Shown: positions 1-64,000 of the stretch, piece by piece
How the letters are laid out: each line of letters opens with the position of its first letter
Position numbering within the stretch: position 1 is the stretch's first letter
Source of the DNA: Phoronis australis
Taxonomy: Eukaryota > Animalia > Phoronida
DNA length: 64,000 nucleotides
Assembly: GCA_002633005.1 (NCBI GenBank)
Contig: NMRA01000139.1
Coordinates: 678,217-742,216, forward strand
Direction of reading: 5' to 3'
Notes under the pieces: model-generated
Database searches by the model: none
Seen by the model: the letters and a program-made list of their open reading frames with translations, nothing else
What the model was told of the DNA's origin: nothing
Position numbers and translations under genes: made by a program

Positions 1-13720
<13,720 letters not shown>

Positions 13721-14877
13721 TGTTAGGAAGAATCCTGTAATCGCTTGCTTCTCGTGTCGCCGCTCTTCCTGCTTTCTACATTAACATTTAGCGGTGTATG
13801 ACTGGCGCTGCACGTGGGGGAGACGCCAGGTGAGAGAATTATTATATTTTATATACAACTGTGCAAGCACTGCGGGGTAAACAAATGCATGCTAATTGAG
13901 AACGTGTACACACCGAAACAAAACATAGATCCATTGTTGCACGCAAGCTGATGTTCAAACGTCAAACGGTGTTTTGACTCTTTGTGAAGTTACTGCTTTT
14001 GCCAGCGTGGGGTACATTAATGTGTTCACATGTAAATGCAGGTCTTGACAGTATTCAATTGGTAAAGTATAATGTATTGTTATTAATTTACAAACACATG
14101 CGTGGTATACCTGGTTTACGTTTGGTCATGAACACGATTTTGCTTTCTTTTCAAAACGGCTGTCAAACACTTAACACATCTATAAAAATGGTTCAAAAAA
14201 GGAAATCATTTCTAGATAGCATTTATAAATAGTAGTTTTAGACTTTTCTAATTTAGTTATTCTTAAGCTGAAAATAAAATTGACAAGCCACCATTCCCAC
14301 ATATTTTCTTATTACATTGGAATGAAAAGATATCGCAAGTTGAAAAGCCCATACGAGTGCATACAACATACGAATAAGTGCCTCCACTGCAGCTCTACAG
14401 TCCATTTAAAAAAATGATTTCGAGTCCAGGTGTCATGCAAATGTTGATTACTGTATTTTGCAATTTGATACAACCATTCCTTTGATGCTCAGTACGGTGC
14501 ACTCAATTAATTAAAGTCGCTTTGATATTTAATCGATAACAGCCAGCTGTGGTACTGCTGAAACAAACAAAATGTGTACATGCCTGTGGACACGGGCAAT
14601 ACGATTGCCAAGTTCCCCACTGGCTTTTTTCAAAATGTCTTCTGCGGAATTGTTACATGGTTGACGGAAAATATCGAATAGAATTGATAGTACCCACAAT
14701 GAAAACGTCTCGCGTCGCAAACCAGTTATAGGTTCAGCAAGACTGGCAATTTTAGTTATTTATTTAGAGGTTGCATCACCATTCAATGTTTCATGAAACC
14801 GGCGTTCACTTATCAAAATAATTAGCATGCGTTCTCTCTGGTAATGGAAAATTCGTCCCAGTTTAGTGCATACAAAC

Positions 14878-15150
14878 CTGGAACAATGATATTGAAGACT
14901 TTTCAATTTTCATGCGCTTTCTTGCATTGTTGTCCTTGGGCGCAAAAAAGCGTTGCAAGACTTCCACCCAGTCTGACCCTCTCTGTTTTGTCTCCCACGG
15001 TCCTTGAATAGGGCGCTGAGGAAGCACACGCGTCCGGAATTTTGAACGGTTGAACACCAATTGTATTCAGTTCCGTTAAATGTTATCCCAGGATTGAGTT
15101 CCGCAGACGAAAGAATTTGGCGAAGGAAGCTAACGTGATAACGCACTTCA
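14878..15150 (-). other. Candidate non-coding 5' UTR exon of gene A
   Basis: CCAG|GTTTGT donor at 14877 and possible tttAG acceptor near 15151. The signal exon has its own acceptor, so an upstream exon is expected. Splice signals only. Confidence 0.3.
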
Positions 15151-15494
15151 CCTAAATTCTGTGTCTATATCCCGCGAAGTCTTTAATGATCTAGGGTTTT
15201 GGCGTTGTTCTCGCGTCCACAGAACGCGCACCAGGACTGCTGACCACCAAATTTTACTAAAGATTCGAATCGAACATTTAAACTTTCTTGTCGCGTAAAA
15301 TGTGAAAATCATTAGAAGCATGCCACCGGATTGGTCAACAATAGAGTAGAACCTCAACTTAAACTTGATGGTCCGTTTGGACATCTCAGAAGGTGGTAGT
15401 AGTAATACACTTTATACCACAATATTAGCGTCAAATGGCAGATACAACCGTGTAATAACCCATAAAGTTATCTCACTAGTGAGATAACGATTTG

Positions 15495-15573
15495 GCGGGA
15501 AACCGACGACGGAGTCGTACCCGGGACCCTGGAATTGCTGGTCGCCGACTTTACCAGTACACCATGCAGCGAC
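15495..15573 (-). mobile_element. tRNA-derived SINE head (Pol III A and B boxes)
   Basis: Minus strand TGGTGTACTGG (A-box-like) and GGGTACGACTCC (B-box-like) at tRNA spacing. No intact cloverleaf. Confidence 0.5.
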
Positions 15574-16116
15574 TGACGTCATCAAGAGTGAAAATAGAAT
15601 ACTTAAATGAGCACGCGCAATAATCGCATGTTCAACAAACCGCATTGTACTGCACTTATACGCTACAAAAAATAAGACACGTAATTTCTATAAAAATGCT
15701 ATCTTAATTCAGTGAAACTTTTCTCTCATGTCCTCTTACTTGTAAATCACCGATCTCCAGTTTGAATGCGGGTATCGTGTCGTCAGGATCTTTTACTTGA
15801 GAATTATATTCAGTTACCAGTGGTAACCTACTTCAGCAGACGATAATTTCCCGGTTGAAGCTTAGCGTGAAAAAACGTGTTTTATGCTATAAAAATTGGT
15901 AAACCTTAATTTATGAATTCAATTTAAGTCTGTTATATTTCAGCTTTCAATTGGTTTTGAGTAAAAGCATTATTTGACAAAAATATCCCGGCTTTTCTTA
16001 AAAGGTCACGACCTCCGACCCTGGGCCTCTGACATAGAAAGTAGTTACAAAGCCGTGGAGAGTCAGAAAAGGTAAATCGATTCATTGCAATGTTTCTAAT
16101 TTAGTATGTGGTATAA

Positions 16117-16280
16117 ATAGATTATTACATGTTCTCAGCCGTTATCCCCCTTATCTAGAGCCCTCGTGGATTTTGGAGAATTATCATCCTCGGGACTAAC
16201 GCCCCTCAGGCGTTAATTCTCCAAAATCCACTCGGGCTCTAGATAACGGGGGATGACGACTTCGCCATGTAATAATCTAT
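16117..16280. mobile_element. Palindromic (foldback) MITE, about 164 nt
   Basis: ATAGATTATTACATG...CATGTAATAATCTAT ends, plus internal arms TTATCTAGAGCCC..GTGGATTTTGGAGAATTA / TAATTCTCCAAAATCCAC..GGGCTCTAGATAA. Confidence 0.85.
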
Positions 16281-16660
16281 ATTTATTCACGTTAAGACAA
16301 AAAATACAATTGATGCAGATTTACGCTGATGGAGACTTACGGTAACTTACGGTAACTACAATATTAGCTATTGTTGTTCTTTAACTATTTTTAGGAAATG
16401 TTGCCAGTTCAATGGACAATTACCGTTGTTTTCATCTTCGTTATCTTTTTTCAAGTAATAAATGGTTAAATTTAAAATTGGTTCTTTTATTAGAAAAAAC
16501 TTGTAACCTGACGCTCAAGTACATACAAGCATATAGGATGTTATCCGCCACGTGAACAGTCTATGTAAAGTGTTTAAAAATCTGCCGAAAACTTAAAAAG
16601 TCTTAGTATTTCGAAGCGTATGGGATAAATTCAAAACGCGCCTCGATTGGCGTATTGGTC

Positions 16661-16751
16661 AAGTAATATCCCACTCGACATTATTCCGCTCATGGAACTC
16701 GACCTTCGGCCTCGGTCGGTACGCTGAATAATGTCGAGTGGGATATTACTT
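16661..16751. mobile_element. Hairpin/MITE core with a perfect 26-bp inverted repeat around GACCTTCGGCCTCGGTC
   Basis: AAGTAATATCCCACTCGACATTATTC (16661-16686) is the exact reverse complement of 16726-16751. Confidence 0.8.
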
Positions 16752-18791
16752 CATCTAAACCACTCTCGGTACATGTATGTTTTGTGTATTGATATTTAAA
16801 GGCAGTGTTTTTTGTGGCAAAACCATATGAAGTATTGCAGCCACGTGCTATTTAACATAACGCAGTGAGGTATTAAATAAATGGACACCAGTCTTGAATA
16901 TATAGAAGCCACTTGACTTACAGTCGATGTGAAGATTGACTGTTCCATTAAGGTGAAACATCGAAGGTTTTACAAAATACGTGTATTACAGCCTATCGGG
17001 AGGCAGTTTCATCAGAATCCATGGAGATCTTCCAAGTAAATTTATACGTGCTGTCCTATTCCGTGGCTTATTTTTGACGACATTCCCTTGAAACCAGGCT
17101 GGATGACCAATCAAAGTCAAAATCGATAAGGGCCATTCACACCCTAGAGACAAATAATAAACGCGTTGCCTTCCCCTAACGACGTGGTCTAAGTGAACAG
17201 TAAGAACAACAGCTTACTGTAAAAGGTTTATTACAAATTCCAATAGCGGAAGACATAGTAACACAAGTGACCGTAACACTTCTTTCTCATCTGCAATATG
17301 ACGAAATGCCGGTAAACATGAAATTGAGAACATACGTTTGGGGACATCAAGTAATATAAGGGCTATGAGTTCCAGGTGACACCGAAAACATAGCCATGCA
17401 CGAGACTGACGGTACACCCCAAGTGATTTGAAAAAAAAACATGTGTTAGGTAATATAAAAGTATCGATAAAAAGTTCCATGCAAATAGCAAACAGTCATT
17501 GTAGCTAGAGTACGAAGATACCCTAAAATAGCTATTGTGCAGTTGGCGTGGTGGACTCATCAACATTATAAATGGACAGTATAGAGTAATTTTAACAAAC
17601 GATAAGTTAGATCTCGTACAAAGTTCGACATCAAGAAATACACGTATGAATATAATAATTTTACAAAGTAAACAAATCCTCTTTTCTCTGAAGCCTCCGA
17701 CCAGAATATCACATTTCATCTACTGATGTATGTGCAACAAGATAAATATGGTGAGGGTACAAATAAAAACAAATATTGGGCAATTACATATATTTCAATA
17801 TTGATCATGATTCATCTAAGTGTCAATCATACTGGTAATGACGGAAAGGAGCGTGCACCTCACATTTGCTTCCCAGTGGGGCAAAATGACTTCAAACTGC
17901 GCCTGTGGCCTGCACTACCAAGTTCCTCTGGAAGACATGCGTCAAAAATAAAACTTGCGCCAAATAAAATGTAGCATGTTTAGCTTGCGCCCACCATTGG
18001 TGCACATGTAGAGAAAATATGATATAACTTTGATGTAACTTCCCCTTTGGTATTGTTTTACAAAGTGTACCATAAAGAAGGCCGAATGAAATACAAAAAT
18101 TGCACGGAAGCTAAAAAAATAACATAATGCGCCTATAAAGTCTGCATGTCTAGCGACATTCGGTTAGCAATACAGCAATACTACCCACGAAGCTAAATAG
18201 TTTAGATTAAAAGGATAGTAAGCTGCAGCCTGGTAATTGCATGTAAATTTCCTACATTATTTGATATTGTGTAAAAAGAACTTCATCTGGGACGATGAAA
18301 GCAATGTTGTGTTAAAACGCTGTGTCACAAATGTGTTCGGTGGTTCAGAGTGCGTAACGCCTCCACACAGTCATCAAACTCACCCAAAGCCTTAGTCAGC
18401 AATGTGGATTCATCATATTTTGAAAAAAAATTTCACGGATTGGTGAATGCCTAGAAAGCATTGACTTGCTTTATAAATTAAAGCGATAAGTCTGCTAATA
18501 ACCAAATTACGACTGTATTATCCTTTTATCAAACCAGTGCATTGTCTTAAAATCGCATGTGCATGAACACGGAACCAATATCCGGTCCAAAAATCACTCG
18601 CAAACTGTCACGGGAGTCGAGCTAAACTTCAAGAGCACATTATCGTGGAAAAAAGGAGCTACTCTTAAATTCCCCGTCTCCAGGCTACCTAGCACGCGTG
18701 CATTGAGTGACCGCTGTAAGACGTTATCCAGACCAATTGCAGTATTGCAAAAGGGACCATTTCCTGGCAGAAACCCCAATCCGACAACAAC

Positions 18792-19250
18792 TCACATGAA
18801 TATAGTAGGCGCGGAGAACAAAATGGCGCTAGAGCTTACTATACACAGGATAGCGAAAATGACAAACAGGTAGCGGTCAACAACGGCAGCGGCAAACTTC
18901 CAGTCTTCAGTGATGGCATCGGCTTCGTCACTCTCTTTCATGTGCTCGGTAATGGTGCGAAGCTCACGCAAGATAGATCGCAACTCGTAATTTCCGGGGA
19001 TGGAATTGTGATTGTCCGAGTCATGTTTCATGCTTGTATAGTGGCCATTCATGTGGTTCGTCATCATCACCCCACTTTCATCGTCATCGTCCATGACGTT
19101 GGCAAGGAGGCTCTTGGGGTGCTTCTCAGACAGCTCTATGTCCGTTTCCTGTTCTCGCCCACTGCGAAGGATCCCTTTGTGTGAAAGGTCGTGGCCCGGC
19201 CTTTTCATGCAAATTAGCCAAGCTGCCCACTCACATATACCCCGCTTGAC
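18792..19250 (-). CDS. Gene B last exon: intracellular loop, MA helix and M4 (...KSLLANV...ILRELRTIT...[38 protein letters not shown])
   Basis: Lies within ORF 18792..19271. tctctcttcaAG acceptor. KSLLANV and WKFAAxVVDR are typical of invertebrate alpha7-group subunits. Confidence 0.95.
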   Translation of the reverse strand, partial: VKRGICEWAAWLICMKRPGHDLSHKGILRSGREQETDIELSEKHPKSLLANVMDDDDESGVMMTNHMNGHYTSMKHDSDNHNSIPGNYELRSILRELRTITEHMKESDEADAITEDWKFAAAVVDRYLFVIFAILCIVSSSAILFSAPTIFM

Positions 19251-22200
19251 CTTGAAGAGAGATCGATTCAACTAATGAACGAGGTAGATGACTTTATAAG
19301 GTGCACACTACGCAAGACTATTACACATCATTCCTTTGCATCCTACCATTGGCGGAGTTCAAATGTAATATGAAAGTTTTTACGTCTTAAGCAGAAGCCC
19401 GGCTTTTCTGTTAAGTGTTTGGGAAATATAGCAATCTGGTCTTCTTGAAAGTTAGTTGAACCTTCTCCAGACAAAGTGTGGTAGCGACCGCTTCACGGTA
19501 CAGTGACTAGGTTTTTACCACAACTTAAGCAGAGCATCCAGGTAAGTTCGCACATTCATACAACATTTGGACAACAAAATTTCGTCCACAAATAGGCTAA
19601 TCATTATCACTGAATGTAAAATTTCGACAGAAAATGACTTAACGGGGCTTAAACATTCTAAAAACCAGACTAAGTGTGGAAAAAAAATTCGAATGGAAAA
19701 CAAGTCGCAGTAAAAACCAACAACGGCGTCAATACTGCACATATAGAGGAGGCTCACTCACCCATCTCGGCATATCGTGGGTGGAAGACGAACGGTGGTG
19801 GTAGCTGAGTACCCAGACGGTAAAGATGACAGATGCGGCACACAGCATCATGACGATACCGAAGTATATGGCTGGAAATAATGTACCCAATGCTACATAC
19901 CTGGGATTAAGTGAAGATTATTTAAAACTTATCTAATTCTTTGCATACTCAATGTGGCTGTACAAGAGATTTTAAAGTCGATATCGTCGTCAAAACAGAC
20001 TCCCTCTAGTCTCACCCAGCACGTGCGTAGTAATGAACAGCTAATTGAACTGCGTTAAGAAATTACTGCTATGCTACAGTATCGACAGGTTCGCGCATGT
20101 GTTCATCAGCAATCTAAGTTGTTTCCGAATAAAAACTAGTAAGAGTGGTTGCTTCACTCGTAAGGCATAGCTATACCCGACGAAGACATCGACGATTTGA
20201 CGTTATGACGCCCATCTGGGAGAACTGCACGACCCACAAGTGACCTGTGTACGCTTTATCCACACAGACAACAACGTGGTACATTAGTAGAGCAACAAGA
20301 CATGTATTTTCCCAAGTGCGCTCAAGGTCTCGACAAAAATACGACATAGGCCAATTTTGGCAAGTGTATCGTCTCTTAGCTTGGAGAAGCATGTTATATT
20401 CGCTATTCACGTTTTTACACGAAATTTTCAAATCTTAGAACACACTTTAACCTTCAAACTTACCAAGAAGAGGAACGGCGTCTGAGGTAGATGGCAGCTG
20501 CTCCGCCACCATTAACAGGAACACAGTCAGCGACAGAAGAATAGTGACGGCTAAACAGTTTAGGATAATGAGACGTGGATTAACTTACACGAATAAAGAT
20601 ACATTTTATATAACACTAACCAATTGGTTCGTGGATATTATGCCCACAATATTCATTTATAAAAGAGTCTCAAATATACCTTTTATTAATACGCGTCTTC
20701 TTGAATAACAAAAGAAAATGCAATCATCTCAAGTTCGTAGAGCAAAAATATCAGAACTTAGTTGAAGATTGAGTCTGATAATGGATATTGGACTGGTGTT
20801 TCCGAAGTCAAATTTCAGGACCTGGGTACAGTGTATTTCCAAGCTTGAATTCCAATTTATATTTGACATCTTCAGTTATACGCTAGTACAAAATTGAGAC
20901 ACGTACTTTTCCAAGTTTGATGTCAAGTAACTCATTGTTTAAGTGGATGAGTGTGCTAATAAACATTGAGTTCCTCGGCATAGAAGCTACATGTTCGAAT
21001 CGGAATACAAGGAATTGAGAGTGAACACTGCCATTCATCTTAAATTTAGGGACTATAATATTCGAAATTAGACAAGAAACTTATATGCCTAAAACACAGC
21101 CATGGGCACGTCTCCTACGTCCGTAGTAAGGCAGAACAAATTATTAACAGTAATGTTAATCTCGAGTTAGCATGCAAAACCTCGGTGCCTGTTCTTGTCA
21201 CTTAGTTCTTTATTAATAATCAATATAAAGGCTGCGAACATTAAAACATTTGTGTATAACTAATTCTATCTAAACAGGTTAGTTCTATCACAGCTTAAAA
21301 ACTGGTTAGCTGCAGGAAGATTTGACATAGACTTGCAGTTGGGAGTGCATGCAGGTCGAGTAAACACCCAGTTGGTGAGAAGGAGGGGGAATTAATGATG
21401 TCTTCCCGAAAAGACCATGCACTTCCTGACAAAGTATTATCGAACTTGACAAAAGATCAACTTAGAGAAGGATGCCATATTGTTCATCGCCTTCAGTTCC
21501 TTCAGTCAAAGTGTTAGACATTATTAGACTTTTGCACCTATTCTAACGTCTCTGTGTATTTGTTAACGCAGGTAAGATTTACTCAACAATAGCCCGTATC
21601 TATTAATTAACCTGAACACGGCATGTCCGCGATTATGAGAGTGCATTCACTAACGTTGGTTTTTCACAACCAGCGAGTTCATGAGGACGGGATTGGCACG
21701 AAGTCGCCAAATTTGCATGACACTCTAGAACCTTATGGAACACGGTCCAAGGTAATTAAACGTAGAGCGCCGATCAAGTAGCGGGTTCAATGGTTAAAAA
21801 TACTACACATTCGCTAACATCAAGGTGGTTGGTGTTAGTAGTTTTATCGGAAGACATTTGCTTCCTTCAGGGGTTGGAGAAATTGCAAGACAACAGAAAA
21901 CGTCGCAATAGAGCAGTTACTGCGACTTTACGTTTTACCTACCCAACAATATCTTCTCGCCCGTGCATACGGGCATCAGAAAGAGTAGCATAACCATGGA
22001 GATTATTAATAAAGTGGGGGCGATTAAATTGATGATGAAATATAACATCCTTCGTCGTAAAATGATTTTGAACTTTATGTCAATGTAAGGTTGGGGACAA
22101 AACAAGTGTACAACTCGACATTTCTTTTGGCGGGAACTCCTAGAAAGAGAAAGGAGCGGTTCTCACACGGGTGCAAGGCAAGTTGTGATGTGGAATGTCA

Positions 22201-25200
22201 AATTTTGTTACCTAGTTGTTCAAAAAGGTCTTGTATATAGAGTCTTATAGCTCCTCATGTTCAATGCAGGTCATTTTGAACAGTTTTGTTTGGAATAAAA
22301 AAAAACAAAAAAAACAGTGCAGGTGGTCTGATGTCATTTGCGGTGCATCAGACGTGCGCAGGCCTCATGGTTGGGCCCATTGCACAAAAAACCTGAGCAA
22401 AGGCACGAGACCCCAATTATGGCTCCTCGTGAAGAAAGTTTTCAAGTCTGCCAGTCTCTTTTAGGAAAACGGACAGACGTTTCCATTTGTTTTGTTTGGA
22501 ATACTTTCGTAAGCTTTTAATGTAAATGGATGTGAAACGCGGACTTTTTTGATAACCAGGTAGCAAAATGCCTTTGCTGACAGCGACTGGTCTTACCAAG
22601 CCATCGTAGTCAGCGACGATGCTATCAACAAAGAAAATGAAACAAAAGCGGCCGCACACGGAAGGTCAAAACAGATAGCTGAAAGAAGTGAAAACACACG
22701 TGTTATTTCTAGGTGTTGCCGGAAATGTGCAAAATAAAATGATTACTAACGACATGGTGCCTGTTGTTAGTGTGATTCGATTTAGTTTCAGGTGCTCAAA
22801 GTGGTTAGCCGATAGATAAACGTGTCATATTGTGCAAGCGGATATATGCTATTATCCTGACACCATCAATTGACCTACCAAACGATATTTTCTCGCCTGC
22901 GTCTGGCGGGATCGTGAACGTGATGATTGTGAGTAGTGAGAGCAAAACTGCTGGTACGATCAGATTGACCAAAAAGTACAGGGTTCTTCGCAATAAAACA
23001 AACTTAAATTTCAAGTCGATGTACGGGGCATCCGGACAGCACTCGTAAAACTCTACATTTCGATACGCCGGCATCTCTAAAAGGAAACAAATTAGTACAA
23101 AGCAATGTAGTGGTTTTCGAACACAACAACGTGCAGGAGATGCAAAGTCATGCATCACAAGGTTAACGCAAGAACAGCTGCGGTATTACAACGCTAGAAA
23201 AACAACACAACCGTATCACCTACCAAATGATATTTTTTCGCCCGCGTCAGGGGGAATAGCAAAAGTTATCAGTGTCAGCAAGGACAACAGTAACGCCGGT
23301 ATGATGAGGTTTACCATGTAATATAATTTTCTCCGAAGTAAAACAAATTTGAATTTCAAGTCGATGTAGGGCGCATCGGGACAACATTCATAGAGTTCGA
23401 CGTAACGTCGCGCTGGCATGTCTAAAAGAAAAGTTAATGGAGATGATTACAATGTACGTGGGCACACACGTGATCACACGAACGTGTGTATGCGTATGTG
23501 AGTGCGTGTGTGCATGACGTCAGAAATTGTGTACACAAGGTGGGCACTGCAAACTGCTGCGTGAAGAATGTCTACCAAAGTGCCACATCGGTTGAGTGCG
23601 CACGCAGTGAAGAAACCTACCAAAAGAGATTTTCTCGCCAGCATCAGGCGGTATAGAAAAAGTAATCAGGGTCAACAATGACAGCAAAACTGCCGGGACA
23701 ATCAAGTTGACCAAATAATAGAGTTTTCGCCGCAGAAGAACGAATTTGTACTTCAGGTCGATGTATGGTGCGTCGGGACAACATTCGTAAAATTCCACGT
23801 TACGATGGACAGGCATTTCTAAAAGTAAATCATATTAAACGTTTTACGTAATTCCGTAGATGGAAATGTTGTAAGTTTATATTGGAATATTTTGTTTATG
23901 GGACCAATCAAGTAGGTCACTGCGGAATAAGATGGAGTCAAATTTCAGAGCCCCATGGACTAAGCGAAATATGTCTCTAAGAGAAACCGTGGTTGTTCAA
24001 CGACAATGACTCACAGAGAGGTCTAACTTATGGAATTCGTCATCTAAAGTAACTAGATGTCCAACATATTTGTTAACACTTCTCCTCAAACAATCTCTAC
24101 AAGACACAAGTTAGCGAAGAACTCACCCAGTAAGTCCCATTCGCCGTTGGGGGTGTAGGACGCGAGGTCGGCGCTATCCGACTTCAGTCGCAAATCAAGC
24201 TTGGTACCATCATACGTCCATGAACCAAACTTCATTATGCATTCTTGTTTATCAAAAGGAAACCACGTGATGTCGATTTTGCACGTGGATCTAAACATGC
24301 CGGGTGGGATGTAAGATGTTGATCCGTCGTTGTAGACAATGACGTTCGTTTGATAAGTGCTGTCAAAACTGTCGTCGGCACTGTAAGATAGAAAGATTTG
24401 CTGATTGAACGATTTCTTCAAGGTGACATGAGCCACCAACGCTAAATTTCTCGCTGGTGCCTCACCGTGGTCATTAAGACATAAGATTGGTGTCGTTTCA
24501 GGGAGCATGCNAGGGCACAGGAATAACCAGAATTTGGCCAAATGCGCGCGCCCAATCTAAAACGTAGGGATGTAGGGGTCTCTATTTTTTGGGTTGGTCG
24601 ACCTTATTACTAAAAACACGGTAAACGGGGTTTGTTCAGTCAAGACCTATGCATTGTACATTCGCCACCCAAGCTCCTTGGGTGCGCGCATATGCTAGTC
24701 AGCAATTCGCACCCCGAACTGCCAAATGGCATCTGGGAGAATTTTAGATGGGGGCCATGACCCCCTTAGACCCCCCTAAATCCGCCACTGGCATGTTGAA
24801 AACAGAGCCACAAACAAAACATGAATTCCCTGCACGCTTAATGTTTCTACCTTCAATGGGTGTATACTTTGCATCTTATCTAATGTTCTCTTAATTGAGG
24901 TCGACAGTTCACACTAATAGAGCAAATAACGTTCTGCAACTATTACCACGTTACAAGTGCGGATCCATGATCATGGCCAGATGGGACCTAACATTACATG
25001 TAAGCTCCATTTCTAAGCCTATTCCTTCATTTCGGCTATACGGAAGAGGACAAGTGGGAGATCAGGATTTTCTGGACCACACTTAGCACCTGTGCTTCCC
25101 TTGATCAACACAGTTCATATTAAGATAGTGTGTAGCTCAGGCTCATACGGGATTACTCAAGAAAATGCGCATGTAACGTACGGCTAGCATTCGCTCGTGT

Positions 25201-28200
25201 GCATGCGCAGAAGTACTATCATATTAAGTAAGTCAAGAATGAATACAATCTCCACAACGGACAAGAGGCATGGCAGCGATTTCCGGTACTTACTACTGAG
25301 GATGTCATGAAGCGAGGCACAGACAGTGAACTTTAGGAAACAATCTGTTTATTTTGGAGATTACGACGACTTTTCAACAAATGCATGGATTTTTATAGCA
25401 CGTAATATGCATATGTCCGAAGCTTCAATTTTAGAGTGTCATGTTGGATTTTTCCTAGAAGTTCACCAACCAGCAATTGTCCAGCTTATGTCCCGCCCCT
25501 CAGCTCTTGCCCAGCCCCTCAATGTGACTTCAATTACGATCGTACCTGTTGTACATAAGAACGTCCGGCATCCACAAATACTTTGGGTGAATTCTAACAT
25601 TGCTCACGTTACCATAATCGCTTGGGTTCCACACCAAGTTTCTGTCTTTCCAGGACTGCAAATGAAAGAAGCAAATTTGTCTGGTTTTGTCGGAAGTTAA
25701 CTCTTTGACATCGTTACGCAGTAACATGGTTTGTACAGCCGCCATTTTATACAAAATTAAATGTATAACTTTTTACTAGAATAAACATTCACATTATGAG
25801 ATTTCCATTGCATTGTTATGCAGTGCACAAGCTCGAAATTGCACGGAATATTTTAATTCATAGCGTTACCTTTGCCAATGTCAAATTAACATCCCGTTGT
25901 TACAATACATGTTCAATTTCAGTAAAAGAAACAAATAACAAATACTTACATAATCTAACCAGCAGTTCGAGGTTATGATTTGGTTTTTCTCGTCCTGTAA
26001 AACATAGTTTTTGTTTAATTATTCATTTAAACTCATTATGAGTCTGGACAAGCATCCAGCGAATCTGTTGATAAGGAAGTTGGCCTTATTTGCCAGTAAG
26101 AAACATCTACTCCAAGTTAAAGTACTTAGCATATTAACAGTATGTCAATTTAAAGTGCATAACATACTAAGGGAATTGACACACAAACACAGTAATACAA
26201 AGGCCTGTTCTTTTGAATACACATTACGCCGGAAAAATTAACGTACACGATAAAATGATACATTAAAAGCAGTACGTTATCACGCCATTCAGAAACAACT
26301 TTTTAGTAACCTGTTGGATTCATACGTGGCTGTCGAAGATCGCAGATGTTCAAATGCACTTGAAAACTGAATCATGCAACTAACCAAACAACCATAAATA
26401 TACTCGGGAACCCAATGGTCGTCCGCCTAAGCATAAAACCGACTTGCTGTTGTACTCACCGAATTATTCCACTTCAAAGTTATGATCTGAATAGGATTCG
26501 ATTTAACTCTCACAGATATACCGCATTCATCGATTCGGAAGTTTTCTTTAATTTGTGCCGAGTTATTTCAAATGTGCACTGCCTTCGGCAGCCATTTTAT
26601 TGTGACACCTAAGGTCGTCATATGCTGCCCCCTTTTGTAAAAACTGAGAAACATGCAGAAAAAGGCCAACGAAGTAATGAAAATTGCAACAGCCTGTTTT
26701 TATTGACATAAACTCGATTTGAAGCTTTGATGTTGAGCTCTGCACTGTGGTTTCCAATAAAAGCCAATTGGACAACATTTCAATGCAGTTTAATGGTGAA
26801 TGCGTGAGGCAAAAATGTTAAGAACCCAGCGTATCGCATTTGTCTGCGGATTTTTCCTTTGGCCTTCTAGATCCTACTAGTGCCTGGGACAAACAGATAC
26901 ATTGCATAAACAAACCCTGGATCATGTTTTGTGTCCCGTCGGAAGAAAATTTAAATTCGAAAATATCTTCTGAAAACGCACAAAAAAGTGTATTAGTAAA
27001 ATCTACTGATTTTTAAGTGGTTTTAAAAAACAATCGGTAAACTCACCGATTTTTGTCTCATTACTTTGATACGTGTCTCTTCCGATAAGTTAGTACCTAA
27101 CGTGCAGACGAGCACTCCAAATTGGAACGCTAAGTTCCGCGTGGTTGCGCTGCACGCGAAACAAGATGGCGGACGACCTTTGGAGCCTGACGACAATAGG
27201 TAACCGGACTATACATTGGATTTGAGGAAACCCAACGTGATACGCTTTACGAAACATTTGTATTGACTACAATTTATTTCAATGGTAAAGAAAATACAAA
27301 ATATGGTATTATTAACAAGATATCAAATTAACATTATATTTGAACATTTTTAATTTACGCACGAAGGATGCCTAGGATCTGACCAATTGGAGTTTATAAC
27401 CTTCTAATTTGGAAGGCATTGGTACAAGAAGCATATATGCCTGTGCTGCCAAAATAATGTCTTGAAAATCAATGAATACTTTCGGCATTACCGGAAGTTG
27501 ACCTCAGATATTTAATCTTTTCACCGCTACCTACACGAGCCGGCCTGGCGGTCATTCCCTAAGCCCGAGAACCTCATGAAAACGCGAGAGCATGCAATAT
27601 TATCATTAAGTACAAGCTTCATTCGAGAGAATCTTGCGTGTACGGAACTAGGCCCAGTTCTTACTATTAGTTCTGAAGGTCAGTACAAAGCCATGCCTAT
27701 ACTAGCTTGAGAACTTTTCTGCGAAATGTTCTGTGGATTACGCAATAATATCTCCAAAATTTATTTATTGTTGCCATGGTTTAACAATTGTCAATGTAAT
27801 TATGTGTTATACTTGAACTTTATGTGTGTCTGTCTAGACTATCTGCGTAAAGACAATTGTGAATGCACATCATACTAGTGTATGGAACACTTGGTTGCGG
27901 AATGGAAGCAGCAAATTTCGTTTCACACTTCAAAATTTCAGCCTTGTCAACTTAATCATTTTTGGGAGGACAGTTTGCTAGTTAATACTTTCTAAAGTTT
28001 TGCTCAAACGTTTTTGAGCCAGGGCTGTTTCTCATTAAAATGGGCTAAAACTGGGTTGACTAAGTATTGTATTCACATAAAGACTATGGGTGGTATGTGA
28101 ATGCTTCTTGAAACTCATTTGATTGAAAGAAGGCATTTTTGTACCCTTTTACAGTTTCTGTCCTTTATTACGCCTTTACTGCAATTAATTTGGACTTGAA

Positions 28201-31200
28201 AACGATAATTAAATTGAAACTTAGGTGCCGTTCTGACACTTCGGATTTTCAAAAACCTGCCTTAATCGCACCTACACGCAATGTTTACTATGTTTTATGA
28301 TGTATTAGATTGTTGGCTTTTGAGTGAAAATTCAAAAGATGTAAAAGTCACATTGGATTCAATTTCGTTTAATTTTGTGCAAGGATTTGGAAGTATTTAG
28401 TCCGGCATATACTTCATATTTTCATTGTCAGCCTATACCTAGCGGTAAAAACTTTTGGCACAGAATGGGCGTGGTTTGTCAAACCCAAAAACAACGGCAA
28501 AACTGTGCTGTCTGAGGTCACGAGCATATTCCGGTGATAGAATTTGGAAGGTGTTGTGACATCGCGCATTTGTCAAAAGAAACTGACTTGCTCTACTGAA
28601 CACAGCCCAGACTTAGTTAAAAACAAGAACTGCAACGTTGATTCAGTTTCCAACGAGTTTTATTTAGCGAGGCTACCGACTAAGATATTTTGCCAGGTAC
28701 TGTATTGCATTGTAATTTTACCTTTGTTCATAAAAGTGGTTTTCTAGTTAAGGAATTTTTACCATAAACAATTTGTTTATTTCTTCAACTCGAACGATTC
28801 TCACCACGTCGATAAGATCTTGCAGGGTAAGGCCCATAGTAACGACTATTGGCTGGTTCTCATCTTCAACAGGCCTCTCTAGTCCTTGGTAGCCATTCAT
28901 CAGCCAGTTAATTAATCTCTTTTCGTGTTCACCTTGGTGGGAATCTGCAAGTACAGACAAGAGAATTTGAGAGCCAATTGCAAACGTGTGTGTGGTTTTC
29001 AGGCAATTGCTACCTACAAAAATCAGTTGCACGGCGGAGAGATGCCGTTTTTTGAACAAATCAAATACACGGAAGTCACGCATTCCAGAGACACCAGGAA
29101 TGTTGATGTCACAAGCATATAACCCAATCCCATTGCTTTGTCAGTCTGTCATGGCGCTTGCTATCGATGTTGCCTGTCGGTGCTTATTTGTAAAGTACAT
29201 CCCTGTGGGCATTTCCAAAAGATGTCTTGTCCATTACACCATGGCCTGAGGTAAATGCATGGAGACATAGCAGGTGAACGTCCGCATTGCAGCATTTCCA
29301 TTAATTGCGTACTGCAAACGCACGAAGAGGGGAAACTTAGACTGATAAATTGAACAATATGTAATTTTGATCGAGATTAAATCAATTTAAGTTGGAGATT
29401 TCGGCTAACCTTGAGAGCGAACAGGGGTTGTCAGATGAGATATAAGAGTGAAGGCTATTTTTTAAAAACCTATGATAATTATTTTCAATTTGTTTTTTTT
29501 ATTGTGGATTAAAAACAATGAAACTTTTCTTGAAACTCTAATTGGGGACTTGTTTAAAACATTTTGGATGCTGCGCCCGATCTGGCTAGAAAATATCAGG
29601 TCTCGTGTGCAGGAATGTCGCACTGTATTTGTGTGCAAGTCTAAACTGCTTTGCCGATTCTCATCCCTATAATTCTCATATTTCATTTGGCAGTTCGGGG
29701 GTGCGAATGTATGACGGCAAAATCCTGGCTGATACCCTGCACTGCCCCCCCCCCTCCCCTAACTCAAAATCCTGGATCCTTCCCTGGTAACAGGCTAACT
29801 TTCGGTTTTAACCCAAAAGTCTTTCCCTGGAATGCCAACTTCTATCTTGCGCTGCTGAGGTTGCGCCGCGCATGCTTGGCATGTGTTTGCATTCGTTTGT
29901 TCACTCAGTGGAGCACACAGCTGGAAATTCACAGTGCACTCACGCTAGTCTCGGGGTCGCAAGCTCTAATAAAAGTATACACAGGTCATATGTGGCAGTT
30001 GCGTTCCAGGGTTAGAATTCTATGGGTTTAGCATGATCGATTTCAGTCTAACTTACTTTTAATCTTCACATATTACTTGAAACTGGGATAACACATTTTG
30101 GTCTTAAGTTAACCCTAGTTCGATCTGACTTGAGCTAGAAAAAGAATTCATGGAACGGGCCCTAGAGTGGCTAGTCGAATGTGTTTTCACGCATTCTCCC
30201 AAAGCATGCTCTTGGGGCGCTAGTTTAACTCCAGGCACTTCCAGAACTACCGATTTCAAGTTTTTACTCTATTCCATATCTAAACCATTTGATTAGGTCT
30301 TACGCCGATAGCATGAACAGCTCTCTAGTATCCGTTGATCGATGTTAACTCGGACGATTTAATCTACATGTACATGTACATAAATTGTGGTTATTGCATA
30401 CAGTCTCAGCTATCCCGTTTGTTTCATCGAAGTCAAACAAGTTTTCCCGTGCCTTTTTCTCTACGTTGTGCAGCATTTTAGCTCGAAATGTCCCGTGTGA
30501 AGTGAAATGTTAGCTCTGAGCACGTGATTTTCAAGTTCGAGTAGACGCCATGATCAAAAAGACTTAAATGAAGTCGGTGGTCGACCTCTCTAGATTTCCG
30601 ATTGGTTTTGGAATTGCGTTCTGGCAGGACGTCGGTTTTCCTGAAAAATGGCGCACGTCCTGGCGAGACATTGCCATGCGTAAGCAATCAAAATAGAGGA
30701 TTTTCAAGATAGCCTCAATATATCAAAATTAACTACCTCGCCACAAAAATGGCGATTTGGTGTTTGGGTGGCACTGAATAGTTAGGTTGTGGCCGCGGTT
30801 AATTTGCACTCCCAAAATGTTAAAATCTAGGGCTAGGCCAGGCTTGGGGGCATTTTTTAGCTAGGTATTGTGTGTAGGCCAAGTGAATGTTTTTTTTTTT
30901 GTATTTGTGAACATGCTGGGAATGAAAAAAGGCCAGTTTCTTGGCTGTAACTGCACTCTTCTTCAAGATGGTGGCCCCCTGTTGCAGTTGTGCATTGCTG
31001 TGTAGCAACTGAGAAATTGGCCGCGATTTCAGGTAGCCCTCAAACAAGCCAGATTTGCAAAAAAACTATTTGGTTGACAGTACTTTTGGATCACATTTTT
31101 GGAATCGGTAGGAAATTTGCTTTCGGAATCTAATGTTGGCTTTAGTCGAGCATCGACAGGAAAGTGGTGATTTTTGGGGTGAAAAGTGCCAATTTTGCAT

Positions 31201-34200
31201 TTTTTTGCCCTCATTTTTCTTAGTTCAGCTTGGTTTCCACTGGGAGTGAATGGGTCAAAAATACAAGAGAGAATAAAGTTTCTGTGCTCATCTGTAGGGC
31301 TTGTGATGTGAAATGACTCAAAACATTTCCTTATTTGCATGTAGTTTTTGACAAAGTGAAGAAAGGGTGAAGAGTGCATTGACGTGTGTCCTGACAGGCA
31401 AACCCCTGTGAGAACTGTTCTGTGCCTCCTTGGTGGACAGTTGCTCAGCGTCACCTATCGATACCAGATAATACGGCCGGGGATTTTCGACGTACTGCTA
31501 TAAACATCGTTCCTTGCTACCACGATGAGCTCCAGTTCTGTGCGGTGGGGTGTACTGACTGGCCCACGGAAAAATGCAAGGCTCTTGAAATGCCCATGGA
31601 TGAATATTAAGACTCGTACATTTCCGACCGCAATGAAGAATCCTCGGGCTGAAGTACCCTCGGACACACTGCCAGCTATACTGAAAAGTGGCGTAGCAGT
31701 TTGAAAGAGTGTACGGCTGAAGCTGCAATTAATAAAACAGAAATTCCGATACCAGCCGATGGAAAGAGCTAAAATAAGTTTAAGGACTCAGCCTAATCAA
31801 ACAATGAGAAGGACTAACAATGGGACTTATTCCTCTAGTTAAAATTAGAGAACCATTGTAGTTATTGAATTTTAGCCCACAGCACTAATGCGTCGGGATC
31901 AAACGGAAATCACTTTTTTCCAATATCAAAAGTCCGCGAGTGGCGAAAAGTAGCGTTTATTCCCGTCTCATGTCAACGACCATTGCGACAGGAATCGGTA
32001 TCTGTGCGACTTATGCCTTATTACGAAACAATCGTGTACAACAATATTGTCTTAAACAACCCAAATCTAGCCAGACAACAGTCGGTCGACTGTGTTGCTC
32101 GTGAAATGTTGTCTTACATCCAAGTCGGACGTCTGGTCAAGCATTAAGCTATGCGTGATTATTTATAAGATTTATTCAAAGGTTATCAAAATACTTATTG
32201 TGAAAACAAGGCTTTTACAGTCACCAGTTTATCCTGATAAGTTTCTGAAGGATCGTTTGGTTTAAGCGATTAACCTTCTCGCCTATCGTATTCTAAACTA
32301 AATCAGGTGTATTCGGTCATTCATAGAAAGCCCAGGGTCATCCCACCGGACATCGTTGCATTCCGAGCCTTTTCGTTCCAATGACGTCAGAGTTGCTTTG
32401 TTTTCCATCAGGGTGGATAATTTGAAAAGCAATGTTCACGAGAATGTCAAATTTACCCTACCCATGCTGTTCGTCCATAACTGAAGTTAGGTTTGATAAA
32501 GGAATGCTTCCAGCAACAATTCCATTAACTGTCCTATGTTTTTAAATAATCGTTTATTCTCTGTCGCTTTTTATGTCCCAGAATGGTTTGTGAAGATTTT
32601 TGTTCAAGTATTTCGTGTCTCAAAGCCCTCTGTAAGAAGTATGGTGTTTAGTGTAGCTATAAAGAAAACATACTAGTGGTGAATAATCGTCGTCACGCTC
32701 AATACATATTTGGAGTATGATTAATATTTGGATATGTAAACGCTCCACATGCTTCATAATTCCATCAAGCTTGAAACATTAAATCAAACAATGTCAATTT
32801 GTCAAGGCATAATGCAATCATTTGTACTGATTCATTAGGTGTGAATGAATACATGGTATTAATATCTCTGCAATGATAACATAAGACTCTGCCGAAATGT
32901 ATACACTCCTTCGTTTAGCACAAACTACCCTCCAGTAAACGTCTATCAAATGTCCAGTAGTCGCTGATGCTTTCCAGGAGCGGATCCAGCATTTTTTAAA
33001 AAGGGGTGGTCTTATAATAGATTCTCTTGAAAGGGGGATCCAAGTCAATAATTTGAAAATTTGGTATCATTAAGATCAAGGGAAAAGGTGGGGGTCCGGA
33101 CCCCCTTAATCCCCCTGTGTCCACCTATGTTTTCTGTTTTCTAGATATAGCAAAAATGAAATTGATTTTAGTTGATTCGCACGACCTGCTGCAGTCTTGC
33201 CAGTGGTTCGTTCAAACCTTAAAGTGTACACAACATGACTCTTGTACCTCAATATAAATTTTATTATTATATCTTACTAGATTGCAGTGCCTTTAGTGCA
33301 CAGCTCATAAAGAAACACGCAAAAATTGAAAAAAATAATAATTATGTAAAACGTCATGGGTTGAACCCAAGTCGTTCGCCATACTGTTCGGATCAGAGAG
33401 TTATGCAAAGTGTATTGAGGGAAGAGAAAGCAAAATACATTTAGCGTCGAGAAGGTTCGTGGAGGGATCAAAAGATGTGTTTCCGGAGGCTGCAGCAACA
33501 GTAGCCAGGCGGAGAACGTCTCGGTGTTCCGAAGGATACCAAAGTTGCGCAGAAGTGGCATCGCTTCGTGCGCCGAACGAGAGTGTGGGACGTCATCGTG
33601 GACCAAGCGATTCGGTCCGGGGCCACTCTGTGTTCTGCCCAATTGGAGGACTCGCGTTTCTACTCCAGTCACAAGAGACGTTACGATGAAGGCCTGGTTC
33701 AATAAAGGACAATATTCATCATTCAGAAACATCAGCTCTTAGTTCAGGATCGTCTGTTGGATGAATGGGTTGACTCGCCGAGCCCGAGGCCGGTTCTCTC
33801 GCGGGAGGATCCCGTTCGTAAGGCTCAAAGTAGAAAAAGTACGCAGCCGAAAGCACATTAAACTTATTCTCGCTTTCGTGCAACCCCATTTCCTCATCCT
33901 GGCCACCATTCCCGTACGTTTCTTCATAGTATTCGTTCAATTTTTGCTCATAATCGTCGTCGCTTTCAAATTCCCTGCTTTCCGCCATTGTTCAATGCTA
34001 GTCACTAATCTCTTGTGTTCAACCCATGACGTCACATGGCGGGAAATGTGAAAATTGGCAGAATTGAAAGAAAAATCAAAATTTCGAGCTAATTACACAA
34101 AATAAACATGGGTTTAGCTAAATTTTACGTCATACATTTAGTTTGTGGCCACCGGTAGTTCAAAATGTGCAAAAATCCATGGTGTGTACTGTTAAAATAT

Positions 34201-37200
34201 CCATGTACGTGTAACTTAACCGAGTAGAGTCCGTTTAGCGGTTCCATCTTTTCGGTATTGTTGTTTGTGTCGCATCGGACATTACCTGCCGCAAAAATCC
34301 CAAAGTATATCAGCAAGATACGTGTTATTGACTACGCTTTGCAACGTTTTAAGGTTATGGCGCGGTAACTCAGGAACGATATAGTAGGTGTTTGGTGGNG
34401 TGGGGGGGGGGGGGGTCGCAAGGGAAATTTTACATTTCTCCAAGTTCCACTGATACAGGGCTGACGGAGCACTGAGCCCTGACGCCTCTAGATTTACAAC
34501 TATACATGTGCATGCATACAGTATGCGTATTCCTTTTAGTGTTGAAGTGCAGGTTTACCTAGCTGATAGAATATATAGTGGCCAAGGCTGTGCTACGATA
34601 TGTACGCGTGTAATGACTTCAGGTATATCGCTTCGGTTACAATCGCGACAAGAAGGGCCACACAAATATTAATTCTACGAGTTGTACACAACTTGTTTAG
34701 CAAGTCACTTTATCTAGTTGCACAATCCATGGTGCAGTGTGTTGTTGGATGACTGGGGCCGTCGTGGAATTTGCTGAGCTTGAATACTTTGATGTTTGAA
34801 CAACAACAATGGTTATTATTGGTTAAGACGTGGAGGTAGTTTACATGTAAAGAAGCATGGATGATAACAAGCTTGGTGTCCTGAACTCGTGTTCTATAAC
34901 TTTACGTTGTTGTAATGCAGGAATCATGAGATGTCACTGTGGCTTTCCCTTGTTGGGTCCATTGGAGATATCCTATTGTCTCTGATCTTCATAGCTTTTG
35001 AACTTCGAGTACGACCGTTGTGTTTATAATAAAAAAATAAGCATAACACGCACGACCACACATTAAGGCTTAGATCTTAGACTACAGGAAAGGATCGAAG
35101 ACTGTGTGCGACAAGAAATAACAAAAGGCAACCATAATCCGTTGATGAAAACTTGTGACAATAGCCACAACGGTCAGCAATAAAACCAATTGTGTCCTTT
35201 TAATGAGATGAAAATGTTTAGGTTGATAAAGATAATATTTACCGATCTTGCTAAGCGCCTAGGCGAACAAAATATCGGCATATTTACTTTGCGTAGCATA
35301 CAGTAGGCAATGTCAAAATGACTCGCTTGTGGCACAGCTTAAAATACCGATCATGAGTGAAAACGAATTACTATAAGGCCAATACGTTTTTTTTTCGAGT
35401 TCGATATTTCGTATCCATTCCGACACACTCGTGATCAATAAAATGTTGTCCAAGGGCTAAAAATGTCTTTGTATACCTTCGCATAGCATGGAATCGTTGG
35501 GAAACACTCTTCCCGTAAAGTACATGAGTGCGGTTTGCCATCGTGCATAAAATGTTTTGCAATTAAGTGAAGGTGAACAATAGGACGAACCGTGAATACA
35601 CAGTGACAATTGAATCACGAGCTATAACCAATAATGCTGTAATGTCCGTAAAACAGTTCTCCAGCATTGCTTTGTTCGCGCACTAGGAGCGTACCATGGG
35701 TGCAACTGTTGTTGGGGCACATCTACTAATTCAAACGAATATTTTTTAAAATTTCCAACTTCTAAATAATTTCAGAGGTTACCGGAAATGGAAAGAAATC
35801 CAAGACCTGCAACACTTGTGAAAATCTGACTCCCAGTTACAATGCTTTCTACCGCTTTCTGGGCAGAATTCTTATTTGTTTTAATTCCTCGTAGTGGGTC
35901 CAAATCGCGTCATATTGGTGACAGATATGTCATCGCTTAACATCTGAATTATGAAGGGTATTTGAAAGACAGATTCCGATGCTGAAACGCTTTTACATGT
36001 ATATGAATTGTATTCTCCGTATCGTCGAGCGATTTTAACATCAATTTCTGAGCACGCGCAGTGATGCAAGGTTGAAAACGGATACTGTAACCACGCGGAT
36101 TATTTACAGACATCACATTAGCTTCCTACATAAAACACACATATGATTGATAAAATATGCCGTGTCTAATTTCTGTTAGCCACATGCTCCATCGTCAATC
36201 GAATGTGCGGTGCCATTTATAATTTGGCTAGTCATAGCGAGGTAGATGGACCGTCATCCAGCGTGGTGTCTGACTGTTTCTTGGAAAGTGACGTATAGTA
36301 TACAATGAGTCAGAAGCTCGATTTTTATGCTCCGCGATTTCGGAAAAAATATCCTAAGCTCATATTGGCAAGGTTCCGCGTCTTTGAGGAGATACGCATA
36401 ATTGGTAATTTTGTAAAACATTTGCTACACCGTAATTTCTTTACAATTGCGTTGCAAAAACTGTATTCGGGGAAAAAGTTAGAGGGATGGGCGGTATTTC
36501 TGACAGAACATTACATTTCGTGAAACGATTCAAAGAATTCAACTGGCACAGCTGAATAAATTGCAATTACAAACAAAAGCTCTGCCAGTAGTGGATACGA
36601 TAAGATCTGTTCAGTTGACAACGAGGACAGCAGCAATGACGTGAAATTTAAATTGAATTCATGAAACAGTATACAGATCAATACATAGCTTTTTGCACAG
36701 TCCGTTGTTATTTTTTGAATTTTGATTAAGACTAAAGTTATTTTCACCTGACACGTTTGTAGTGTTCTTGTGTTTTTATGTTCAGGTTTCGTGAAGTTAA
36801 GTGCAGATAATGCTCTTAAATATTTTTTTTTCGTAGTTTTTAATTGGAGATTACAAATTTCATCGTCTGAGTTGTTTCTTCGAAGCCTCTAAACATGCGA
36901 TCACTCTGAATGTCAAATACTCGCATGTTGTGTCATTTGGCGAACGAAAAGGGAATAGCGACACTTCCATGACCACTTCAGATATTTCCATATTCTATAA
37001 ATCTATGGCCAAACGCGTAACAAATGTTTAATAACAAAATATCTGTGTTATCAACGGGCGCTTGTCATCATGTAAAGCCATTCACACTGTCGCTATATAG
37101 TTGATATTCATAATCGCTGCACTGAAAATCAGCGTGAGAACTTTTTAATACAAGATGTCTGAGGCACATACACAAGCAGATAGAAAATTATCGCTGAGAT

Positions 37201-37843
37201 ACAGTGAGCTGTAAATCCCGCTTTATCTCAATAGTAATTGTACTGTAGTTACGATATTGACTTTCTTGTCTGGGAAATACATTTTCTTTATTCACTATTT
37301 AATGTCCATGAATACTTACTTCTTAGTTAACGTAAAAGCCCTAAACGGTTCGGTGTTGCGATTGTTTTAGTTTTGCGCTATTAATCGCACAAATCAAAGA
37401 CCGTCCGTACAAGCCTAATGATATCAACGCACCTCTTTAAAAAAGACATGAATGTCTTTCTATTCCCTTCCCTATCCCGCAACAATAACGCCATCCCTTA
37501 ACGCCTCATGCCATCTCTGAAATATCTTTGATCAGATCATGCTTGGTCGGTTTCATTTTGTAATTTTCAAACTTCAACAATTCCAGATCAGAATTGAGTA
37601 GTGTTGTTTTCTCTCTCGTTCTAAATTAGAAACGCCAATTTTGTCTGCCATCATTTGAGAAGACTAGAGTTCTATGTTTTTATAAGCGGTAGTTTTTGAC
37701 GTCCATCTATACATGTGAACAGAAATACACTTGCTTGTTCCTAAACGCAACAGATCTCCAAACAACTTACCTTTCGGAAAGAGTACCAATAGTATTCCAG
37801 CGAAACAAATGTTCCTAACACAGGTCTTCCAATAAGAAAACAT
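18792..37843 (-). CDS. CHRNA7-like: Gene B: complete alpha7-like nAChR alpha subunit (about 491 aa with one 198-nt exon 7). join(37843-37771,28944-28805,25994-25950,25655-25546,24380-24127,[one of 23818-23621 | 23421-23224 | 23076-22879],20550-20464,19871-19762,19250-18792)
   Basis: GT-AG introns with compatible phases, giving a 1476-nt CDS ending in TGA. Signal peptide, ligand-binding loops, Cys-loop, [10 protein letters not shown]1-M4 and the alpha7-type ...[11 protein letters not shown]...ILFSAP C-terminus. Confidence 0.95.
19762..19871 (-). CDS. Gene B M3 exon (110 nt): (A)[36 protein letters not shown]
   Basis: ttatttccAG acceptor and GTGAGT donor. Homologous to 936-1045. Confidence 0.94.
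20464..20550 (-). CDS. Gene B M2 exon (87 nt): (A)[28 protein letters not shown]
   Basis: aactgtttAG acceptor and GTAAGT donor. Canonical cation-channel M2 (T6', L9', V13', E20'). Confidence 0.95.
21943..22139 (-). pseudogene. Gene B exon 7d: divergent loop C + M1 exon copy, 197 nt and frameshifted as assembled. Corrected reading: (G)[12 protein letters not shown][+TT][52 protein letters not shown]
   Basis: ctttctctttctAG acceptor and GTAGGT donor like 7a-c. TGT-TT-TGT between the vicinal Cys codons (A4 run at 22099-22102 on +). Without the 2 nt it is an open 195-nt exon. Not reported in the ORF track. Confidence 0.85.
22597..22621 (-). other. Candidate 25-nt micro-exon CATCGTCGCTGACTACGATGGCTTG between exons 7c and 7d
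   Basis: Long polypyrimidine tract cttttgtttcattttctttgttgatAG and TTG|GTAAGA donor. No transcript evidence. Confidence 0.35.
22879..23076 (-). CDS. Gene B alternative exon 7c (198 nt): (E)[65 protein letters not shown]
   Basis: tttgtttccttttAG acceptor and GTAGGT donor, phase 1-1. Lies within ORF 22805..23158. Confidence 0.92.
23224..23421 (-). CDS. Gene B alternative exon 7b (198 nt): (D)[65 protein letters not shown]
   Basis: cttttcttttAG acceptor and GTAGGT donor, phase 1-1. Matches ORF 23216..23419. Confidence 0.92.
23621..23818 (-). CDS. Gene B alternative exon 7a (198 nt): (E)[65 protein letters not shown]
   Basis: tttacttttAG acceptor and GTAGGT donor, phase 1-1. Matches ORF 23520..23816. 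Confidence 0.92.
24127..24380 (-). CDS. Gene B Cys-loop exon (254 nt): [85 protein letters not shown]
   Basis: Lies within ORF 24086..24541. ctttctatcttacAG acceptor and GTGAGT donor. Confidence 0.96.
24542..24691. mobile_element. MITE with TIR ATGCGCGCRCCCAA (same TIR family as 60554-60810)
   Basis: ATGCGCGCGCCCAA ... TTGGGTGCGCGCAT. Confidence 0.6.
24705..24790 (-). mobile_element. Partial copy of the ~160-nt GC-rich MITE family (CAGTGGCGGATTT end)
   Basis: Its reverse complement matches 41026-41186 and 63874-64000 (TCCCAGAT...ATTTGGCAGTTCGGGG.TGC). Confidence 0.75.
25546..25655 (-). CDS. Gene B exon 4 (110 nt): [36 protein letters not shown]
   Basis: ttctttcatttgcAG acceptor and GTACGA donor. 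Lies within ORF 25530..25754. Confidence 0.94.
25950..25994 (-). CDS. Gene B exon 3 (45 nt, loop D): [15 protein letters not shown]
   Basis: tgttttacAG acceptor and GTAAGT donor. Confidence 0.95.
28805..28944 (-). CDS. Gene B exon 2 (140 nt): (D)[46 protein letters not shown]
   Basis: tcttgtctgtacttgcAG acceptor and GTGAGA donor. Lies within ORF 28748..29083. Confidence 0.94.
29684..29779 (+). mobile_element. Partial copy of the ~160-nt GC-rich MITE family
   Basis: CATTTGGCAGTTCGGGGGTGCGAATGT...CAAAATCCTGG...AACTCAAAATCCTGGATCC matches 41094-41180. Confidence 0.75.
32975..33129. mobile_element. GC-rich MITE (CAGGAGCGGATCCAG ... GGGGTCCGGACCCCC ... TCCACCTATG)
   Basis: CAGGGGCGGATCCAG-like left end and degenerate right end. 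Flanks CTTTC / TTTTC resemble a 5-bp TSD. Confidence 0.5.
33470..33665 (+). pseudogene. Degenerate THAP zinc finger (transposase N-terminus): [63 protein letters not shown]
   Basis: C-x4-C, PKD...W..FV...R..W and LCS(H>Q)(F>L) spacing of THAP. One frameshift near 33528 and a downstream stop. Confidence 0.7.
33719..33988 (-). pseudogene. N-terminal stub of a KolX / P2X7 C-terminal-like accessory protein
   Basis: [15 protein letters not shown]...FYFEPYE...LRADVSE(W>stop or lost donor). An acidic N-terminus, YxFEP-like motif and R..VSEW precede the Cys-rich domain in this family. Convergent to the THAP stub. Confidence 0.55.
37771..37843 (-). CDS. Gene B signal-peptide exon: [24 protein letters not shown](D); exon probably spans 37965-37771
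   Basis: ATG, hydrophobic core and AAAG|GTAAGT donor in phase 1. Strong acceptor ttcttttctttccAG at 37967-66. Confidence 0.8.
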
Positions 37844-40800
37844 CTTCCACAAAATTGTATTTTCCAACGAGTAGAACAAAACGACGCCTAAACTCCCTTG
37901 AAAGCGAACGGCATCCGCCGAGATCACGTGCTCTCAGGTCCTTCCCAGCGGAGGTGGGTCCCCAACTGGAAAGAAAAGAACATCTAAGTTAAACCGGCAA
38001 AAACAAAAATGTTAAAGAATGCGCTGCCACGCGCTTTTCAAGACTACACTGACGACTTGCTGTGTGGTCAGTCGTTTCCGTAAATAAAAACATCGTCTGA
38101 CCATTCAACTATGAATATAGCAATCAGATATGATCACAGTCGATTCTCTCGTGTATACAGTGCGCTTCTGTCATATTTCTCTCTCTGTCCTCACCAAGTC
38201 ACCTTTGTTGAGTTCTCTTTACTTTACGTGTAGCTTGTTTCAGTCAAAGGACATTAGAGAAACTTAACCTCAAATTAGTGTACACCCATTTGCTTCCAGA
38301 AACTTCAGAGAGCAAAACTAAAATGCAACAATGTTGGCTCACATGGCCACACCTAGATGGAACCCAGATGCGAACTAACCGGCCCATGAAAGAGGATAAC
38401 GGGTGGAATAACTTAATTAAGTAGTCTAATTAATTTCTTACCCGTCGTTATTAACCACCTCCAATGATACCCTGCGTTGAGTACACGTGTTTCTTGAAAA
38501 CAAGCGCATATTTCCCCCAATATACACGCGTACTAAGATGACCAGGTGTGTAAACTGTACTGACTCACGAACGCATTCACCAAGAATTTGTCCACCGTTA
38601 AGTTAATACAACCTTGACTAACCCAGATGGAAGTTGTTTTGAAATGCGTCCGTTTTTTTGTATCCAGGCAACATAATATCATTAGTTTTGTCAAATCTAA
38701 GTTGGTAATGACAATAAATTGACATCGAACACCCGTACAGTGTCAAGAAACTCCGAACGAATGATCGAATTTGCAAACGAGGCTTAATGCAGTCGTTGTT
38801 TTACGACATTGACTATTTTGCTAAACACTTTAAAATTATCATTTCAAATAACGGATCATTTAATATGGAACATGCCGATTTTGCGTTGAGGTTTTGTTAT
38901 TATGACGTTAAATAATAGGGCGCGACATCAAATTTCACAATTACGCCATAACAGCAATCAAAGCAAAGTGTAGGCATTAGTTGTGCCCTCATTTCAACTG
39001 TAAGTTTGAATTCATTAAAGCATAAATTTCTCGTCTTAATTATACCAACCCAACTTATTTCACAATCCCAACACTATAAACCATGATGGATATTTAATGA
39101 AACGCTGCGGGTAAGCGTGATCTTGAAATTGGCGCTATTTTGAAAGTTCTTATGTGACGCTATTTGAGTTTAAGATAGCCCACTATTTTTCTTGTTTCAT
39201 AGAAAACCCAATAGCCATCAAACTAAAACGTTAATGATGAAACAATAACGGTATATGTTTTTGTGTAGAATCCAAAACTCTAAAAGTTGAGGTACTCAAA
39301 TCCAGAAAACAATTTACTTACGCCGACTTAAGAAAAACAGCAAACCAGAAAATATGATTTGTCAGTGTTTGCTCTCTTCAGGAGATTGTAACGGAAAAAA
39401 CATTTTGTTTTGAAGGTTTGAAGTGGACTGTATAAAAATAAAGAAAAGTCAACAATAAAGTAAAACTTTGTCGAACACCTTTGAATCTGAAGAACACGAA
39501 TCCAGAAAAATAATACGGGACATTACATATTTGTAGCGTTTTGATGCTAAAATCATCTGATACAAAATTCAGGAAATAAGATTTGTCTACGGAACACCGG
39601 ATATAAAATTAATAGTATAGAATGAACCATATTTAATATCCACGTCTAAGGAAATACCGCAGCACCATCTACAATTCTATGGCAATTGCTGATAATGCTG
39701 CAAGTTCATAGGACACTTGGCCAAAAGTTGTATAATGCTGCCACGCAAATCACTGTTTTCAATTAACAGTAGATTGTCAATTGTATTTCTGATACCACCG
39801 AGTTGAGTATTACAGTGGCATGTGTCTACAAAGTTATGATACAATCGTACATGTACGAGATCACCAGCTGTGTCGGTGAGACGTGGAGAAACCGTTCTTC
39901 ACTTGTCCGACACGGTTTAGGGTAAGAATCGGTAGNGTGGTTGTTGTATATACCAGGGGATGCGTGAGTGTTGGCGCGCGATCAGAGTAGTATAGGGAGG
40001 GAAACCTGCCATGAGCCATGAAACTAAAAATACGGTCGTCAAGTACGTGAACCGTGACGCGACCCTCCATCACACTCCTCAGGATCCGATGACCGCCTTT
40101 TCTCCTTTTCCTAAGTATAAAGGGAGGCGTGCCTTTGCCGGATCAGAGAACTTTCATGGGACAATTATGATTGTTTTGCGATTATCTCTAGAGCAGGGAT
40201 CAACGTACATGTAGTCAACTGTCGATAGCATATGTAACTGACAGGTAGAACAGGCAGACCTCCGTCTGATGTTTATTTTTAATTGCGTAGAACAAGTTTA
40301 ACTCAGTGCAATGTGGTTAAATGTCTCACTCCTTTTTAAACACGTGTGTTGTCTGCACAAACGTGACCCAATTTCACTTTGTTGACTTTTTACGGTAGTC
40401 ATAACGCGCAGCATCTTGTATGAATTGAGTGGTCGGCTGGCAGCGATTGTTTTGGATGCTTGATTATACGGACACCGCAGTCATTAACTACGTGTAAAGC
40501 AATTCGTGATGCACTGTAAGTATAAGCGTAATGTCTGAGAGCGACGTCAGTAGATTTCATTAATCAATCCGTTCATCCATACTTTAGAGACCCATGGAAT
40601 ATGCTACAGGAAAAATACACCATTTTGCCACTTGAAGATCAAACGTTTCAGCCAAGTCGTTCGCGTTCATATGAGTCGACGATTCGTTTATCGATTAACA
40701 AGGGTGTTTTCTTAAATTTGTCTGATGCCATATTGTTCCAAGTTATTAATACATATGAGTGACCATTTTTGTGACCATACTAAAATGAGAATATGCAGTC

Positions 40801-41025
40801 TATATTTCGACCAAGCGAAAATTGAACGAGTGCAAAAATAACTCACCTCAATTTCGAAATCGAATTTAGGTTCACAGTGGACAGTTCTTATGTAACGAGT
40901 TGTGAGCATCAATTGAGCTATCTACCAACACGTAGGCAGCCTGTTGAGTTAGATGGAATTATATGTATTATATGTGGAATTTTTGACCAGATCTAGTATT
41001 ATGATCAAAGTACTGTCTCACACCG

Positions 41026-41186
41026 CAGTGGTGAATTTAAGGGGGGGGGGGGGGTCAAGGGCCCGAGGACCCCCTAAAATTCTCCCAGATTCTATTTGGC
41101 AGTACGGGGGTGCGAATGTCTGATGGGCAAAATCCTGGATAATACTGTGCCCTCCCGCCCAACTCAAAATCCTGGATCCGCCCCTG
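41026..41186 (+). mobile_element. Full-length copy of the ~160-nt GC-rich MITE family
   Basis: CAGTGGTGAATT ... GGATCCGCCCCTG imperfect TIRs. At least 4 other copies in the window. Confidence 0.8.
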
Positions 41187-44100
41187 TACTGTGTCATTAA
41201 TCCTGTATTCCGAAAGCTGGAACTTCAACCACAGGAAATCGCCCTCTCTGAAACAATTGGTGGATTTATTGGTTCAACGTTTTACACCTTTGGTAAATGT
41301 TTCTAATCGATAAAAGCCGACTTGGCACCACACCAGAGTAAGATCGTTCTGTCCAGTTTCGCGTAGTAATCCTGCGCGTGCTATTTTGGATCGGCGATGT
41401 TGGCAACACCAGTTGTATAAACTCGCTATAATTGGAGGGATGTTTGCTTTGGGAATGCTTGTATTTTTGACGTGAATTCTTGCATTCGCCTGACGAAACG
41501 TTAACACTTAAACTAATGGCATCATTAATGAAATTAAAGCGGGATCTCATCCGTACGTATGCTTTGTATTTCCACTAAGAAATTATGTTTTGATTTACTA
41601 AAATATGACCGTTTGATTTTCAGAACTTTAAATAACTGCTTCCTTCATGCGCACTACCAAGAATGCACTTATATAACAATCTAATCTCACCGCACTAAAT
41701 AATTGTACTCTTTTCATTGGGACTCACAATACAGTATGAATGCTAATAATTCGTGTGGCATTATGTCAGCATTCTTATAAAAAGATAGTCAGTCAGTAGA
41801 CACACTTCACATATCGATGAGCGTTTTTATGTTTAAATAGTATGTAAATACTCGGCAAATACTCAATTTTCACAAAAGAGAGTGATTAATTAGGTGAGCA
41901 AAATCTCCGATAACGTTAAACTGGGTGAGTTGCCGTCTTCAGCGTTAAGACTATCGTAAGCAAATTGAGCTGTTTCGTCAATTGAAACCGAAACACTCTT
42001 CGGGTGCTCTTATCAGCGTTTCTCCCAAGTGGGATGTTCTACTCACAATCGCATAGAGCCAGCCGTGTTGACTACCGAGACTACACGACCGTGTGTATTA
42101 AACAAACGTGTAAGTGACATCAATGTTGTTGTACATTGCCTCAGTCCACCATATCTTCAGACTTACAAATAATTCAAAGATCGCCCAAATCTCGTGGCAC
42201 GTGACCGTGTGTTTAGAAATCGTAAGTTACACGACTGCGGTTTCGCCAAAAATGACCGGAAGTACCAAAGTGTGGGTCCAAATTTTTTAAAAAATAGACG
42301 TTTTGTAGCCAAATACATCCCCAATGTCAGACGTTCCAATGAATCGTTCTACGAACAAATTTTTTGTTTTTCTTGATTTTTCTGTTTAGTTCGATGGTTC
42401 TACCAACAAAAAATGCACGAAATCTCGATATAAGTACCCAAATGTTAACCAGTTAAGTGAAGCTGACTTGTCGCGTCAACTTTTGTCACCACGAGAACAA
42501 CCTTCGGATGTTTATTACAATGAAGTGACCAATAGCGGTGTATGTGAAGAAGGTAAGTATTTTGGGAGCAAAAGTTTTGTTTGTTATCGAGGACGTCATA
42601 AAAATATTTTGAGCAGCAACGGCGATTACTCCAGGAAGACAAGATTGTTGTTAATGTACAAGTAGGCCTACATTAGAAATGCTTTTATTAAACTAGCCAG
42701 TAGCAAACTACTCCCACTCAGTTCAGTGCGGCGGCTAAAGCATGCAAACAGACATTCATGACACGTTTTACACATTATTTTACCAATTAAGCAAAGGTTT
42801 TCTGTTTAGTTGGTAAGCATGAAAATTGTTTCTTAAAAAATGGACGCAAGCCCCATCTTAGTTCATACTCTGTAAAGACTATTAGGATTTCCCCAATGAT
42901 CATTTTGGGAAAGAGTGAAAGGCGGACCTTACATGTTACCTTTCGTAGCGCACAACCATGCTTCACCACAAGTCCCACTCTTAATTAAATGACATACCTT
43001 TCTAGCCTGATGCCGAAAGCATTGTCTACGACTCCATAAGTTGCTACGCTTGTGGTCTTATTAAATATATAAATAAGTCTCTAGCAACAGCTATCTGTTA
43101 GGTCTGCTGTCTGTCAAGACAAAACAAATGTTTCTAATTAAATTAGGCCTACTATTGGTTGAAGAACGGATGTCTTTGGAGGTCAGATCAATGAAAACGT
43201 TCGTCACGATGAGTTTATTTCAGACTCATATAAAGACACAGACGAACATGTACATGTACATGTAGTTAGACCCTCATATATCTCACACCGTTGTTTGAGA
43301 AGAGATGTTGATCTAACTTTAGTATTATTTTAAGCATAACCTCAATAAATCAATCTTTGTTAAAGCCTGAACGTTATATAAATCCACCCATTTGAATCGA
43401 ACTGCAGAGCCTAAGTGTCATTAAACCAAAGCTTTCAGTCAAAAATAAATTTTGATTTAAACCACTTAACGCTGTTTCGAATCTTCCTCAATTTATATGT
43501 ACGTGTAATAGCAAGGGGTAAGGACCAACTTACAATCCGTTATTTCTTCAGACCAAGGTAACATAGTCCGGTCATGGCGTGCTCCGGAAATTTATTAGGT
43601 TGATATGAAGTGATCACAAACTGTCAGCACTTTCAAAACTCTGAAATCGCCTCTAATTTGATTAAAGAACAATTTGAGACCAAGTTACATAATGGTAAGC
43701 AGTGCAAATTAAGATTTGTTTTGTTTTGACGGAAACCATGTGCATGTCGCCGTATTAGCGAAAAAGTGGAAATGTTCGTGTTTTGAGTGGACAAGTGTTA
43801 TTAACGTCTCGCCAGCATTTCTATTACACGCTACTTACCATTGGTGCTTACGGCTGAGAGTGCGTCCATCGGTGTTGTGTTTAAACCATGGGTGCAGATC
43901 TTTAGAAGTCCCTCAGACTGTTTACATCGGGATTATTACAGATTGAAAATTGTTCTCAGAAAACGACTTGTCGCGGTCAAGATAAAGCTTTAAACAAATC
44001 AATGTACCCGAAGCATCTAATACAAGTCGTGGAATGCGTTTTATCAAACGGAACAACGACAGAGGGTGAAGCCTTACGCCTGCAAAGTAAAGACGCTATA

Positions 44101-47100
44101 ATACCCTACCTGATATACTTTCAGTAATAATGAGAGGCTTTAAGCTTATAGTCAAATTTCTAAGGTTTCATTAAAGATTTGCCCACTGGATACATCCAGT
44201 TCGGCAATGGTAATCCCAACGTTTAGTAAATCGTTGATCTCTCAAATACAAAAGAGAACCACACAATCCACTTATCGCGATTGTTTCTGGGATTTTGAAA
44301 GTGCTCTGCATGGGGTCGTATATTTCCGAACAAATCGGATTCCCAGGCCCACCCAGTACACTGACTAGAGGATTATACTTGCCTCAAAGAAATTTATCTT
44401 GACATCGACATTGCGGTTTTTGTTTCCTTTGAAGTTTCTTATAAGTAATTCTAGTACCTCATAAGCAGCCGCTCGTATTCCGTGAGAGATACCCCCGGCT
44501 ATCAACCATCCCCAACAGAGCGTCCCCAAATGGGGTTGACTGGCGACCCGGACGATAAATTGAAGACGAGCTGAAAGCTCCTGTTCACATTACGGACACG
44601 ATTCACGTATGCATGATTGGATATCTATGGTGGCCAATGTGGTCGTTATAGCGTATGCAAATACACCTAGCGTTCCTAAACTTCTGCCACAGTCATAATC
44701 CTTTCACTGACGTCTCGTAGGCCTACTGGGCTTGTTCAGTAAAATTAATGAGCTGCGAGCGCAAACGTTATCTGTGCTGCGTCCCAAAGGAGCAAAACAC
44801 TCGCGAGAAAGCTAGTTTGATCATCCATTCCGCTTGAAATGTGCATGGTGATATATCGGGAATGTTTACGTGATCTTGCGTCGTGGGGACACTCTTGCGT
44901 CTACGGAACGCATCCCGATGTGGTACCAAATCTTTATATCCCAACTGGAAATTATTTCTGACACTTTCAGTTCTAGTGAATACGACCTCAAGAAAACTGT
45001 CCGTTTTTTGTGCTTGGGTATATCACGGTTTACGCAGGTGATTAGACTATTAAGTCCATATTTGCACTTGATGACCTCTTTATTGAACCTACATGCGCGT
45101 AGAATATACAGTAAAACTTACTTCCAATAAGAACTGGGGAATTCGATTTCAGACCCTAATAGTCTTACGATTAGACAGACATGCACGTAAATCGCACAGT
45201 AGCTCGATCTACTCAAGCCGACAGAATAATAGATACTTACATGTATCTTCAATTCGCACAAGACTAGAAAGAAAAACGTTAACAATAATTTCGAGTTCGA
45301 TCAGGATTGCAAATTAGGGTATAGCGGAAATACGGCACTTGTATCCGTTTACCGAGTCAATCAGAACTCACACACCTTTATGTGGTGATTGACACTCTTA
45401 TCTGTGTTCTCAGAACAATTAAACCAGGTTGCAAACTTTTCAACAGTTGTGACTGCTTCCGTCACTAGGGCAGTTACAACTATTGTAATCCTAGTTCTCG
45501 GTTGTAGCCGATAGTCGTCAGTGCTATGGCCTTCCAATTTACACGAATCAATGTGGACTATGTGCGCCATTGTTTCTAGCGAAATTTGACAGGAAAGCTA
45601 CTTTCTGAGTTAACGTTTGGTAACTGCTGTGTTCAACCGCTCGCTAAGCCATCGCAGAGTTGTAACTTTGTTACAGTTACAAGTTTTTAACCCAGTTTTT
45701 GTACAGTAGTGTTAGGTTTGAGAGTTTTAGCATCGGACCGTCGGTATTTAATGCACAGGGCAGAAGTCAACCTGATCATCCGGACAATCAGTCAGATGCT
45801 CATCCGAGTCTCACGTTCACAGCCACCTATTTACGACTTGCCGGTACAACACTTGATCAACCTAACGTGGACTCTACTGAAATTGTGAACGCGAGCCACT
45901 TGTCCACGAGTATGCCACTAAACAGATATTTAATGTTTTGTAACCACAGGGAAAGTAAACAGACAAGCTTGGCACGGTCCCTAGAAGAACTTCAACAAAA
46001 AAGAAATCTAAAATTGTCATTTGTTCGGGCCGTTCGCTATTCTGTGAATTACATCCAAGAGACTTAAGTGAAACTACACCTGTCTGGAGTTGCTGAGACA
46101 TTTTGAGTACACTGTACTTACATGTATGCGCTGATTTAGTGTGTCAGAGAAATATGTCCACCTTTGCGTCATTCCACTCCATTTAATTCCGAACACTACA
46201 TGTACATTCGCTCTGCCACCGATAGAAACACAGCTCAGTTAAGGTTGTTACCCTCTTATCGACATTTATTAAAAGTCTATTCGCTGGTTTGAGGTAGGGT
46301 CGCAAGTTTTGACCGTGACTTGAATCAGGAGTTGAAACCGAGGTATTACTATGTCGAGAGAAAAGTGTTGGTCATATTTTCAACTTATCTTAAGCCCACC
46401 GAATATTGTAGATGGTACACCCTAGCTTACTGACAGTTTAAATCAGATTTGCTACTAAAGGAAATTCTAAAATCTTTAACGGAACGTTTGCGTTTTGATT
46501 ATATGATACAGGTTAACACGTGAAAGTCTTCACTGAAAGTCCCCAGAACCACCCACTAAGGATGTGCGTATACCACATGCATGTACTTCTACCTTATACG
46601 CATCACATATGCGTTTCAATCAACCAAACAAGCGAAAAAACTTTCTGGTCTCACAGAGATTTTTCCAAGTGCATTCTGAAGTACATACAATGTAGGGTTT
46701 TGTACGAATGCACAGGTTGAGTAAACACTGTTGAAAAAATATTTCAAAAGTGTGCAAATGTTGCGACTCCATATCCTGTATCTACATTTTGCAGACTTTA
46801 CTGCACAGTATATCCCACCCTGTCATTTCCTCCGTGTGTCCGATATTTAACCACTGGTTCGGCGATGGCCTTTGATTTTTTATCAAGCGGTATAATGGCG
46901 TTAACATACCTTTTCAAAACAATTCGTCCATTAACAGGATAAAAACACACTTAAAGACATGTGATGTTTTACCTAGAAAAACAAGTTACACAAAGGACAG
47001 TATTTGCCCAAACTTGAATAGAGACGGAAGAAATATGTATAATCCGATTACCAACGCTAACTGGTCAATGGTTCATTGCTGTGGCTATTCCCTTCTAGCA

Positions 47101-47604
47101 CAAAACATACAATGTAGAAATTATCTTCATAAAGGACTCCGTTTTAACTAATTTGACTAGCCCTTCATAGATTTAAAGAATTACCGAAAACTGTCCCCCA
47201 ATGAGTATATGTACTAAAGCGAGTTACTATCGGCATACTTTGCTGAGGATGAAACTCTTTGCTGAGTAAAAACCAACTATTCCTAAAATATCGTCTCCAC
47301 AAAACTCTGAAAACCGTGTCGCCTCACTGTATTACACGTAGGTAAACAAACTAAAATAGTTTCGATAATTGAGACATTATTCTTTAAGTGCCCTGGTTGT
47401 TACACAAAAAGTAGACGCCGTGAATGTAACTATACTTTGCAAATCTAATCTTGTCTTTCTTTGGTTTTTCAACTTTCCAAAAAGATTTTAACTTGAGATC
47501 TATACATTTTTCGCTTAAGCAATATGTATTCAAAAACTAACGAAAAACCGCCTAAAATAAGCAAAATTATTGAAATCTTTGCTCCAACTAACGCCACACA
47601 CTTA

Positions 47605-47641
47605 CGCACACGCACACACACACACACACTCACGCACACAC
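47605..47641. repeat. Imperfect (CA)n microsatellite
   Basis: ACGCACACGCACACACACACACACACTCACGCACACA. Confidence 0.8.
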
Positions 47642-50559
47642 CGATAACCGAATTTGTTGGAGTGTTTGGTGCGTCAGGTAAAAAGCAATTACGTTAGGTT
47701 GGAATTCACAGATTTGGTAGTACGGATGGTCAGCGGATTATCTTTAGTGCAATGGCTCAAGCTTAGAAAGGCATTCGCTTTGAAGGGATTATATCAGACA
47801 ATGCTATCATCTAATGCGACAGCGCGTCAGCATAAAGATGGGTATTACTGTGGGAGCATCGCGCTAATTGAAAGACTGGTGCTAAACACTCCCTCATCTA
47901 AGGTCCGTCTTCGTCAGTGAAGTCCCACGTGTACATTTCATTGCACTGTTAAAGAAATGGACTTTTCAAGTCTTTTTCAAAAGAAAAAAATCAAACTAAT
48001 CAAACGTCTGAATGATTCCTTTTTGCACTAGCGGTGCTTTGCGACTGAAATCGGGTCTATTTCCTGACATAAATTGCATCCGATGACGACATTATGCAAT
48101 TTAAATATAAGGGGCACCAATGACAAATAGATATTAGGACAGTGGTTTTGATAAACCGAATCACTGGCTAGTGACAACGTCAGCGATGTTTGAAAGGTGC
48201 TTGCTGGAACGGTAAGTTTTATTATTGAATCACCAGGAGAGGTCCAGATAAACACGAGAGCATTTAATACTAGGCTTTCACTGGTGTTTAGCTGAAATGA
48301 ATGCAAACATTCAAGAAGAGTACTCGAAACATGAGACAAGAACAAATAAGCGATTAAAGTTCGATAGTGGTTCTGGTAAATCAAATTCTCATAAGTCCAT
48401 TGAAACCCTAATCGTGTCAATCCCAGAAACGGAGGCAAAGAATGACGTGCACTCTTCGAATCATACTCACTATATGTACTGGAGGTGTGGGGAGGGAGGC
48501 AGTCGAATATTGTAATTATACAAGGAAAAAGGCGAAATGAAATCGGACACACCGAATTCAGTGGATGTTAAAACAAAATTCGGGACCGAAATCAAGAGTA
48601 GGCAATCATTAAAGTTTATGTGCTAAAAGGTTAACAATCATTGATATCACGTGAACAAATACGCGGATAAACGTCAGTTCAACAACTAACTAATTACAAC
48701 TAATAGTTTCCAATTAGTTCAAAACTTATTTTGATAGCAGTGGTCCATCAAAGTGTTCCTTTCACGTGTCAGAATGTGATCTCTATGTTGATGTACCACG
48801 TATAGAGGCCGACACACGCCTCGTGAACATTGATTTGCATCTTGTAAAATCGCTGAAGACCCATCTACATGTATAAAGCAAGGTCACCGTACTGACTCGC
48901 AACCACTGTATATTTACAAAAACTATCGTGCAATCCAATATTGTACACGACTGTTCAAATATTTGCATCGTTATTGCCACATCTTCACAGACACCAGTTG
49001 CAAGAGATCACCAATTCAATCTATTTTGTAGATGTACTATAATAGTAAAAGTGAACCTATAACTATAAAGTCAAACACAAAGGTGAAAACTACGTTCGTA
49101 TACCCTGCCAAAGTTAATTGATTAAAATTCCACGCAACTGTGATTATTTCAAGCCTGTCGAAATCAGAAGCTTCAAGATGGACTAACTCAATTCAGATTT
49201 AGCAGCGGTGAATCAAAGATGTTTCCGTTGATGAAATCAATGATCTCCAATCGCTGCAACGTTTCATGGTGTGTAATTTGGAATGAAAGTCGACACCGTG
49301 TCAAATGGTACCATCCAAAATATTGTCCAAAACAATGGTTTTGTTGAAAATCGCGTTTCAGGTGTTTAAAGAGATCAACTACTTATAAACAAAGACCGTA
49401 CAAGTGCTCCAAATAGACTAACAACGTCATATTTTGGAAAGCAATTTAAACTAGAAGTGACATCTCACAGTGATTCGAGAATCAATCTAAGACATGACAA
49501 GACATTCCTGCACGTATGGAAATTTTAATAGTGCACAGTAAGCAACAATACCGTTCTGAGGTTCTAATTTGATGGTTAAGCGATCAATTAAAAAAAAAGT
49601 TGTTACATTTCCCGATCACACCGCTCACCAATGCGTCGTAAATCTCTTGAATTACCAACGAATTTTTAATTTCATTAAAAAAACAATGGGAGCGCTTTGG
49701 TCGGTTTAAAGCAGTTTCCATAAAGACAGCTCTAAGTGTCTAAGTGTTGAATCTGACTCTACTGATTCATTGCTAATGAATAAGCAATTTTCAATAGCAG
49801 TCTGCGTTGTAATTTTTCTAAACCTCATTGGTCAGAGAACGACGATGTGACTTTTCATTTTAACCCATTGATGGTTGCCTAGCATTTTCACTTCACACAA
49901 GAATGATACACAATTTTTTAATTTAAAGCATTAATCTAATAGTATCTTACCTGTATTCTTAAATTAACACTGCCACCTTTTGTTGACGAGTTCCACCAAC
50001 CGACTTTCTCGCACCTTTCCTCTTCGGCTGCTTATAGCATCTATTACACAGGATTCTGTGTCGACCAGGTATATTGTGCAAACAGAGAGGGCCTGCCAGG
50101 ATTGTGAGCTCAGTAAACACTTGGCGAAATCGGGCAATAATCATAACATTTACAATATCCACAAAATAGGTGGGCTCACGCCGCGTAATGACAAAGGACA
50201 AGGATGGACGACAATGCCTTAACGGCTACTGTTCCCGTCACCGTTGTTTATTCCATTCAGCCTTCATTGTCCAGTTGTTGATCTTCAAATAGATGAGGGC
50301 TGAAGTCATACCTAACTGAGTGTGAGAACGATGATACCCTCTGTTTCATTCGGTCGGTGATCTGGGGGTTTCTGTCTGATATTCACTTATGGATTAGGTC
50401 TATGTTGACATTTGAAAATTAACCAATAGCTTAGAAGGTCTATAATGATCGCTTCTCAGGGTTTTGTTTGGTAATTTTATTTTTCCAATAGTCGAATTGC
50501 AAATACACGTTTGTGGGGGCGGGTTGTTACTTCGAAAGGCCTTTGGGAAGGGTGGTCAT

Positions 50560-50636
50560 CAAAAACGATAGGGTTAAGAGTTGCGTCCCTTGTTCCAAAA
50601 ACGATAGGGTTAAGAGTTGCGTCCCTTGTTCCAAAA
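50560..50636. repeat. Perfect 36-bp tandem duplication
   Basis: CAAAAACGATAGGGTTAAGAGTTGCGTCCCTTGTTC x2. Confidence 0.9.
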
Positions 50637-52369
50637 GTGACTCCAAATTAAGTTGAAAAGCCTGCAAAAATAACCGTTTTTTGTCTCGTCACATAATTAA
50701 TTGCCCGCTCCTTAGAAATTGCATAACTAAATTGTTCCACGTCATTGAAGCCGGACTGGCGCGCTTTCTGTTCACCAAATGACAGGACATGTTGACAACC
50801 ACGCAAAAATTAAAAACGTGTGCGAAATAATGGCCCAAAATAACAGTCTTTCACTGTACAGGTCTTCCACATTAATAGCATTCCGGGCGAAAATCCCTGT
50901 CATGGTTTGGTACTGTATCAGGATAGGTGATGAGTAAGTAAACAATACGTTTAATTGGCTATGTAAATTTGATTTGATTGTAATTCTTCTTATTAGAAAC
51001 TCATCCACAGAAACTCATGCTCGAAGGCGCAACAAAAACACTCCCAAACAATGAGCGGGAACGAGGCTATAGATCTGAACTGTGATAAATCACCATCAAC
51101 TCACTTTGAGCTTGTTTTTTTAGTCGACGTCAATTGAAGCAAACATAGTCCGCGATTGGTCTTTAGTGAACCTTAAAACTTAAAATCCCTCGGACTTATC
51201 TCAAATTTCCCCAACTGCGCACACCTGTTATTTGACATTGTTACGAGTGTCACTATACTGGTGAATCTGAAAGGGAATGGTGTAATTGGGTACGAAATCT
51301 CTTCTGAATACTGGTTTGTGCTGTTTTATGATTAGTAGTGCTACATGAACATATTTTTGCTTACTTGTTGTACCCTGCGCCCGGGGACGACAGTGTATTA
51401 TGTTCTTGTCACGGTGTAGGTAGATTTTTAGAATAGGGCCTACGCACCGAAAAAAGACCCATGGGAAGGGAGCCTTCCTAAGGGTTTATTCGAGAATGTC
51501 CACTCCGTTGACTGTGGTTATTCCATAAACATTACGTTTAAACAAGAAGAAGAGATTCCATGTTGTGCAAATGGGAGTACATTTTGCAATCATATTATCA
51601 TTAAGGCTACAATTACAAATAGTCATGGTACATCTGTACGTTAGTAACGCTTTGAGCGTCCGAATATCTTTGAGAAATTCAATCGGAAATGCTCTTTTTG
51701 CACGGAATCGTCTCGTTAAAAGCACCCTAGAACCGGAAAAGACTTCTGTCTGAACGAAATGCTCCGTTAACTTCATCTACGAGACGTCCCTGCCTCCGGG
51801 TTCATGGTTCTATGTAGGCGTGTCTTTAATCGGAACCGTCCGTTAAAGAGCCAGACACACCCTCGTGAAAACAGCTACGAAAATGAACGAATAGATCTGA
51901 CGAATGAATCAGAAAATGACAAGCATTCGGCAAGTCCTCTGTCTCTCAATGTGAATATTCTCAAACTTGATTGGTTGTTGCGGTCCGTCAATGTAAATAA
52001 TCAAAACGTCCAGGGTTCATTGTTAGATAGAGTCGAGGTATGCCGGTCATTGCATAGCATCATTTCTTCCAGCTACGTACAGTGTATTATATTGTCTGGT
52101 GCTTTTCTGCTACTACATGTACGACTTATATTCTGCATTAACTATGCGTCTCTTTCTAGGGGGTAGGTGTGGGTGTGGGTGTGGGGTTGAGAGTGGGGTG
52201 GGGTTAGCTCACGTTCAGCAATTGCCAAAGGTACCTCGAATCTTCTCATTCTGCCAACCTGCGTACTGTGCTGACTTTGGGCTGCGCTCCGTAGACCCAA
52301 AACCAAAGTTGTGCACTTGTGGCGAAAACCTCAACGACAAATCACTTTTAGTTGCCACCATTTTGATAA

Positions 52370-52619
52370 GTTGCGCTAGAAAGGTCTTGAGTGTTACCTC
52401 TCGTGGTGTTGGGAGGACTTACTGTTCTTGCAAGAAACTTGGACTACCGAACGCACCTCGAGGTCACAAACTGGTTGACGTTCATCATTTGATATCATTT
52501 GAATTTCTCGAAATGTGCCCAGCCATTTGCCGGTTTCTTTGACTACATGAATTTGTTCATTAGTTTCGGAAAATAAAAAAACCTAAAAATCAGACGGACC
52601 TCAAAATCGGTCGGGCCTA
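52370..52619 (-). mobile_element. Possible decayed hAT element 5' end with a BED-finger remnant
   Basis: TAGGCCCGACCGA terminus and CCGA/CGG subterminal motifs. Translation KKPANGWAHFEK...SRCVR*...GNTQDL resembles BED (WxHF...CxxC...GxTxxL) but contains stops. Confidence 0.3.
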
Positions 52620-53016
52620 AAAACCGAACGGAGTTGATTGTAGGACGTTTTATAAAACCTTGATTGATACCAAATCTGATCAATACGTGACAACATTTTT
52701 CGGTCCATTCCAATGCATTCAACGTCCAGTACCATGTCGTGTTTATAGCATTACCTAATTAAGACGTCAACGACAGAGGATGTGCTTTTCACCCCCCATT
52801 GGACCCAATGGAATTTATCATCAAACAAAATGTTGAACCTAAAAGCTTTCTCAACCACTGAAAAAACAAATCCGAAAGAACAGAGAATCCACATCTGTTT
52901 CATTTAGTTGTCTTTGAACTAAATACAAATCCCGGCAGCACCCGTTCGCGCGTAAAGCGATGAGCACGCATAGAAACTTCATGCATTTACATTGCACGCG
53001 CATTGGTTGCCTTACG

Positions 53017-53152
53017 GTGGCCCAAAGATGACATACCGTGTTTCTTTTTTAATTATCTCAGGTTCTCTAGATCCTGACTTAATTATCGCAGCATCTTCTG
53101 ATCTCGAGATCCTGATATGATTAACAAAGAAACGTGCGATGTCATCTTGGGC
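53017..53152. mobile_element. Palindromic MITE/foldback
   Basis: GCCCAAAGATGACAT...TTAATTATCTCAGGTTCTCTAGATC paired with GATCTCGAGATCCTGATATGATTAA...ATGTCATCTTGGGC. Confidence 0.7.
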
Positions 53153-54427
53153 AACGGTATATGGCCTGAATTTCATCGAAAAACAGCGCTTTCATCAAGT
53201 TACATTTTATAAGTAATTTCGTTGGATACAAAGCTTTGTTTTCTAACAGTAAATATATCAAAATACACTTGCTAACATTTAGCGAGTGTGCCTGCGGGTA
53301 GCCAGCTAGCTGCGACGTGGCCGGTGTCCAAGTTAAAGTTCTCCGAGGGTTTCTTTAAAGTGGAACAGAGCGCGAAAAATCGGATTAAATTGCACTGTTC
53401 AAAGGATTTTTTTTTCTGATATGGAAACAGAAGTCAAACGATTTGTGCTGAAAGATTTTGAATTTCTGTTGATGTCAGTCCTATCATGTTTCCTCTAAAC
53501 TGCTCGTTTTTAGCCAATTATTCTCCCACAACAGAGTGTAGGCGTGCTTATTTGGTATGACAACACATTTCCCTTATATGAAAAATGTCTGTGACCTATG
53601 ACCTTTGATTTAAGCTGAGCAATAGCGATTATGCACTTTGGAAATGTTCATTGGATAGTTCTTTGAGCGCATGCTCGCTTATAAATTATTAGGGGTAAAG
53701 ATTTTAAAAACCGCATAGGGATGTAAATTTATTTTTCGTCTGCGTTTCAAAAATGGTTCTTGCAATATTCAGAGTGAATATCTCTCAAGTTGTTCCAAGA
53801 AGTAAATTCGCCACGATTTGCGCATGTATTTTCCGAGTATTCACGTTCCAGGTATTTCTAAATGTCTTTCAGAACACAAATATGGCTTGTGGTGACAATG
53901 TTTATTAACGCGATGTTCGTGCAAAGGTTAATCTCTATTTCAGAAAAGAATCCGTAATATCTTCAATGAAATATTTCTGAGTTAAAACGTCAGCTATTTC
54001 TGTCGTTTCACTGTCGAACTTAGACAATTTCTATACTTCGAAGCTGTGACCGGCCATGGAAATAACTGACGAAGGTTACAGGTGTTTATTTTGGTTTTGT
54101 ATTTCTTTAAAGAAATTTAGACCACTTGTCGCTATTTCAAGTTCTTAGTAAATCAGCTGATTAGGGTCAATTGTATGAATATATCTTTTTTCAGTGAGGC
54201 GTGGAATATGTTGAAAGCAGATGCCCACTACTAAGTTGGGTTTCTGTGTTTGACCAGTGGTCCCGATGGCTAGAACCTCTGCACGGTTAGCAGTAGGCCC
54301 CAGTCGGGGGCAGAAATCTTTTCGGACTTATATTCATTAGGGCACGTGATGTGACCAATGAGCTGTCGGATTGAACGGGATAACTAGTGCCTACGCTCTG
54401 CGCATAAAATTACCCAGTGAAGCATAT

Positions 54428-54565
54428 TGTAGAGCGTGGTCTTGAGCAACAAAAACAGTAGCGCGTGGTTCGAGCAATAACAACTGTAGCGCGTGGTCTC
54501 GAGCAATAACAACTGTAGCGCGTGGTCTCGAGCAATAACAACTGTAGCGCGTAGTCTCGAGCAAT
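54428..54565. repeat. 29-bp minisatellite, about 4.7 units
   Basis: Unit GTAGCGCGTGGTCTCGAGCAATAACAACT, head-to-tail with no spacers. Confidence 0.9.
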
Positions 54566-55199
54566 GTGTCAATTCTTTCCAAGACCTAAAGTTGCTAGCA
54601 ATTTGACTAAATAATAATTTAAGGCCAATTTTGAATTGTATGAGGTCTTAACCAAAAGTCAGATCTTTTACGGGACGTGGTGTTGTAGCAGCTCTAATCG
54701 TTGGGGTCAGTATGTAATGAAAGACTAAACCATGATGGAGTTCATCTTATTTATTTGAACAGGTGCGACATATTGAACTTTGTTTCCTTAAATAGCTAAA
54801 CGACACTGATCTCTTTCTTTAATGTGGCCAAATGAACGCGTCTTACAGTGCTCTGCAGGCAATGGACCAGCAAAACAGCACCTGGATCAAAAAGCAGCTC
54901 ATTATCAGCATTCTCTAGGATTAGACATGCAATACGCTAATTATTGTTATTCTCGGATTTTTATCTTGCTTTCTTCTTGTTATTATTGTTTGTTGCGTTT
55001 CCTAGAGCTTCATAACTCTCAAATGACTCAATATATAACTTTGAAACTTTCCAAGAACGTTACAGCCGTCCCTAAATTTTACAAAGTATCATAATTTCGA
55101 CTCATAATACACAGGAAATGGTCAATTAGTGCAAATGTTATCTAATTTTCAAAACGTCAATTTCCCCTACATTTTTAAAACATTTTTTTTCGATTTCCG

Positions 55200-55845
55200 A
55201 AGCGTACAGGTGTAAGTCTACACGTAAGTAATTGAATAGTACAAAGATCATTGAGTGCAAACTAAGATTTTGCGTTAGACACTTGAAATTCACAATCTGT
55301 AATTTAGCTCCATTTCCAAAGTTTCAGATCATTTGGTGCAGCCATGGAGCCATTAGGGGCATTATTTTGAAATTTTGATCGTTTCATTCAACACGTATTA
55401 TGATGCGTCAACAGTGAGGCAACTGTGATTGGCAGCATTAACCACACATTTCGCTACAAAGTTTGTAATGTACTGGAAAAGTTCAGTCAGTGCAAAGGTC
55501 TTGTAATTTTCACAATCTCATTTCTCTCACATTTTTTCCAGCAAAGCTTTTCAATTTCAGCATACAGGTGTCAATCAAATACACTACTTTACGAAGGAAT
55601 CAGGCCGTCCAATTAACTAAAACAGGTCAAAGGTCATTGAGTGCAAACTCAAATTTTGAGCTAGGCACTTCACATTTACATATGTGACTGATATATGCAT
55701 CTAAGTTCCAATTCCAAAGTTTCAGGTCATTTTGTGCAATGATGGAGTCGTTAAATACATTTGCGGTGTGAAAAATTCATTTTTAATACAGCATGTATTC
55801 TAATGTGTCAACAGTTTGACGCTATGATTCTCAGCATTAACAACG
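55200..55845. repeat. Two diverged ~250-280-nt direct repeats (about 55200-55447 and 55559-55845)
   Basis: Shared TACAGGTGT, TCATTGAGTGCAAACT, TTCCAAAGTTTCAG.TCATTT.GTGCA, GTCAACAGT and CAGCATTAAC in the same order. Confidence 0.7.
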
Positions 55846-57125
55846 CTTTAAGGGACTTCACATTTATTTAGAGAATTGGGATCATAAAGCAGCGGAAATG
55901 GTCAAATACTAGAAAAAGATATCTAATTTCGTTCAACGTGTGTTCATTTTTATACCGATTTTATTCTACTGTGCCAAAAGTAAAAGCATCTGTGATCCAT
56001 CATTTTCTTGTATTGTTCTGCTACGGTGCCATTGGAAAGGTTGTAACTTTTCCAAAACGTTTCACTCGCGCAGAATCATTATTTTCACTTTTTGACAATA
56101 ATTTTTCTATTTTGCTCCAACAGTGATTCGTTTGAGGATTAAATAGACGCATATTTCCCAAAGCCACATGCAGCTGCTAAACACGGTGTTTTTACAATGC
56201 TAGGTTAATACACAAAAGAGTATACGCAGTTTAGTTTGAACCACTAATTGTTTTCTAGTGTCGTTTCACAAAATAACTGAATAAATATGTTTAGCTTTTT
56301 ACAAGACACATCCTTTTCCATACAACTCACCAAAGAAGTTGTCATGATATGGAGTTTAAAATAAGAACCATTGATCGTAGTGCATGTGGAGGTGAGTATA
56401 TGGAGGCTGTATCATTTTAACATTAATAACAACGTGTGCTGCCTACAGTAGTAGACGACATATGTCCATAAAGTATAGAGTAACACGCAGTGGCAAGGGA
56501 AAGGCCGAAAACAGATGATCACAAGATAATCGGGGGATTTCAGTTAATTTGCATAATGCAGGTTATAATATGTAACTCACTTGCATGGTGGTCAGACATG
56601 AGCATATTTGGCATCGCAGATTTCTTCCAGATACTATACATTGATTTTTAGTGGCAATTGCCATCCTGCCTTCCCTACGGACCGAAGGTAAAGACACGCA
56701 AATCAGTGTACATGCACTTTTCCTTGTGCAAAATGAAGTAAAACTACGTACTCAACGCTATCTCCACTGTAACGACCGCCATCTAGCAATTCAAATACTC
56801 AAGATGGTACATACATGTATCTGGGCTTGTTTAAATATAAAATTCACAAATGTTTTTGTCGAAGAAGTGTTTGGAATCAATGGTACTTCGATTTATGTAC
56901 AGACAACAATAACTAATGTCGTTTGTAATATTAGTAAGAAGAAAATATCGTAAACCTGCAAATTTGAAGTTTTTGACATGGTGTGATAACAAGGCAATTA
57001 GTTGTTCCTCGATTGTGTATTATATGTACAAATATAATTGTCCGTGACAGCAACAAGTAATTAACAACATTCAATATATCTAAGATTTAATGACTGCTAT
57101 AACACAAATCACAATATTAGCTTAC

Positions 57126-57303
57126 CTGTAAAATCAATAAAAAGACACCTGTACAGTCGTCTGCTTTTTGAGAAATGACGAAACAACAACCCATCAGGAA
57201 TGGTAAAACCAGAAAGTGATATGATATGATGCGGAAAACTTAACTTTGCTGACTTTGACATTGAAAACAAGTGCTTCTGCGACATCTGGTACCTCCGTTG
57301 ATC
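57126..57303 (-). other. Candidate distal 5' UTR exon of gene B (178 nt)
   Basis: Strong acceptor ttttgttttacttcAG and donor ACAG|GTAAGC on the gene strand. No recognisable homology. Confidence 0.35.
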
Positions 57304-58186
57304 CTGAAGTAAAACAAAAAGGAAGTTTTAACCAATGGCCACGCACGTGATAGAGCCCACCTGTTGTCAACTAAGTCTGGGAAAGAGACATGTTACTTTT
57401 GCTGGATGAGTATAATCTCCAACGATGTACTTGGTGAAATTCTCTGTTCATTCCTATAGATAACCTTTGTTAAAGCCATGGGTTTCAAAATTGAGTTTTA
57501 CATAAAAACTGACATTGGACCTCGTGCCTCCGAGAATTACTTTCTCTCATCGCGTATGGTAGATATCTTAAATGTTTTTATGAAAAGAATACATGAACAC
57601 AGATTTTAAGCAAAATGCCTCATGTTCTTTCTTTAAATTGGACGCAGCAAACAAATTATGTGTTGATTTATTCCAATTTTATTACGAAAATCCATGTATA
57701 TTGTGCAATAATTTGAGTTAAACCCAGAAAGCGCAAGAAAACACAATTGGCGTGAAAAATACCAGTATAAATGTAAAGATATGTTGAGACATGATTTTCA
57801 TGTAAATGTATGACCTTTGTGAACAATGTCTGGCCGCTCAAGACCAATAATTAGGTAGCCCGATGTTCATTTGCTTGACACCAATGTTGCTTTTCTTTGA
57901 GACGAGCAACCAAAGATCTAACTATACTCACAATGAGACTCTGGAGGCAACATTAAATCTGAATACGACTGCAGCCACATTCTTAATAAAACATTTCTGG
58001 TGCATATGTNTTTATTGTTTATGTTATTTAATATATTTTTGTCGATGTTTATGGTGAACCACGTATACATGTATCAGTGCAAATGTCATTTACCGTACTC
58101 GCGCGAATTTGGATCCACGGGCTTACCTATACATTTAGTGAAATAATGCACTTATTTCACCAACACTTTTTGCTCACATGAAAGTC

Positions 58187-58256
58187 CAGGGGCGGATCCA
58201 GGATTCTTAATTAGGGGGCAGGACAGAATATTAGCCAAGATTTTGCCTGTCAGACA
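58187..58256 (-). mobile_element. Partial copy of the ~160-nt GC-rich MITE family
   Basis: CAGGGGCGGATCCAGGATT...GATTTTGCC.GTCAGACA is the reverse complement of the right half of 41026-41186. Confidence 0.7.
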
Positions 58257-58415
58257 AAGTGACGGCGGTGATACGTTGAGGGACGGCGGTGATACATGAA
58301 GTGACGTACAGTGGTGATACATTTAGTGACAGCGGTGATACATGGCGTGATGGCGGTGTTGCATGAAGTGAATGCGGTGATATACCGGTATGAAGTGACG
58401 GCGGTGATACATGAA
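58257..58415. repeat. ~21-bp minisatellite, about 7 imperfect units, abutting the MITE fragment
   Basis: Consensus AAGTGACGGCGGTGATACATG. Confidence 0.85.
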
Positions 58416-58768
58416 TTCTGAAAAAGACTAATTAACAGCTTTTTGTCAAATGCAACGTTCTTGCTGCTTCAAAAACACGCAGCTTCGCGTTTGGAGTAAC
58501 GTGCCTACAATCGTCTTCCCTATGACCCTTAGCAGCTACTCATGAGAAGGAGATATCTCTTCCTGGTAATAGAAATAACTCATCCTTGAAATATCGTAAT
58601 AACGTGACCCGACCTTCAAGCGTATGGTTGGCAAAATGTGTTTTTTCTGTTTTATCGAATTTTGGTACAGTAATTCGTGAGTGCCCAGTCTCTAATAAGC
58701 GCAGGTCTCTCATAGAATCGAGGACGGAATCAAGCCTAAAATTAATTCACATATCAGACTTGTATTAG

Positions 58769-58894
58769 CATGGGCGGCACAGCACTGAAAAAAGTGGGGG
58801 GCTACCGTTCGCCGTCCCCCTGTGGTGCACCGCTCATACAGCACTGGCAAATATGGGGGCTAAACCCCCAGCCCCCTATGGTGCGGCGACCATG
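58769..58894. mobile_element. GC-rich MITE with CATGG ends and a 5-bp TSD (ATTAG)
   Basis: ATTAG|CATGGGCGGCACAGCA ... TGGTGCGGCGACCATG|ATTAG. Confidence 0.75.
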
Positions 58895-59979
58895 ATTAGA
58901 AGTTTTACGGTAGTTCAATCGACTCGTCACACAGCAATTTTATAAATGGGGTCATGCATAATCATTTCGCCTTCCGGGTTCACCTGTTGCCTACAACGTT
59001 CGTTTTGCTATTTCTCTGCCGTAAACTAGTGCCATAGCAGACAATGGACGGCCCCTATCTATTTTGACTGATAAATGGCCGGGGTCTAGGAAATGAAGGT
59101 AAGTTACCCGGCTATCACGAAAGGTGGCGCTCCCACCAAGGACGCAGACAGGTTAGGTTCAGCAGCAGACATGCGGTGAGGAAAATCTAGCGAGTTCTCT
59201 TTGCAAATTGGCATCTTACGGAATCTCGAGAGATTTTGGTTTTCCAGCGAGCTATTAGAGTAATTAAACCTGACCCAGGTACACTGGCTCATCATAGCAT
59301 GTTTTATTTAAAACTGTCGCATAACTGCAGTACATTTATAATCCCATCGTCCGCGTATGATGAGCTGGTCCGTAGTAATAGCGCCTCTCTGAGGATACAC
59401 CTATTAGGTAGTCACGTCATGCGACTTTCCAATTAAGAGTGATTATATTTCTAGCTTCTTGGAGAAGGCTGTGCGCTCGCGACGCGAAAGAGGGAAATGT
59501 ATTTCCTGAGAGTTGGATTTATTTCTCACATGTTTCTCATAGACTACTCATAAGTATTTGGATAGTAATTTTTTGGAAATGATTTGTTAATTAAAATACT
59601 TTTTAAGCCTGTATCAGTGGTTTATGCTAAGAACTTAATTACGGTTTAAGAGGAACACTTCACATCCGTGTTACAACTTGGCATCGGCCACAAATTAGAA
59701 CATGCAGATATGCATTTAGGCGCACGCAATGACCCAATTATAGGCGCACTTGACTTGTTTTTAAAATACACTACCGAACCATTTAATTTCATGCAGCGTG
59801 TGGCTTGAGTGGCACTCTGGCTGAAATATACAATTTCAATAGATGGTTAAATACTAAGAATGTCCAGTTTTGAAACTTATACAGCCTGCACCCGGATCAC
59901 CATCATCAAGGCAGTTCCACATCTGGACGTAAGCAGTCAAATGCAGGGCTAAACGTTAAGCGCATGGGCCTAGCATTGG

Positions 59980-60056
59980 GCTCCAGTGGGACTCGAACCC
60001 ACGTCCTTGATTAAAGTAAGCGGACACTTATACATGTACCTCTAGGCTACACTGTC
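59980..60056 (-). mobile_element. tRNA-derived SINE head or tRNA pseudogene
   Basis: A-box TAGCCTAGAGG and perfect T-arm GTGGG-TTCGAGT-CCCAC. Acceptor and anticodon stems do not pair, and TACATGTA interrupts the D-arm. Confidence 0.6.
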
Positions 60057-60553
60057 TCCTCATAGTCTTTCGTTGTTTCATTTCTTTTCTTTTTCTACTC
60101 GTGGCAATTTCTTGATCACCAACAATCAACAATCAACACGCTCTGAATTTTTTCAGTTTATCTATCAGACTTTTTCAACTTTCTCTATTGCATTAAATAA
60201 TCTGATATCCATTGTCGTACAGTCAGTACTGTCAACGTGAACTGTCCACTTACTCCCAAACTATACACACATATATTTTGTCATTTTGATGAACCATTTC
60301 TAGTGATGAATCCCCACTTTCTGTGATATCCGCAACAGTTGTCGTCAGCTTCAGCTTCGATAGAATTTCTAAAATTCTGAAAGACGATTGTAAGATTTTG
60401 GAGGCTGGCTATCATACATGTATCAAGAACAGCATATCGCTGTGTCGCTAATTACCGTCCGGGTGCTTAGTTTTTTGAAGCCATTTTTATCAGACGCCAA
60501 TTCCATTACCAACGCTTATTCAACATTAGCCTAGTTTTGCAAACCCTGCTGTT

Positions 60554-60810
60554 CATGCGCGCACCCAGTCTTCAATATGGAGGGCTTGAATTCCTGACGT
60601 TGTGTGGACCTTTTTTAACAAAAGAGCGGGCTGACTATAAAAAAAAAAACAAAAAAAACAGGAGCACCACTGCGAGTTTGTGATTATTTAGAGGACTTTT
60701 GTATCATTTTCTCGGACTTTTTGTGTCTCAGGGGCGGACCTTTTTGCCTACTTCGCCAAGTGGGAGGGGGCTCGTTCTAGCCCTCCGAGCTCTCCCTGGG
60801 TGCGCGCATG
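60554..60810. mobile_element. MITE with a perfect 15-bp TIR and a 5-bp TSD (CTGTT)
   Basis: CTGTT|CATGCGCGCACCCAG ... CTGGGTGCGCGCATG|CTGTT. Confidence 0.85.
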
Positions 60811-61455
60811 CTGTTGACCGTTACCAACGGCGTGGTTTGTTTGATATTTTGTAACAATGTTTTGAATTGTGATGTTTCCCACCGTTACGTTACTCATGAT
60901 TTTTATTGCTCTCAACAAATCTATGGATTAATTCCCAGGCGTTTTTATGTTGACAGTTAACAGTAGGCACTAGATTTCATATAAAACATCGAACAATAGT
61001 CAGAATATTCTTTAAATCAGTCTTGATTTACCTTTACCGCCTTATTGAGCTGTATCTTTAATTGGCGCTTATAAAGGACAGGCGATAATACGCGACACCA
61101 CAGCATTTTTTGTAAGCTCTTCAGTCTGTCTTAAGCAGCTTGCCGCTGGTCCATAGCATTTTGATGTTCAAACCGCTCCATTTCTTCTGCACTACACTTT
61201 TGTCGAGTCTTAAATTTTCTGCTTCATGCTACAAAGGAGTTGCAAAAACTTGTAACAACTCTGTCAACCTACACGTCCTGAAGTGTCCTTGCATTAGGTA
61301 TGAATCCATTTTTGTTGTACAACCTATTTACGTCCGGATGAAGCGACCACTACTTGTTGAGTCAAGCAATGAGATAAAAAATAATTATATACATAGCTCA
61401 TTGGAGTCAAGCTTAACGTTTTACTTCAACTGAACACCATGACTGTCTCGAAATG

Positions 61456-61565
61456 TATGTGTAGCGAATTGTACATGTATATTGATACTAACCGGGGGTT
61501 GTAATTTATGTGTAGCGAATTGTACATGTATATTGATACTAACAGGGGGTCGTAATGTACATGTA
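61456..61565. repeat. 51-bp tandem duplication
   Basis: TATGTGTAGCGAATTGTACATGTATATTGATACTAAC.GGGGGT x2. Confidence 0.85.
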
Positions 61566-63352
61566 TGTGGTGTCACTTTTATTTGTGTATGGTAGAGGTT
61601 GTGGATCTCAAAAAGTTTCCCACCCCTCAAATCAATCTGCCCAATCCTCAAAGCAGCTTTCCAAATCTCTGCCGGATATCATGCGTAAAGAGTCTGTTGA
61701 CCAATTTCCGAACTAAGATGTCAATGACAAGCTGCATAACCCGTATCAATTTTGCTAACACGACGTAAAGCACTGCGATTGCTGAGAATCACTCTACTAG
61801 GACGAGTTCTAGTATGGGTTAGCTGAAGTGATCCGGGCAATTAGTCGTCTATGAATTTTATTAAGAATGTTATGTTTACATTATTATGTTTTAACAACGT
61901 ATGTAAATGTCCTACATTTGTAGATACATGTACACGTGGGTGCAATGGATTATATCTATCGGTTGGTCATGACATTTTACCCATAACTTGCCCGTACGTA
62001 GTCGCTTCCTTGCAATTTAAAACTAATAATCGGGGTCTCCAAAAATTAAAACCGCGGTTATTGTTAAATACTGTAGGGAACGTGGCTTTGGAGATTTCCT
62101 AGTGTACCCTGGTGCAAATCATGATTCTTTCCCCTCTTTGTACAAACATTTGCAAATCACTTAAATAGCCGCCTTAATCGCCACACACTCAGTCGGGCCC
62201 AGCAACTTTAAGACTAAGCCCCCTTGGCAAAATACGATGAAGGCGCTTATCGTCGACACCAAAAAATTGTTTAATGTGCTTTCGAAATCTGAAAGACCGA
62301 GGACTTTATGTTCTGTACCAAGTACACGAAATGCGTCATAAGCACGTGAAATAACGACCGCGAGCGGACGTCGTGAATTTGGTAAAAAGAAACCCCACAT
62401 GCAAGTTGAAACAATATGGTTGTTTGTTATACCCCAGGTAAACAATCTATGGAAATCAGCGGGACATTGACCTGACGTCCAGCTACGGTTTAAGTATGAG
62501 GGGGGTTCGTTAATAACGTGTTTCACTTTCAGCAATACCTACGGTCGTGTGAGTTTTCCTAGAGTCTGATATTGTGGTAGACTACATTTGCTAAGCTTCA
62601 ATGTCAATCAGAGGTGCCACGCCAAAATGTTTTATCACTGACGCGTTTGTTTATTACAGAATATCGGTGGCAGTGCTTTTTCATCGTAACAGAACTACTA
62701 GCCGTGGTCTCTACTGCAGGACCTTCAAAATATGGTAAAATATCAAACTGCTATTGCACCTTATACATCTAAATTATGTTAATCCATAGGAATTGATGAC
62801 TTCTCAACAAGCAGCTTGCTACCTTCGTTATCAATGGTTGCAGTTTTAATTATCTAATGTACTAAGCTTAAGCCCATGGGAAGATATTTTAAAATCCTTC
62901 AGAACTAAGAAACATATGTGCACGCATGGACATGTAGCAGCACGAAGTTTGCTGTAACACAACCCATGTGTTTTCTAAAAATGGTTTACAGAGCACTACA
63001 TCATCAACATTCTCAGACGCAAAATCTTTTTATAAATTGTCCCTTCTAAATCGAAAGCCTGACTTGTTTTTTTTTTCTATTTAGACATCTGTGTACGAGA
63101 ATAAAGCTTTCATGACTGAAGGTTTTATCATTACGCAAAGCATCGAAGGCTTCGTTTTATAAAATCTAAAATCCTAAACTTCGGGGTAAGAGACCTGTCA
63201 CTAGGGTTTAATACGTGTATTTGCACTTGAAGTCCAGTTCGGAATTTTTTTAGCATTTTCTGGTCTATTTTTGCTAACTCAAGATAGGTGTCTATTAGCC
63301 GATGTTTGAACACATACGGCCTACATGTATATCATGAAGGTGGTAGTTAAAC

Positions 63353-63528
63353 CTAGTGCGAGAACGGACTATTTTCAATATTCAAATTTAGGACGACACA
63401 AAATACTATTAAATATGACTGAATTGTACGATATAGGTGCAACTGAATGATGCTGTGATTGTGCATTTACGACGCAGTTCTAGTGCGAGAACGGACTATT
63501 TTCAATATTCAAATTTAGGACGACACAA
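63353..63528. repeat. Perfect 49-bp direct repeat (63353-63401 and 63480-63528)
   Basis: CTAGTGCGAGAACGGACTATTTTCAATATTCAAATTTAGGACGACACAA twice, with a 78-nt spacer. Confidence 0.85.
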
Positions 63529-63873
63529 GATCAAATGCAACGGGAGGGGCGATAATATTTAAAGTGGGGGGGGTGTCGGATCAAGGGTTTTAGAAAGAGT
63601 GCCTGGGCCAACAATTTGAAAATTATAGATTTGGTATCTTCAAAATCAAGGGAAAAAGGGGGTTTCGGACCCCTTGAACCCCTGGATCCGCCTACACGTA
63701 GAGCAGTACTTACTGAAGGGTGTCCTTCGTAATTTCTCAGAAAATGACGATTGGAGCAGAGTGTCATCGTCGCGAGCTCTACGCGTATGACTAAAAAGGC
63801 ATCTAGTGATTATTCTGGCTGAGTTCCATCTCAATTGGTTCCCGATATAAGGTTGCCGGACAGGGGTTCTTCC

Positions 63874-64000
63874 CAGTGGCGGATTTAGAGGGAGCCAAGG
63901 GGGCCATGGCCCCCTAAAATGCTCCCAGATTCCATTTGGCAGTTCGGGGATGCAAATGTCCGACGGGCAAAATCCTGGCTATAACTCTGCCCTGCCCCCG
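63874..64000 (+). mobile_element. Copy of the ~160-nt GC-rich MITE family, truncated by the window edge
   Basis: CAGTGGCGGATTT...CCCCTAAAAT..TCCCAGATTC.ATTTGGCAGTTCGGGG...GGGCAAAATCCTGG, as in 41026-41186. Confidence 0.8.

Follow-up and report, generated by a model that had tools for sequence, protein, structure and literature searches.

A frameshifted loop C/M1 exon copy in a phoronid alpha7-like nAChR gene, probably an old alternative exon disabled recently

Introduction

Exon duplication within a receptor gene raises the question of what becomes of a copy whose reading frame is broken. The window analysed here, the whole 64,000-nucleotide stretch of a Phoronis australis contig, contains two alpha7-like nAChR genes in tandem on the minus strand, gene A and its paralogue gene B. 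Gene A has four copies, 7a to 7d, of the exon encoding loop C and M1, and the frame of 7d is interrupted exactly between the codons of its vicinal cysteines. An earlier note, made from the letters alone, had seen in 7d either an erroneously sequenced or polymorphic exon encoding an unusual subunit, or a poison exon or the source of a secreted protein, and had allowed for a dead pseudo-exon. Here we ask which of these 7d is, using the DNA and RNA reads of the species, comparisons within the receptor family and simulations of decay.

Results

Exon 7 is present in four copies in gene A and one in gene B

The gene models and related features are listed in Table 1. Exon 6 of gene A matches alpha7-like proteins at 61-72% identity (72% being the highest among the matches listed, with no close relative in the protein collection), and exons 7a-c encode the YxCC motif; gene A is thus an alpha7-like nAChR alpha gene. 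The part of 7d that follows the break likewise finds its best match in human alpha7. Profile searches identified exactly five copies of exon 7 in the window; they detected no further remnants, including in the introns of gene B (next best E value, 0.5), and nothing resembling 7d beside the exon 7 of that gene.

The four copies of gene A have the features of a tandem cluster: they are homologous, share the same phase and have intact splice sites, 7d having the same ends as the others. The acceptor of 7d reads ...TTTCTAG after a strong pyrimidine tract (17 of 20 positions), and its donor, GTAGGT, is identical to those of 7a-c. Sequence analysis of 22139-21943 confirms the fourth, divergent copy that the earlier note had described, with intact AG and GT and a 2-nt frameshift, and the M1, the linker and the leucine at the pore-lining 2' position are as that note gave them. 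Most likely, 7a-d were either-or alternatives, by which loop C, M1 and the 2' position would be exchanged together.

Pairing between a docking site and selector RNA sequences is a feature of some mutually exclusive exon clusters. None of the eight intron pairs examined at this cluster showed such pairing beyond shuffled sequences (3-14 of 15 shuffles were as good). The introns between the intact copies (23077-23223 and 23422-23620) are 147 and 199 nt long, and each of 7a-c has an AG-free zone of more than 78 nt and a branch-like motif 13-17 nt before its acceptor. Elsewhere in the window, the M2 exon of gene B (gene at 11000-1, minus strand; exon at 2181-2098) is divergent, sharing 71% identity with its gene A counterpart and encoding Ala-Tyr at positions 10'-11', and a long (TA)n microsatellite lies in a gene B intron, at about 6080-6210.

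Table 1. Features of genes A and B and of the exon 7 cluster (window coordinates)
Feature	Position	Strand	Length or remark
Gene A, whole model	37843-18792	-	498 aa with 7a, 7b or 7c; exon 1 predicted from sequence alone
Gene A E1	37843-37771	-	our own assignment, predicted from sequence
Gene A E2	28944-28805	-	
Gene A E3	25994-25950	-	
Gene A E4	25655-25546	-	
Gene A E6 (Cys-loop, loop B), upstream of the copies	24380-24127	-	254 nt
Exon 7a	23818-23621	-	198 nt, intact; E6-7a junction, 3 reads
Exon 7b	23421-23224	-	198 nt, intact; none among listed junctions
Exon 7c	23076-22879	-	198 nt, intact; 7c-E8 junction, 4 reads
Multi-copy repeat, 191 bp (22298-22488), between identical 15-bp direct repeats	22283-22503	.	
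Exon 7d, loop C + M1 copy, family-standard length, frameshifted	22139-21943	-	197 nt
T4 run with 2-nt insertion between the two Cys codons of 7d	22102-22099	-	in 4 of 4 DNA runs
Premature TAA on 7d inclusion	22077-22075	-	132 nt before 7d donor
Hairpin following the 7d donor	21936-21897	-	not clearly above chance
Gene A E8 (M2), downstream of the copies	20550-20464	-	87 nt
Gene A E9	19871-19762	-	
Gene A E10	19271-18792	-	
Gene B E2	near 11000-10863	-	
Gene B exon 7 (B7), single copy	2765-2568	-	198 nt

The insertion is present in the DNA of the sequenced animal

The break is spanned by TGTTTTGT (22104-22097, minus strand), and the best-scoring open frame of 7d is obtained by deleting any two T residues of the T4 run; read through the break in this way, 7d is 195 nt long. 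The earlier note had allowed for a homopolymer error and had proposed resequencing of 22099-22102 in several individuals. Contigs from all four DNA runs, assembled separately, cross the site with no differing letter and no gap (depth at the site: X1, 8; X2, 43; X3, 7; X4, 5). All four runs derive from one sample, so that the TT was verified within that sample rather than in several individuals, and the sample is possibly the source of the window itself. These facts, together with the position of the site in a T run, are what could be said for a sequencing or assembly error; the exact agreement of the four assemblies with the window across the site leaves this explanation scarcely credible. We conclude with good confidence that the TT is present in the DNA of the animal and that a consensus error is ruled out.

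The agreement of four separate assemblies over about 1.1 kb suggests that the animal is homozygous at the site, bearing in mind that contigs drop rare or second alleles. A fixed null and one allele among several seem to us about equally probable for the species. As to its origin, the insertion would be explained by slippage that doubled the TT of TGTTGT. Since such doubling fits the T4 run, the placement of the break between the two cysteines needs no special cause.

7d belongs to the standard type of the family

To characterise the type of exon that 7d represents, we compared it with homologues, a family sample that is mostly arthropod. The segment is 65 residues long in 95 of the 96 segments extracted from 120 homologues (24 proteins gave none), and two residues separate CC from PY in all 246 loop C motifs found in 269 proteins. 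The post-break part of 7d aligns gap-free to residues 190-240 of human alpha7. Thus the CCPQPY loop, which the earlier note called shorter, has the family-standard length; it is 7a-c and B7 whose loop C is longer, by one residue, than any of the 246 alpha7-like motifs, equalling the length found in muscle alpha1. This longer loop C is a derived feature common to genes A and B.

Measured against the consensus of 53 distinct family segments, 7d agrees at 35 of 64 positions, compared with 31 for 7a, 29 for 7b, 32 for 7c and 34 for B7. It keeps all 18 columns that are invariant across the 53 segments and 7a-c/B7, and it alone carries the family residue at eight sites. It also departs alone at seven sites where 7a-c/B7 match the family, and the relaxation of constraint could for this reason have lasted longer than we estimate below. 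Among 106 homologous segments, all distinct, the 2' residue is Ser in 60, Thr in 43 and Gly in 3, and never leucine.

The earlier note had called for a dN/dS comparison with orthologous exons. No 7d orthologue was found, the best match having 57% identity; word-based protein searches with 7d and with 7a gave no scoring match, which is weak evidence, and a metagenome scan with 7a yielded 592 pattern matches, none of them confirmed. Among the five copies in the window, synonymous sites approach saturation in every comparison (pS 0.69-0.85 between 7d and the other four), and dN/dS between 7d and the others is 0.21 or less. dN is 0.07-0.15 among 7a-c and B7, and 0.38-0.46 from these to 7d.

In a 60-row tree, 7d falls outside (B7,(7a,7b,7c)) with support of 99/92; a 31-row tree has the same shape, its fork uniting 7a-c with B7 (94/99) lying just under the starred level. 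The very long branch of 7d (2.4-3.5) makes its position unsure. Most likely, as these trees suggest, 7d split off before the duplication that produced genes A and B, and 7a-c arose after it. The standard loop length, the 18 invariant residues and the branching outside 7a-c and the paralogue argue that 7d is an old, long-selected exon.

RNA reads are blank on 7d without discriminating between explanations

We mapped three raw RNA runs chosen by species label (X5-X7, about 18-19% of each sampled) and one contig run to positions 20300-24500, obtaining depths of 3-8 and listing junctions supported by at least 3 reads. Two junctions passed this threshold, both in X7: E6-7a (3 reads) and 7c-E8 (4 reads). 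Thus, more than one copy is joined to a flanking exon, in that run only. The junctions that the earlier note had proposed to look for, 24127->22139 and 21943->20550, were not listed in any of the four low-depth runs at the 3-read threshold. No RNA read of these runs covers the TT site.

For the bin wholly inside 7d, X6 and X7 gave a depth of 0, and X5 one of 0.49. This last signal, about 300 bases, corresponds to one read pair, which lies mostly past the donor, in the intron, and stops short of the TT. Because the pair is mostly intronic and X5 has no depth on E8, we regard it as unspliced at the donor. The intact 7b is in a similar position: none of its junctions was listed, and in X7 the depth of its central bin is zero. 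The blank on 7d does not discriminate between the explanations, since 7b is likewise nearly unseen, depth is low and decay would hide transcripts containing 7d. As a separate observation, 7b (23421-23224, minus strand) encodes Tyr instead of the family's Asn ahead of loop C, and it is hardly seen in RNA; it is possibly a tissue-restricted isoform.

Depth was 3-5 on 7a, 4-5 on 7c, 4-7 on E6 and about 8 on E8, values that fit either-or use only weakly. No copy-to-copy junction was listed at 3 reads or more; E6-7c and 7a-E8 were equally unlisted. A multi-copy repeat at 22296-22491 accounts for most of the mapped reads, and gene B transcripts are represented in X5 and X6.

Compared with the window, the RNA samples show differences at synonymous exonic sites, at least four in number, including 24287, 24314 and 24368 in E6 and 22940 in 7c; the changes at 24314 and 24368 are present in all covering reads (12/12 and 11/11, respectively). 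Reads with changes at 23628-23640 were considered as alleles and rejected, their source being paralogue B.

The loss of constraint is probably recent

Is 7d the remnant of a duplicate that died long ago? Its amino acid identity to the other copies is only 48-56% and its dN is about four times theirs, as a long-dead, neutrally decayed duplicate of 7a-c might show. 7d nevertheless retains all the invariants, its family residues and the family loop length. When 7a, 7b or 7c was allowed to decay neutrally in simulations to a 7d-like distance, no more than 4 of 4000 runs per setting kept all the invariants, and none reached 35 of 64 matches to the family consensus. These results render a long-dead duplicate practically untenable.

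We then let 7d itself decay. The probability that no stop appears and that the 18 residues and AG/GT are kept was 0.61 at 0.01 substitutions per site, 0.036 at 0.07 and 0.010 at 0.10; with one indel allowed, the likelihood peaks at 0.01-0.02 substitutions per site, in a test that uses a simple mutation model and conditions on the columns kept by 7d. The simulations thus put the neutral decay of 7d near 1-2% per site, and under about 7%. Several linker and M1 residues of 7d require two base changes each, so that most of its divergence should predate the break. The 2' leucine is a single C-to-T change away from TCG; it may therefore postdate the loss of function, and is undatable. As a decay of 1-2% is of the same order as the differences between the RNA samples and the window, the lesion may still be polymorphic. 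The dead, neutrally evolving pseudo-exon that the earlier note had named as the refuting case is wrong for most of the history of 7d and probably right for its present state.

The 191-bp repeat listed in Table 1 sits 143 nt upstream of the 7d acceptor and has a T-rich end. Its copies occur in many transcripts, on both strands; Rfam contains no match for it. An Rfam search returned a single sub-threshold chance hit. The perfect 15-bp flanks are likely a target-site duplication, pointing to a recent insertion. Such an insertion would fit a recent loss of constraint, or may itself have weakened the splicing of 7d.

Inclusion of 7d predicts a truncated product and a probably degraded transcript

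With exon 1 placed at 37843-37771, a transcript into which 7d is spliced would encode a 228-aa product ending at the TAA at 22077-22075, which reproduces the size and the stop predicted before. As encoded, this isoform lacks the vicinal cysteines and four membrane helices of an alpha subunit, the stop falling after one Cys. As a rule, a stop elicits nonsense-mediated decay (NMD) when it precedes a downstream junction by more than about 50 nt. The stop of 7d lies 132 nt before the 7d donor junction, and further junctions follow.

This distance, together with the strong pyrimidine tract and a donor shared with 7a-c, would suit a poison exon whose regulated inclusion reduces receptor output by NMD. 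The post-break sequence, however, is conserved at the protein level and in the original frame, which would be needless in a long-standing poison exon; 7d inclusion was not seen in the four low-depth RNA runs, and no positive evidence emerged for this branch of the earlier interpretation. The hairpin following the donor is present as described but modest: its z score is -1.9, 7 of 200 shuffles are equally good and 20 of 324 intronic windows of 44 nt fold as well, placing it at the border of, and within, chance. We consider a poison exon improbable.

A secreted, soluble AChBP-like protein is suggested by the signal-peptide-like start and the length of the truncated product, and a role as sponges for acetylcholine has been put forward for truncated nAChR transcripts (available text of PMC2045683). 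The product ends before the equivalent of alpha7 residue 190, however, and thus lacks the second Cys, the PY tyrosine (the second Tyr of loop C) and the last strand before M1, so that its ligand-binding domain is incomplete; AChBP chains contain this very stretch, according to a comparison with weak E-values. An AChBP-like role is therefore unlikely. The transcript, moreover, is a likely NMD target, and a truncated medfly alpha6 stays mostly cytoplasmic (PMC10672392, in the portion available). All told, we hold it extremely improbable that 7d inclusion produces such a protein.

The frame could also be restored by a nearby acceptor, giving a full-length subunit without the vicinal cysteines. 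AG dinucleotides before 22161 and 22113 would lead to open products of 505 and 489 aa, respectively, and the sole YTRAY branch-like motif is upstream of the 22161 AG. Against this, two in-frame AGs among ten nearby ones are the chance level, both are GAG acceptors, one has no pyrimidine tract, the strand before loop C would be scrambled, and no junction to either AG was listed in the RNA. This makes such a rescue very improbable. Rescue by ribosomal frameshifting was rejected because a slippery site of the canonical X XXY YYZ form is absent ahead of the stop.

Discussion

Our analysis favours the interpretation that 7d is a copy of standard length that was long used as an either-or alternative, was disabled recently by the 2-nt insertion, and now leads to an early stop and probable degradation whenever it is included; we judge this account, taken as a whole, to be probable. 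According to it, 7d would have split from the type represented by 7a-c and gene B before the gene duplication, and likely functioned over a long period within a set of mutually exclusive choices. Slippage would then have doubled the TT of TGTTGT and lately disabled the exon. Gene A would now rely on its derived 198-nt copies, as paralogue B presumably does entirely, and transcripts containing 7d would stop early and probably decay, any truncated product being functionless.

A different outcome is conceivable, in which the species still uses 7d as an alternative exon and the individual sequenced happens to carry a rare null allele on both chromosomes. The intact splice sites and a decay of the order of the differences between the window and the RNA samples are compatible with it. 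Yet the four DNA libraries, all from one sample, contain no second allele, no 7d junction occurs in the other samples that show 7a and 7c junctions (weak evidence), the 2' leucine is without counterpart among the homologous segments, and a repeat was recently inserted just upstream. We regard a live exon as unlikely. Similarly doubtful is the bolder proposal that three derived long-loop copies are replacing the ancestral exon 7 while an intact 7d allele segregates, encoding a splice-selected 2' Leu subunit with a rebuilt M1-M2 linker that narrows or silences mixed channels. An intact allele, if expressed, would provide a naturally occurring alpha7-type subunit whose 2' residue is without precedent.

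Returning to the recently disabled exon, this locus would, if that account is true, be a snapshot of exon turnover, in which a standard-type exon is lost as derived copies take over, and the same turnover would already be complete in the neighbouring paralogue B. Since the broken exon probably makes nothing, its interest is evolutionary rather than mechanistic.

Alternative exon 7 usage has reportedly been noted for aphid or cockroach alpha7. Of 275 retrieved proteins, 16 contain two tandem copies of the loop C/M1 exon, as gene models, including those of the barnacle Amphibalanus (P0043), the stick insect Timema (P0103), the bug Rhodnius (P0119), the woodlouse Armadillidium (P0122) and Macrostomum (P0125); further pairs are in P0121, P0123, P0124 and P0126. 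The exon is the same as here and, as here, one copy is canonical and one divergent. Those pairs, however, consist of two intact copies with loops of standard length, whereas gene A has three copies with a longer loop and a broken one of standard length. At the diagnostic sites, 7d favours the canonical downstream copy of Macrostomum and of P0123 (6 versus 2 and 9 versus 2 sites, respectively), and 7a-c show no preference for the upstream copy of either. Orthology of 7a-c to the upstream copy of Macrostomum may be indicated by one grouping, weakly supported (84/87). We do not claim that 7a-c derive from an upstream exon type of ancient origin that they would have in common with Macrostomum and P0123, a group recovered as one clade in 0% of 200 bootstrap trees. 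Apart from exon 7, the Tubulanus alpha7-like isoforms X1 and X2 (P0020 and P0270) differ by 3 residues, confined to the region of the 45-nt exon 3; we rejected them as an exon 7 choice, and they represent an alpha6-like exon 3 choice outside insects.

Among better-known systems, the molluscan AChBPs (PDB 2br7 and 2byn) are similar in length to the 228-aa truncation, but their loop C and the strand following it are complete, whereas the truncation has neither. In insects, exons 3 and 8 of alpha6 and exon 4 of alpha4 exist as mutually exclusive tandem versions (PMC1919356, PMC2064938 and PMC12309072, from the text available). Insect alpha6, with its 3a/3b and 8a/8b/8c, is like gene A an alpha7-type gene with tandem duplicated exons, in which inclusion of 8c, the least conserved copy, is rare and a copy is missing from some lineages, according to the available parts of PMC1919356 and PMC2064938. 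In that gene the duplication concerns exon 3 and exon 8 (TM2), whereas gene A has four copies of the exon for loop C, M1 and the 2' position, the divergent one frameshifted. The alternative exon 7 of Bombyx alpha8 is likewise a lineage-specific tandem duplication in an nAChR gene, although it encodes TM2-TM3 and not loop C/M1 (PMC2045683, available text). Gene duplication in lophotrochozoans is treated in PMC6896357, in whose accessible text the phrase 'alternative splicing' is absent. The literature searched, in which subscription journals are poorly covered, contained no description of a duplicated loop C/M1 exon. A splice choice of loop C together with M1 recurs in gene models of several phyla.

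Follow-up and report, generated by a model that had tools for sequence, protein, structure and literature searches.

The initial annotation of this DNA had proposed a four-way cassette of the exon encoding loop C and M1. In the window, that is, the whole stretch of 64,000 nucleotides of Phoronis australis DNA analysed here, the array is real but three-way: exons 7a, 7b and 7c are intact, and the fourth copy, 7d, is broken by a frameshift. The three intact copies and the frameshifted one belong to one alpha7-like gene (gene B). We consider it likely that one intact copy is used per mRNA, a choice that would most likely be enforced at the acceptors.

Structure of gene B

Gene B encodes a Cys-loop, the vicinal cysteines of loop C, four transmembrane helices and a GEK motif before M2, and is predicted from its sequence to be an alpha7-like nAChR alpha subunit. 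In a tree constructed without the cassette exon, it grouped with annelid, nemertean, brachiopod and gastropod alpha7-like proteins (81/78, with few outgroups). Its features are as follows.

28805..28944, minus strand: N-terminal helix exon (140 nt)
25950..25994, minus strand: exon of the loop D region, single copy (45 nt)
25546..25655, minus strand: exon ending in loop A, single copy (110 nt)
24127..24380, minus strand: Cys-loop exon, common upstream exon (254 nt)
23621..23818, minus strand: exon 7a, intact, encoding beta9, loop C, beta10, M1 and the GEK filter (198 nt)
23224..23421, minus strand: exon 7b, intact (198 nt)
22879..23076, minus strand: exon 7c, intact (198 nt)
22296..22491, no strand given: dispersed high-copy repeat in the 7c-7d intron, outside the cassette
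21943..22139, minus strand: exon 7d, frameshifted, likely pseudo-exon (197 nt)
20464..20550, minus strand: M2 exon, common downstream exon, single copy (87 nt)
19762..19871, minus strand: M3 exon (110 nt)
18790..19250, minus strand: last coding exon, with the intracellular loop, M4 and the stop

The four homologous exons were found where they had been described; all four acceptors are AG and all four donors GTAGGT. They are flanked, as proposed, by a single Cys-loop exon (24380-24127) on one side and a single M2 exon (20550-20464) on the other. A tblastn search detected no further copies of any gene B exon inside the gene. The isoforms with 7a, 7b or 7c each have a full frame of 466 codons, counted from the second exon, and splicing two cassette copies together gives 532 codons, still open. 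The signal-peptide exon was not located upstream of the exon at 28805..28944. The 3' end of the 110-nt exon at 25546..25655 was matched by loose read ends at 24384.

Divergence of the intact copies and decay of 7d

Exons 7a, 7b and 7c are neighbours inside one gene, equal in length (198 nt) and in phase (1-1). Phase 1-1 had been assigned to all four copies, but it does not apply to 7d, which has 197 nt and has lost its frame; likewise, YECCPDAPY, which had been called invariant, is unchanged across 7a-c only. The pairs 7a/7c, 7a/7b and 7b/7c differ at 7 residues, at 9 plus the junction codon (E/D), and at 10 plus 1, respectively, so that the earlier counts of 7 (a/c) and 10 (a/b) of 66 residues agree with ours when the junction codon is counted. 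Each pair shows 48-58 nucleotide differences, 31-42 of them at third positions, and similarity stops within about 10 nt of the exon edges, in accordance with the third-position differences and unalignable introns noted before.

Silent sites among 7a-c are saturated (pS 0.76-0.95), and pN is 0.07-0.10. Only pN/pS is given, because the Jukes-Cantor dS is undefined at this saturation; its value across the pairs is about 0.07-0.12. These results support the view, already put forward in the initial annotation, that 7a-c are old duplicates under purifying selection. A word-based protein search with 7a alone as the query, weak by its own description, gave no match.

Exon 7d is about 47-51% identical to 7a-c over the aligned part, and its splice sites are intact. 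Its frame is lost at the vicinal cysteines, near 22101, by two extra bases relative to a 195-nt exon; a stop follows 21 codons into the exon, and a spliced 7d transcript ends at codon 204. A DNA contig (depth 43) covers 7d without a gap, and therefore the reads themselves contain the frameshift, with the reservation that the assembly may have been built from that same run. It is thus likely that 7d is a pseudo-exon. Two ways of rescuing 7d were rejected: with a GT 4 nt downstream the internal stop stays, and an internal acceptor 26 nt into the exon restores the frame but, as read from the sequence, deletes beta9.

Use of the copies in RNA

Raw RNA reads from three samples were aligned, with about 19% of every run covered, and a joint was accepted at 3 reads. 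In X7, which does not stem from the sample of the DNA runs, the Cys-loop exon was joined to 7a (24127 to 23818, 3 reads) and 7c to the M2 exon (22879 to 20550, 4 reads); the M2 exon was also joined in RNA to the M3 exon (20464 to 19871, 4 reads). These joints show that more than one copy is spliced in and, since they tie 7a to the upstream exon and 7c to the M2 exon, that the cassette lies in one gene. The other cassette joints (upstream exon to 7c, 7a to the M2 exon, or any copy to another) were absent at 3 or more reads in X7. That is, the joints expected in the initial annotation, from 24127 to each copy and from each copy to 20550 with none between copies, were observed for one flank of 7a and one of 7c, and the remaining flank joints stayed below 3 reads. 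No depth was found on gene B exons in run X8. A first read alignment of 11.6 kb, dominated by repeats, gave no exon joint among the 15 rows listed.

The mean depths per bin in X7 were 4.7-5.1 for 7a and 4.5 for 7c, against 7.8, 9.1, 7.9-9.4 and 9.8 for four constitutive exons. Thus each of the two copies reaches about 0.6 of the constitutive depth, and their sum fits one constitutive exon, although the depth of the Cys-loop exon (at most 5.5) is near the levels of 7a and 7c. A Poisson estimate, made for different expected numbers of reads per joint, comes out in favour of exclusion by a factor of 5 to 300 at 5.5-9 reads and is neutral (0.8) at 4. Mutually exclusive use of the intact copies is therefore favoured, and likely.

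Exon 7b had zero depth in X7 and about one read's coverage in X6. The zero depth, and an end branch in the exon tree (0.16) longer than those of the other two copies (0.06 and 0.09), would fit a choice that is exclusive but effectively two-way (7a or 7c), with 7b rare or decaying. The isoforms would then be nearly equivalent in function; 7a and 7c indeed differ at 7 residues, several of them conservatively, and share the aromatic box and the GEK filter. However, 7b is open, its sites are intact, its AG-free zone is the longest, its pN/pS is about 0.11 against both neighbours, and the X6 coverage ends exactly at its acceptor in a data set of three partly read samples. We regard a two-way choice as unlikely.

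The two cassette joints in X7 are also the ones expected from a transcript containing both 7a and 7c, and they are the sole cassette joints listed. If 7a and 7c were often or always included together, the 532-codon product would keep its frame with loop C and M1 doubled, and would be non-functional or a dominant-negative or regulatory subunit. Both copies of this exon occur in 51 of the 393 fetched proteins, most arthropod alpha7 models stringing the two together, and a tick alpha6 transcript with exons 3a and 3b has been cloned and gave no current, according to the available part of PMC13578988. In contrast, the 7a-7c joint had fewer than 3 reads, and both exons stayed at about 0.6 of the depth seen for most constitutive exons. 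In those annotation sets the two M2 exons are likewise strung together (P0215, P0219, P0180, P0176), and thus the doubled models look like a modelling habit. Moreover, selection has kept loop C intact in every copy from 7a to 7c. Given the established pLGIC architecture, repeating the beta9-beta10-M1 unit would leave M2 with an inverted topology. Taken together, we think double inclusion quite improbable.

The idea that the copies are separate collapsed genes or an assembly artefact, to which the tandem paralog 8 kb away and a high-copy repeat splitting the DNA contigs between 7c and 7d might lend some colour, is already largely refuted and hardly credible, as the initial annotation had also held: one contig spans 22462-24470 (7c, 7b, 7a and the Cys-loop exon) without a difference, 7c is joined in RNA to the M2 exon of gene B, the copies are only 70-75% identical in DNA, and the other exons of gene B are all single.

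Splice sites and a possible mechanism

A long zone free of AG precedes each intact copy and, within the cassette, these copies only.

23819..23919, minus strand: 99-nt AG-free zone before 7a, branch-point-like motifs at -90 and -17
23422..23546, minus strand: 123-nt AG-free zone before 7b, motifs at -99 and -13
23077..23177, minus strand: 99-nt AG-free zone before 7c, motif at -87, TACTAAT at -16
2568..2765, minus strand: single homologous exon of the tandem paralog gene A, used as a control

The zones of 99, 123 and 99 nt are longer than those of the 16 remaining acceptors in genes A and B (14-63 nt) in a comparison chosen post hoc, and zones of at least 99 nt occurred at 7 of 300 background sites. 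The control exon of gene A has a 25-nt zone and a GTGAGA donor; GTAGGT is the donor of all four cassette exons and of none of the 13 others. According to the available text of PMC1431707, AG-free zones of at least 100 nt are linked with alternative splicing. An ordinary branch-point motif at -13 to -17 is also present at each acceptor of 7a-c. The -87 motif of 7c, 61 nt away from the donor of 7b, is the only candidate near steric distance from a donor.

No shared docking element, as docking/selector pairing would need, appeared among 25 of the 69 inverted-repeat pairs in 20464-24200. Ten RNA folds were compared with shuffles, and nine of them, including a hairpin that covers the 7c acceptor (z -0.2), did no better; the 7b AG-free zone consists in part of a CA/GT-rich tract, which folds into a hairpin (z -2.2).

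One intact copy (7a, 7b or 7c) is likely spliced into each mRNA. The acceptors, with the long AG-free zones of the distant-branch-point type in front of them, are the most likely place where this exclusive choice would be enforced. Nonsense-mediated decay cannot be the basis of exclusion among 7a-c, because any combination of the 198-nt exons is in frame. The gene would thus yield as many as three subunits, with modest predicted differences in gating or ligand sensitivity.

History of the cassette

In the exon tree, 7a-c form one clade (98/94), sister to the exon of gene A (98/99), and no remnants of further copies were found in the introns of gene A or the long cassette introns of gene B. We infer that 7a-c arose after the split from gene A and that 7d is older; the triplication looks lineage-specific, judging from the tree (98/94). 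K-type copies, 7a-c and the gene A exon fall on one side of a branch with 26/85, or 81/86 when 7d is included, and by AU tests neither position of 7d in the tree is rejected (p 0.43, 0.27). Of 5 diagnostic columns, 7a and 7b agree with the K-type at 3 and with the canonical type at 2, and 7d agrees with the K-type at 0 and with the canonical type at 3.

It is conceivable, though we hold this only tentatively, that an ancient lophotrochozoan switch between canonical and K-type copies was turned over here, 7d being the canonical copy, killed by its frameshift, and the K-type copy being triplicated and policed by distant branch points. If so, the gene would provide three subunits able to form homomers, set apart from one another by the loop C flank, position 189 among it, and by a pre-M1 coupling residue, and would have the largest cassette for this exon among the fetched records.

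The same exon in other animals

The initial annotation knew of no described cassette for this exon. This is countered by a citation on aphid alpha7 and by isoform pairs in Owenia and Lineus. In the part of PMC4011867 available, potential alternatively spliced exons 6 and 7 of aphid alpha7 are credited to Dale et al. Because the aphid models double exactly two adjacent exons, the loop C + M1 exon and the M2 exon, one of the Dale et al. exons is very probably the former. The unit is doubled in alpha7-type models of aphid, cockroach, termite, locust, bug, barnacle, isopod and decapod, and many RefSeq arthropod alpha7 models are among the 51 proteins mentioned above; the arthropod copies do not group with 7a-c in trees.

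In Owenia fusiformis (CAH1797306.1 / CAH1797307.1) and Lineus longissimus (XP_064652926.1 / XP_064652968.1), the two isoforms are of the same length and differ only in the cassette exon (20 differences at residues 240-302, and 24 at residues 207-270, respectively). Both genes share a clade with gene B, at weak support (81/78), and Capitella CAPTEDRAFT_221893 carries both copies. We found no paper on the Owenia and Lineus pairs. The available texts of PMC6896357, PMC7221154, PMC11601503, PMC4647701, PMC13471630 and PMC9219234, searched by terms, do not describe a loop C + M1 cassette; the "exon 7a/b/c" in the accessible supplements of PMC9219234 is most likely the Rdl triplication.

These cases suggest that alpha7-like receptors of several phyla exchange a 66-residue module as a unit, from the agonist loop through the coupling region and M1 to the charge filter, and gene B suggests that the cassette is still able to expand and decay. 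Three natural isoforms, 7-11 residues apart in an identical background, would offer a clean test of the role of the loop C flank and pre-M1 in gating. Gene models that string both copies together are probably wrong, which matters for catalogues of invertebrate receptors.

Comparison with known systems

The surprise is moderate, because this kind of arrangement has long been known from insect alpha6, whose exons 3a/3b and 8a/8b/8c are, like those of gene B, tandem homologous exons of an alpha7-group receptor. The available parts of PMC1919356 and PMC8505678 describe them as mutually exclusive by cDNA sequencing, with three copies used unequally. However, the alpha6 cassettes concern the loop D and M2 exons and have been conserved for about 300 million years, whereas that of gene B concerns loop C + M1 and 7a-c look lineage-specific. 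Insect alpha4 exons 4/4', the Bombyx alpha8 exon 7 pair and Rdl 6a/6b are also tandem exons of Cys-loop receptors (PMC2045683, PMC12309072, as far as their accessible text goes), but in other subunits and segments; the Bombyx "exon 7" pair is TM2-TM3.

Exons of the alpha-tropomyosin type resemble 7a-c in having AG-free zones of about 100 nt or longer before alternative acceptors (PMC1431707, in the part available). They have distant branch points, whereas 7a-c have candidate motifs only, with near motifs besides.

The closest parallels share the exon itself. The pea aphid and other pancrustacean alpha7 genes carry the same 65-residue unit in tandem, in two copies, where gene B has three and a pseudo-exon. 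The Owenia and Lineus isoforms, as annotated in databases, have one copy each, as we propose for gene B, but there are two copies 20-24 residues apart, against three copies 7-11 apart in gene B. In this group (Owenia, Lineus, Capitella), one copy has RRRKLY...GEK-x-x-F, resembling 7a, 7b and the gene A exon. The cassette is thus not new in kind, two-copy versions being annotated in worms and arthropods; the expansion to three is the new part, and the seemingly lineage-specific triplication, the dead fourth copy and the long AG-free zones before the intact exons are specific to gene B.

Structure of the loop C + M1 exon array

The initial annotation had described four homologous copies of the loop C + M1 exon in gene B, an alpha7-like nAChR gene with a tandem paralog, gene A. 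The exons concerned are as follows.

24127-24380, minus strand, upstream (Cys-loop) exon
23621-23818, minus strand, copy 7a
23224-23421, minus strand, copy 7b
22879-23076, minus strand, copy 7c
21943-22139, minus strand, copy 7d
20464-20550, minus strand, M2 exon
19762-19871, minus strand, M3 exon
2568-2765, minus strand, homologous exon of gene A

In the sequence, all four copies lay at the positions claimed; every acceptor is AG and every donor reads GTAGGT. Three of the copies, 7a, 7b and 7c, are intact (198 nt, open); 7d has 197 nt and a premature stop. When the exons were spliced by coordinates with 7a, 7b or 7c between the Cys-loop and M2 exons, the frame was 466 codons long, counted from the second exon through to the stop, and the transcript with 7d had a stop at codon 204. 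In the alignment, 7d behaved as an exon of 195 nt plus two bases, the surplus lying at the vicinal cysteines. The differences reported among 7a-c, 7 and 10 of 66 residues, were correct if the junction codon is counted. Pairs of 7a-c had pS values of 0.76-0.95, meaning that silent sites are saturated, and pN values of 0.07-0.10, and likeness among the copies stopped near the exon edges. Every other exon of gene B is single-copy. Gene A has a single copy of the cassette exon, and our search within the window detected no remnant of a second.

Four DNA runs, all of one sample, cover the stretch. In one of them (X1), which is possibly the assembly's own source run, a single contig crossed 22462-24470 with zero differences and a second, gap-free contig covered 19713-22326. 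Together with the RNA joints described below, these contigs assign the copies to a single, expressed gene.

Use of the copies in transcripts

We used about 19% of each of three RNA runs (X5, X6 and X7), whose samples differ from the DNA sample. The first mate of the reads on exons was on the plus strand in all cases, which fits minus-strand RNA in a stranded library. A joint, that is, an RNA read split across two exons, was reported only at 3 or more reads. X7 gave joints from the upstream exon to 7a (3 reads), from 7c to the M2 exon (4 reads) and from the M2 to the M3 exon (4 reads); the joints upstream exon to 7c, 7a to M2 exon and 7a to 7c did not reach this threshold. Coverage in X5 and X6 was too shallow to yield any joint. 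The depth of 7b in X7 was zero, and X6 had 96 bases of 7b coverage that stop precisely at the 7b acceptor and so imply a single spliced read. For 7d, just one read pair's worth of coverage was found, in X5, and it continued past the 7d donor.

The depth in X7 (bin means) was 4.7-5.1 for 7a and 4.5 for 7c, about 0.6 of that of four constitutive exons (7.8-9.8), with the Cys-loop exon itself only at 5.5 or less. In a Poisson comparison, a 50:50 exclusive choice was favoured 5-, 30- and 300-fold if 5.5, 7 and 9 reads, respectively, were expected per joint, and the comparison was neutral at 4. Thus, depth and joints, from about 10 reads per exon, moderately support an exclusive choice between 7a and 7c. 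Taken comprehensively, the cassette is a real, expressed three-way array whose fourth copy, 7d, is dead, and 7a-c are probably used one at a time.

Some RNA coverage was of other kinds. At 23431-23817, 7a-bin coverage in X5 and X6 was present at 90% likeness and gone at 94%; it may come from a diverged allele of 7a or from a different paralog. Intronic RNA at 1-2x in X7 lay at 23860-24019 (before 7a), 23077-23219 (before 7c) and 19872-20463 (the M2-M3 intron), and could reflect either slow splicing at the acceptors with long AG-free zones or normal pre-mRNA. High-copy dispersed repeats in the gene B introns (22296-22491, 24512-24790, 26400-27213 and 29680-29940) were abundant in RNA on both strands.

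Possible control of the choice

A transcript with zero, two or three of 7a-c keeps the frame in every case, and decay is therefore unable to police the choice. Neither the inverted repeats listed for the cassette region, 25 of 69 pairs, nor its folds showed a shared RNA pairing element. The AG-free zones before the acceptors were 99 nt (7a), 123 nt (7b) and 99 nt (7c), against 14-63 nt at the 16 other acceptors of genes A and B, among them the homologous exon of gene A (25 nt) and 7d (20 nt). Zones of at least 99 nt occurred at 7 of 300 pyrimidine-rich background sites, the 7a-c sites being among the seven. Branch-point-like motifs were found at -90 (7a), -99 (7b) and -87 (7c, 61 nt from the 7b donor), and likewise closer, at -13 to -17. 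The GTAGGT donor was present in all four cassette exons and in none of 13 other donors.

PMC1431707 links long AG-free zones both to alternative splicing and to distant branch points, with the caution that repeats may imitate such zones; this applies to 7b, where a CA/GT tract precedes the exon. The control that we consider likeliest is that the 7a-c acceptors are regulated and slow, and served by distant branch points, with about an even chance of being right.

Origin of the copies

In the tree, 7a-c formed one clade (98/94) whose sister was the exon of gene A (98/99). A one-residue loop C insertion is common to these four exons and lacking in 7d. These results point to triplication after the A/B split, or to later homogenisation, with 7d older. 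A tree without the cassette exon placed genes A and B as sisters (100/100) inside a weak clade (81/78) with annelid, nemertean, brachiopod and gastropod alpha7-like proteins. On this placement, the source animal is likely to be a lophotrochozoan.

Owenia, Capitella and Lineus each have one copy (K-type) that carries K ahead of M1, L halfway along M1 and, at the end, F or C. Over five diagnostic columns, matches to the K-type and to the other, canonical type were 3/2 for 7a and 7b, 2/3 for 7c and 0/3 for 7d; 7d has the beta10 K-x-K pattern as do 7a-c. In the trees, K-type copies grouped with 7a-c, with low support. AU tests (p 0.10-0.43) left both placements of 7d standing, as well as an independent origin in either Owenia or Lineus. 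Loss of the canonical copy and triplication of the K-type copy is a possible history.

Predicted effect on the receptor

In Torpedo alpha numbering, 7a-c share Y190, C192-C193, P194, P197, Y198, D200, R209, P221 and the GEK motif, and vary in the beta9 flank, at 189 (F, L, F), 203 and 211 (K, K, T), and in outer M1. Position 189 influences alpha-neurotoxin binding, and positions 209-211 are part of the coupling region. The three isoforms are predicted to differ by modest tuning, with charge selectivity unchanged.

Every gene B isoform has Ala where Gly is usual at the start of M2 (GEKISF-A-VTILL; 20550-20549 junction), and gene A retains Gly. In the M2 of gene A, VTILLAYTVFMMVVSDS, A and Y occupy two positions that are S and L in alpha7-like proteins. 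Gene A (7-11002, minus strand) has the same exon layout as gene B and 74% identity to it outside the cassette exon, and continues beyond the window edge.

Comparison with known receptors

The unit was doubled, at a spacing of 55-75 residues, in 51 of 393 fetched proteins. Among the matches listed, all 19 doubled-unit proteins had a spacing of exactly 65, and such proteins were 18 of the 120 in one protein search; they came from several hemimetabolous insect orders, a barnacle, an isopod, two decapods, Owenia and Capitella. These models are no proof of double inclusion, because some join both M2 exons as well. Single-copy isoform pairs, annotated in databases, are more telling; they differ solely in the cassette unit, with 20 differences in Owenia and 24 in Lineus. 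The doubled exon adjoins three M2 exon versions in alpha7-type models of the barnacle Amphibalanus (P0180, P0386, P0387, P0389) and two in aphid models (P0215, P0219).

A full-text search, mostly of literature outside subscription journals, found no description of a loop C + M1 cassette in any lophotrochozoan. PMC4011867 credits to Dale et al. potential alternative isoforms of aphid alpha7 at exons 6 and 7. The two neighbouring doubled exons of the aphid models are the loop C + M1 exon and the M2 exon, and the gene B cassette is the sixth exon, provided that one exon precedes 28944. Very probably, therefore, this cassette is already in print for aphids.

Nemertean isoforms (Lineus P0290, P0344 and P0346; Tubulanus P0294 and P0349) differ also at residues 77-85 and 88-118, which suggests further alternative exons (loop D and loop A). 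Unlike the pattern in these isoforms, the loop D and loop A exons are single in both genes of the window.
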